NCBI GenBank assembly: GCA_001179505.1
Contig: CDMY01001040.1
Span: forward strand, 155,056 to 219,055
Length of the DNA stretch: 64,000 nucleotides
DNA from: Vitrella brassicaformis CCMP3155
Taxonomy: Eukaryota > Protista > Chromerida
Direction of reading: 5' to 3'
Shown: piece after piece, positions 1-64,000 of the stretch
Layout: each line of letters starts with the position of its first letter
How positions within the stretch are numbered: position 1 is the first letter of the stretch
Notes under the pieces: model-generated
Databases searched by the model: none
What the model was told of the DNA's origin: nothing
The model's input: only the letters and a program-made list of their open reading frames with translations
Position numbers and translations under genes: made by a program

Positions 1-389
1 TGGAGAAACTGGAGGAGGTACCTACGTGGCAAATCGACAACGAGTAGATTGCTGGTGGCCGCGTGTATGTGTGTGTGTTGGTTGGTTGCCTGTGTGCCTG
101 CCTGCCTGCAGCAAGCTATTGACGGGGCGGCGTTGGCGGGGACGACTGAGGAGGATTGGAAGAACCTGTGGGGCGCGTCGCTGAAGATGGGACCCCGCAT
201 CAAGCTGAGGCAATGGGTGAAGAGTGCAAGACTACATGGGGTAAGTCAGTGTGGCTGGCACGCGACAGACACATAAATGCCACCAAGGACAGGCACACAT
301 CGATAGCTCACCTACCACTCTGTGTGTGTCTGCAGGTGGAGGTGCCCCAGTCGAGTGCGTCGAAGGATAACAATACCGCCATGCAGTGA
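1..389 (+). CDS. 3' end of a SAM-domain protein (5' part outside window); exons ..17, 112-240, 336-389
   Basis: Spliced translation EKLEE|QAIDGAALAGTTEEDWKNLWGASLKMGPRIKLRQWVKSARLHG|VEVPQSSASKDNNTAMQ*. GT-AG introns, both phase 0. IDG..L...L...G.R.K pattern of SAM domains. Confidence 0.75.
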
Positions 390-1354
390 CAGCCCACCGG
401 TGGACCACAATCGAACGCACATACATGGTCAGCCCTCTGGCGTATTGTTTTCCCGTCAGCGGCGGTGTGTGTGTGTTACTCTCAGATCATTACTACACTG
501 TCCCCGTTTCCGCTGGCTGGGCGATGCGACGACCGGCCCCACCCTGACTGATCCCTTGTTTGTGTGCACAGCAATACATGTTGGAGGGGCGAGTCCATCT
601 CACTGCCTTTGTCTGCTGACCGATTGACTGACGATGGGCCTTCATTGTGCATGTATGTGTTCAGTTCATGTGTGGCGTCAATCTATCGGATTCATCCCAT
701 CCACGTGCTGATGGGTGTGTGTGTATCTGGCGACCGACATTTTCTCGAGTGTCCGTGGCCAAAGGTATCCTATCCTGCCTCTCGTGTTCGTGTGTGTGTG
801 TGTGTCTATCGGAATATAAGCGTACTTACGTCCACACGTACATTTGTCAACCAACGGAGGTGAGCGAGCGAGCGGGTGGGGTCGGGCGGCGGTATGCGGT
901 GCGTTTTGCCATCCCTCCCTCCCTCCACAGCTCAGATCAACCTCGGTGTGTCCATCGGTGTGTCCTGACTGCGTACCGCTTTAATTTATGTATCCGTGTG
1001 TATGTCTGCCGATGAGATGAGTTCTCGTTGTCCATACCGGGGGGTGGGCGGCTGGGTGAATAGATGCCTGGCGTGGCGTGTCGTGGGTGCGTTTTTGTCG
1101 TGTCGATCGGAGCGTGGCAGCCAGGCGCTATAGACGACGTGTGCAGAGCAGAGACGCGTGCATCCCAAGTGATATACTCATACATGCATGCGGTTGAGCA
1201 GTTGATGGGTCCGCCAGCCATGGCGCACATACAAATCGCATCAGTTTGCTGGCCTATTCGGCCCACCCAGCCAGCTGCTCTGCAAATGTGTGCATGTCAT
1301 GTATGTCAATCGCACACTAGATGTGTGTGATGCCCTGAATGCCTTCCCCCCCCC

Positions 1355-1654
1355 NNNNNNNNNNNNNNNNNNNNNNNNNNNNNNNNNNNNNNNNNNNNNN
1401 NNNNNNNNNNNNNNNNNNNNNNNNNNNNNNNNNNNNNNNNNNNNNNNNNNNNNNNNNNNNNNNNNNNNNNNNNNNNNNNNNNNNNNNNNNNNNNNNNNNN
1501 NNNNNNNNNNNNNNNNNNNNNNNNNNNNNNNNNNNNNNNNNNNNNNNNNNNNNNNNNNNNNNNNNNNNNNNNNNNNNNNNNNNNNNNNNNNNNNNNNNNN
1601 NNNNNNNNNNNNNNNNNNNNNNNNNNNNNNNNNNNNNNNNNNNNNNNNNNNNNN
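1355..1654. other. Assembly gap (300 N) flanked by C homopolymers and (TC)n
   Basis: Seen directly. Confidence 1.
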
Positions 1655-1659
1655 CCCCC

Positions 1660-1695
<36 letters not shown>

Positions 1696-2410
1696 CCCCC
1701 TCTCTGTGGCCGGCCCGGCCATGCACTCACTGCACCAAAGGCACAACCAACCAACCCACACGCATCGCATACACATATCGGCCGGCGCCACACCAATAGA
1801 ATTACACGCGCGCCAAGCCAAACACCCACCCGTGTAAGTATGAGAGTAGCTGGCTGGCTGGCTGGCTGGCTGGCTTCATAAATATACATACCACTTAGTG
1901 TGCGTCACGTACGGATGCCATGCAGCACGGCACGGCACGGCACGGCACCAAAACGTGTGTGCATCGAATGAATCGATGGACAGACATGTCCATGTAGCTG
2001 GGCAGCTTTCACGTCACGTCACGTCATGCATCGATTCGATCGGTCACCAAACAAAGCACACGCCATACCATACCATGCCATGCCATGCCACATGCATCCA
2101 TCGCCCGATAAGATAGATAAAGTCGAGCATGATGCATGCCATGGCTTGGAGACGTCCACCTGGCCACGCCTCGCCTCACCCCACCCCGCCAGCCAAGTAA
2201 TCCAATGCAACCAACAATCAGTCAGCGAATTGATTTGTGCTATGCTACCTACTGCATCCATCGGTAATGAAGAATGAGAGTGCCCCGGGCAATACCCTAG
2301 GCAAAAATCGCTCCAGCAGTATGCCGCCCTCCCTCCCTCCCTCCCTGAGTGAGAGTGAGTGCGGCAGATAGATAGACACCTCATGCGTGTCTGTCGTGTC
2401 CCAATCCTAC

Positions 2411-5400
2411 CTACGACAAAGGCACCTCCACCTGAAGCCACCCACCACCAACACACAACCACACACAGACAGACAGACAGGGATATGACGTACTGACGAC
2501 CCCATCAGCCTAGCTGGCCAGGCCGCCTGCTTCGTGTAAGTGTACCCCACCCACCCCGTCTCTTTTGGAGTCATTGATCCACTTGGAGAGGAGGTTCCTG
2601 AGGAGCAAGACAAGACACGACACGACGCGCGATGAGATATCTAGATTTGTGGAGGCTTGGCGAACAGACGAGATGCGTGCGTGCATCGAACGAGCTTACC
2701 GCAGTCCGAATTCCTCCATCCTGACACATTCGCACACACACACACACACACACGCAGAAAGAGATGCTTAGCTCCCTCCGTGTGAGTAGGTAGGTGCTGT
2801 GTGCGGGGCGTTACTTGAGCTCGGTGGAGAGTTGGCTCTGCTGGAGGCTGCTCAACGCATTGCCGTCCAGCCGTTGCTGCAGTAAGTGAGGCAGGCCATG
2901 CCAGGCAACACAAATGGTGATTGAAGTGTAAGAGGTGGGTGGGCTACGTGCGGTGCCTCGGTCGGGTCGGTTTGCGTACCGTATCGACATATTTGATGAG
3001 CTCGGCCGCCAGCGGCCTGGTGCGGCTCAGGTGGCTGAAGACAGCGCGGACCTCATCCACCGACAGCTCCTCAAGTCTCTTCTTGATAATGGTGCCAGGT
3101 GGACTGGCAGCTCCAGCACCACCTGCAGCACCACCTGCAGGTGAGGCAGCAGCCGAGGCAGGCTGCCCCTGTGTATCGTCCAACCCTGACAGCAGGCAGA
3201 GCAGAGCAGACACAGAACGTCATGACAAATCCATTCGCTGACTCGCCACGTCATCCCTCCCCTCCCACCTGTCTTGTGTTTCTTGTGCTTAAGATCACTG
3301 TCAGCACCGCCGTCCAGCCCCCGCTTCGCCCCTGCACCCCCACCACCAGCGACGCCGTTCCGTCTGTGACCGCTGGCTGCCGACCGTGCATCCGACTCGC
3401 TCGCGGCCATCTTCTCATCCACAGCTGCGCACACACACACACATTCGCATATACAGAGGAGCAACCGACACAGAGGGAGGTGATCGTCAGGCGGCTGCCA
3501 CCGAAACAGCTCCCTCCCTCTCCCTCTTTGTACCGATCTGTCTGTTGGTCTGTCTCGTCCGTCTGTAACGGCTCCCGTCGTAGCGCACAATCCTCTGGTC
3601 ACCGTCCACGATCATGGTGGCATCCGTCGAGCTGATGAGCTGACCGAACTCCTCCCTCTGCGCCTCCCGCAGCCTCTCCACAAGCCACTGCGACACCTCC
3701 CACTGGTGCTGGCCTCCTGACGGGTTGCGATGAAAGTCTCCCTCGATATAAATGTCGCTTCCGGGGCCGAAGGGGCCGATGCGCGCGACGACCGCCTCCT
3801 CGTGGCTGCTTGACGGGTTGTGCTCCAATCGCGCCTTGTCCTCGAGGCCGTCGTAGGCCGCGTCGTGCTCTGCAGATCGCGGATCGCACAGCCGATACCA
3901 TAGCTCCTGACATTGGGCAACTTGCTCTGAGATGGAGGTGCAGGGACGCTTGTGGTCGGTCTTGCCGCGCTTCGGTCGGGTCAGTCGGGAGGACGCTGTG
4001 GGTGGAGATGAGCGGGGAGCTCGACGGAGTGGCGAGGAGGGCAGCCCGCTGTTGAGGCCCTTGCGCTTGCCACCCTTGCCGGTCCCCTTGCCACCTCCCA
4101 ATCCCTCCTTGGCCCAACCCTTGCGCGCCTCGCGCGTCTCCTGGAGGACTTGAATGGCCCTGTCGCCCTCGAGCTTGACCTCGGTGACGGTATATTGGCT
4201 GGGGAGGGGCCCGACAGCTCCCCAGCTCTCTGCTCGCTTCATCGTTCGCTGGATCTTGAGCCGCAAGTTGTTGTTGTACCACTGCTCCTTGCCTCGGGAG
4301 GGATCCCGGTGGACGTCGGCCTGCACGTAGTAATCCCTGTTGGCACCGAAGTGGAACGGGCCGATGGTACATGTGACGGCCTCCTCGTGCTTGCTGGCCG
4401 AGGAGTTGTCCGCAAAGTACGCCTCCACACCAGCAAACAGGTCACCGGTAAAGATGCCGCCCTCCGACTTGGATCGCCACAGTTCTCGGACCTCCTCGAC
4501 GATCGCCTCCCTCTGTCGTCTCGGTGGTGGGGCTGTGTGGGGCGCTCCAGGCTGCTGGACGGGGGGCGATGCAGGCCGTCCCGCCTCGCTGGCAGCAGCT
4601 GCCGCACTGGCCGTTGGTCTCCCTCCAGCGTCGCCTGCGGCGTCACGCCGCTGGGCAGGGTCGCTCTTGGCCACCAGGATGCGCTTGCCGTCCATCCAGA
4701 CCTCGTTGAAGCCACCCGGAGAGCTCTGACCCGTCCGCGCCCTGTCGTGGGCCCGTTGGATCTTCTCCTTCAACTTGCTGAAGTACCATCTGGAGTTGCT
4801 CTGGCTCGGGTTGCGGTACACCTCGCCCCTGATGTGGTATGTGCCCAGGATGGGGTCGTTGAACGGGCCAACGATGACTGCACACACGCACAAACACACA
4901 CACACACGCTCAGACATCAGATACGGCGAACAGCGACACATCTGTCTGTCCATCTATCTTTTCCGTGTTGCGTCGGTCCATACGTACCAGTGACGGCCTC
5001 CTCGTGATGGCTGGTGGGATTGTGGACGCACTCGCACTCAAGGCCGATGAACATCTCCTCAGACGCCTTGCACTTCTTGTGGATGATGTCCCTGACCTCC
5101 TGCTCCATCTCATGAGGTTGGCGGCGCTGTCGAGGCTGCGATGACATGGCCAACTTGGCGTCGATGACGGGGAGCTTGTGCTTGCCATCCGCCGGGCGGC
5201 CCTTTTTGGTGCTGTTGTTGCTCCTCCTGCCGTGGGGGTTGTGGCTGAGCACTCGTCTGCCGCGCAACGTGACGAGGGAGTGCACGCCCGAGTTGAAGCC
5301 CGCGTGAATGCGCAGCCTGGTCCTGCGTGCGGCTGATTGCAGAGAGCCGAACTCCCACCACTGCTTCTTACGATCGGTCCGCTGGTACACCTCCGCCCGG

Positions 5401-8400
5401 ACATAGAATTCCTCCTCGTGCTCTCCATCGACCTTGCCACGGAACGGGCCGATCTCCACCACTACTGCCCTGGAATGCTTGCTCTTGGAGTTGTACGTGA
5501 AGTCTGCCTCCAGGCCGGCGAACAGCGCATCGTACAAGGCGCTCCCGTCAGTGGTCTTGGCCTGCCAGGCATCCTTGACCTCGGCCACCGCAGCGGCCAT
5601 TTCCTCCGGTGAAGGCTCATTTGGCCGGGGCGATGCGGCCTTGTCGTCCTCTTGTCTGTCGGCCATCTCGACATCGCGGTGCTCACCAGCCGCCCCCCCA
5701 TGGCCATCCTCACCATGACCAGCGGCCTTGTCAGGCGTGTATCGGTCCGGGCGAGCGGTGAGCCGTTTGCCTTTTGGCCGGTTGGCGATGGGCTCGTCAT
5801 CGCTGTCAGCCTGACCCCCGCCTATGTCGACGTCGAGGGGTGACTCGGAAGGGGGGCGGGGCGAATCACGGGATTGGGGTGGGGAGGCCGACTCGTCGGC
5901 GGCCATTGGACGATCAACGGGTTCAGTCGGCAGCTGTTTGGCATCACCACCAGCGGCAGCGGCAGCAGCAGCCACACTGCTCCCGGGCGTCTCCTTCGCG
6001 TGTTCAGCATCGTCATCGTCCGTCATGGCGTCTCCATTGTTGCCCTTGGGTGAAGCGTCAGGAGCTGGTGAGCCAGAGGGACCAGGCGAGGGATCTGCGT
6101 CGGCCTTGGGCTGCTGGCCGCTCTCCCCTGCGGACCCGTCACACCCCTCGGGCCTGACAAGAGCAGCCATGTGACCATGAGGGGCGGCGGGCCCCACATG
6201 AGAGGCACGATGGTTCTTCTCCTCGTCCTCGCTGGCGCCACCGTGCTCCCAGGCATCCAGAGCTCCCTGCAGGAGGTTATAGGTCTTGCCCGCCACATCA
6301 GGCCCGCCCGCCTCTGCCTCATCTCGGGCACCGTCGCCCTCACCCTCACCCACGCCAGGCCGCTGCCCGTCATGGCCCATCTCCCCTCGCATGGCCGTGT
6401 CGGCATCGTCACTCGCATTCTTCTGGACCGGCATCTGGTGTGCTGCCTCGGGCGGGTCGAGACTGTCGAATGGATCAACAGACGGGGACGACTCGTGACG
6501 GAGGGCGTCGACATGGCTATTGGGGGCCTTGCTGTCCGCCTCACTCTGAGGCAGGATGGGAGGGGGAGCCGGCACACGAGGAGGAATGTCGTCAGTGAAC
6601 GTCGTTCCATCATGCGCAGCACTAGGGGCCTCCAGCAGACGGCGAGATGACATGGGATGATCAGTTGGCTCCTTCGGCGGCTGCTCGCCATCTGGGTGCG
6701 TCTCGACAGCCACGCCGACGGAACGATCAGCCTCCAGTGACCCCCCAACGGCCACGGGCAACCTGCAGGCACCACACAGACAGAAGGAAGTTTTCCATAG
6801 GAAGTTTTCCAAAGAGATGGCCTAGGTGAGGTGCAGTGAGTGCGTCTGGCCACCCGCGGGCGCAGCGCACCTGGCCTCGTCGACACTACTGTTGGGCTTC
6901 TCTTCGGTGCACTCATTGTCCTTGCTGTCCGTCGGCATGGGACCTCCACTGTCGCCCTTGGCCGTCAGGCCATCCGCCACCTCAACAGCATCGGGCTGCT
7001 TGCTGCGCTCTCCTTCGGCAGAAGCACCCACGCTGTCGTGGGGGCCGGCTTGCGTAGCGGATGAACGATGCTGCGGCTGCGGCTGCTCTGCATCCATCGC
7101 ATCTCCATCCTCAGGGGGGCCATGGTCTTGGATGGCCGTGTCGGGCCCGACACACGCATCGGCGAGCACAGGCTTCTGATGCGCCGACATGGGTGGGGGC
7201 TGCTCGTTGTCTTGTGGACTGACTGACGGTGGGGGTCCGTGACTGGTAAGTGGGGCCATGGCGGTAGCTCCGGGTGCAACGTTGACAGCAGGAAGCCCCC
7301 TCGGCTGGGTGCCCGCATCTCTGACCTTGGCTTCCTGTTTCTGACACGGTGAATGAGCAGCACCCTCGTCCGCGGCCTCGTCCTGCCTCATCGTCTCGCG
7401 TTCCAGGTTGACCCGGGAGGGCCGTGCCGCTTTGAGGGTCGCAGGTGCCACGTGATGCGGGGGTTGCGGAGTCGGTCGAGCTTTGACCTTCTTGTCTCTG
7501 TGCTCTGCGTGTCTGTGGTCTTGGGGCTGCATGAGGATGTCACTGGCGTCCCAGCCCACACGTCTGTCACCTGCTGACAAAAGCCAGCAACGATAGATAC
7601 AACCAACTGACATGGATGTGTCAGGCCTGTACTCCCTGATGTGCGTTGGTGCATGCGTACCCACCCTGCTCTGATGGGCAAAGATCCGACACCGCCTGGT
7701 CGCCAGAGGCAGATTCACCACCGCCACCAGCCGCTGCCCCCTGGGTAGCTCTCTCAGCCGGTCGCTGCTGGCCGCGAGGACGAGGGGGGCTTATGACGGC
7801 CTGGACGCCCCCACCTCTGCCTCTGGCACTCCCCTCCATCAAGGCATCCTGCAGCTGGTCGATCGCCGGCCCCCGATCCCGACCCCGCCCGCCACGACCC
7901 TGCCGCTCGGCTGCATTGCCGTCGGGCTCGTCATCTGACAGCTCGATACAGACGGGCGGCTCCTTGTTGACGGAGGGGGCCGCCGCGGTGGTGGCGCCAG
8001 TCTGCTGGGCATTGCTCGTGAAGGGTGGCCTGTGCGCAGGCGGCGGACGGGGCGGGCCTCTGAGGCTCCTCATCGGAGGCCTCATTGGTAAGGGGGGTGG
8101 CGAGAATGGGGGCAGGCTGGGTGGTGAGAATGATGGCGCGTTGGGGGGCCTGTTGGTCGCAAGGTGAGAGGGCGGAGGGCGCATTGGCATCCTGAGATTC
8201 ATCGGGTCTATCGTCGGCGGTCTCAGACTGACAGTAAAGACACCTCTGCCGCCAGCCGAGAGAACGCTCTTGTTCGCCGTTGCAGGCCGCGAGATGGGAG
8301 GGCCTTGATTGCTGGCATGCTGTGGCTGCAATGGCAACGCTCTCCCAGCGAGGAGGCTTTCCTGCCGCGACGCCCCGGCCGCCCCCTGCCGCTGCTGCTG

Positions 8401-10021
8401 CTGCTGCTGCTGCCCATGTCGCGGGCGTGACTCCTGCGATTGCTGGGTGGGGGACTGAGGCATCGTAGAGAAGACACTGGGAGGGGGCTGCTTGCGGCTG
8501 TGATCCATGGCCGCCGCCGGTGTCGGTCTGGCTGCCTGTGCCGCCTGCCGCTGCTGTCCCGCCCCTGATGCTCCTGTTACAGTCTTCTGGGCAGCCGGCG
8601 CGGTCGCTGTCTGTGGAGTCGCCTGACGGGACGGCCCTCCCTCCTCGACCTTGACGCGCACGCCACCCGTCTTCTGCGTCGGTACCACACCGCCGTGTCC
8701 ACGTCCATTTTGACCCTTGTCGCTCCCGTCAGCCGGCTCCTCCTTGACGTCTCGACGCCAGACGGAGGGACAGTTGCGAGTCGGCCTCCCAGTGGACGTC
8801 AGGCTCCCAGAGGGGCAGCCGCTGTCCTGGGACGCTGGTCGATGGAGTGCGGGTCGGTCGGCCGCTCGCTGTGATGCACCTTCCTTGGACTGCCCTCTCT
8901 CCTGCGATTTGCCCATCGACACTCTCTTGTCATCCCGTTGAAGAGGTGGCCTCGCCTGCTGCTGCTGGTGGTGGTGGTGGTTGTGGTGGTGGGTGCCGGG
9001 GGCTGGTAGAGGGGGCAAGGCAAGCTGTGGCTGCACTTGTTTGTACTTGTGGATGAGGGTGCTGAAGTTCCAGCTGGAGTCGGGTGACGTGCCAAGGGGT
9101 GGGCGGGACACGGACGCTTTGATCGTGATCGGGGCGCCGCCATCCTTCGTGGCCAACGGTCCCAGCGTCACTGTGCAGCTGTCGCCGTCAGCTGCGGTCA
9201 CCCTGACCTGCCCGTCCGTGAGATGACAGATACACCTGAAGTCGGGGTCCTTTGAGCTGCACTTGGCCACCAGCTCATCCAGGCAGTCTCGCTCGAGGCT
9301 CGAGCTGGCTGGTGTCCATCCCGAGTAGCGCGCGGCTTGCGTGGGAGGCTTCTTGTGGCCTGAGTTGTGCTCCGTCTTGATGACTGCAGGTATGCCGACA
9401 GGACCAGGAGAGGCAGAGGCAGTGCGAGGGGGAAGATGGCGGGCGAAGGGCTTGTCATAAGGGGGGATGGGGTGAGGAATCGGACGGCCACGGACACTTC
9501 CAGCTGCCTGCACACGCCACGCAAACATGAATGATGACAACACAACAGCGTAGCGTATGAGGGGCTGTCGGTAAGGTAATATGGTGTGGTCCAGCTGCCT
9601 ACCTGAGGAGTCGCCTCGTTGGCCGGAGCGTGGACACCAGCCTTCCCCGCCGCCGGCAGGGCAGCACCGTGAGCGTTCGGTGGGCGGCAGCCGGTTGGCC
9701 GCATCCGTGCCGACGCTGCTGACGCCACAGGAGGCTGGTGAGAGCCTGGTGCAGCCATCACCGTGTGTGTGTGGCCCTTTGGGTGTGCGGCTGGTGGAGG
9801 GCTTGTGGCGCCAATGCCCAGCGAGGGCAAGTGGAGGTTAGGGACGTCTGGTTTGGCGTGGATGGCGGCTCCAGCATCCACAGTCCGACCGCTCCCTGAG
9901 CCATACACACAGACACAGAGCGAAAACAGAAGATCCACCACGGCTCAATGCCAACGGACCGAACAGTGTGAGTAGCACGTGCGCCGCGCCCACCTGTGGC
10001 ATGATGCCGCTGTGCGTCCAT
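2411..10021 (-). CDS. Large (~2,200 aa) multi-exon protein: disordered N-half, five copies of an unrecognised ~120-aa domain, C-terminal SAM domain (family member B)
   Basis: ORFs 9198-9941, 7621-9543, 6822-7727, 4917-6812 and 3487-4953 join through phase-compatible GT-AG introns (e.g. 4987-4878). Start is MDAQRHHAT at 10021. Terminal exons read KKRLEELSVDEVRAVFSHL..ELIKYVDT|QRLDGNALSSLQQSQLSTELK|MEEFGLR|NLLSKWINDSKRDG|VEVPLS*. Confidence 0.75.
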
Positions 10022-10570
10022 CCCTCGCGACGACTATCTGTGTGGCTGACGTCTCGCCCTGGGGAAAACAACACTACTATGTATGACCTTGTTTCATCAT
10101 CCCGCTGCCGTCACGACGGACTCACTCACAGATCCTTCCAGGAATCAGCAAATCCTCTGGCATCTCATATCCGCATCGTTCCACGGCGAGCCCTAAGCCC
10201 CGACAGCCAAAAACTGTTGACTCTCGTACGCTTGCAAAGTGGGTGTTTGCGGTGACCGAGTGAACGAGTAGTAGTGACTCGATTTGCACTGCGGGCCGCT
10301 CCGTCGTAGTCGACTCAGTGCGCTTGTTCTCTGCGCTCATTCGTTGTTTATCACTGTCGTTGAGTGATGCTGATGCACACAATAGTAAATCGCAGGTCAA
10401 ACATCCACGCAGATCGAAAAACAGTCACGTCGTGGACAGCAACGTCGTGACAAACACAGATGCACACACACACACACACACACACTCACGTGCACACGAG
10501 CAACGATGTGCATGCGCATGGCTTCATGGATGGATGGATGGATAAAGCACACGAACGACTGTCGATGCCG

Positions 10571-13560
10571 TCACGATTCGGCACCAGTGATGGCAGAGCC
10601 TGCCTCTGCTGAGGCCCCCGTATCCTCGGCCAATGCCGCAGCAACAGCAGCAGCGACATCCCCATTCCCATCCAACAGAACACCACCATCATCTGATCAG
10701 TCACACGCACCCACAAGGCGACACATACAGAGCCTGGACACCGGTAGAGTGAGTGGCCCACCTGTCTTCTGCACCTTGGTCGGTCGGCTCTCCCCCTCTC
10801 CCTCAGCCACGGGCGGCTCATGCGCCTTCCGCTTGCCCCGCGAGACCTCCTCAACCACCATCCCCCACCCATCGCCCACCAAGGGAGCCGCAGGTGGTCC
10901 TGACAGCCGACACAGACATACAACAGATGGACCCATGTAGCCATCTTTGCATGCCTTCCCGCCGACCGACCTGGTGGACGGTCGCCCTCTGGCTGGGCAG
11001 CTGTGGCCGCTAGCCAGTCGTCGAAATTCCGCCATACCGTGTCCTCGAATGTCACCGTCACCTCACTGGGCATCGCCGCCTCTCGTCGTGCAAGACGCAC
11101 AGCCCTGGCCAGCCGCTCGAAGCCGTCCCACCCATCCCGCACATCCCACCGCAGATCGACACAGACGCTGCAGTTGTTGGACATGCTGACCTCGACCTCC
11201 ACGCATCTCGACCCCTTGTCAGGCGTGCGGGTGAAAGTGGCCGCATCGACGAGGCCCTCGAAGTCGGGCTCGTACAACGGGCTCTCCTTGTCACACATCT
11301 CTCGGAAGACGCCAGTGCACCGCTCCAGTCTTGACACCATGTCTTGCTCATCTGTGCGCCGGTCAGGGGGAGGGTGCTGAGGTGCTGGTCCGTCGGTCAA
11401 GTCCATCATCTGTCGCTCGACGGCCGACCCATCCTCAACCGCCTCCAAATCCCGCTGCACCACCGAAGGGAAGGCTGCTGGTGGTTGTGTTGGTGGTGCG
11501 GATGAACTCGGCTCTGCTACTGACGCCTGCTGGGCATCGGTCTCTGCACCGACGAACCCAACACACACAAAACACATACAAAGGCAAATATGGGCGGAAT
11601 GAGTGGGCGTGGCCATCATGTCCATGATAGCCATCCAAATGGAAGCACCTCCCTACCTACCGTCTTTGGCCGGCGTACCGTCTTTGGCCGGCGGCTGTGT
11701 GTGGATGTCCCCCTGGCTGTTGCGGATGCACACCTCTGCACACACAAACAACACAAGAACACGTGTGGCCGAAAACATGAATGATGAATGCCATGACGCC
11801 CACGTGATGCCTTGTCTTACCGGGCGGCACCTGTTCCCCCGGCAGCCAGCCCTTCCCCCGACACTCGTCGCGAAAGGCAACTGCATGCACCAAGGCCTCC
11901 CTCAGCTCGTCAGGCTCTCCCTTGGTCGGGCGGAAGTAGCGCGACTTCCTCTCCACCTCACCGTTGTCCAGGGTCTTCTGGTAGCACATGATGAACACCT
12001 GACGCGTCTCGGAGTAAGTGACGTGGAAGCCCGGCACACGCTTGCCGTTGCACAACAGCCCCTCCCTCTGTCGCTGCTCGTTGATCATGCGGTTGGCCAG
12101 CATGCTGAGCATGGCCTTGTTGCCCCACTGGAGCGAAGGCAGCCGGTGTGACGTGAGAGAATCCCTCGCTGCGGCCGCCGCTGAGGGGGCCACCGCCAGA
12201 CGATCATCTGACGGTTGGTCAATCCCGTCAGCTCTCGCGCCCTGTCCATCGGCTGATGATGAAGGCACCTGCCCACCACGGCTGTCCTGGTGCTGGCTTC
12301 CTGCTCGCTCGCGTGTTGAGGCGGACGCATCAGCGGACGCCAGGGCCTCCATCTCTTCCAGCCCGACCCCTTCCTCATCGACGGGACTCACAGAGACCTC
12401 ACGGTCGGCTTGCCCCTCGGCGAACACGTCGTCTCTCGCGGCCAGGCCCGTCTGCTCTGCCGGTGGCTGCAAGCGCTTGCGTTTGCCGAAGTCGGGCGCC
12501 GCCGTGAGCTGCCTCCTGTATTTCAGAATGCGCTTGCCGTGCAGCTGAATGAAGGTGTAAAGGGATGGGTCGGGTGGGGCGCCGTTGCGCTGCCGTGCCG
12601 CTTTGATCTTGGCCCTGACGTTGCCGAGGGACCAGTAGGTCCTCCCCCGTGTCGGATCGCGATGCACCGGCGCATCGACCCAGTACTCGCCCCCGTGGCC
12701 ATCGGCGAACGGCCCGAGGACGCACGTGACGGCTTCCTCGTGTGTGGACGTAGGGTCGTGAATGACGGCGCTCAAGCCCGCCTGCGTTCTCAAGCTCGAG
12801 TCGTTGTAGAAGAGCACCTTCACCTCATGGATGAGGACAGCAGATGAGCGGGGACTTGTCGTGGGGCGGTGGCTTGGCGACAGCTCAGGACGTCCCTCTC
12901 CCTGACCCACCCTGTCGCCCTGCTCCACGGCCTCGCGAGCCATTCTTGCTCGCGCCGCAAGAACGGAACCCGTGGGGCTGCTGCCTCCTTGGGTCTCGAG
13001 AAGCTTGTCGAAGAGGTCGCCAAACTGCCACCCACTACTGCGTGTCGACGCCCGCCGACTCCCCGCCCGCCTGGCGACGCCTTTGACAGCCACGCACTGC
13101 CCGTCTGGGGTGTCGATAGGTCCCACTGTCACCTCGATCGTGCCGTCGGGATTGAGAGAGAAGTTGGTCTTGCTTTCGAGAGTGTCGAGGAACTGCCGGG
13201 CGTCGAACTCGCTCTGGTCGACTAGACTGGAGGCTGGCGTGCTCTTGCACTTGGCGACGAAGGCAGCGCGACACGTGCGGATGCACTCGTCCTCAGGATT
13301 GGTGTGCATTGGGTCGTCGCTGTCCCTGGCCTCGTGTCCATTGTCGTGTCGCCATGCTGCAGGACAGGCGTCTGTGTGCATGCCTGAGACACACGCAGAA
13401 AGGGTCAGTTTGCCAATGTGTGAGTGAGCCACCTCCTTTGTGCGTGCAATGCATCGTGTGGATGTGTACCCTTCGTGTGTGACTGCTGCGCCACTGGAGT
13501 TATCGGTGCAGGAGACAGTGGGCGAGCTTCCCTTGGGTGGGGCATATCTGGCAAAGGACG
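10571..13560 (-). CDS. AP2-domain protein with three copies of the same unrecognised domain (family member D); 5' end unresolved, may continue to 15173
   Basis: ORFs 11657-13636 and 10486-11634 plus small exons ending ..GSAITGAES* (stop 10571). AP2-like segment RVPGFHVTYSETRQVFIMCYQKTLDNGEVERKSRYFRPTKGEPDELREALVHAVAFRDE at ~11862-12040. Confidence 0.7.
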
Positions 13561-13655
13561 GGAGACAACGAAGCGAGTGTCGGCCGGCCAGCTCATTGTG
13601 CGAGCGTGTGAGTGTGCGTGGGTCTGCGTCACTCACCTGCAGCGCGTTCTGGGTT

Positions 13656-15173
13656 TTATTTTGCTCGCCTCCTCTGGTCCTCTTCGGCGAGCCTCACGGG
13701 GAGCACTACAGCAGGGGGCTCGCTCTGAGCACGACACCACAGGCAAACCGCCCCTCCGCACACGGATGACCGGTGGCTGTTGCGGGTTTGCCATACCGAT
13801 TGACGGAGCACGTGATGCACCCACTTCTCGGCCTTATTGCGCACCTTCTCGTAGCGCGACTCGATCGGGGCCGAGGAACCCAACGTACACACACGCATAC
13901 TGAACACACCAATGGCACACAGACATGCACATCTTACTTAGGTCGCCTGTACTCTTCATTCGTCGGTGCTTACGCTCTCCAGACAGCGTCACGGTATTGG
14001 CCCTCGTCCATCCCATCCGGCACGCCAAACTGTAGGGCCGTCGGCGGGTCGAACACCTGGTACTGCGGCTCCTCACTCACACCGCCACCAGCTCCGCCAC
14101 CAACAGACGAACGGTCGTTATCTCCGCCCTCCTCACAAGCACCCGTCGGCATCAGCGCAGTATCATGCCGTGCAGCTACCTCCCCCCTCTCGTCGCTCGG
14201 CTGCTCTCCCGCTGCCGCTGCCACTGCCGCCGGCTGGTCTCCCCGCTCAGGGCCGGGACCGCTCTTGTCTGCCGGGGCGCCAACAGATCGCTGCTCGGTC
14301 GATGCACCTCCTCCATCTGCTGGCGGTGATGGTAACGTGTGTCGGTCCTCGGTGTGGGTGAGGGGTCCGTCACCACTGATGCGATCGTCGGCAGGAGGGG
14401 GTGGGCGTGGGGGACTTGGTTCACATGACGCCGGGACAGCGTCGCCAGTCTGTCCCCTCCTGGCCTTCTCGCAGTGCTGCGCCCCGTCCCTCTCGCCGTC
14501 ATCTGCCTTGACACTCGCACTCTCCTTGTCAGCCAGAACCTCAATCCACATCATGTCCCGACTGATCGCCTGCTTGGGCCTCAGCAGACGATGATTTGTC
14601 CGGCGGGGATGAATGGACCGGGGGCGACGCAGTGGGCCGGACGCGCGTTGGTAGGCGAGAGCAGGTGAGGGTGCAGGGGGTCGCGCCGTGAAGTTCACCC
14701 TTCTTCGCTGGATGGCATCGAGCACCTCATTGGTCGCCCTCTCGAACCTCTGGTGAACCACCTCCCTCCAGCCCTCCTCCGACACAAATGGCACGACAGG
14801 CAAGTTGGTCAAATCTACCTCGCGCACGACCGCCTGGCCGCCTGCAGGTGGGCGGAACTCGCACAAGAAGCCGCCGGTGCCCGACGAGTCCCAGTCGATG
14901 TCGCTCAGCTCCGTATAATTGGGCTGGATCTCGCGCAGCTTGGCACAAACACGTCTTGCGTGGGCTGCCAGCGCCTCAGCGGCATCAGGCTGCGATGCGA
15001 TGGTGCGGCTATCTGATAGACGCACACAAACCGATCCATCCAGCACATTTATCCAGGATGCGATGCTTGTCAGCATGAATTTGGCTTGGGTGCTTGTCGT
15101 GTCAGCAGGCCATTCGTCGTGCACCTCACGTACCTTGAGGCTCGCCCGTCTGAGGTCCGTGCCCTCCACTCAT
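13656..15173 (-). CDS. Hypothetical protein or 5' part of the AP2 gene; small N-terminal globular region followed by low-complexity sequence
   Basis: ATG 15173 (MSGGHGPQTGEPQ) splices in phase 1 to DSRTIASQPDAAEALAAHARRV within the 399-aa ORF 13970-15169. 3' splicing is ambiguous. Confidence 0.5.
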
Positions 15174-15867
15174 GCTGAGCCTGCTTCCTCCCGACGGGGA
15201 GATCTCAATCCACCAACCATTGCCAGTGGAGAAGACGGAGAGGCGTAAACGTTACAGTGAGCCTCTCTGGGCGAACAAAGTATAAAATCCTTTTCTTTCC
15301 GGTGTGCTCTGTCTGTCTGTCTCTCTCTCTCTCTCTGTCTTCTTCATCCGCACCAATGACCACAATCCTCAGCAATCGAAGAGTCCAAAGCGACTGACGC
15401 ATCACATTGAAGTCTTCGAAGCTGCTGAGCATCACGGTCATTGTGAGACAACGTGCAGCGAGACGATGACACGCAGTCAGTACCCCAGGACAGGAGACAC
15501 ATCCGATGGTGACACCAGTGAGGTGAAAGTGAGGCGCTCTCAGCTTCTAAGACACATGATTGATACGTACGTATAATTGTCTGTCTACACAGATGACACA
15601 ACGAACGCTCATGCACACCAAATTTCCACCTCCTCACCGTCCGTCCGTCAGTCAGTCAGTCAGGCAGGCAGGCAGACGGAGAAAGCAGCGCCTTGCGCTG
15701 ATGTATGTCAGTGCCCACCCACTCAATGCACACGGCACCTACACCAACCATATACACACCCTACCACACCCTCCCACAGCCTGCCTGCCTGCCAACCAGC
15801 CGGGAGAAAACAAGAAGGGCAAAATCTCATGATCCGCCTCCCCCTCCCCCAGGCGTGCGTCCACGTA

Positions 15868-16169
15868 TCACCGCCCGACCTTCTCCGTTTCCTTCTCCTT
15901 GGTGTCCTCTGCTGGCACGGCGCACTCATCCTCACACCCTTGGGGGTAGGCCGACTTGTCCCGCAGCTTCGCCGCCCTCTCCTCCATCACCTTGGCCAGA
16001 TCGGGCCTCCCTGTGAGCCGCAGCCTGTTACTCGCCCAGATGTCATATGCGACGTCCACTGCAGGGCCGATGACTGGAAGCTTAGTGGCCGCATAGACCC
16101 AGCCAAGACCTGCACACACACAAGACAAGGCAGAAGAGGCGACAGCACTATGTGTGCCTTGTCGGCCTC

Positions 16170-16200
<31 letters not shown>

Positions 16201-16729
16201 CTTGTTGTGCTCACCGATGGCTTCATAGACCCTCCTGAAGACCTCCACCCCGCTGATGACGTCGCCCGACGACGTGACGGCATGAATGGACCGCATGCCC
16301 CTCTCGAAGTCCACATTGCCGTGCTCTTCCTGCTTGTACCCCGGCGACGCCAGGTCAGTGAACTGGATCTTGCCCTCCGTGTCGCGCTTCTTGCTGCAAA
16401 GCAAATAAAGCACACACACACACAACACAGCACGACAGTCGCGCTCCTCGAGGTCAGTGCGGGTGCGTGTCTGCATCTGATCTCTCTCACAGGAAGTCTA
16501 TCTCCTTGAGGCACAGCGGACACTCGCCATCGTAGAGGAGGTCAATCTGCCAGGTCGGTGGAGATTGGGCCGCCCGCTGGGACATCATCCGAGCGCGAGT
16601 GAGCCGTTGGAAGGCATTGGATGACGTCAGGCGGCCTCCTGAGGCGGGCAGCTGGAAAGATCTGCTCACGCGGGCAGCGGCGACGAACATGATCACCGTC
16701 AGCAACACACTGCTTTGTCCTCTGCACAT
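15868..16729 (-). CDS. DCC-family (DUF393) thiol-disulfide oxidoreductase, probably plastid-targeted
   Basis: LLYDGECPLCLKEIDFL (DxxCxxC), then ..RDTEGKIQFTDLAS..IHAVTSSGDVISGVEVFRRVYEAIG|LGWVYAATKLP..YDIWASNRLRLTGR. Hydrophobic leader followed by SRS-FQLPA and a Ser/Arg-rich stretch. Confidence 0.9.
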
Positions 16730-16986
16730 CAATTCAGGCCTGAAAGGGATAGACTACCGACGGTGCACCCTTCCTTGAGCATCAACTGTCAAGCGCTGGA
16801 AGAGAGCGAGCTTCTCTTCCTGGCCCGGCCATGATGGATCGGCCAGCATCACTGGAGAGCATGCAACGAAAAAGGTTGACGAGAAAACACTGCATGCAGA
16901 CATGCACACGAAATGTCGCATCACGGCACTTTGTGTCCGTTTCCTCGCTCCTTTCGCATGATCTGTCTTTTTGTCTGTCTGTCTGT

Positions 16987-19683
<2,697 letters not shown>

Positions 19684-19714
19684 TCAGCGTGAAGCAGGCG
19701 TACACCACCCGACG

Positions 19715-21040
19715 ATGGATCCGTCCCAGCAAGCGCTCCTCACGTCACTCCTTCAACTGCAGCAGCATGCACCTGCACCCACCGGAGCAACCCCTGACCT
19801 CCCGCAGCTTGCCACGGCCCTGCTCACACAGCAGCTGACCCAACAAGTACCCTCCCACCCTTCAATCCAGCCTCCCATGGCTCCGCAGGCTGCTCCGGCA
19901 CAGCTGGACATCTCATCGATTCTCGGCCTATCACCTGCTGCTGCACCGCCTCCCGCCGCCGCTCTGCACGGGCTATCTGCCGAGACCATTCTGCAGGCGC
20001 TCGGGATGGGTCAACAGACACAGACGGCCTCCCCAGCTGCAGTGCCGATACAGCCACTTGTCCAGAGTGCCAGGGCAGATGAGCCGCCGGCCGCCAAGAG
20101 GCCGCGAGTCGAGAGGCGAGATGAGGGCGGTGCTGGTGCTGGTGCTGGTGCTGGGGAAAGCGGTGCGCTTCATGTGGTTGGCCGCTCTGAAGAGGCGAGC
20201 AGCGTCAGGGGGTGGAACAAGGGGCAACTGCAGCAGGTACGAATCTAGCTCGTTGTGCATCATCCATCTTTGATGAATATGCATCTCTGTGTGTCTTTGA
20301 TCGTTGTGTGTGCAGTATTACTACCAGTGGTACATCATCAATGGTTACGCCCATCAGGATGCCATCAAGTCGGCAGCAGGTGAGCTAGCCCCCTCAGCCT
20401 CACTCAATACCTTTTTGTTGGTTTCTTTGTTTCAGTTCACGCCGGTTTGGCTCTGCTTGACAGCGTGAACCGATCCACCAGCAACACAACCACCACCTCT
20501 CCGCCCCCCACAGCAGCAGCAGCAGCAGCTCCACAGCCACCACACATCATCAAACCGGAGCCCAAACCAGAGCAACCCACCCAGGCAGCCCCCACCCCTC
20601 AGCCAGTAGAACAACAAGCCCCACAGCCTCAGCAGACACAGCCGCCTGCGACACAGCCAGCGGCGACGCCAGCACCAGAGACGATGGGCAAGGAGCAAGA
20701 AGCACTGCCTGTCGTCGAGACCAACACCGTGATCGAATCAGCGAGTGTCGGCGAGGTGGCCCCTCCAACACCTGCACCTGCTGCTGGTAATGACAGTCTG
20801 ATGAACTCAACAGCCGCTGGCCCTGCCCCGCTGGCAACAGCCGCTGGCCCTGCCCCGCTGGTGTTTGCCGGTGGTGGTGGTGGCCAGGTCAGTGGCGGTG
20901 TTGTGGCTGGTGTGCCGGTGTACGAAGACGGGCCTTCCGTGGCTGCCGCAGACAACGGGGGGCCGGGCGATGATGGAGATGGTGGGGGTGAAATGGCCGA
21001 GCAAGATGCTAGGGAAGATAGCGGGCAGCAGAATATGTAG
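19715..21040 (+). CDS. Hypothetical Q/P/A-rich protein with a short aromatic core; exons 19715-20236, 20316-20379, 20436-21040
   Basis: Phase-consistent splicing gives ..GWNKGQLQQ|YYYQWYIINGYAHQDAIKSAA|VHAGLALLDSV..; basic patch PAAKRPR. Confidence 0.7.
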
Positions 21041-22599
21041 TCGCTGCAGCAGCGTTTAATTGTTTGTGGATAGGCCTCAGGCAGGCAGGCAGGCAGGCAG
21101 GGAGGGATGACAGGTGTGCATGCCGGACACCTCATCCACGCATCCATTGATTCGTGTGTGTGTTTCCCTTATGATAATCAATCCATTGAGGCATTGTGAG
21201 TGGGCGATGGCTGGCCGGCTGGGTAGCTCATACTGCCAAAGAATAGCGCCTTCAGCCTCGCTCACGGCCCTTAGATCAGTACCGATACACAACGGACGAC
21301 TCCAACGATTCATTCACACTGTCTATGTGGGGCAGATACTATAGATGTGGCGAGCGAATTTCACGAGCCCATCCGATTCAAGACAGTCAAGGTACGACGG
21401 GGAGACACAATGTGAAAGCGGGAGAGAGCTCTCAGTTATCCTCTGTGTGTGCGTGTCTGGTTGCTGCCTGGCTGTCTGTCTGGCCGCAGGGGTTGAGTGT
21501 GGGTGAGGTGTATGTGTTGGGAGGGGAGAGGCTCAATGCTGTGCTGTTGGACTCGCTGGCCGAGCTACTGCGGATTCACCAGCTGCCTTCACACTGACTG
21601 ACTTGCAAGCTCATGTGCATGACACACACGTACAGACAGACAGACAGACAGACGATATTTCACGACAAACTGAGCGGGTGGGGTTGGTCCGCCACTCTCT
21701 AAGCTGGTGCCAGGGATAGATAGGCCTCAACAAGAGCTGTCGATTGCATATAAGAATGGTGGGTCCACTATACGTCTGTGGCGAGAAATGACCAATGACA
21801 TTCCCTGACCATGTGAGAGCCAGATCTCTACAACCAGATCTCGTGGCACCTTGCTGCATGACGCATATGAACCGCAATGGAATGCGCTGCAACATGGTAC
21901 TCACACCTTGAGCTCATCTTCTCTCGTTGTCGAGAAATGACACGATCAGTGCCGGCGGCCCGGGGGTGCTGGATCTAGTCAACGAAGATGCATCCAGCCG
22001 CCGTTCCTGCAGCATCTGAACCACAACAAGAGCAGCCATCTGTCATTTCTTGACAGCGAGGCTCATTCGCTCACCTCTCTCTTTGCAATGAATGGATCGC
22101 CGGCAAGCTCGCGCAGAAGATCAGGGCGGAGATCTAGAGATGGCGGCCGCCAGAGGGAAGGCCAAAGCCAAGGCAAAGCCCTCTGCTGCCCGTCTCTTTG
22201 TGTGGTGATTGCCTGTCACCCGCTGAGTGTTTCTGCCGGGCGGTTTGTCGATTGGCGGTCAGGGTGGAGAGAAACGAGTGATCGGTCATGTACTTCGTGT
22301 CGATCAATCACTAATAACTCCATGAGGTGAGCACCAATCGGCACGCCCCTTTGTCAGGGTGTTCAGCAGAGACACCCCGTGATTTGCACCAGACGGATTT
22401 TTGATTGCATGTCTCGTTGCAGAGATACGACGCCAACAAGGCATCGGGTACATGGGATTTCTCAGGAAATCGTTAATAACTCTTCACGGTTGATGGCTAC
22501 GGGGCTCGTTTTTGGTGAGTGTAATGCTGTTGACATGCTTGACATTTCCCCTCGAGGGATCTTTGATTTATGGTCTGGGTGCAGAGATATGTGCGCTCT

Positions 22600-23710
22600 C
22601 AGCCCCCTCCGCGAGGCCATCGCCAAGGAGCTGCTGCCGGCCCTCCTCGGCGGCTCTGTGACGCCGTCCGAGGTCGACCTGATGCTGCTGCCTGCCCGGC
22701 ATGGCGGCACCGGCATACGTGACCCTCTCGACCGTGCCGCAGCCGCCTACCCCGCTTCCCGCGCGAGCACCAAGGTGGTCTCCAAGTCCGTCCAAGGCAA
22801 GGCTCCGTTCCACCCTGGCGACCATCGTGCCACCATCCGCCACGCCCTCACCCGGAGCAAGCAGCAGCAGGACGTCGCCCACAAGACCAAGAGGGAGGCC
22901 GCCCTGCCGCACATCGACCGCCGGCGCCATCGCGTCCTCTCCCGCAGCGCCGAGTACAAGACGTCCGGCTGGCTGACCACCCTCCCGTCGACAGACAACA
23001 ACACTGGTCTTGATGCTGCGGAGTTTCGAGATGCCCTCAACATGCGTTACGGCCGTCACCCCCCCGGCCTCGCTGCACGCTGCGACCACTGCAACCAGCC
23101 CCTCACCGTCGACCATGCGCTGTGCTGCAAGCGGTACGGCCTGGTGATTCGTCGCCACGACGAGCTGCGGGACACTTTTGCCGAGCTGATTGGGATGGCG
23201 TGGGGGGACGCTGGTGTGCGTCGGGAGGTGGTGTTGAAGGAGGGAGAGGAGGGGGAGGGTGGGGTCAGGGCGGACATCGTCGCTCGGGGCGTGTGGGAGC
23301 GGCAGGCGGCTGCGTCGTTTGACATCTGTATTACGGATCCTGACGCAACGTCTTACGCTTCCAAGAACCGATCGACCAAGTCCATCCTGAAGCAGCACGA
23401 GACCGCCAAGAAGAAGAAATACCGCTCGGCCGTCTGCGACTCCCGCGTGACCTTCTGCCCTCTGGTGGTGACGTGTGACGGTGTGTGGGGACACGATGCC
23501 AACGTGTTCATCGCCCACATGGCTCATGCGCTGTTGGAGAAGGAGGGGTGGAAGGGTCGGGGGTTCAGTCATGTGTCTGGATGGATTCGCTCTCGCTTGT
23601 CTATCGCCCTCGCGCGTGCGACTAGCTTCTGTCTGCGTGGGGGAGGGAGGGGAGGGTTTGCGGGACTGGGGTGTGCTGATGGGGCGGGGATTGATCCCTC
23701 CTCCCCTTGA
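22600..23710 (+). mobile_element. 5'-truncated non-LTR retrotransposon, CRE/SLACS-like: RT C-terminus, CCHC finger and restriction-like endonuclease
   Basis: Intronless ORF: LPARHGGTGIRDP, SGWLTTLP..EFRDALNMRYG, CDHCNQPLTVDHALCC, RHDELRD, RADIV, FDICITDPDA, ETAKKKKY, FCPLVVTCDGVWG, RLSIALARA. The catalytic RT core is absent. 5' junction is approximate. Confidence 0.88.
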
Positions 23711-23941
23711 GCCTGTTTGACTCTGCGTGCTGATGGGACTGTATTTGTATGAGTATCACGGACACACAGACGAGTGTTACGGTTAATGACAGTTTCTCCC
23801 CCTATGGCACACCCCCATACAAATCTCCCCCAAAGTGAAAAAGGTGGCGGCTCAACCCGGTCGGTCAGTTTGTCGTGGGCCGCGGTCGATCGGATCGCTT
23901 CCGTAATACATACTACTACAGAGTCAAAGGCCGCTGCACTA

Positions 23942-24637
23942 CAAGCGGTACATCGCGAGAAAACTGACCCAGGGGGGTGGGAAACTGTGTTTTGTGCGGA
24001 AAACCGGGGCCCCATGCGGAAAGCTGAGCCAGGGGCCCGGAAAACTGGTGATCTGCAGGGGAAAACTGACGCCCTGAGTGGAAAACTGACCATCCGACGT
24101 GGAAAACTGGTGATCTGCAGTGGAAAACTGACCACCTGCGTGGAAAACCGGTGATCTGACGCGGAAACTGGCTTTCTGGTGCTTGTACCCAGTTTTCCAC
24201 GGCCTGATGCCGGTTTTCCGCTGAACCTGACTATCGTTTTGCTCTTGTCGTCAAGGAATAGACAGACAGGAGGGGAGAATTGTGGCGGGGAGACAAAGTG
24301 CCGCTTGTATGGCATGATGCATGTGGCATCAGGCAGCGGAAAACTGGCACATTCAGTGGAAAACTGGCATCAGGCAGTGGAAAACTGGGTACAAGCACCA
24401 GAAAGCCAGTTTTCCGCGTCAGATCACCGGTTTTCCACGCAGGTGGTCAGTTTTCCACTGCAGATCACCAGTTTTCCACGTCGGATGGTCAGTTTTCCAC
24501 TCAGGGCGTCAGTTTTCCACTGCAGATCACCAGTTTTCCGGGCCCCTGGCTCAGTTTTCCGCATGGGGCCCCGGTTTTCCGCACAAAACACAGTTTCCCA
24601 CCCCCCCTGGTTCAGTTTTCTCGCAATGTACCGCTTG
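23942..24637. mobile_element. Foldback/MITE-like non-autonomous element, 696 bp, ~283-bp terminal inverted repeats, flanked by TA
   Basis: Left arm 23942-24224 is the reverse complement of right arm ~24353-24637, with 9 differences by manual alignment. Ends are TA|CAAGCGGTACAT...ATGTACCGCTTG|TA. No coding capacity. Confidence 0.85.
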
Positions 24638-24744
24638 TACTGTGAGCTGACACACTCGCTCTCTCTGACAGTCACACGCCAGTCAGTCAGTCAGTCAATC
24701 AGTCACATTCACTCGCCCACTCACTCACCGGCCATCCACCCACC

Positions 24745-25501
24745 ATGTCTCAAGAGCACCACCCTGAGCAGCAGCAGCACAGCCATGACGATGATGACGC
24801 CATGGCCTCACACAACAACCACCAGCAGCATGACCATGACGACCACAACCACCCCGCCACCAAAACTGACGAGGGAGGAGAGCACACCATGGCATTGACG
24901 GATGAGGCCAGCGGCGGGGGCGGTGAGATGGCCGTCACATCTGACGTCACATCCGCCATCGAAGCTTGGTACGTACGGACAGACAGACACAAAGGGGGAA
25001 GGGGAAGACGAGACACTCGCGTCATCAATATCTGTGTCTCTGTCTGTCTGTCTGTCTGCGTGTGCTGTGATCAATGTGCCTCTGTGTGTGTGTGTGTGTG
25101 TGTGTGTGCAGGCGTGCTGACTTCGATGCGGGCCTCAAGCTGTTCCAAGAGCGGTATGTAATCGAGGGTCACACTTGACACGCGACACATCACCACCATC
25201 ACTCACTCGTGTCATCAATGCACATTCTGTGTGATGTGAATCATGTGGTAGTTTCCAAAGTCTGGTCGAGTCGGTGTCAGTGTCTGTGGAGGCCGTCGAC
25301 GGCGAGACAGAGCGGGAGACAGACAGAAAGGAGGCCATCGCACAACAGTCCAAACAAATGATGCAGCGATTCATGTAAGTGTGCTCGACACACATAGACA
25401 CACATAGACACACATAGACAATGTCTGTCTGTCTGTCTCTTGTGCGTCCGGTCAGGTCGATGATTTCCAGCGTGCAGGCGTGTTTGGCGGCACACGAATG
25501 A
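24745..25501 (+). CDS. Small hypothetical protein with a His/Asp/Gln-rich N-terminus and helical C-terminus (4 exons)
   Basis: CACC-ATG start. Spliced ..TSAIEAW|RADFDAGLKLFQER|FQSLVESVSV..KQMMQRFM|SMISSVQACLAAHE*; phases are consistent. Confidence 0.7.
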
Positions 25502-26006
25502 GAGAGACGAATGACAAAACGAGTGACACACCAACATGCAGACAGACAGACAGACAAACAGACAATCGAACTAACGCACATGAAAGACAACAGGGTGGAC
25601 GCTGGCACACATGAGTGAGTGACTGAGTGAGTGAGTGAATGGGATGAGCCAACGATTCATCAATTGAAGGACACACGAACAACCAAAGGACACATCATGC
25701 ATTATTTGCAGAAGACGTCTCACTGAGCGCCATCGCCTCCGACCACCGAAGAGCGGCCGGCCGGCAGCTCGTCAAGAAGGGGGAGACCCCAGCCAGGACA
25801 CACAGATAGAGGTGGTAGCGGGCTGGGTGGACTCGTTAGTGACACATCTGGACTGACGTGTGTGCCTTGTGTGTTGAGACAGACGATGTGATAGTGATGG
25901 TGACGGACATAGGTAAGCCTTCATTCATTCAACGACACAAAGACACATGGATGAAGTCTGAGACGCTATGTATTTCCACGGCACATATCACATGGACAGT
26001 AAGCCG

Positions 26007-26157
26007 CCCTGTCCCTCCCCCTTCCCTCCCTCCCTTCATCCCTTCATCCCTCTCTCCCCTCCCTTCATCCCTCCCCTCCCTCCATCCATCCATCCATCCC
26101 ATCCCTCCCTCCCCTCCCTCCCATCCCTCCCCCCCTTAATCCCATCCCTCCCACCCA
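26007..26157. repeat. ~150-bp pyrimidine-rich (CCCT/CCAT) tract
   Basis: Seen directly; lies just past the stop codon of the minus-strand gene. Confidence 0.9.
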
Positions 26158-27327
26158 TCACCAGGGAGTCTTGATGAGGTGGGGGCATCGGTCCGTTGTG
26201 CGGACCTGTGGGCCGGGCGGCTTGCCGGTGGGTAGGCGAGGCCGGGGCGGCTTTCGGGCGCCGCACGATGAACACCCCACTCGCAGCGCCCGCCGGAGCC
26301 GCTGCCACCATGACTTCCGCTCCCCCGGGTACTTGTTGTAGGTGATGTTGGTGTCGTCCTTGGTGCGGCGGAGGGGGAGGAGCACTTTGGCTGGGGTGGG
26401 GGTGCTTCTGGGCAGGGGCTTGGGCGTGGCCTTGGGCGTGGCCTTGGGCGTGGCCTTGGGCGTGGCCTTGGGCGGCTGCTGTGGGCCCGCTGCATACAGA
26501 GCACACAGAGCCAATCAACACATACATACAGCAATGAATAAGCACATGCATCGTCAGTGAGTGTCACTCTCCTTACCTTCCTCCTCGTCGAGCCCCTGGT
26601 CGAGCCAGGGCTCGATGCTGCTTATGATGCCTGTAACGAACAGGCAGAAACAAGGAAGACGGCTTTGTGCGTGCGCCAATCATCCAATTCTGTGTCTCTC
26701 TTCGTGTGTACAGATAAGTGTCCGTTTCTCTCACCCCCTTCGGTCCACTCCTCCGTGCTCTCGGGGCCGTCCTCCATCGACAGGCGGCAGCTGTCCTCGA
26801 TGCCTGTAGCGACGAAGAAAGATGGAACCATCCATTTAGCAAGTCTGTCTCTCTCTGCCTCCTTTCCTTTCCCTGACCTCGGTCGCCGAGCTCGGACAGC
26901 GGATCGCCCCTGGCATGAGCATCCACCCCCGAGGTCTCCCCCCCTGAGACCTCGGGGATGCTCTCGAGGCTGCCCGTCTGCTGCAGCAGAAGCAGACTCG
27001 ATGACCGGCCGTGGGGAGCTGCCGTCGAAGCGACGGACGCGCGCCGGTCGGTGGCGGCCGTGGCTGGCTCCCCCCCCTCCCCCTTCCCCTTCCCTCCCTC
27101 CCACTCCCCAGCAATCGCAGCAGCTGTGGGCAGCAGCGCCCGAGCTTCCTTGCTCTCGGCCATCATCTGACGAAACACACACATGGAGGAGATGACTGGA
27201 TGGAGGGAGGGATACACTGTCGTGGCGTCGGAGTGCGGATGAACCGGTGACTCACCTCTTCGCAGTCTCCTCGCCCCCAGCGCCCCCGTGAGTTCGGGCC
27301 CCTTGACCCTGCAAACCCTTGACCCAT
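26158..27327 (-). CDS. Hypothetical protein with (KATP)4 repeat
   Basis: MGQGFAGSRGPNSRGRWGRGDCEE|MMAESKEAR..|GIEDSCR..|GIISSIEPWLDQG..|AGPQQPPKATPKATPKATPKATPKP..KSWWQRLRRALRVGCSSC..*; 12-bp tandem repeat at ~26420-26472. Confidence 0.6.
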
Positions 27328-27420
27328 AGAAGAGCGTGCGTAGATCTTGTGCTTCTCGCACGTCGATTAAGGCGAATCGAACTGCACGTATGGGTCTGGG
27401 TCTGTGAGCGGCGCCTTCGG

Positions 27421-30400
27421 ATGGCAGCGTGTGGGTCGGCGCGTGGCTCGGCAGACGCGAAGAGCGCCGCCAAAGAGCTTGTGGATGAGGTGTTGCGAGT
27501 TGAACCGGAGAGCGGTGATGTGAAATTATTTCATTGGGACCTTCTGGTGCTGGCGCTGAGTGACGCAACAGATCCGCAGCTGCAGGCTGACGCCGCCCGT
27601 GCCATCATCAAGTTCTTCAAGACTCGGTCATCGCAGTTTCGCATCGATGAGTTCAAGCGGCTGTGTTCTTCCCTGTCGGACATCAAGGCGGCTCGGGGGC
27701 TCTCGGATCTGGTGGATGAGGCCATCTTCTCCCTCCTCTCATCGGCAATGTCAGACCGGGACGACTCCTCATCAATGCGCGATCACCTGCTGACCCACCA
27801 CGTGGACCTGGTCAGAAGAGCCGAGGCTGCGTTCGCAAAGGATGAGGCCCTCAGCTTCCTCAGGCTGCTTTACGGTCCCGTGTCACCTTTGGCCACTGTC
27901 CCCATTGCCTCGTGGATTAGGGCTTTTGACATGGTCGTGGAGTTGGGGCTGAGCGACGTGGCGCTGACGGGCCGAGCATCCAAAGGTGACGGACGGCTGC
28001 TGCTGTCTGTAGTCAGCAACAGGATGTACGGCAATCTCGGTTCCATGACTCTAGCAGGTAGAATGAGTGAACGAGTGAGTTGCTGACTCAGCACTTTCAT
28101 TGGTACATGTTTCGTTCAGGTGCGCATGAGGAGGCCCTATCGGCTGTCCATCGGCACATGTGCCCGCACGCCGGACGCCTCGTCGACGTGCTCGTGTCCG
28201 ACACGGCTTCCGACGCCATCAAGGGCAACGCCTTAGCCGTCCTTGGCTTCATCTTCTCGACAGCCTACATCTGCACAAGAGGTCCACAGGACGGCAGCCA
28301 GCTGAAGAAGGCGCTGAAAGAGCCCATCCGTCTGCTGCTCAAAGACGACATGAGGGGGCTCAAAGCTACAGCTAAGGTGCTCAAGAAGTGCTATGAGGTC
28401 GACCTGCTCGACGTTGAGGGAAGCAGTTTCGTCACCATCCCTTTCCATCTCCAGCTCGGTAATCTTCGAAAGAGAAACACACGCCTGTCCCTTTGGATGT
28501 TTCTTCGTGTGTAGCGTATGGCTTCTCCCGCCAGGTCGTCGACGCCGGCTACCTCCCTGCCATGCTGACCGTCTTCGACGATGAGCGGCTCGGCAGTCAT
28601 TCCTTCCACAGAGGGGCCCTGACGGTTGCGGTGGTGGTCGTCAAGCTCATCGTCGAGAACGACAGCGAGGTCAGTCGGCCCAGGTGAAAGGCTTGATTTG
28701 GTGGGCAGATATGCTGTGTGTGTGTGGGCGTCAGGCCATTGCCAACGCGGATGTCGCTGCCATGCTTTGTCGTCTGCTGCACCGCCATGCTGCTGGCGAG
28801 TTCCGAGCCAAGGAAGCAGACCATGTGATTGACAACATTGTTGGGGTACTGGGCAAAATGATTCTGTAAGTACGGGAACGTGAATGTGTGTGTGTGTGAA
28901 TGTAAAGAACGCACCGTCGCTCGCCTTTGCTTGTGTGATGCAGAGCTTCTTCGGCGGCGTTGACCGATGAGATCACGAAAGAGCCGCTATTTTGCCCTCT
29001 CGAACCAATGGGCAGCAAAAACGTCATCGCGCAGCAAACGATTAGGGTGCGAAAGAGGTTCTCTATCTCTCTCTATCTTGCCACAGTCATCCCAGCGACA
29101 TCCACTGTGTGCTATGCGCGAGTGCAGATGCTGTCTGAGTGGGTGCCGCCGAGCACGGCAGCATACCAGCGGCTAACAGTGCATCCAAAGGTGGGCTGCA
29201 GAATATGTATAAGAGGTCTGCGGCGAGTGACTAGTGATCATACTTTTCAGGTGGCGAGCTTCTTCGAGGAGATCGACGACTTCGCGGGTCTCCGCATGTT
29301 CGCCATGGAGCTTACCAACGACGGCGACCGAACAGCTGAAGGGGGAAACACCGCAGGCACGGCTGACGCCGCTGCTGCTGCTGCTGCTGGTGCTGCGAGT
29401 GCGTTTGCATCTTCTGGCCCAAAGGACAGATGGAAAAGTACGAACGATGCTGATGAACCAATAAATCAGACACACACCACGACAGACCTTATCTATGCGC
29501 CTCTTAACAGGTGTCGGAAACGCACTCTTTGGCAAGTTCAAGTACCTCGACGCCTACCGGGCATACATCAAGGTACACACGGGGCAGGAGGGGCGGCAAC
29601 ACAGACGTGCACTTGAGGCCGTGCTGTGTGCCGTAGGGCGTCCGTTTGGCGAAGCTGGAGTCCATCTCTGAGCTGCTGGTCCGCCGCGCACAGTGCCGCA
29701 TGGGTGTGGGCGACTGTGTGGGTGCGATGATCGACGTCACGACCGCCCTCCGCATTCTCCCGCCGCCCCCATCCGTCGAGCCCGGCAGCAAGTCGGCCAT
29801 CATCCAGCAGACCGCGGTAGAGATTGTATACACACCGCTCGTCATGCGGTGGCTCAATGGCCTCGATCCTGCCACCGGCGGTGAAGATGTGATGGTCCTG
29901 CCATCGGAGGAGACGACAGCGGCCTTCATGAAGGACGCCATGCAGCACCTCTGCGCGCGAGTCGAGGCGGCGGGACCGTCTGAGCCACTCGAGGTGGCCG
30001 ATGCCCTCGCGGCAGGCCAGCAGCTGCAGGAGGAGGACAGATTTGCGGAGGCTTCCGATATCTTCACGGCTGGTCTTGCTGCTGCTGACGTGTCGACGCT
30101 CATTGCGCTGCTGAGCAATGCCTCGGCGTGTCTGCTCAAGCCCGAGCTCATTAGGGAGGGGGGTCCGGATGCAGTGGGGTGTGCGGCCGCCGCCCTCCAT
30201 CTGAGCTGCCTGCATCACGATCCCTCCCAGCAGCTGACCACCATCCAGCAGAAGTGCCTCGTGCGGCTGGGCCAGGGGCTGCTGGCCGAGCGGCTCTTCG
30301 ACGCTGCTGATGTCATTGCCAGGGCCATCAAGAAACACGTGAGTGGGGGAGTGGGGAATGACGGAAAAGGGGGATGATGTGTGTGGTGGTGCGTGTGTGT

Positions 30401-31824
30401 GTGTGGTTCAGGTTGGCGAGGGCCAGATGAGGACGGAGGCCGACACACTGCAGCAACGTATCCGCACCCACCGGGCCAATGCTAAGGGCGACTTTGACTG
30501 GGCCGCCATCTACCGTCAGCAGCTCGACAACATCACAGCCATGCAGCACGGCAGACCCCCCACATCCATCGACGTGGCCGAGTACGTTGGCCCCGTGGTC
30601 GTGCGACACGACGAGGCCCAGCAGCCCAGCCTCTATGCGAAGGAGGACATCCAGGTGGGCCAGCTGCTGCTCGTTCAAAAGCCCGTCGTCATAGCGTCCG
30701 GTGATTTCGCATCGCTGACGAGCTCGGACGGCTACAGACAGCTGATGGCGGCCTGCAAGGACGGCTGGCATCCCCGGCTGGTGTCGCAGCTGTGCTGTCT
30801 GTCAGAGGGCCAGCGGCGGCCCTCGACCCTCGCGGCCCCGCCGTCCCACGAGACGTGTCTTGGCCTGGTCCCTGGCTTCCCCCTGCTGCCCCGCTTCATG
30901 CAGTCCCATGGTGCGGAGGAGTTCGGCTCGCCTGTGGCCCAGGTCGACGGCGACAGCATTCCCCAACTCGTGACCTTCAACCATCGCATGAGTGTCACCA
31001 TCCGCGGCTGCCTTCCTGGTGTGCTGCGTACTCCTGATGACGCCACGTCCACTCCGGCATCAGGGGTGTGGATACTGCCGTCGCTCATCAGACACGCGAG
31101 ATACGACAGAAATGCCATATGGTAGGCACCAAGCACCACGGGAGGGATGGACACGCCCCATTCCGACATATTGGACTTGTGTTCGTCTGCGTGTGCTCTG
31201 GTCAGGTATGTGGTAGGCGACCTCTTGGTCGTGAGGGCCTCACGAGCAATCAGCCGCGGCGGCGGCGTGACAGCTGACTACTTCGACGACGGATATGAGT
31301 TCTTTGACGCCAAGGATTATGTGGATGACGGCGACGCCATTTCGATGGCCGAGCGGTGGGGAATCCCCTCGCCCTCGCAGCACGACGAGAAGCATATCCA
31401 AGAGGCCAGCAGGGCAATCGGCAAGGGGATCCACCGCGTCGGCACCCTCCGTCGGGGCGGAGCGTCGCCCACGGCTATTCTGAGAGATAGCGACGCCCTC
31501 ATGAGGAAGATGGAGACCCTGCAGCAGTCGATGACGTCCAACGTGCCCACAATGAGGACCAGCGAGCTGCACATCTTCCGGGGCATGCTTCTCTGTGGGC
31601 TGGGACGCCATGATGAGGCCAGCGAGGCGACGATCGAGGCCGTCAAGACCGCCCGGGCGGTGCGGTCGATCGGCGTTGGGGACTGCCGCTGTCTCTCGAC
31701 GACCATCCGTTCTGCACCACATGATTCGCAGCTGTGTGATGTGATGCTAGAAGAGCTTCGGCGCACGTGTGCGCTCGTCTTCGACACACCCGATGCAGCG
31801 AATATGATCTTCCTCAATCAATGA
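27421..31824 (+). CDS. ARM/HEAT-like + TPR + SET-fold protein (SMYD-like architecture) with degenerate SET motifs, copy 1
   Basis: TPR WKS|VGNALFGKFKYLDAYRAYIK and LLSNASACLLK; GDFDW, DVAEYVGPV, KEDIQVGQLLLVQK, GVWILPSLIRH..NAIW|YVVGDLLVVRASRAISRG..VTADY. Confidence 0.8.
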
Positions 31825-32190
31825 GCAGAGCTGAGAGGGTGTCTGGCTCGGAGGCCCGCTTGCTGTCTGCCTGCCTGCCCGCTTGCAGCATGGCGGCTTG
31901 ATCGATTAGACTGGGATTGGGATGGGATGTAGATAACTGACCTTGGAACCTGACACGGTGGATGCGTGCGTGTGTTCACACATACATGGGGTCAATCATT
32001 CATCGCATCACACGCTGCATCAACGAGCCGTCATTGGAAGTCACACACACACACGCACACACTCACAAACACATGAACGCAACCCTCGTCTGTACACTCA
32101 ACCCGACCCCCGTCCTCCCAGTCGTACAAGTCTCTCCTGCCTCACCCCTTGTCTGTCTGTCTGTTAGCTGTCGACCAGCCAGCCAATGCA

Positions 32191-32478
32191 CTACTTGAGG
32201 TGCGATGCGTCCCCGGGGCACTCCCACATGCCCTGTCCCCCGATGCCAGGGTGGTGGTGCGGCACGTCGAACCGCTTCTTCAGACGAAAGGCGTCCTTGC
32301 CGCTCAGGTAATAACGGTTCAGCCGCTTCTGCTTCACAAACCCCTGCTTCGCGTACAAGGCTGACACACCACTCAGAGGCAGAGAGTGGCCACAAGGCTG
32401 GCAGAGAGAGGGTGCTAAGTACTTACCTAGAGCAGCTTTGTTGGTGGTCTCTGCTTCTAGCACCACCTGAACAGACAG

Positions 32479-32509
<31 letters not shown>

Positions 32510-33319
32510 CACATATGACGCACAGTGAGTGCATCTCGTCAGTCATTGTGTGTGTCAGTCACCTCTTGGATGCCCTCCACCTGCATCTTGTCCACCGCTC
32601 CCCTCACAAGCATGGAACCTGAACACCAAAAGAAACACACACATACGAGCATCCATCCTTTCGGGTCTGCAGAGATGCATTCACGGGGAGACCGACTAAC
32701 TAACCGATGCCCTTCTTCCGGTGGTCCTTGTCGACAGCCACCATCCCTGCAGGTAAGGTAGATGAGATCCACCAACCAATCGATGGACGCTCTGGACGTG
32801 CGTAGGCCGACCGACCGATGTATCCCCTCTTGAGGACTTCATTCAGCCTCTTGCTCTTGTGGTCCTCCACTTTGCACACCACCACACCCACTATCTCATC
32901 CTCAATGTGAGCCTGCATTGAGCTCATTCCATCAACACACACACACAAACACACACACACCAGCCAGACACGAGCAGCTGAAACAACTGTGCTTTGTGGG
33001 TGCATTCAAGTGCAAAGCGTGCGTGCCACAGCTGACCACGATGCAGAACTGCGGGTACTGGAGGATGAAGCACCGGTACGTCCATATGGAGTAGGGCTCC
33101 GACAGGTCCCTCGCCACCAGCTCCATGATCCGCTCAAGCTGCGACTCTGATGATCTCATCACAAACAAACAGGCCATGTGCCGACCAGATCATGGCACGG
33201 CATGGCGTGTGCCGTGCGTGCGTGCCTCACCCACCGTCTTCAAAGGAAGAACACACAACCTTCGTGCCGTCACCGAGATCTTTCTGCGACTTGAACAGCC
33301 GTATCATTGGGCTCAGCAT
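32191..33319 (-). CDS. NAA30: N-alpha-acetyltransferase 30 (NatC catalytic subunit, MAK3)
   Basis: ESQLERIMELVARDLSEPYSIWTYRCF, RGYIG|MVAVDKDHRKKGIG, VVLEAETTNKAALG, LYAKQGFVKQKRLNRYYLSGKDAFRLK. Confidence 0.93.
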
Positions 33320-33842
33320 GGTGAAAAGCAGGAAGGCCTGGAGGGAAGGAAAGGATGCGTAGATCTCGGTGGTTGCTCATCGCCCTAAAAGGTCGGCAGG
33401 TGAAACTTTTGGATTGAGAAAGACGGTTCTCTTGCCTTTGGAAGGTCGCAGGGGCACCCCGGCAGCGGTCCAATCGGTCTCACAGGAGCAAACAACGCAT
33501 CAGGTCCGTGAGCCATCCATCTTTCTCCCGCATCCGGGCCACCAGCTCTTGTCGTGTGTGGGTTGATCTGCCCATCTGCTGGCCTCATCGTAGCCGCTGC
33601 ACTGCTCTTCAGCCCCGCCACTGCCTAACAGCCATTGCAGCAGCCCATCCGCCCATCAAATCAACCAGCAAAGTTCTCCTCTCTCTCGCTTCAACCGCCG
33701 AACGGACTACGGATGACCAGCGAGACCATGACCAGCAGGAGCGGTGGGTGGATGCTGTCCTCTTGCTAAGCCGTGACTAACCAGCCATCAGGACTGCTGC
33801 TCTAGAGAGAGGCTTTAAGCGGCTGGTCTGGTCGTCCGTACC

Positions 33843-36800
33843 ATGAATCCCTCGGCAGACGGTGATCCGCCCCCCCGCCCTTGTAGCGCCGCATCCCGCC
33901 TGGAGATGAGAGATGCCGTGTCCACCACCAACACAACACCAGACACGCGCACGCCGCGAGAGAAGAGGCCCGAGGAAGACAACAGCAACAAAGACAAAGC
34001 CACGGCCAGGGATGCCCACATCCCGCCGGCCTATGCCAGCAGCACCGGCGGCAGCAAACTGATGCGGTTATTCCGTTCCTCTGCAGTGCATAAGGTCCAG
34101 GCCAAGGCGGCCGACAAATCGCACTCTGGCCAGCCGCAATCCTTGGCGGAGGCGCTGCTGGGCGGGGGAGGGCGTGAGGGTGGCGGTAGGGGGAGTCCAT
34201 CTCTCCGCTACAGGGAGAAGGAGCAACAAGGAGAGGACAATGACACCGTGACGCATGCACCTGATACCGTTGCACCATCTGGTGGGTATATACAAGGAGA
34301 GGGAACGAGCAATACGTACCATTCACGACCGGCTTCTCGGTGTGTGTTGTGTCCATTGACAGGTCCGTTTGTGTGGAGCAAGAGCAACCCACCGGCAAGC
34401 CCTCCCATCCCTCCCCTCCCCCCAAGCCCCATCCCCCATCGGCTCCAGCCCCATCCCCCATCGGTGCCATGCCTTGACAGCCCCAAGCCCACCCCAGCCG
34501 AGTCACTCGCCAACCAAACACCATACCGCCGTGTTGGCAAGGGCTTGCCACAGTCGTCGAGCGGGTCGGGTGTAGCGGGGGCAGGAGGCGGGGCGGTGCT
34601 GGGCGGCAAGCAGAAAGGCGATGGCGGTGGCGAGGGTGGAGATGAGGAGGAGGGTGTGTGGCGGCAGAGGCTGCGGGACTCGTTGGCCGACGGCGACAAT
34701 GTGTGGCTGCTGACGGTGAGTGAGATCAGGCAGCGGCTGTTGGATGGATGGATGGATTGTGCTGCCGGTGTTTGCTATGTCAGAATCTGCGGAGTTTTTT
34801 CGACACGTACGTGACTCGTGCGGACCGCGTGAGGTGAGGAAAAAGTCTGTCTGCAAAGCCAGCCCAGCCAGCCCCTCCTTTGATACCGATCGTTTCCCTC
34901 CCTCGTATGTATGTATGGGTGTGAATGTTTGTCAGTGAGCTGCAGCGCCTCATTTTGACCCCTGGCGGTCCTCGACTCATCGACCTGCTGCTGAAGGCAA
35001 GCTTGCTTTGCAAGATACACACAGACACACAGATATACACACACGTGTATGTCTTTGTGTCTGCTCCGCCCTGCATGGGCAAATGAAATGAATGGTTCAG
35101 GCGTTGGCGTTTCGTCCTCTGCTGCCGTCGCTGCTGGTGCACCATGTGTCTGCGGCCCTGTGGGTGACGGTGTTCGCACACTCTAACATACCGCAGAGGG
35201 TCAGACTCATCCAACAGGTATCTACAGAAATGCGAGGCGATGTGGGGGGCGAGGGGTGAGGGGTGAGGGTGGGCATTCATGTGTGGTTGTGTGGTTGTGT
35301 CAGTTGCGTGTGTGTCCTGACGCCATTGTGTCGGTTGCTGAGCATCGCATTGGCTGCCTGGCACTGCAGCATATCGTCTGTAAGCCCGCCTTTCGCACCC
35401 CCAGACGGGACGGGACGCACCACCACAAGCGGCCCCACTCCCCCTGTTTGTGTCTGTGTGTGGCGTGCGTGGCACATTTGTGCAGCGTTGTGCAGCCCCC
35501 GGGATGTGGGCACGTTGTTGTCGGAGCTGATCGTGTGCCACATCACGAGACTTGCTGTGGTATGGATAGATACCTCACATCCACACGCACCAGCTCCTCA
35601 GACACAACCTTGTTTGATGGCTATGCGTGTCCTTATTTTGTCAGCATCCTTTGGGTTCCCGTCTGGTTCGTGCCTTTCTGGTGCGGTCGCCGCCGCTGGA
35701 CAGCTGGGACGTCGGCACACAGCTCCTCACACACGCCGTCCAAGTAAACACATCAACATACACAGCACACCACACCATCCTACAGACGCCACCCTCCTCT
35801 TTGTTGTCGTCTGTCAGTTGTCGGACAGCGAGAGTGGTTCATCGTTGCTGCGTCAGATGATCCTGTCGGCCCCGCATAGCGCCTCCCCCTCGAGCAGGCT
35901 GCACCTGCGGTCACACATGCTCCTCAGCAGCAGAGACATGCTCACCACCCGCTACGGCCCCAGCCTGATCAAAGACTTCATCATGGTCAGAAATCCAACC
36001 AACAAGAACACCCCAGGACACATATACAGGTCCCTCCATCTGTTCGCTCTGCTGTTCTGTCAGTGCTTCGACGATGACGCGGCGACGATGATGTGCAGGA
36101 GGCTGGTCGCGATGGAGGACGAGGCCTCTGACAGCAACATGCTGGACGTGCCGGCCATCTGCTCTCTGCAGTCCATGGCTTCTGACCGAGACATGGCCGC
36201 CATCCTCGCGACACTCATCGCCAGGGCCGACCAGGCGGCACGACAGGCGCTGCTGGCCAAGGTGGCCAACATGTGGAGGTTCGACCACCCCAAGAGATTC
36301 GGATTCGTCACCGCCAGATATGCACATGTCGTCATCAAAGCGGTAGGACAGGGGCCAGGCAGCGCAGGGAGAAACGGGCAGAGGCAATGGAGAGCGGGGT
36401 CGTTGACGTCTCTCTCTCTCTCTCTCTCTGCTGGTTCAGACGTTGCCCCACCTGGATGTGCCGGCACTCACCTCGCTGCATGATGTAAGCCATCCGTGGA
36501 GGCTCATTGCCTACACACAATTGCGTAATCCCTTCTCCCTCTCTCCCCATTGTTTCGTTGGTCATCAGGCCAGTGATCGCTACGTGCGCCCCGGCCTTGT
36601 GTGGGGCGAAGACTGTCTCAGCGCCAAGTGGGACGCCATCTCCCGCATCACCCAGGTGGTCACCTCAACCCTCCCCGCCAAAGGCCTCACCCACTACCGG
36701 TCCAAGCCGCCCATGACCCACCGTGAGAAGAACCTCGGCTGCCCCACCCCCGGCCCGAGTGACTTCGTGTCCATGCGCTCACCTCACTCCCCGAGCCTCA

Positions 36801-38132
36801 CCTCACCGGCACGTAGTGGCCAGTCGTCCACGCCGCCACGTGGCAGCGAGGCGGCTGCAATGGGGGCGGCTGGCATGTCGCCTCTTCCTGTCGTGACGCC
36901 CTCGCCCCCCGCGGCCTCGTTTCCCTCTCCCTCCAGTGAGTCGCCATCGTCCCATTCCAGCCACGTGATGAAGGCCGGCCGCAAGAGCTCTTCTCGCCTG
37001 ACCGACAAGCCCCGACATCATGGCTCGCCCCCGCCTGACGTGTCGCCGTCATCCCCAGACCCGTATCTCTCACCCGACGGCTGGTACTCGCCCCGACAGT
37101 CGGCAGATGACCATGACCATCCACATGCGACCACCAGCACGGTTGACGAGATCCAGGCGTGTCTGGAGCGGATTTTGGAGAGCGACGGCAGCGAGGGCGA
37201 CCGGCAGCAGCTGGCCAAGAAACTGGAGGAGGCCCTCATACAGGGACAAACGGTGTGCTATGAGGCAGCCGAGGAGGGCGAGAGAGGGGAGGGCGGGGGG
37301 GAAGAGGACGGTGCTGCGTTGTCGCATGAGCCTGCCATCGCAACCGCCACGCCAGAGTCCGGAGAGAGCCCGGCCATGGCCTCCCCGTCAGGGGAGACGA
37401 CAGACGGTGTGGCGACGGCCAAGGCGGAGGAGAAGGCGCATCTCGAGAAGCTCATCGTAAGCTCATTTCAGTCGTTGCGTATCCATCCATCCATACGTGT
37501 GGTATATGTATGGGCGCGTGGTTGTGTCTCAGGTATCCATGTCGCTCAAGGCGGCGATGGCCAACATTTCCTCGTCCCCACAACACGCCGCCCCCCAGAA
37601 CGCCCCGACGCTCCCCGGCGGCTCCGATCACACAGAGGTTGATGGGGCCGTGCCTGAGATGCCGATCAACGACCGAATCATGCACATATTTCACCAGGCC
37701 GAGAAGCGCCGGGCTGAGCGGGACCGACTGGCCATGGAGGCCAACCGCAACCATCCATACGAGGAGGACGATTCCCCCGTTCCGCCGCCACCCCCTCCTC
37801 CGCCCCCTCCGCCATACTACGCCAACGACACACCAACATCATCATCCTATCGCAGCAGCACCAAAGACCGCCCCAAACGAACACTTCAGCGGTATCGGGC
37901 CCGGACTGGCACAGACAACCGCGGGGCTGGGCGCCCAAAGCAGGGCGGTGGTGGTGGTCGTCATCAGCACCATCATGTGGCTGCGTCTGGCGATGAGGAC
38001 ACTGACCGGCCTAAGAACGCTCCATGGGCCACGGGTCCGCAGAGTGAGGGGCGGACTCTGTTCAGGCGGGGCTGGGGTGGCCGCGGCGGGACGGGGCTGT
38101 TCTATCGGCAGAAGCAGCAGAAGAGACAGTAG
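33843..38132 (+). CDS. Pumilio/PUF-like helical repeat protein with disordered N- and C-termini
   Basis: Multi-exon reconstruction gives repeats AEHRIGCLALQHI, LAVHPLGSRLVRAFL, LSDSESGSSLLRQMI, LTTRYGPSLIKDFI and VTARYAHVVIKA, resembling the PUF H/D.YG..V.Q pattern. The family call is inference. Confidence 0.55.
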
Positions 38133-38626
38133 ATAGATGGAAGATCGAGCCAAGCCAGCCAGCCAGCCAGTCGTACCCACAAACAGTCAGACAGTCGGAC
38201 AGAGAGACATCAGTCAGGAGAGCGGCAGGCGAGGAAAGGAGAGGTCAGACCGACTCCAGGCTGTAGCATGATGGATGGATGCCTGGTCGCATGGATGGCG
38301 TGTGGGGCCCGCCTGCCTGTCGTGTGCATACCTTCTTCATCTACGTGTACACGTGTGAGCGTGAGTAGCCGCCTGGCCGAACATCTCGCTGTCTGGCTGG
38401 CTGGCTGGCTGTCTGTCTGGCTGGTCGAATGGCTGATTGCAAGTGCGATAGTGTACGATCCATCGCTGACTGCGGACCTCCGCTGCGTGAGAGAGAGAGA
38501 GAGACCTCCATGCAATTCAACGAGGCCCAAAATCGTATTGGCCCTCAATACAAACAAGAACTGTCCCTTCCTCTAGACTCTATTCTTCTCTTATCCACAA
38601 CACTCCAGCCAACTACGTACTTAGTG

Positions 38627-41600
38627 CTACTGCCTCCGTGCACCCACGGGTGACCTGCCTCCTCGAGCACTGCGCTGCGGCGTTGCCATGCCCGATGAAG
38701 GCTCGTATGTTGGCGGCTCCTCGTCTGTCGCGCTGTCGCTGTCACCTGACCCACTCTCCTCCTCCCATATAACGTCTTCTAGGGAGATGGCCACGCCGCC
38801 ACGAGACGCTGTCGACCTCTGCTCATAGGCATACACACAAAGAGAGACACAGCGAGGGAAGAGGCGGGTGGTGTGTGTTGGGGGGCTTTGCCGTCTATGT
38901 CGTCTGACCTTTCTGGCGCTGGCCCGCCTCGAAGAAGATCGGCGCCGCATGAGGCTGTGTTGCCGCTCGCTCAGCACAAAGTAGGTCCGCATCTCACCTG
39001 CCATACAACAAAGGTGGAGAGACATGTTATTGATTGAGATGGATGGCATCGTGGTGCGAGTGGCGTACTACCTTTGCCTTTGACATAGATGGTGCCGCGG
39101 TCCTCACACTCAAAGTCTTGCTGCACACGACAGACAGACAGACAGACAGACAGGAGATGAGTGGCACCGATGTGCTATCACCTGAATGAGTTTGTATGTG
39201 GACTCCGAGATGTGCACACGACTGGGCTCGCCGTGAGACTGCGTGAGCAATGAATGAGTGAGTGGGGACAAATGGGGTGGAGTGCCAGAGTGTCTCTTCT
39301 GTGTCTTGTGTGTATGTGTGTGTGTGTGTGTGTGTATGGTGAGCACCTCCATTCGTGATGCGGTGTTGATGGCATCACCTGGATGCAGGCAGGCAGGCAG
39401 GCAGACAGGAGAAATAAGAGAAAGGCTATTCATTCATCAGACAAGCAGTGCTCTCACCCCAGACGTCATATGTGAACTTTTTGGTCACGATCACACCGGC
39501 CACGCAGTTCCCTGAACACCAACCAACCAAAGAGACGGACACAGCCATTCACCCATCAAGCTTCTTGGCGAGCCCAGCCAACGCTGCACGAATGGATCCA
39601 GTCATTCACTCACCGCTGTGGACGCCGATGCGTATCTGTATCTGCTCGTGAAGGTCATTCCGGAACTGCTTCATCGCAACCTGGGGCGACACGTACGCGT
39701 CATAAGATACGAGCGGTGTGTGCCCTCTGTGTGTGTCTGGCTGACGATCATCTGGAGTGCCATTCTGCAGCAGTCCCTTGCGTGGTGGTCGCTGGGCAAA
39801 GGCACGCCCCCCGCGGCCATGTACGCGTCGCCGATGGTCTTGATCTTCTCCAGACCATTGGCCGCCGCACACCCGTCGAAGACGACAAATATCTTGTTCA
39901 AAAGGGCCACCAGCCTGCACTCATTCCCGGGTGCCGCTGCATGGACGGACCTGTGGCTGGCCTGGTGTGTTGTATTGCATTACTTGATCGGTGAGATTCG
40001 TGACGACATGACTGTGAAGCCAACGATGTCTGCAGACAGGCGGAAGAGGAGGAGACGGACAACGAGCGGCCTCCGGCATCATTCTGTCTCTCTGTCTGTC
40101 TGTCTGTCTGTCTGTCCGCCCATGAATGCACGCACCCCACCTGAGAAGAGGATGCTGGCCTCATCGAAGGCCTCGGCCATGTTGAGCCTGAGAGACACAC
40201 GTCGCTCCAGCCTCCATATCCCCTTGCCCCTCCCAGCGGCCCCCCGCCTACCTGGCGTCTGAGTCGGTCATGAACTTCTGCACGACATGTTTGGGCAGGA
40301 TGTTGAGCAGCAGCGCATCGGACCGCGCATTCTCCGCTATCACCTGACACGGCGCGCCATGACACAATTATTTATCGACCCTCATGTGATTGATGCGATG
40401 ATCGCATCCGTGCTCACTGTTTTGGCGAGCAGGAAGTCTTTCCTGGCCTGGACCTCCAAGATGTAGTTGAGGACGAGGATCATCAGACACCGATACGCGG
40501 CGTACTGCACACGCAGTGGACAATTCAGGCATACGCTCTCCTCTCCGCGTGATCTTTCTGTCCGTGACTTCTTACTTACTGTCCACTCGTAGTATCTTGT
40601 GAAGATGTGGTCCGGCTCCGCAAACTCGTCCGCAAACTCGGAGGCCTAACAAGGAGGGCGGAGTGAGGTGAGTGTGTCCGCATATGTATTCACTGAGGTG
40701 CAGTGCAGTGCACTCGACTCCCAACTTTCCTTGCCGTGGCCAGCACGGCAAAGATGGCGCACAGGCCAAGGAAGACGATGAACCTGGTAGATCGATCGGC
40801 CGATGAGTTAAAAGGAATGTCACGTGTGCGCCTGTCTGTCTCCCATCCCTGCCGAGCCGAGCGCCATGGATGGATGGATGGCCTACCTACCGAATTCTGA
40901 ATAGTGTGCCTGCGATAATGAGGAAGGCCACCACAGTGTCGTTTTCGGTGCCCGATCTGCCGTGTTGGGTAGTGATCCTCAGGCGCATAAGCAGCAGCAT
41001 GGTCAGCCTGACACAAACAAGGATGAGATTGAGGCATATATCTGTCACTGGATGCTTGGTTCGTTGCTTGTACCCACATGGTGCCGAAAACCATCATGGC
41101 CATGTTGGCTTGCAACCGCCGCTTGAACCAATCTGGTGGACACACCCCACCCACAAGACAAGACAGACCTCGATCACTGTCAGACGCCTACGCATGATGC
41201 ACACAGAGCTGAGTGCTGGCTGACTGACTTTTGGTGGTGTAGAAGAGCAGCAGCACCAGCACACACCACGGGAAGATCACACTCTGACCACAGACACACC
41301 ACGTAACAGACAGACAGACAGACAGTGATCCCTCCATCTCAATCAGTACTGGGTGTGTCTCTGTGTGTGGCTAACACGCCATGGATCATTCGCATACTCT
41401 TCCCTTTGGCCATCCTCTGCAGCGGAGCCGTCACGCTCGCAATGATCGCTGAACACACAAGGGCACATGCGTCGGTTGGCAGTGTGTGTGTGTGTGTGCC
41501 GGCTGGCAGAGTGCTGTGTCTCCCATGCACACCGACCGAATGCGGTGAGCATCCACAGTGCGAGCACCACCAGCTTGACCGACCGCCGCACATAGTCCTC

Positions 41601-42587
41601 CTGAAATGTCGTCTGAGACTCACACACATCAACGTTCGCGATGGATGACCCATACGGACAGCGACGACACAGAAACATGTGCTGTGTGTCTGCCTGCCTG
41701 CCTGCCTGCCTGCCAGTGTGGATTGGCTACCTCCATGTCTTTTTGTTCGAACTCCAGGGTGAGAAAGTGCATCGACGCCCCGTGTCGCTGCCATATGTCC
41801 TTGCGCTTGACGCGGCTGGCGTCCTCACTGTAGCCCTCCTGAAACAACTTGAAACGACGCGGGAGAAGCCTGCGCATAGCATACACGTGGATGAAGTTAA
41901 CACGACGGCCGTTTCTTGCAAGGCGTGCAGGGGCGTATGTACTCTCTGTTGAAGGTGTATCTGAGGAGTCCGGTGCTCTTCCTCTTCTTGCCCCCCACAA
42001 GATTCTCCAACACTATCTCCTCACTGAAAAGACAACCAAGAAGGAGACGCAAGCAAGGCTAAAGCTGTGTGTTTGTCTGGGTGTCCGTCAGGTCATGCAT
42101 CTGTTTGTCTGTCTGTCATGTTGTCTGCGTACAGTTGTGTGGCGTCGGTAGGGTGTCTGGAAGTCCCCCTGAACGACTCCCAGAAGCTCTTCCGCACGGG
42201 CGACTGACCAGACGGCGACTTGGGCACCCCCAGTTGACCAGCAGCCGTGGCCGAGGTGAGGGAGCCGCCCTTCCGTGGCTGGTCACCCGCCTCCACATCC
42301 ACCTCCAGAGCCGCCATGTTGGGAGCGCTCGCGAACCCAACCATCCTGCTAGGGGAGTGTGGCCGCGGGGGGACCGCAGCAGCAGCTGCAGGCGCTGCAG
42401 GCGCTGGTGGAGTTGGCTCAGGGGGTGCTTCAGTGTCGAAGGGGCCGCCGAAGGATGTGGTGCGGATTTGCTCTGCGCCGGCCTCTTGTTGCGGCTGCAC
42501 TGGGTGCTCCTCCTCCTCTTGTTCTGGTGGGAGTGCAGGCAGGAGGGGCTGCTTGCCTCTGCTCTCCGATGTGGAACCGGTCTCCAT
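38627..42587 (-). CDS. Transmembrane class III adenylate cyclase, single catalytic domain
   Basis: LEFEQKDMEEDY, hydrophobic exons, SDALLLNILPKHV, ASILFSD|IVGFTVMSS, LEKIKTIGDAYMAAGG, IRIGVHSG|NCVAGVI..FTYDVWG|DAINTASRME|SHG, VKGKG|EMRTY. Confidence 0.93.
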
Positions 42588-42969
42588 GTTATCGCCGTCC
42601 GTGTCGGGAGAAAGAGAGGGGAGAAGAGGAAGAGGGAGGCAGTGCATGCATGCATGCAGACTGGGGGCGCCCCCAGGCTCCGCGAATCAATCGTCGTGAC
42701 GGTCGGGATTTGTCAATTCATCGCCACAATGCCAGGGGGACTCAGGAATTGCCACGGTAAAGCAGCTGTCTCTTATGCGATGGTGCAGCTTTGCACTGCC
42801 ATGTACAACCTCAAGGCGATCGCCGAACAGGAGGGCGTGGGGCGTCCCTGGTCGTCAATCGCTCAGAGGCGGCCACTGGACAGTGCGAAAGCCACAGCAA
42901 GACAATCAGGCTGTTCCACCCACGCAGAGACCATCAACACTATCCGCATTGTTCCTTTCGTCAAGGTCG

Positions 42970-44586
42970 TCAGGAGAAGAGAGCATTAAGCGTCGAGAAA
43001 GTGCCGTACCCCACCAGCAGCCCTCCCGTGACCGGTGTGATCCACCGCAGCCCCTCACGCCCCTCACCCTGCGTCAGCAACTGCGCCAGCCGGCCGCTAG
43101 CCGTCCCGGCCGCCACCACTGGCGAAGCGTAGCCCAGTGTGTATGCAAAGAGGAGGGCGGCACCCAGCAGGGGATCGCCGGTCGACGCCACGTATCCCAG
43201 CAGAGCGGTAAGGACCGGGGTGGAACAGGGGGTGGCGATCAACGCAGACGTCACACCTGTACGTGTGGGGGGGGNNNNNNNNNNNNNNNNNNNNNNNNNN
43301 NNNNNNNNNNNNNNNNNNNNNNNNNNNNNNNNNNNNNNNNNNNNNNNNNNNNNNNNNNNNNNNNNNNNNNNNNNNNNNNNNNNNNNNNNNNNNNNNNNNN
43401 NNNNNNNNNNNNNNNNNNNNNNNNNNNNNNNNNNNNNNNNNNNNNNNNNNNNNNNNNNNNNNNNNNNNNNNNNNNNNNNNNNNNNNNNNNNNNNNNNNNN
43501 NNNNNNNNNNNNNNNNNNNNNNNNNNNNNNNNNNNNNNNNNNNNNNNNNNNNNNNNNNNNNNNNNNNNNNNNNNGGGGGGGTGCACACAGCACAAACAGA
43601 ACAGATGAGGAAGGAGCGAGGGTGGTTCTCCCCTCGTTCCCATTTCCATCTGTCTGTCTGTGTGTGTCTGCTCACCGAAGAGGAAGTCCTGCAGCGCCTT
43701 TGGCAGCTTACGGCCCTCATCCAGCTCTCCCCCGTCGAAAGCAGGAAACGAGATACTCACCAGATTCAGCACATTCAGCCCCATGACCACCGCCAACACA
43801 CTGGCAGCCACAGGCACTATCCTCTCGGCCGGCCCGCTCGTCTGCCCGAAGAGCCCCATACCCAGCAGACTCGCCCCCAGCCCGAGTGACGACAGGGCCG
43901 TGGCCAGGCCGGCCGCAAACATGAGGGAGGACGATAGCGGGATGGGCGGGGGGCGGGAGGGGTCGTCGGTGGGTGTGGATGAATCACCGGCCAGGTAGGC
44001 AATGGTTAGGGGCAGCAGGGAGAGGGCACAGGGCGAGAGGGACGTCACAAGGCCAGACAGATAGAGGACGGCAAGGCTCACGGGCGTCAAGTGGGACAGC
44101 TGAAGCAGCAAGGAAGGAAACACACAGCAAATTAAATACATAATCTGGAGCATCAAACCGCATCAAACTGCACCCAGTGGATGTGTGTGGTTGGCGCACC
44201 CACCTGATAGGCGACGATGTCGCCGGCTGTCTGCTGCACGTCAAAGATGAGGAGGCCCAGCTCATCCTGCACACTGAACTGCATCTCAGTCCTGCCAGAT
44301 GGCCTCACAACTGGCCGATGAAACGAGGATCTGACGCGCAGCTGGTCGAGAGCCAACTCCAGAGGCAAACAAACCAATGGCATGGTAATCGTCAGATCTA
44401 CCCTGTCTATCGTCCTCAGCTCACCTGTGCATGGCGTGGCTGCAAAGCGGATGGCCCGAGCCCTCGATAAGGATGAGCAAAGGCTGGAGAGCGCCTGACG
44501 GACGACGCGGCTGCATTCGTCGGACCAGAGCAACTCAGCCATGGAACTGCGAGGACGAAAGAGACAAGTAGTCCCCAAGGCGTCAT
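42970..44586 (-). CDS. ccdA: Cytochrome c biogenesis protein CcdA (DsbD beta-domain), plastid-targeted
   Basis: Leader MTPWGLLVSFVLAVPWLSCSG plus a Ser/Arg/Ala-rich transit region; LSGLVTSLSPCALSLLP and FG|VTSALIATPCSTPVL carry both catalytic Cys. The N-gap falls inside an intron. Confidence 0.92.
43275..43574. other. Assembly gap (300 N) flanked by G homopolymers, inside a ccdA intron
   Basis: Seen directly. Confidence 1.
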
Positions 44587-44813
44587 TGTCGCTTGATCCC
44601 GTAGACGAAGTCTGACCAGCGAGGCTTCTGGTGCCAGGCAAGCTTAGCTCGCATGTGGCGGACAGGGCAGGGAGCAAAAGGCGGCGGATCTGGATCACAA
44701 TGCCGCGAGGCGAGACTCGAGAGGTGCACTAAGGACTTTAGCCTGATTTCCCAGACCGCAGAAGCATAGATACCGGAAGTGGAGAGGCTTTCGCAGCTTT
44801 GCCGAGCGGGCAG

Positions 44814-47800
44814 ATGTCAGGTCGCTGGCAGGAGCGCGGCAGATGGGAGGACAGCAATGCTGACACTGTGGACTGGCCACAGCCTTCCCGCAGCCCAGGC
44901 CCATCACAGCGCTACGACACGTCGGACGGCAGGTCCAGCACCTCGATGAGCCGAGAAGGGGTAAGTCGACAGACAATGCAGTTGGGGAAGGGAGAAGGTG
45001 ACAGACACAAACATCCATGTGCGTCATGCATGTCATGTGCTTGTCATGTCATTCAGGCAACTGGCGGCCCTCGCGACGGTCTGCCGCCTCCCAACCTGCG
45101 GTCGGTGGCGTACAAGCACACCGCCAAGACCTACACCCCAGCCCGCGCCAACCGTCTGCCCGACATGACCGGCGCCTCACATCGCCGCGCCTCAGCCCCT
45201 GAAGAACAGGACCTTCCCCACGACACACCGGCGAGCAACTGCACCTACCCTCAGGACGGTCTCTCCTCGTCAGAGGAATATCAGCATCAGCAGGAGGGCT
45301 GGGACAGCCGCTCCGACGCGGCCATGAACTACGGCACAGAAGGCAACAACGAGCAGCCGTATTCGGGACAGAACTACTACACCGACTATGACTACAACCA
45401 CAGCGCCAGCTATGAGGATCTGCAAGGGCATCCTGGGTACGATGGCTACAACAGCGGCGGCTACATGGATGACTCGGAAGCTGCCCATGATCAGCACTAC
45501 CCCGGAGACCACTACGGCGATCTGGAGGGGGATGACAGCCCCAGCTTCGCCCCAGCCCCGCCCGTCAACCCATTTGAGAGCGACGAGGAGGGCGGCTCGC
45601 CAGGCCCATACCGACACACCGCGGGAGACCAAGACGACGAGCAGCAGAGGAGACTCCTCGTGTAAGTGGGCACGGCGATCAACAGACAGACAGACAGACA
45701 GACAGACAGGTGGCCATTTAGGTGGGGTGCTCACTCTGCGGTTCTTTGCTGTGTATGTGTTGTGTGTCAGGGCGCAGCTGTTGGATGCCAAGAAGGAGCG
45801 TGAGGAGCTGGAGCGTCAGGTGGTGACGCGGCTCCAGACCTGGCCCAAAGGCCAACACGGCATCGACTGGGCATTCTGCGGCAGGCCCTCACCCATCGCG
45901 GCTCCTGACCCCTCCCAGGTGCCCCCACAGCCATTCGCCAACATGGAAGCCGCCACCCACCCACACGCACAGCAGCATGACAACCATGCGGCCGACGGGG
46001 GGCAGCGCGACGGCCAAGGTGACCAGCAGCCGTCACCCCTCCCCCACCACCATGAGCTGGACTACCACACTGCCGGCCACCCCCACCCTTCAGAGGTGCC
46101 TGCTGCATTCGTCGAGGAAGGCAGCCAGCTGGTGGGGAGCTTCAATGCGAGCTTCACACACGGCGACATGAATGGGGTGAATGGGCCGATGGGGAGTGGC
46201 GCCGCGGACCACCCTGGCTTCACTCCCGAAGACAAGAGGCTGGTGTATGGGCTTGACACCCACCACCCCGACTATAGCCTGGTGGGCCACTCTGAGGGCG
46301 AGAAGCGGGCCCGCGAGGCGCAGGAACGCGCCCGAATGCGGCAGACGGACGGCGACGTGCCGTGGCTCTTTGCAGTAAGGAACACGACACAGACAGACAG
46401 ACAAATAGAGAGAATCGTCCGTCGAGAGGGAATGTGTGCGAGTGTGTGTGTGTGCTGATAGGATTTCGGCGGCACTCTAGTGTTGGATGACGAGGCGCGT
46501 GCGTGCGGTGCTGAGGGCGAGTTCGCCGACATATTCGACATAGTCGACGAAGAGTACTGGACGGAGCGATACAACGCGGTGAGTGAGTTGAGGGAGACAA
46601 GGACAAGGAGCGACTTGACTTGAGAGGTAGTCAGTCAACTGTGCTGTTCTGTGTGCGGATGGATGGATGGCTCTATTCCCTCCCTGCCGCCCTCGCCCGT
46701 CACGTCCCCTGCCTGCATCCATCCACAGGACCCCGAGTACTGGAACAGTCGGGGCATGTTCATCGACGACAAGGACACCTGGATAAACCCCATGGCCGAT
46801 CATCGGGGCGTCCAAGGTAGGTGGCCTTGCCGGCCTTGCGCACCATATCATGTCTGTATGTCTGTCTGTCTGCGTGGTGTGGCTGCAGGTGTGTGTGACG
46901 GGCGGCCCAAGTTGGAGGAGGCCAACATCGGGGTGCCCGACGAGACGCACGCCGCCACCGCCGCCAACCTCATCCTCGGCGACTGGCTGCAGAGCGCCAA
47001 ACAAGACGCCATGATGCAGGTACGTGTGTATGCAGCGCAGCCAGACACACCACACGGCCAACGCACACAGTAAGTACATGTGCTGCTGTCGGTGTGTCGT
47101 TCCTCTCCATTCAGAAGAAGGAAGAGCCGGTCAGTGGCCGCCCACACACATCATTGGGCAAATGAGCACCCGCTGAACGAGCATCGCCCCGCATCTCATG
47201 TGTGTGTATGTGTGTGTTGCAATGAATGCAGAGGCGGCGTGTGGTCAACAAGGAGGATTTGGATGAGGGCGTCAAGACCCTGGTCACCGAACAGTTCGGC
47301 CGCTTTGTCGAGGCCCTCGAGAAGGGAGACAAATGTAAGTAACTAACCACATCTACACACACATGAACAAAGCCAGACAAAGAGACCTGCACACACTTCA
47401 GTCAGTCGGTCCATCGGTTGGTTCGGTTCGTTTAAACAGGGGTTGGGTGGGAGGAGGGCGGCGAGTACGCCCATCTGGCCGCCCAGTACCCCAACGACCT
47501 CACCGGACGACTCAAGCTCATGTACGAAAACATCGGTACGTATCTACGTGTGGAGTGGACGGGACGAGTGAGTGCACCACACACCTCACCCGCCCTCGAT
47601 CATTGAATCAACCATAGATAGCCACGGCCTGTCAGTCTCCACCGTGTGTGTGCCTGTCCTTGTTGTCTCTCTCTGTGTGTCTGTGTGTTTGTTCAGAGCA
47701 GCTAGCATTCGGCAACAGGCTGGTGGACATCGTGCCCAGTGAGGCGTGGGGCAAGTGGCACGACTGGAGGAGGCAGCACAACGTTGTCAAACGACACAAC

Positions 47801-48017
47801 AAGGCCGCCCCCGGTGCGTTGCGTTGAGTGCAGTCAGGCCGAGCTCCGCTCTCACTTACTCACCACACCAACCAGAGCACGACAGACAAGAGAGCAGCTG
47901 TATGTGTGTGTGTTGATTCTTGTGTTGTGGCGTCCCTGTTCGCTGCCTGCAGGTTCCGCTCCCAACGAGTATCCCTCACTGGGGTTGGGTGCCGCGCCCA
48001 GCAAGCCAAAGCCATGA
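44814..48017 (+). CDS. Multi-exon hypothetical protein; acidic disordered N-half, Trp-rich C-terminal region
   Basis: ORFs 44799-45665 and 45388-46458 plus small exons (DIVDEEYWTERYNA|DPEYWNSRGMF.., ..EAWGKWHDWRRQHN..|GSAPNEYPSLGLGAAPSKPKP*). Confidence 0.65.
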
Positions 48018-48235
48018 TTAATGACAAGGGAGATGGATGGATGGATGGATGCGAGCGGTCGTTTGTGCTTCGACGCGACCGGCGTGTTTGGGTGTGTGAG
48101 AAGCGACTGGCTGGGGCAATATATATGTGCTGTCAGACTCTCCTGTTTCATCTTCCATGAAACACAGTACAGTTGCTGTGCTGCTGTATTTCCTTCCGTG
48201 TGGTGTGAAGGTCTGTCTCGCGCATCCCAAGAGGT

Positions 48236-51200
48236 TTGGCGTCAGGCAGCCTAGGACATTCCGTGAAACTGCTCGTCGCCAAAAGGTTTGACGGACACGT
48301 CGTGGAATTCGGAGTGCAGATCATCTTTCGCCTTTGCCGAGCAGCAGGAGCAGCAGCAGACACAGCAAGGCGCATTGCGCCTGGAGAGATCCTCGGCGCA
48401 TCCCTCAGGCTACGGTGTCAGGAGCTCGGCAGCGGACGCCTCTCTGCGTCCACCAGCACGGCGGTCAGCGGGCACGAGCTGTCCTGTTACGACCAAAAAG
48501 GATGGCAACAGCTCGTCGTGACGAAGATAAAGGAGGCCACGAAAGACGCCACGCCCTTGCATCATGCAGCCAGTGAAGCCTCACGCTCACAGGCACGGCC
48601 AGTCCATCCAGCTCGGCATCCGGCGGCTGGCATCGGCTATGGGACAAGGAGAGGCCTCAGCAGAACAGTGACAGCACCGGCTCGCCAGTGGACCCTGGGG
48701 AGAAGGTGGCGTCGGCGGCACACGCTGCCTCTGCGGCAGGGCCAGATGGGACTGAAGGAGCGGGTAGTGGTGATGCCGCTGCTGTGATAGAGAATGGGGA
48801 ATCTGCGAACCACGGTGCAGGTGAGTTGAAGGGATGAAGCACCAATATACATATGACTTGTTACGCCCTTCGTATGTGTGTGTGCTTTGGTCAGGCGCTT
48901 GTGAGGCCCCGCCCACCTCTCCCAAGGTGTCGCCCGCTCCTGCTGGCGACATCCACAGTGACGCGCACATGAGTGCGCCAGCGAAGGATGACCGATTTGG
49001 GGACGGTGCCAGTCGGCCATGTGCGGACCAGCTTCCAGACGGCAGGACGGGCGCCGCAGCATCGGCAGATGTGGCTGCATCATCCTCGTCTGGTGATCGC
49101 CGTGTCGAGTGTGTCAAGAAACAGCCACCCTCCGTGCCCAGCCCGTCCATGCCGTCTTGTGGCGCCGCCTTGCCAGGGAGCGTCAGGCCGACGGGTGGAG
49201 GCGATGTGAAGCAGCAGATGCAACAGGATAGCGCAGAAGCGAAGCTTGGTAGGAAACAGAGCAAACCACGCAGGACACGGAAAGGGAGAGGGCGTTCACC
49301 ATTTGCTTAACTGGTTGTCTTTTGGTGCATCAGGCCTTGTTGATGTGGGTGGCCCTGCTAGCCAGCGATCGTGTCAGCCACCCCCTACCTCTCTCGGCCC
49401 ATGTGAGGTCGCCTGTCCGCTGCAGAAGATGAGCTCGGCGCCGTCACCGCTGTTCCCGCCAGTCTATGGCGGTCCGCCACCACCACCCCTGCCGCCGCAT
49501 CGGCCCTTATTGGCTCCGCCTCCCCTCTATAGACCACGATTCGCATCACCCATGCACCCACCTATGATGCCACCGATCATGGCGGAGCAGCAGGACTTCC
49601 TCCCGGTGCACATGGCGCCACCATACCTGGGGCCTCCGATCAACCTCACGTTGACACATCCGACGGTGGGCAGTGTGGGGTGGGTGGACAGACGGATCCT
49701 CGTGAATGCATGATACGTTTGATGTTTGTCAATGTCAGGTGGAGGGAGTTGGGAGACGAGTGCAGCCTCCGATGGTCATGATGCCCGTGCCGATGCTGCC
49801 GCCGGGGGGTGTGGCGCCGCCGATTTTTGGCGGGGGAGGAGTGGGAATGAGAATGGCTGCAGGTGTGGGTGTGCGGGGAGGGGGTCAGCAGTCGCCAGGA
49901 GGGGACAGGATGCATGTGTATGTCGGTATCGGAGGCCCCCCGCATCCACCACCTGCAGGGCCACCCCCGGCACAGCCACCACCCCCACCATTCCCACCAC
50001 CCCCACCCTCTCCCCGTCCAATGGCCCCTCCCATGCAGGGGATCGATCGTCCGCTTGTATCACCACTTATGGCTCGCGTGCCAAGCGGCCAGGGCTGGGC
50101 AGCTGCCAACCAATACGAGGCTGCCCCCCACAGGCACGTGTACGATGCAGCTATACGGCGATCGCACGCGGCTGTCCACCCCGCTCCCTCTCCACTGGCG
50201 ACGGACGAGGCGGCGCCCCCAATGCCTCCAACCACTGCCGGTGAGAGACGCAGCCGCACGAGGGATCGGGATGGAAGTGGGTAAATGGCTCCTCTGTGCT
50301 CTCATTTCAGGCTTCAGCTTCCAGTCTCCCCCGATGCCGCACAAGTCGGACCACATGCGGCGCTTGCTGCCCCCTCCAAATGGGGAGGGACCGCCAGCTG
50401 CCCACATCGAGGCTGACAAGGCCCTCCTGCCGATCGCTCCGCTCGCCGATATGAACCGACCCTTGCAGCCGGCAAGGCATTCGGCCACCGACGAAGACGT
50501 CAGCATGGAACCACTCGCCAAGGGGGAGAAGGAAGAGAGCGAGGGTGCTATGGAGATAGAAGAGCGTCCCAGCTCTGTGCAGCAGAATGCCCCTCCTGGC
50601 GCTGCTTCGATGGATGGCGATGACATCCCACACTTCAGCGATTCTCCAATTCCGCAGCATGCAGCCCCGACTGTGTCCCTGGGTCAACAGAGTGCGGGTG
50701 GGCCAGCGGTGGTCGCCCACATCGAGGATGCGCTGGACGCTGATGAGGCGTCGAGGGACCACAACACGCTGCCTCTGACGGTCGACGGTCGGAGCTCGTC
50801 TTCCCCCCTCCGTGACGTGAAAGCCGCCTTCCGCGCCAAAGGAACCAAGGGCAGCAGCCAGTATGACCCCCTATACGACGGCCGCACTGTCTTTCTGGCT
50901 CCCAGCCCCTCCGGCACTCACGAGGATGCCGTCACTGCCATGGTCGGCCCCCTGACGTCAGGTCGGCAGGAGTTCTTCGTTCGAGGAAAGGTGCATCGCA
51001 TCCGGCGCAGCCCCTCTTACGACTTCAGCGACCTGACGGCCACGCTGGCCGAGGCGGGGCAGAAGACAGGCACCCTGCTGGATGACATTGTCGACGACGG
51101 CGGGCTGTCTGTGCTTGACGACAGTCGCCGTGACGGGCCGATGCGACCAACTGCGACGGGGGTCCTCAAAGGCTTGGTGCGGATTCGACTGGGCGCTGGA

Positions 51201-53910
51201 CGGCCAAATCGGAGGCGGCAAGGGGAAAAACGACGGGACCGTGCTGCCGGTCCGCTGCATGACCATTCCTTGCGGGCCTCTCCAGCTTCTGTGCCGCGCC
51301 AAGGTCAGCGACAGCGTGAGGCTGTGGATCTGGCGGGGGGCGACAGTCTGGTGGAGCGGGAGAGGACAGAGGGTGAGGAGAGAGGGCTTCCTTCATCGCT
51401 GACCTGTCGTCGTCCCTCGAGCCGCCGCTCGCCTGATGTCCTCGTTCGTGAGGTGGAGTCGCTGTTCGAGCAGATGAGCACGCCAGGCAGCGCTCGATAC
51501 GATGAGGTGTTCGCCGGCCTCGAGTGTCTTGTCTTCCCTGAACCTGACAGCCAGTATGAGGAGGCCGTGCGATGCGTCGTGGGGCCGTTCCCTGGTGGTG
51601 ACGCCGGCCCGTACTACGTGGATTCGGTCGAGTACCCACTCGCTGCCACCAGCTCAGACGGCGGCAGGAGGTGGAGCTTCATGAAAGGGAGTCTGACGAG
51701 AAAGATCAAGACGGCACGCGAACGGAGGGGCTCTCCCCCCGCCCCATCCCTCTGCACCTTCGTTCGGCTCCATGGCAAACAGGTCGTGCGGTACAAGTAC
51801 CAGCTCACGGCGGGACTCGCCTTCGACAGACGCAAGCGCCCACAGCCGCCGGCCGAGCAAGCGGCCAATCCCGCGAGAGAGAAGGTGCCAACCGGCAAGA
51901 GGAAGAGGCGGCCCGACCGTGCAGTCTCTGAAAGCCCCGTCAGGCAGGAGGGGCGCGGGTTGGAGGATGGGGAGGAGGATGGCCTGCCGGGCAGCACAGC
52001 GTGTCCGGCGCGACTGCCGCAAGTGACAGGAGCAGACGGGGATGGCCGAGAGGTGGAGCATCGGTCGCCCGACGTCTTGGTTCGTGAGGTTGAGGCCATC
52101 TTCAGCCGCATGTCCACCGACAGCACTCATCGCCACTACTCGCTCTTCAACGGCCTGAGTGGCTCCTTCAGCGTCAACCCCCACAGCTCACATGAGGAGG
52201 CCGTCACGTGTGGTGGGTCCTTTCGCTGACGGGCAGGGAGGGGAGTACCACGTCGAGGCGGACGTGACGCGTGACCCTAATCGGGTCTTGTCCGATGGCT
52301 TCACAAGGTCGCGATGGGATTACAGCTGCCCCAAGGCGGTGGTCAAGCGCACGCGGGAGAGGGGCGGCCGGCCTCCCCAGACGACAGCTTTCAGCTTCGT
52401 TGAGAACGATGGCAAGAGGGTTCTCAAGGACGCACGCATGATTCCCAAGACCAAGAGCGCCACGACGACGTCCCAGCCCCACAGAGAGCAGCCCAACAGA
52501 GCAGCGAGACGGCCGCCCAGTGTGCTCGACCATGACCTTCAGCACGCCGCACAGCATCCTCGGCATGGCGCCCCTCTGCCCACCGCATCATTGGCCAAGT
52601 CAAGGCCGCCAAAGCGCGTCAAGGCCGATGGACCGTCCGTCACGACCAGCCCAGCACAGCAAGTGGCAGAGTGTGAGGCCTTGTGGGCCCAGCTGTGTGA
52701 CCCGTCATCTGCCGAGCACGATGAGGCCTACAGCGACCTCGACAACAAAGCGTCGTTCCAGCCTAACCCAAAGAGCCGCGTCACCGCGCGCATCGACCCT
52801 TTCGATGCGCCAGACGGCGCCATCTACATAGAGGGCGACTTTCGTCGCAACCCGTCACAAGGTCAGCATCGCTGAGGTGTCGCAGTGGCTCGTCGGGAGG
52901 CTGCGGGAGGCGCAGAGGGGGGACTTCGGTCAGCTCATCAACTCGACAGATGCCACCATGATCATCGATAGCGATCCCGCCAGCCAGTCCGGCCTCAAGC
53001 GCATCTACCGTCACACTGCCGGGTGGCGTGGCTCTGCGGAACGCCCGCACGTCCCTCCACCGAAGAAGAGGCGGAAGGGAAGCTCGGGGAGGGCCGCACA
53101 GAGGCTACCGCCACTGAGAGAGCCGAATGCCTCGCCAGGTGCTGCTGAGATGAAGGAACCGTCGCGCGGCGAGGCTGCCTCAGCGCCCAACGCCGACGGC
53201 AAGCACCGCCCCGCCGCAGACGACGACGATCCGATGGGCGACCCTGACAATGATAAAGAGGGCGACGAGCGAATCGCCAGCGGCCATTCGGGTGAGGGAT
53301 CTGGCTGGGAGGACCGTCGGCCGCTGGCGACGTGGGCGAAAAAGGGCGTGGTACGTGTCGGCTCTGCTGGCGTCGGGGATGGGATGGATGTGGAGGACAC
53401 GGGCGTGCCTGCCAGCAAGAGGACAGCCACAATGAAGCCACTCGAGACCCTGGAGACATCGGAGCTTGCCAGGGTCCTCGGCAGCCATCCCTGCCCTGTT
53501 CTGAGCAAGCTGATGCCACCGATCATAGTGGAGGTGGGGGCGAGGGCGAGGACACAGACGGCACACTGATGATCGGTGGACGAGTGATATGGGTACATGT
53601 ATCGTGTCTTGTCTTGTGTTGTGCACGAGGGGATCGAGGGTTCGTCTTTGCCTGACCTGACTTTGACTGACATGGCCGACATGGGGATGGCTGATGAGGA
53701 GCAGCGCTGCAGGCTGCTGGCGTGGATCGACAGCGTCAAGGGGACAGTGGTACGCGTCAATCAAAACAAAACACGGGGGCGAAATGGCTGACATGTGGCG
53801 GCTGATGGTCCTGTGGTCCCATGTGTGTGTGTGTGTTGTGTTGTGTTGTGTGGTGTGGTGTGCAGGTGGAGGTGCCTGAGGTGCACCCATCGGGCAGTCG
53901 TCCCACATAG
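48236..53910 (+). pseudogene. Family member C: four copies of the unrecognised domain plus terminal SAM/VEVP, with frameshifts and a damaged acceptor; 5' end unresolved
   Basis: ORFs 49863-52229, 52159-52875 and 52877-53569 are colinear with members B and D. Frame breaks at ~52210 and ~52874. SAM exon EGIEGSSLPDLTLTDMADMG..RLLAWIDSVKGTV|VEVPEVHPSGSRPT*. Sequencing error is not excluded. Confidence 0.6.
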
Positions 53911-55190
53911 CGACGCCACTACCTATTCACTCACCCACCCACCACATTGCATTTCATTGCATCCACACTCCATGTCTGTGCAGAAAGGTGGGAAGGTGGG
54001 AGAGAGAGGGAGGGATGGAGGGAGGGAGGGGCTGTAGGCTTGCCTTCGCCTGACTTACTGGGTGTCCATCCATCCATCCATCCATCCATCGTGTATTTGT
54101 TATATTCTTTGCGTGCATTCATTGCGTGTCTGTCTGTCTGCTGTCTGTCTGTCTGCTGTGCCCTGGCTGTCATCTCAGACATACATATCACTGCGTGAGC
54201 TTTGTCTGAGCCACCGCATACGCAGACACTTTCTGACAGGTCGATCCATTTGTCACCCATTCCTTTATCAACGATGGCCGTCATGTGCACACAGTACATC
54301 AAAGGGGGGCCCGGCTATCATGCGTGTCACTCACTGATGCGATGCGTCGTTTGGTTTGTTGTGCGACGACCAATGAGTTAATGCTGCGCATACATGTATG
54401 TACAATTGCATACACAAGACAGGTCTATGTATGTACCCACGCAGTTGTCATTGAGTCAAGTCGGTCGTCACATAGCTGGCTGTCTTGTACACTTGCATTG
54501 CTGATGGATGGCTGGGGATGGAGTCTACACCGCATTGTATGGGATTGCATTGCACTACATGGGTCTCGTCTCGCTTCTCCCTCCCCTGTTTCTTTCTCTC
54601 TATCCATCCATCCATCAGTTATGCTACCTCGCTGCCTGCGTGGGAGGTCATGTCATGCATTGGTGGGTGGGTGCCTTTGGTGTTGGCGAATACGGGCGGT
54701 ATCGACCGATTGATGTGTACATACATAAGTACGTGCTTGTATGCAAAGGGTACTGCCATTCGCTTGCACGGCCTGGCCTTTCTCGGTCAGCGCGTCTTGT
54801 CTTGCCCGCCGCTTTCATTGTGTACACTACGTGCCTGCCTGACGGCCTTCTGATGCATCCTTCCATCTGGATGGATGGAAGGACGACATGACATGCAATG
54901 CGATATGTGTGTGGGTTGTCCGGGCCATGGAAGGTTGTGTGTCCTTCCATACCATGCGTTCGTTCATGTGCCTGCCGTGTGCGAACGATGTGTTGGATTC
55001 ATGTGTCTGCATGTGCCACGCCACATATATACGTACAGTACCGGTAGGTAACGTACCATCATCCGATCCATGCATGCGTTGATCGACACCACACGACAGA
55101 CAGACAGATAGATAGTCATCACCATATGTACATACCATCCGTGCACCGTGTCCATTGCCTAGTAGCTGTCTGTTCTTCCCTCCTCCTCAC

Positions 55191-55778
55191 TCAGTTGAGT
55201 GAGTGGTGCCCTGCCATGCCTCTGCTGGTGTCCCTGGTCTTGTCTGTAGTGCTATACGGCTCGTACAGCGGTGGAGGAGGACCATCACCCGCACCCTCCA
55301 CACCCACAAGCCCAGACCACGCGTCCTTCAAGCTCATCATCTCTTCGCCAACACCCGCCTCTTCTCCATCGCCATTATCATGCTTCTCCACAGCTGCTGT
55401 CCGCTCCCCCCCGCGGCCTTTGAGGTGTTCCTCCAGGTCCTTCTCCTGCTTGTCCTGCAGTCTCATGACGTCCTCCATGTCCAGCTCTTCACCATGCTCC
55501 TTGACTGCGGTGAGGATGGCGTCGTCCTGCTGCTCGAGCCCCGCCCACATGGATGCGGCTGCCGATTGGTCGCCGTCCTTGCCCCACTTCTTGATGCGGC
55601 CCAGATGGATGGGATCCTCAGCGGCAGCAGCTGCTGTGATGTCCTCGTGCAGGACGTTGGCCAGCAGGATGGGATTGCCAGATGCAGCGATGACGCGCTC
55701 CTCGCTGAAGGCGGCAGCGGCGCCCAGCCACGAGACGAGGAGGATGACCAGATTCCCGGCATGCTCACCGGGCGGCAT
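55191..55778 (-). CDS. Single-exon hypothetical protein with signal peptide (195 aa)
   Basis: Intact ORF; leader NLVILLVSWLGAAAA-FSEE; acidic/charged body. Confidence 0.7.
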   Translation of the reverse strand: MPPGEHAGNLVILLVSWLGAAAAFSEERVIAASGNPILLANVLHEDITAAAAAEDPIHLGRIKKWGKDGDQSAAASMWAGLEQQDDAILTAVKEHGEELDMEDVMRLQDKQEKDLEEHLKGRGGERTAAVEKHDNGDGEEAGVGEEMMSLKDAWSGLVGVEGAGDGPPPPLYEPYSTTDKTRDTSRGMAGHHSLN

Positions 55779-55853
55779 TCTCAGGAATTGGTCAACGTGA
55801 TTTACAGAATGGCTCTGATTGTTTCACAGGCAGAGTTGCGTGTTGTTTTGGAG

Positions 55854-57342
55854 ATGGCAGCGTCGGAGCTGCGCGAGGCGCTGGTAGAGTCTTTGGAGAG
55901 CCGAGGGGTCCTGAGGGATATCAAAGCTCGACTGCGAGCAGAGATCTGCCGCGTCCTCGATGACCCTGTACGCGAGAGGGACGGAAAGACGACGCAGGAG
56001 GACGGTATTGTGTGTGTCTTGTCCGTCAGGGTCAGGGGCGGCCTTCGTTGCCTCCGGAGAACCTCATCATCAACGAGCTGATACGGGGTCAGCCAGCAGC
56101 GCGTTGCATGGCAACAAAATACAGCGAGCATTGGCCCATTTTCCGTGTGTGCTCAGAGTATTTGGAGTACAATCGCTACCACCAGACCCTCTCGGTGTTC
56201 CTGGCAGGTCTGCTGCTCTACACCTGTGTGAGGCGTGTTGGGTTTGATGCCGCCTCGTTTGGTTCCCCCCTTCAGAGTCGGGGCAGCCCGAGACCCCTCC
56301 CTTCGACAGGCGCTTCTTGGCCACAGAGCTGCGGCTCGAGGAAGACTTCAGGACACAGTCCCTGTAGGCCAAAGACCCTCACCACCATCAAACACACGAA
56401 GTCCATGATCTGTTTCCTCGCGGCTTCAGGCCGATATTGTATGGGTTGGTGCACGGCCTCCAGTCCCAGCTGCCCGCCGAGAGGCTCTCGTCGCTGCCCA
56501 AACGGGACCGGCCCCCTCCCTCCGCCCTCACACACCAGGCGATGAGTGTGCCCACCTACCCCAGGAGGCCACAGCCCCACCCACAGTCGAGTGTGGTGGG
56601 CCGCCGGGCGTTCGTGAGCGGTGCTGCTCTGCCGCGGGTGGATCGTGAGGGGGACGGGTGTCTGCTGCGCATCGATGGCCGCACGCCGGCTGTTAGCGAC
56701 GAGCAGGCCGACGAAGGCGACGACAGAGAGGATTTTGATAGGCCTCTGGAGGCGCCAGGTACTGAGAACAAACAGGAACCATACATTTCTGTCGCATGCT
56801 TACAGTCGTGTATGTTGTGTGCAGCTGATGTGCCATCATCGGCGTGGATGCCTTCCGAGAAGCAGGCGCCCAAGCAGCAGACCCTGATGCCCCCGCTGTC
56901 CATCCCCAAGAAGCCAGCCACACCGTCCCCCGCCTCGCCGCCCCTCCCATCGTCCACCCCCGATCGGCCCGTCCTCAAGACCATCGCTGACCTGCCGTCC
57001 TTCCGTGAGTTCCCCAACCTGGCAGACACCGACGAGCCGAGCGGCCAAGAGGAGGGCGAGGCCAAGGCGTCTGCGCCGCGTGTGGTCGAGGCCCTCCCCG
57101 CCAGCCCGCTGCACGATAGGGGGAGCAGCGGTCGTCAGCTCGGCACGGGTGAGTCGGCGATGTTGCTGCCGCCACCTCCGCCGGCCGGTGTGGGGGTGGG
57201 GGTGGGGGTGGGGGGGTCGGTAGAGGAGTCGGTTGTGGAGGAGATACTGATGGAGGAGTACAGAGATGACGAGAGCCTGGAATCGTTTAGGCAGGGAGGG
57301 GAGGTCGGCCGGCCGATGTGGATGCGGGGGAGGGGCAAATAG
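55854..57342 (+). CDS. CEP20: FOR20/CEP20 (FOP-family LisH basal body protein) with long C-terminal extension; 3' end uncertain
   Basis: MAASELREALVESLESRGVLRDIKARLRAEICRVLDDP|..PSLPPENLIINELIR|EYLEYNRYHQTLSVFLA|ESGQPETPPFDRRFLATEL..|PILYGLV, matching the FOPNL pattern. Confidence 0.88.
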
Positions 57343-58676
57343 ATAGAATCGTGTGTGTATGTGCTGGCGAGGGCGGTGCATGCATGATGTGTGAGGTGAC
57401 TGACGGTGTCAGGTATTGCTTGAATGTGCGGCTCAGTGTGAGTGAGTTGGCCATTGAAACTCTCATAAACCGTCCGCATAAAGGCACACACGCTATGCAG
57501 TTCACGCACCCCTTCTTGTCTGATTGATTTGATCGATCTGCTTTCGGAAGGGGTCCCCTCTATCTCACTCACACCAACGGCACATGTCATGTAGTCAGGC
57601 AGGCCCTTTCTGGCGGCGGAGGACCGGCCAGCGACCTGTATTTCAGTCACTGTCAGCCGCCTCCCTCATTCATCCACCTAGACGACAAGACAAGACAAAG
57701 GGACCTACCAGCAAAAAAGGAAAAAGGCCTTCTCACGCGGCGCTTGACTGTGTGTTTTGACATGGATGAAGGCAACGCATTTCTCCAAGCGTCGTGTGAC
57801 GGACACTCAGGGAAACGAGTCACCGTCACCCATCTGGAAAACACACCGGCAGTGCACCGCGTATTCGTTGGTCAAAAGGGATAGGCAAGCGCCTACAGGT
57901 TACAGAATGGATATGAACGACACCGCGCCCTCACTCAACCATCCGTCTAGTGCTGTGGTGTCTGTCTGCTGCTGCCTAGCCATGAAGGCCAATGCACGAT
58001 ACGTTTCTGACACATCGCGCAAAGGCCTTCACCACAAGACAAGCAGACACACATCCGAAAGCATAGACGAAGGGGACAGGCTTGCAAGCCCAAACCATTC
58101 GTTCATCAGTGCATCCATCCATCCATCCGCCCATGCAATAAAGGCATGACGCCCACACAAGCAGCAGCTCGGAAGATACAACCGCGTACACACCACCTCA
58201 CATACACAGACACGGACACAGTTGAAGGGCCCTCCTCCCCATTTCAAGCCGAAAATCAGACGCTGACAGGCAGCATCTGCGGTAACGAGCGATGCCCACG
58301 TCTTGTCTGCCCTGTGTGAGTCTGTTTCAGCCGGCTGCATGATGTGGTCAGGCTCATGCGAAGTGGGAGACGCGTGAGCTTTACCACAAAGACAACGGGC
58401 TCAATCACACATCCACACACGACAGAAGACGGGACACATTTCGCATATCTATCAAGGGAGATGGCAAGAAAGGGATAGGCAGGCAGGCAAGCAGGCATCG
58501 CAGTCAGTACTTGCCGCCCTCTCTCTGCATCAATTCAGACACCACACGATCAAAATCCCTTCGATGAACGAACATCTCATATGCAATTGCCCCATTTCTT
58601 AAATCACTCTCCCCTCGTCCCTCCCTCCCTCCCTCCCTCCCTCCCATGTCCTGTCTTGTCTCTTCACCTGCGTCCA

Positions 58677-60157
58677 TCAGTTGTATCCGCCACCCCCTCC
58701 ACTGCCACTGCCGCCCCCGCCCCCGCCCCCACGCGGCACATAGTGACCGCGACCACGGCCACGACCACCGCCACCTGATACATACACACACAAATGCACG
58801 CCAAGAACACAAATGAGCCAGATCATCCACCAACAGATCCAAAGGTGCGTGTGCGTGTCTTACGTTGATGTTGATAGTGTCCCCCTCCCCGGCCGCCACC
58901 GCGCCCTCGCCCACCCCGCCCCGCGCGATGGGGCTGACCACCATGCCGCTCGTCATGGGTGTGGACCCCATCACCGGCAGTATTGGCATGCATGTGTGTC
59001 TGTGTTGGAGGGGCCGTCATGCCGCCGGGAGGTGTGGGTGTGGGGTGGTGCACCGGCTGCCAATGCCCATGGGCATTGCCATGAGCATGGCCGGAGCGAT
59101 GGTGCGACGTCGTGCCACTACTGGTAGACGTATGGGTGTGGGAGTGCGGATTGTTGGCGCCCGGAGATGGGCGGGGCTGGCTCGTCGAGTGCGTGGCGGA
59201 CGGCTTTTTGTCGCGAGCTCCAGGAGGACGGTATGGCTCAGCACCACCACCACTGCCACGGCCTGGCCGCTTGCCGCTCTTGGGTGAAGACTCGGTCTTC
59301 TCCTTCTGCGGGTCGCTGGCGATGGTGGGCTTGTGTGTGGGTGGCGAGGGCGGCTTGGCAGACGACGATGCACCGTCTCCCTCAGCGGCCGCGGTGTCCT
59401 TGTCTGCCGTGTCGACGGTGACTGCAGCCTTCTCAGTCGTCATCGCACTCTTGGTCATGGTCTGGGCCACGGGTGCCTCCACCTCCTCGTGCTTCTCCAC
59501 CACAGGTGCGGCGTCCACCTCTTCAGGCTTGGCGGCAGTCGGTGCCTCGATGGTCTGCATGGGGGGAGGGTCCTGCAGCAGTGGCGGTGGGACGGTGGAT
59601 GCGTCCGTGTCGGCGCGCGTGGTGTCGCCCTTGACGTCGCGGGTGACGATGGATGACTTGGCCGTCTCCGTCGGGGACGCTGAGCGCACGCAAGGTGAGC
59701 GAGCCGGTATGTATGAGCCATGTGCCAGAGTGCTGCTTATGCGTACTGTACCTGTTTCCTTGCTGTCAGTGGGTGTCGGTTGGCACGGCGCCGGCACCAC
59801 TGCTGCCTGGTAGCCTGGGACGGTGCCTTGGACCACTGCACAGAACACACAACGACAGCCAACGTGCAGTGAAGACGCCTCTGAGGACATAGATCAAGAC
59901 CACACCCCACGTACCTCTGGCAGGCTGCTGAGCCGCACGAGGACGAAGGAAGCCGAAGCACAGGCAGCCGCAGAATCCTGCGCACAAAGCGACAAAGAAG
60001 ACATCGAAGGCCGTTCAGTCAGGGTCGTTGCCACCGTTGTGTGTCTGATCTGCGCCTCTCTGCCCGCTGCCGTCGGCTTACGTTCGAGGCAAGTTGGTTC
60101 CGGCTCTCTGAGCAGCGGCTGGGCCTCGCTGCCAGATCTCTTTGCTTCTGTGTCCAT
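58677..60157 (-). CDS. Hypothetical disordered protein with N-terminal Cys cluster and C-terminal RGG/Gly-rich tail
   Basis: MDTEAKRSGSEAQPLLREPEPTCLE|RFCGCLCFGFLRP..|VVQGTVPG.. (ORF 58823-59890) ..GRGGRGRGGGRGGGHYQHQ|RGGGRGRGRGHYVPRGGGG..YN*. Confidence 0.65.
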
Positions 60158-60839
60158 CGCGCTGCTCCTCGTGTACCAGTAAGCACTGACGGACTAAAAG
60201 GAGAAACAGCCGCAGAAGGGATCGGTACTAAGCTCGCAGAAGTGAAAGCCGAAGAGATCTGGTGGTCCAGCGTCCATGCATGAAGCAGATGGAGTGATTC
60301 CAGTGAAGAGGAGAAGCTACCTGCAATGAGGTCTTCCACGCCTTATGCGGCATCCCATGATGGAGTACCAACACCAGCGACCGACACCAGCCGACCGACC
60401 ATGCAGCCATCCCCTCCGCTGGCCGATGCAGTCTGTTGACACCCCATCCCATTCCTCTCGGCCACTTCGAGAGCACATTGCTGCATCATCTCGGCGCACC
60501 GCACCATCGGCCTCACTTCTATGCGTCAGGGAAAGTCGGCAATGCAGCAGCCGAAGAGCCCAGCAATGCAGCATCAGAGGAGCCCGGCGACGGATGGCTG
60601 CCTTGGCCAAAAGGCTGCGTGTGATGTCGTCCATGCGAGTGATGGTGAGAGTGTGCGAACTGATCTGATTTGATCCGCTTTACATGGACCTTGCATTTGT
60701 GTGTGCCTTGAACGCCAGACTGCATTGAGATCGTGTCATTGCAAAATTGATCAGAGTGTCACCACGGCAAACACACAACACATCTCACGCCCTCTCTCAG
60801 TCAGAGAGAAGCTCGTAACATACACAGTCACCGTCACAG

Positions 60840-63800
60840 TCACACCCTGAGAAACTCAAGCCCAAACTCACATGAAGGGAACAGAATATCAACCGCCTCG
60901 CTTGTCCCCAGCAACAGCTCACAGAGATTCTTGAGCTCATCCATTGTATCTCCGTTCCATCGAATATTCGCCAAGAACAAGATGTCATGCACGTCGTATC
61001 CGCGCCTTCCTTGTGATGCTGCAACTGCCTCTCGCAGCCGCCGTGCAGCATCATTCGTCCTCCGAAGATTGAGAAGCAGGGCCACATGAGAGAGGAGCAG
61101 CTTTGGGACGAGAACAGTGTCGACATCCAGTTCTTGCACTCCTCGCACTCTGTCCAGCATCTCCTCAACATCCCGCAGTCTCCGAGTTGCTTCAGTTGGC
61201 GTGAACTCCCCCTGCTTGTCGCGAGTTTCTTCTATCAATCGCTCCGCTTGCTGCAATACTGGCATGGCTTCCGTGCTGATGCTGGTGTCTGGCCAATGGG
61301 CAGTTGGAAGCTGGTGCCGCGCGGCCATGGCCCTGTCGTTGGAAGTGAGGCCTTCAAGCTGGTTCCAGTATGATGCGGTGATCTCCCTGTCGCGGGCAAT
61401 AGGTCGAATGGCTCGTACAATGATGATATCATCGATGGCATACCTGAGGAAGCACATACTCGGTCAGCACAGAAAGAATTTCATCCACTGGCACGCTTAC
61501 CAGATAGCGTTGCGCTTCATCCCTTCGTGAGCGATTAGCGATGGCAGTACCCAGAATCCAAAGACCCTGGGGAGGCCAGGACCAACTGAACATGACAGAA
61601 TCATCGTCATTTCAATGGCAGGACGTATCGCTTCCTTACTGCTTCGGCTTCGTGCCGATGGTGGACCAGAAATGTGGCCAATCACACTCCCGACCATGCG
61701 AAACTTGCGCACCATGAAATCATTGACGTCCGCGCCAGTGTCAATAGCAGCCACAGGAGAGCCGAACTCCTCGCCACTCTCCGACTGAATGAATCGGGGA
61801 AGCAGCGGAAAGCCGGGGGTGAGGCCCAAAAGTGTCTGATGCGACGGCGGCCCATGGGCCGCCATGGCCGACGGCTGTCCCCTGCCCTTTGGCAGACAGC
61901 ACAGCTGAGAGATAAGCCGAGGGTGCCAGGGGGCAGACGTCGAAGAGCGAAGGAGCGGCGTGATCTCATCTAGTGCGCTTGGCTGTTCTTTCCGCAGTGG
62001 GTTGGCCTTCAGCGCCCTCTGCACGATTAGCAGCTGGCCCACTTGAATGTCCTTTGCCGCATGGACACTCGGCTGCTGGCCCTCAGCGTGTCGCACGGCA
62101 AGCGGGCCCACATACTCGGCAATGTCCAACTGCTTGTTATCGGATTCGTCCCTGGCTTGTCGGTAGATGGCGGCCCAGTCAAAGTCGCCTCTCGCGTTGG
62201 CTCGGTGAGAGCGGACACGTTGCTGCAGCGTGTCGGCCTCTACCCTCATCTGACCCTGCGATGCCTGCAACACACACACACCACCACACACATCATCCCC
62301 TTTTCCATCATTTCCCCTCCCCCACTCACGTGTTTCTTGGTGGCCCTGGCAATGACATCAGCAGCGTCGAAGAGCCGCTCGGCCAGCAGCCCCTGGCCCA
62401 GCCGCACGAGGCACTTCTGCTGGATGGTGCTGAGCTGCTGGGAGGGGCCATGACGCAGGCAGCTCAGATGGAGGGCGGCGGCCGCGCACCCCACTGCATC
62501 CGGTCCCCCCTCCCTGATGCGCTCGGGCTTGAGCAGACACGCCGAGGCATTGCTCAGCAGCGCAGTGAGCGTCGACACGTCAGCAGCAGCAAGACCGGCA
62601 GTGAATGTGTCACGTGCCTCCGCATGTCTGCCCTCCTGCTGCAGCTGCTCGCCTGCCGTGAGTGCATCGGCCACCTCGAGTGGCTCAGACGGTCCCGGTG
62701 CCTCGACTCGCGCGCAGAGGTGCTGCATGGCGTCCTTCATCAGCCTCCCTGTCGCCTTGGGCGATGGCAGGGCGACATCGCCGTCACCCTGGCGGCCATT
62801 GAGCCAGTTGATGATGCCCTTCCCGTAGAGCTCTGCGGCTGTCTTCTGGATGAGAGCCGACTTACTACTGCCGGGCTCGAGGGAGGAGGGAAGGGGGAGG
62901 ATGCGGAGGGCCGTGGTGACGTCGATGAAGGCGCTGACGTGGCTCTCGAGGGCGAAATGACACTGCGCCCGACGGACCAACAGCTCAGCGAGTGACTCGC
63001 GCTCCGACCGAATGCCCTGGCACACACACACATGAACATGAGTGCATGGCTATATCGCCGTTCGTGCTCATGTGCCTTCGCTGCGCACCTTGAGATATGC
63101 ACAGTAGGCGTCGATATACTTGCCATTCGCGAATTTGTCGTTTCCATCGGCCTTCCAATCATCAGCGGTGAGGGGAGACGCTGGGTTGGCAGCAGCCGCT
63201 GCGGCGCTGCTGCAATGACCAACCACAGACAACACCATGATGCATCTGTTCGTCGTATGTCCACAGTCTGCCTGCAGCATCATGCCTGCTGGGTTGGGAT
63301 GGCGGCATGGAAGGAGCGTTGCTGCTCGAAATTGGCTGAGAATGGGCGGTGGCAGAATCAATGAACGCCATCACCTGACAGCAACAAAGCAACAGAGGCG
63401 ATCTCAATGTGTTTGCTACTCAAGCCCCCGGAATTACCGTAGGCGATAGATTGAGCGCCGCTGCGTTGTCTCTCAGCTCGACAAAAGAATCCAACTGCCA
63501 CACACACACACACGCACACACACCGAATACGTCCGGCATTCTCACCATGCGAAGCTGGATTCATCACTTTCTCACCGGCACAATGCGCGAAGCGATAATG
63601 TTGCTCGTACATGTTCCCCTCCTCATTTGCTCATCTCCATAGATGACAAGTCGTCGTAAGATGTCTGCGGCATGTTCTCCTGAAAAGAGCTTCACTTCGC
63701 CTTTGGCCAGCATGAGGAGAAAACCACACAGCGCCTTCGGAGTGGTCTCGTCAGATGCGACAGCCTGCACACAACAAACCATGTACAAACAATATATATG

Positions 63801-64000
63801 CGATCCATGATTGAGTTGGTGATTTCTCGGCTGTTTCTCCTCCTTTTCGGATGAGCGAGCGTGTATCGGACTACACCCAACCCCCTCCACCTACCTTCAT
63901 CCCGCGAGACGGCGGCGGGCCCCCCTGTTGCGCATGCAACGAGAAAGGGACGTCTGCGCTGTCCACATGCAGCCGACGATGTGACTGCCGGAATCACAAG
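60840..64000 (-). CDS. ARM-TPR-SET-fold protein, copy 2 (5' part outside window)
   Basis: DDWKADGNDKFANGKYIDAYCAYLK, GDFDWAAIYRQ, DIAEYVGPL, GFWVLPSLIAHEGMKRNAIW|YAIDDIIIVRAIRPIARDREITASY; long near-identical stretches with copy 1 (LLSNASACLLKPE.IREGGPDAVGCAAAALHLSCL). Confidence 0.8.

What the first reader, a model, noticed from the sequence alone, without database searches (positions are those of the whole stretch)
3580..13290. Unrecognised ~120-aa domain repeated ~12 times across three paralogous genes
The same module recurs five times in gene B (~3580-3935, 4140-4505, 4670-5113 split by an intron, 5250-5610, 9030-9295). It recurs three times in gene D (~11025-11345, 12515-12840, 12995-13290) and four times in gene C (~50810-51060, 51435-51800, 52075-52435, 52655-52995). 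The 9030 and 11025 copies are divergent. Consensus read from the translations: helix (EV..LW/F) - YD..F.GLE - NP.S.HEEAVT..(I/V/L)GPF - (Y/F).V.(A/G).V.R(D/N)P - W.F..L..KI..A..R - (L/N)(D/H)GKR(I/V)L. I cannot assign it to a known family. Copies sit as beads in long disordered linkers with NLS-like patches (GKRKRL, KKRRKG, KHKKHK) and co-occur with AP2 or SAM domains. Inference: a lineage-specific nuclear, possibly nucleic-acid-binding, domain family. The predicted three-strand-then-helix core echoes AP2/MBD/integrase DNA-binding topology, but this is only a pattern-level guess.
Basis: partly seen in the sequence, partly recalled or inferred. Interest (0 to 1): 0.88.

Follow-up and report, generated by a model that had tools for sequence, protein, structure and literature searches.

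The report
Orphan repeated domain in Vitrella regulators
Three neighbouring genes of the alga Vitrella brassicaformis, a free-living relative of malaria parasites, carry twelve copies of a compact ~125-residue protein domain that matches no known family or solved fold. It sits beside an AP2 DNA-binding domain or a SAM polymerisation domain, so it is probably a species-restricted building block of gene-regulatory proteins whose ligand is still unknown.

Summary

The genome is Vitrella brassicaformis CCMP3155. Gene B is CEM39532.1 (5 copies plus a C-terminal SAM). Gene D is CEM39533.1 (3 copies plus AP2). Gene C has 4 copies but two frame breaks.

A full HMM scan of 1.84 billion representative proteins found 10 true members: 9 from Vitrella and one metagenome ORF. 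Pfam and PDB sequence searches are blank.

The AP2 and SAM partners are supported by Atlas feature and structure matches, not by Pfam. No test supports kinship with AP2, and net charge ranges from -9 to +8.

Best reading: a lineage-restricted, non-catalytic binding module in nuclear regulatory scaffolds, ligand undetermined. It is a new domain family, but confined to one alga and functionally untested.

The parts
2552..10021 (-). Gene B = Vitrella brassicaformis CEM39532.1 (P0001, 2163 aa). At least 11 exons, with five domain copies and a C-terminal SAM domain.
   Evidence: Exact mapping of P0001 onto the window. Identity of the protein.
8920..9315 (-). Copy B0 (P0001 172-303), divergent
   Evidence: iE 4.8e-5 for 8968-9189 with an HMM that did not include it; 17.8 bits.
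5217..5618 (-). Copy B1 (P0001 1337-1470)
   Evidence: iE 5e-34.
4642..5144 (-). Copy B2 (P0001 1495-1625), split by the GT..AG intron 4878-4987. This is the copy that was modelled.
   Evidence: AlphaFold2 model pLDDT 90.1.
4123..4539 (-). Copy B3 (P0001 1660-1798)
   Evidence: iE 1.8e-35. First model pLDDT 77.
3553..3954 (-). Copy B4 (P0001 1855-1988), sister of gene C copy 4
   Evidence: iE 2.6e-37. Tree support 100/99.
2552..3183 (-). SAM-type C-terminal domain of gene B, spread over four small exons and ending in DGVEVPLS
   Evidence: It aligns with the C-termini of P0003, P0008, P0009 and P0012. The P0003 counterpart matches SAM clusters of Scm, Ph and L3MBT type at TM 0.69-0.73. Pfam does not detect it.
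10574..13545 (-). Gene D = CEM39533.1 (P0002, 848 aa). Six exons, with three domain copies and one AP2 domain.
12911..13327 (-). Copy D1 (P0002 45-183), divergent
   Evidence: iE 1.2e-6; 24.4 bits.
12494..12868 (-). Copy D2 (P0002 198-322), followed by the basic patch GKRKRL
   Evidence: iE 3.5e-33.
11840..12058 (-). AP2-type domain of gene D (P0002 468-540)
   Evidence: Atlas: 68 of 100 feature hits are AP2 clusters, and structure TM is 0.61 and 0.57 to AP2 clusters. Not detected by Pfam or by PDB sequence search.
11002..11367 (-). Copy D3 (P0002 631-752), divergent and acidic (net -9); sister of P0003 copy 1
   Evidence: iE 1.8e-5. Tree support 97/96. Charge.
50790..51107 (+). Gene C copy 1
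   Evidence: iE 1.9e-14.
51414..51824 (+). Gene C copy 2, sister of D2
   Evidence: iE 5.5e-23. Tree support 97/95.
52062..52434 (+). Gene C copy 3, with a frame break at about 52208-52212, just after HEEAVT
   Evidence: The two halves lie in different frames, iE 9e-6 and 1.6e-14. Sequence. The same sequence appears in four runs with no joints.
52642..52990 (+). Gene C copy 4, with a frame break at about 52868-52876 where the conserved Trp should be; the HEEAV stretch is missing
   Evidence: 74% DNA identity to B4.

Best explanation
The module is a genuine, independently folding, non-catalytic domain of about 125 residues: helix, four-strand antiparallel meander, helix, then a beta-hairpin. 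As far as sequence searches can see, it exists only in Vitrella brassicaformis and one unassigned metagenome contig.

One to five copies are strung on long low-complexity linkers. The host proteins also carry an AP2-type DNA-binding domain and/or a C-terminal SAM domain of the polymerising Polycomb (Scm/Ph/L3MBT) type.

The most likely role is a ligand-binding bead in nuclear gene-regulatory scaffolds. In this reading AP2 supplies DNA targeting and SAM supplies self-association. The array of new domains supplies multivalent binding to a still unknown partner: nucleic acid or a chromatin or transcription protein, roughly equal odds.

Shown here: the domain, its fold prediction, its restriction, its partner domains, and its long divergence with modest constraint (dN/dS below 1). 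Inferred only: nuclear location, binding function and the ligand.
For: **Repeat is real.** All 12 copies are significant.

**Compact fold.** Confident for two different copies: pLDDT 77 and pTM 0.68 with 12 sequences, and pLDDT 90.1 and pTM 0.81 with 23 sequences. The order of secondary-structure elements is the same in both.

**Restriction.** The exhaustive profile search of 1.84e9 representatives gave 12 hits. Two are repeat artefacts, nine are Vitrella proteins and one is an ENA metagenome ORF.

**No enzyme-like motif.** The only near-invariant residues are the Pro of GP[FYL] and one Trp. HEEAV is absent from about half of the copies.

**Partner domains.**
- AP2 in P0002.
- SAM in P0003, aligned with P0001, P0008, P0009 and P0012.
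- In total 5 of 9 Vitrella members end in the SAM-like domain, and 3 carry AP2-like segments (by eye for P0009 and P0012).

**Constraint.** dN/dS is 0.25-0.58 between paralogous copies, although dS is near saturation. Copies sit on long branches of about 1 change per site yet keep the fold-defining residues. Position-specific sister pairs across genes are B4/C4, D2/C2 and D3/P0003-1.

**Conserved basic positions.** R74, K91, R96, R98 and R118.

**Background.** Woo et al. 2015 (PMC4501334) report a large paralogous expansion of apiAP2 genes in Vitrella.
Against: - No experiment and no homologue of known function bears on the role.
- Net charge of the copies ranges from -9 to +8, with pI 4.5-10.2. 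That is not what a uniform nucleic-acid binder would show.
- Pfam sees neither the AP2 nor the SAM partner. Those calls rest on language-model features and on TM scores of predicted models of short stretches.
- Four members (P0004, P0005, P0006, P0013) have no partner domain.
- One of the three window genes (C) is broken.
- The family could be evolving fast without a conserved molecular role.
Confidence: 0.55

Rival explanations
1. It is a strongly derived AP2-type (or other beta-sheet-plus-helix) DNA-binding domain with an added N-terminal helix and C-terminal hairpin. The arrays would then be multi-DBD transcription factors.
For: - Strands 2-4 plus helix 2 have the strand-strand-strand-helix order of AP2.
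- From memory of the plant ERF consensus (a lead, not a test), the stretch 'A-E-V-x-R-D-P ... W ... helix' and the 'G-P-F...G' turn resemble 'AEIRDP...RVWLGTF...helix' and 'RPWG'.
- The family sits in AP2-rich proteins of a genome known for AP2 expansion.
- Basic positions are conserved in helix 2 and at the strand ends.
Against: - The Pfam AP2 model hits none of the 23 copies at E up to 10.
- hhalign against eight Vitrella AP2-like segments gives probability 0.08%. That reference alignment is small and hand-picked.
- No AP2, MBD or integrase-arm structure appears in the rows shown by Foldseek or VIA-align against PDB, or by the Atlas shape search.
- Several copies are strongly acidic.
Confidence: 0.15
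2. It is a protein- or peptide-binding module, and the arrays are adaptor scaffolds. The analogy is the SUFU N-terminal domain, which clamps a transcription-factor peptide, or the MBT reader arrays that precede SAM in Polycomb proteins.
For: - The layout 'array plus C-terminal SAM' parallels Scm, L3MBT and Sfmbt, and the SAM matches exactly those clusters.
- The variable charge of the copies fits varied protein ligands.
Confidence: 0.25
3. It is a fast-evolving, possibly dispensable or selfish paralogue family with no conserved molecular function. The copies would partly be decaying remnants of recent segmental duplications.
For: - The family is confined to one species as far as sequence shows.
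- Members are clustered in two genomic neighbourhoods.
- Gene C has two frame breaks and an internal deletion.
- P0004 contains an exact internal duplication.
Against: - Copies are old (about 1 change per site) yet keep the same core residues and a confidently predicted fold.
- dN/dS is 0.25-0.58.
- Gene models B and D are intact over 2163 and 848 codons and keep their partner domains.
Confidence: 0.1

Closest known systems
AP2/ERF (ApiAP2) DNA-binding domain, Pfam PF00847
   Same: It has a three-strand antiparallel sheet followed by a helix. It is found in the same proteins and the same expanded gene families of chromerids. By recollection, it shares a local 'RDP ... W ... helix' motif.
   Different: The new domain is twice as long: it adds an N-terminal helix, a first strand and a C-terminal hairpin. 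The Pfam AP2 model gives no hit, the profile-profile comparison gives no signal, and no AP2 structure appears among the listed fold matches.
SUFU N-terminal domain and bacterial SUFU-like proteins (PDB 3k5j, 4km9); DUF4262 (PF14081)
   Same: These are the only known folds that align over the whole domain, 104-114 residues. They are alpha+beta, with the sheet packed against helices, and SUFU binds a transcription-factor peptide.
dsRBD, SRP9/14 and ribosome hibernation factor (HPF/RaiA) alpha-beta-beta-beta-alpha folds
   Same: The core is helix, antiparallel sheet, helix, with both helices on one face. Weak hits of this kind recur in every PDB search.
Polycomb-group 'reader array + SAM' proteins (Scm, L3MBTL, Sfmbt)
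   Same: Several copies of a small binding domain precede a C-terminal SAM domain. The SAM of this family matches those clusters best (TM about 0.7).
   Different: The repeated domain is not MBT (no Pfam hit). The likeness is one of architecture, not descent.
ACDC (AP2-coincident domain, PF14733) of apicomplexan ApiAP2 proteins
   Same: It is a lineage-restricted domain of unknown function that accompanies AP2 domains in the relatives of this alga.
   Different: No Pfam match to ACDC for any copy or whole protein. It is also repeated up to five times rather than single and C-terminal.

Membership tests
AP2/ERF domain (PF00847) | Match to the family profile | tested here: not met
   None of the 23 copies hits PF00847 at E up to 10. 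The whole proteins do not hit it at E up to 1.
AP2/ERF domain (PF00847) | Profile-profile similarity to AP2 domains | tested here: inconclusive
   hhalign of A3 against eight Vitrella AP2-like segments (A4) gives probability 0.08%. A4 is small, hand-picked and itself undetected by Pfam. A comparison with the curated AP2 profile could not be run.
AP2/ERF domain (PF00847) | About 60-residue three-strand sheet plus one helix, structurally superposable on solved AP2 domains | tested here: not met
   The same order of elements exists inside the model. But no AP2 entry appears in the rows shown by Foldseek, VIA-align or the Atlas search. A direct pairwise superposition was not possible.
SUFU-like fold (PF05076 / DUF4262) | Significant structural or sequence match | tested here: not met
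dsRBD / HPF-type RNA-binding folds | Significant structural match over the domain | tested here: not met
ACDC (PF14733) | Match to the family profile | tested here: not met
   No hit.
SAM domain (partner domain, PF00536/PF07647) | Five-helix SAM fold at the C-terminus | tested here: met
   The Atlas model of P0003 676-760 aligns to SAM clusters at TM 0.69-0.73, and 64 of 100 feature hits are SAM. The Pfam profile itself is not matched, so the call is by fold only.
New family (this domain) | Profile match with G-P-[FYL] turn, Arg at the end of strand 3, invariant Trp in strand 4, basic helix 2 and G-x-R-[IV]-L hairpin | tested here: met
   All 12 window copies and about 13 further copies in eight more proteins (seven other Vitrella proteins and P0010) match.

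The most novel reading that the evidence does not exclude
This would be a protein fold and domain family born, or diverged beyond recognition, within the vitrellid lineage. It would act as a new class of nucleic-acid- or chromatin-binding module and would have been recruited alongside ApiAP2 and Polycomb-type SAM domains to build a private layer of gene regulation in a close free-living relative of Apicomplexa.
Probability: 0.3. Interest if true: 0.7.

Novelty: categorically new. Interest (0 to 1): 0.52.

Why it matters
Chromerids are the reference point for how apicomplexan parasites acquired their ApiAP2-based gene regulation. Here, part of the Vitrella regulator expansion is built around a domain that no database recognises, and its confidently predicted fold has no neighbour among solved or predicted structures.

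If it binds DNA, RNA or chromatin, it would be a new binding fold. It would also be an example of lineage-specific invention of regulatory parts.

The reach is limited. The family is seen in one non-model alga, orphan domains are common in protists, and nothing about its function has been tested.

Tried and rejected
**Sequence searches of the domain, all blank**
- Pfam on ORFs, whole proteins and all 23 single copies: nothing relevant.
- PDB sequence search with both profiles: only chance hits at E ≥ 0.2.
- Language-model Atlas search with one copy: best score 0.74, unnamed bacterial clusters, uninformative.

**Fold searches with two models, all below significance**
- Libraries searched: PDB by Foldseek, PDB by VIA-align (wide search and second look), AlphaFold DB clusters, ESM Atlas and BFVD.
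- The only exception is two AlphaFold DB proteins of the A0A0G4 accession series.

**Other searches**
- Word-indexed homologue searches with gene D regions and with gene C returned only the query or nothing. The annotation status of gene C and the species of A0A0G4FRN4 and A0A0G4FW33 therefore stay unknown.
- PDB sequence searches for the AP2 and SAM partners were blank.
- A literature search found no description of this domain.

**Readings rejected**
- Enzyme: there are no invariant polar or catalytic residues.
- ACDC, MBD or MBT membership: no profile hit.
- Artefact of low complexity: the two repeat-protein hits P0007 and P0011 are false positives, but the family members are not.
- Introns in gene C copies 3 and 4: there is no room for them, and no joints appear in the reads.
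Full report
**1. Observation**

The window is GC-rich (58-65% in the gene regions).

- A profile from five obvious copies found nine copies in the six-frame translation, at iE 1e-8 to 1e-49.
- That profile scores the three at 17.8-24.4 bits. Their iE values are 1.2e-6, 1.8e-5 and 4.8e-5 against all 1287 six-frame segments of the window, and the first noise hit is at iE 1.4.

The count of twelve and the coordinates are therefore right, and no further copy lies in the window.

**2. Organism and gene models**

- The proteins are from Vitrella brassicaformis CCMP3155.
- Gene B is CEM39532.1 (2163 aa, exons from 10021 down to about 2552).
- Gene D is CEM39533.1 (848 aa, 13545 down to 10574).
- The copy at 4642-5144 is split by a canonical GT..AG intron at 4878-4987. 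Splicing restores HEEAVT|VIVGPF.
- Two runs of unknown type hold 0.93 of the sampled words of 3553-5618, while three others hold 1.00. A share of 0.93 is what loss of that 110-nt intron would give. This suggests spliced RNA, but I could not lay the reads.

Gene C (plus strand, 50.8-53.6 kb) is different. Copies 3 and 4 change frame at about 52208-52212 and 52868-52876 with no room for an intron, and copy 4 lacks the HEEAV stretch. Contigs of four runs show exactly this sequence with no joints, although some of those runs may be the source of the assembly. dN/dS of gene C copies against their closest relatives is 0.25-0.55. The gene therefore diverged under constraint and looks recently broken or pseudogenised.

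**3. Family size and range**

A profile search that reads every one of 1.84 billion representative proteins returned 12 hits at E ≤ 1e-3.

- Two are repeat-protein artefacts (P0007, P0011).
- Nine are Vitrella proteins.
- One is a 178-aa ORF on an 8.7-kb ENA metagenome contig of 58% GC.
- No Chromera, apicomplexan or dinoflagellate protein was found.

By structure, AlphaFold DB adds two proteins of the A0A0G4 accession series, A0A0G4FRN4 (named 'AP2/ERF domain-containing protein') and A0A0G4FW33. They match at TM 0.60-0.64 and probability 1.0, with only 15-18% identity. Their species is not shown by the tool. The family is thus somewhat larger than sequence profiles reveal.

Members lie in two genomic clusters (CEM39526, CEM39532 and CEM39533 on one contig; CEM29677, CEM29682 and CEM29684 on another) plus scattered genes.

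**4. What the domain looks like**

- The 23-copy alignment has two near-invariant residues, the Pro of G-P-[FYL] and a Trp.
- Commonly conserved are F/L/G-L in the N-terminal part, A-V at the start of strand 2, Arg at the end of strand 3, K/R in helix 2, P-x-P after it, and G-x-R in the hairpin.
- HEEAV is a feature of only about half of the copies, so it is not a catalytic motif.
- AlphaFold2 with 12 sequences gave pLDDT 77 and pTM 0.68 for copy B3.
- With 23 sequences it gave pLDDT 90.1 and pTM 0.81 for copy B2, with the same order of elements: H10-26, E36-41, E49-60, E64-75, E80-84, H86-101, E109-114, E117-122.

The refutation test 'no compact predicted fold' therefore fails, and the domain stands.

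**5. Comparison with known families**

*Sequence.* Pfam is blank for ORFs, whole proteins and each of the 23 copies at E up to 10. PDB sequences are blank.

*Structure, with the good model.*
- Foldseek against PDB: best E 0.098, TM at most 0.39.
- Second look at Foldseek's top 1000: the same.
- ESM Atlas: best TM 0.49, to DUF4262.
- BFVD: nothing.

Two weak themes recur. Helix-sheet-helix RNA-binding folds (dsRBD, SRP9/14, HPF/RaiA) cover about 80 residues. SUFU N-domain and DUF4262 are the only ones to span the whole domain. Neither theme is significant.

From memory of the ERF consensus, 'AEIRDP...RVWLGTF-helix' resembles 'AEVxRDP...W.F-helix'. No test supports it: hhalign against eight Vitrella AP2-like segments gives 0.08% probability, the Pfam AP2 model gives nothing, and no AP2 structure appears in the listed fold matches. 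The AP2 reference alignment was weak, so I rate distant kinship to AP2 as unlikely but open.

**6. Partner domains and context**

- The AP2 domain of gene D (P0002 468-540, window 11840-12058) escapes Pfam and PDB sequence searches.
- The Atlas supports it: 68 of 100 nearest feature clusters are AP2, and its model aligns to AP2 clusters at TM 0.61 and 0.57.
- The C-terminal region shared by P0001, P0003, P0008, P0009 and P0012 matches SAM clusters of Scm, polyhomeotic and L3MBT type at TM 0.69-0.73.
- P0009 and P0012 also carry AP2-like segments by eye.
- Basic patches (GKRKRL, KKRRKG, KHKKHK) are present.
- Woo et al. 2015 (PMC4501334) describe a large paralogous apiAP2 expansion in Vitrella, including one cluster of 50 homologous genes. 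They mention no such domain.
- Earlier notes of this scan report other AP2-chromatin fusions in this genome. I did not test them.

**7. Evolution**

A maximum-likelihood tree of 25 copies is mostly unresolved, with long branches of about 1 change per site. It gives three well-supported cross-gene sister pairs: B4/C4, D2/C2 and D3/P0003 copy 1. The arrays therefore formed long ago and whole genes or segments were duplicated afterwards. dN/dS of 0.25-0.58, with dS near saturation, indicates purifying selection.

**8. Mechanism**

There is no catalytic signature. The domain occurs as beads on disordered linkers next to a DNA-targeting domain and/or a polymerising domain. The best-supported reading is a binding module that gives multivalent attachment within nuclear regulatory assemblies.

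Five conserved basic positions argue for a nucleic-acid or acidic ligand. The wide charge range (-9 to +8, mean +1) argues against a uniform nucleic-acid binder and fits diverse protein ligands. I put nucleic-acid and protein or chromatin ligands at roughly equal odds. Everything beyond 'real, folded, lineage-restricted, associated with AP2 and SAM' is inference.

**9. Verdict**

It is a new domain family with no detectable relatives. It is of moderate interest because it is confined to one alga and functionally untested.

Noticed in passing
window 50790-53600 (+): Gene C, the third paralogue, has two frame breaks inside domain copies (about 52208-52212 and 52868-52876) and a deletion of the HEEAV stretch in copy 4. 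The sequence is identical in four public runs and shows no splice joints. It is probably a recently broken gene. I could not establish whether it is annotated.
   Followed up: partly
window 3553-5618: Runs X1 and X3 hold 0.93 of the sampled words, while X2, X4 and X5 hold 1.00. The deficit equals what removal of the 110-nt intron at 4878-4987 would cause. X1 and X3 are therefore probably RNA assemblies with the intron spliced out.
   Followed up: no
window 50800-53000: Six marine-sediment metagenome runs (2023-2025) hold 5-27% of the 31-letter words of gene C. Vitrella or a very close relative is thus present in those sediments.
   Followed up: no
L001:4965-5534 (ENA ERZ893784 contig k147_5863585): This is the only non-Vitrella-labelled family member (P0010): a single-domain ORF on a 58% GC metagenome contig, next to an RRM-domain gene. 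It may be Vitrella itself or a relative.
   Followed up: partly
P0004 (CEM29682.1), residues about 185-300: It carries an exact tandem duplication of about 55 residues of the domain. P0004, P0005 and P0013 form a second, near-identical gene cluster on another 300-kb contig, and their gene models look fragmentary.
   Followed up: no
window 2552-3183 (-), and the C-termini of P0003 and P0008: The SAM-type domains end in a shared short tail (DGVEVP / GWLKVP) encoded by tiny terminal exons.
   Followed up: partly
P0009 and P0012 (CEM30101.1, CEL99614.1): Each combines one copy of the new domain with several very divergent AP2-like segments and a SAM-like C-terminus. None of these is seen by Pfam.
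   Followed up: partly
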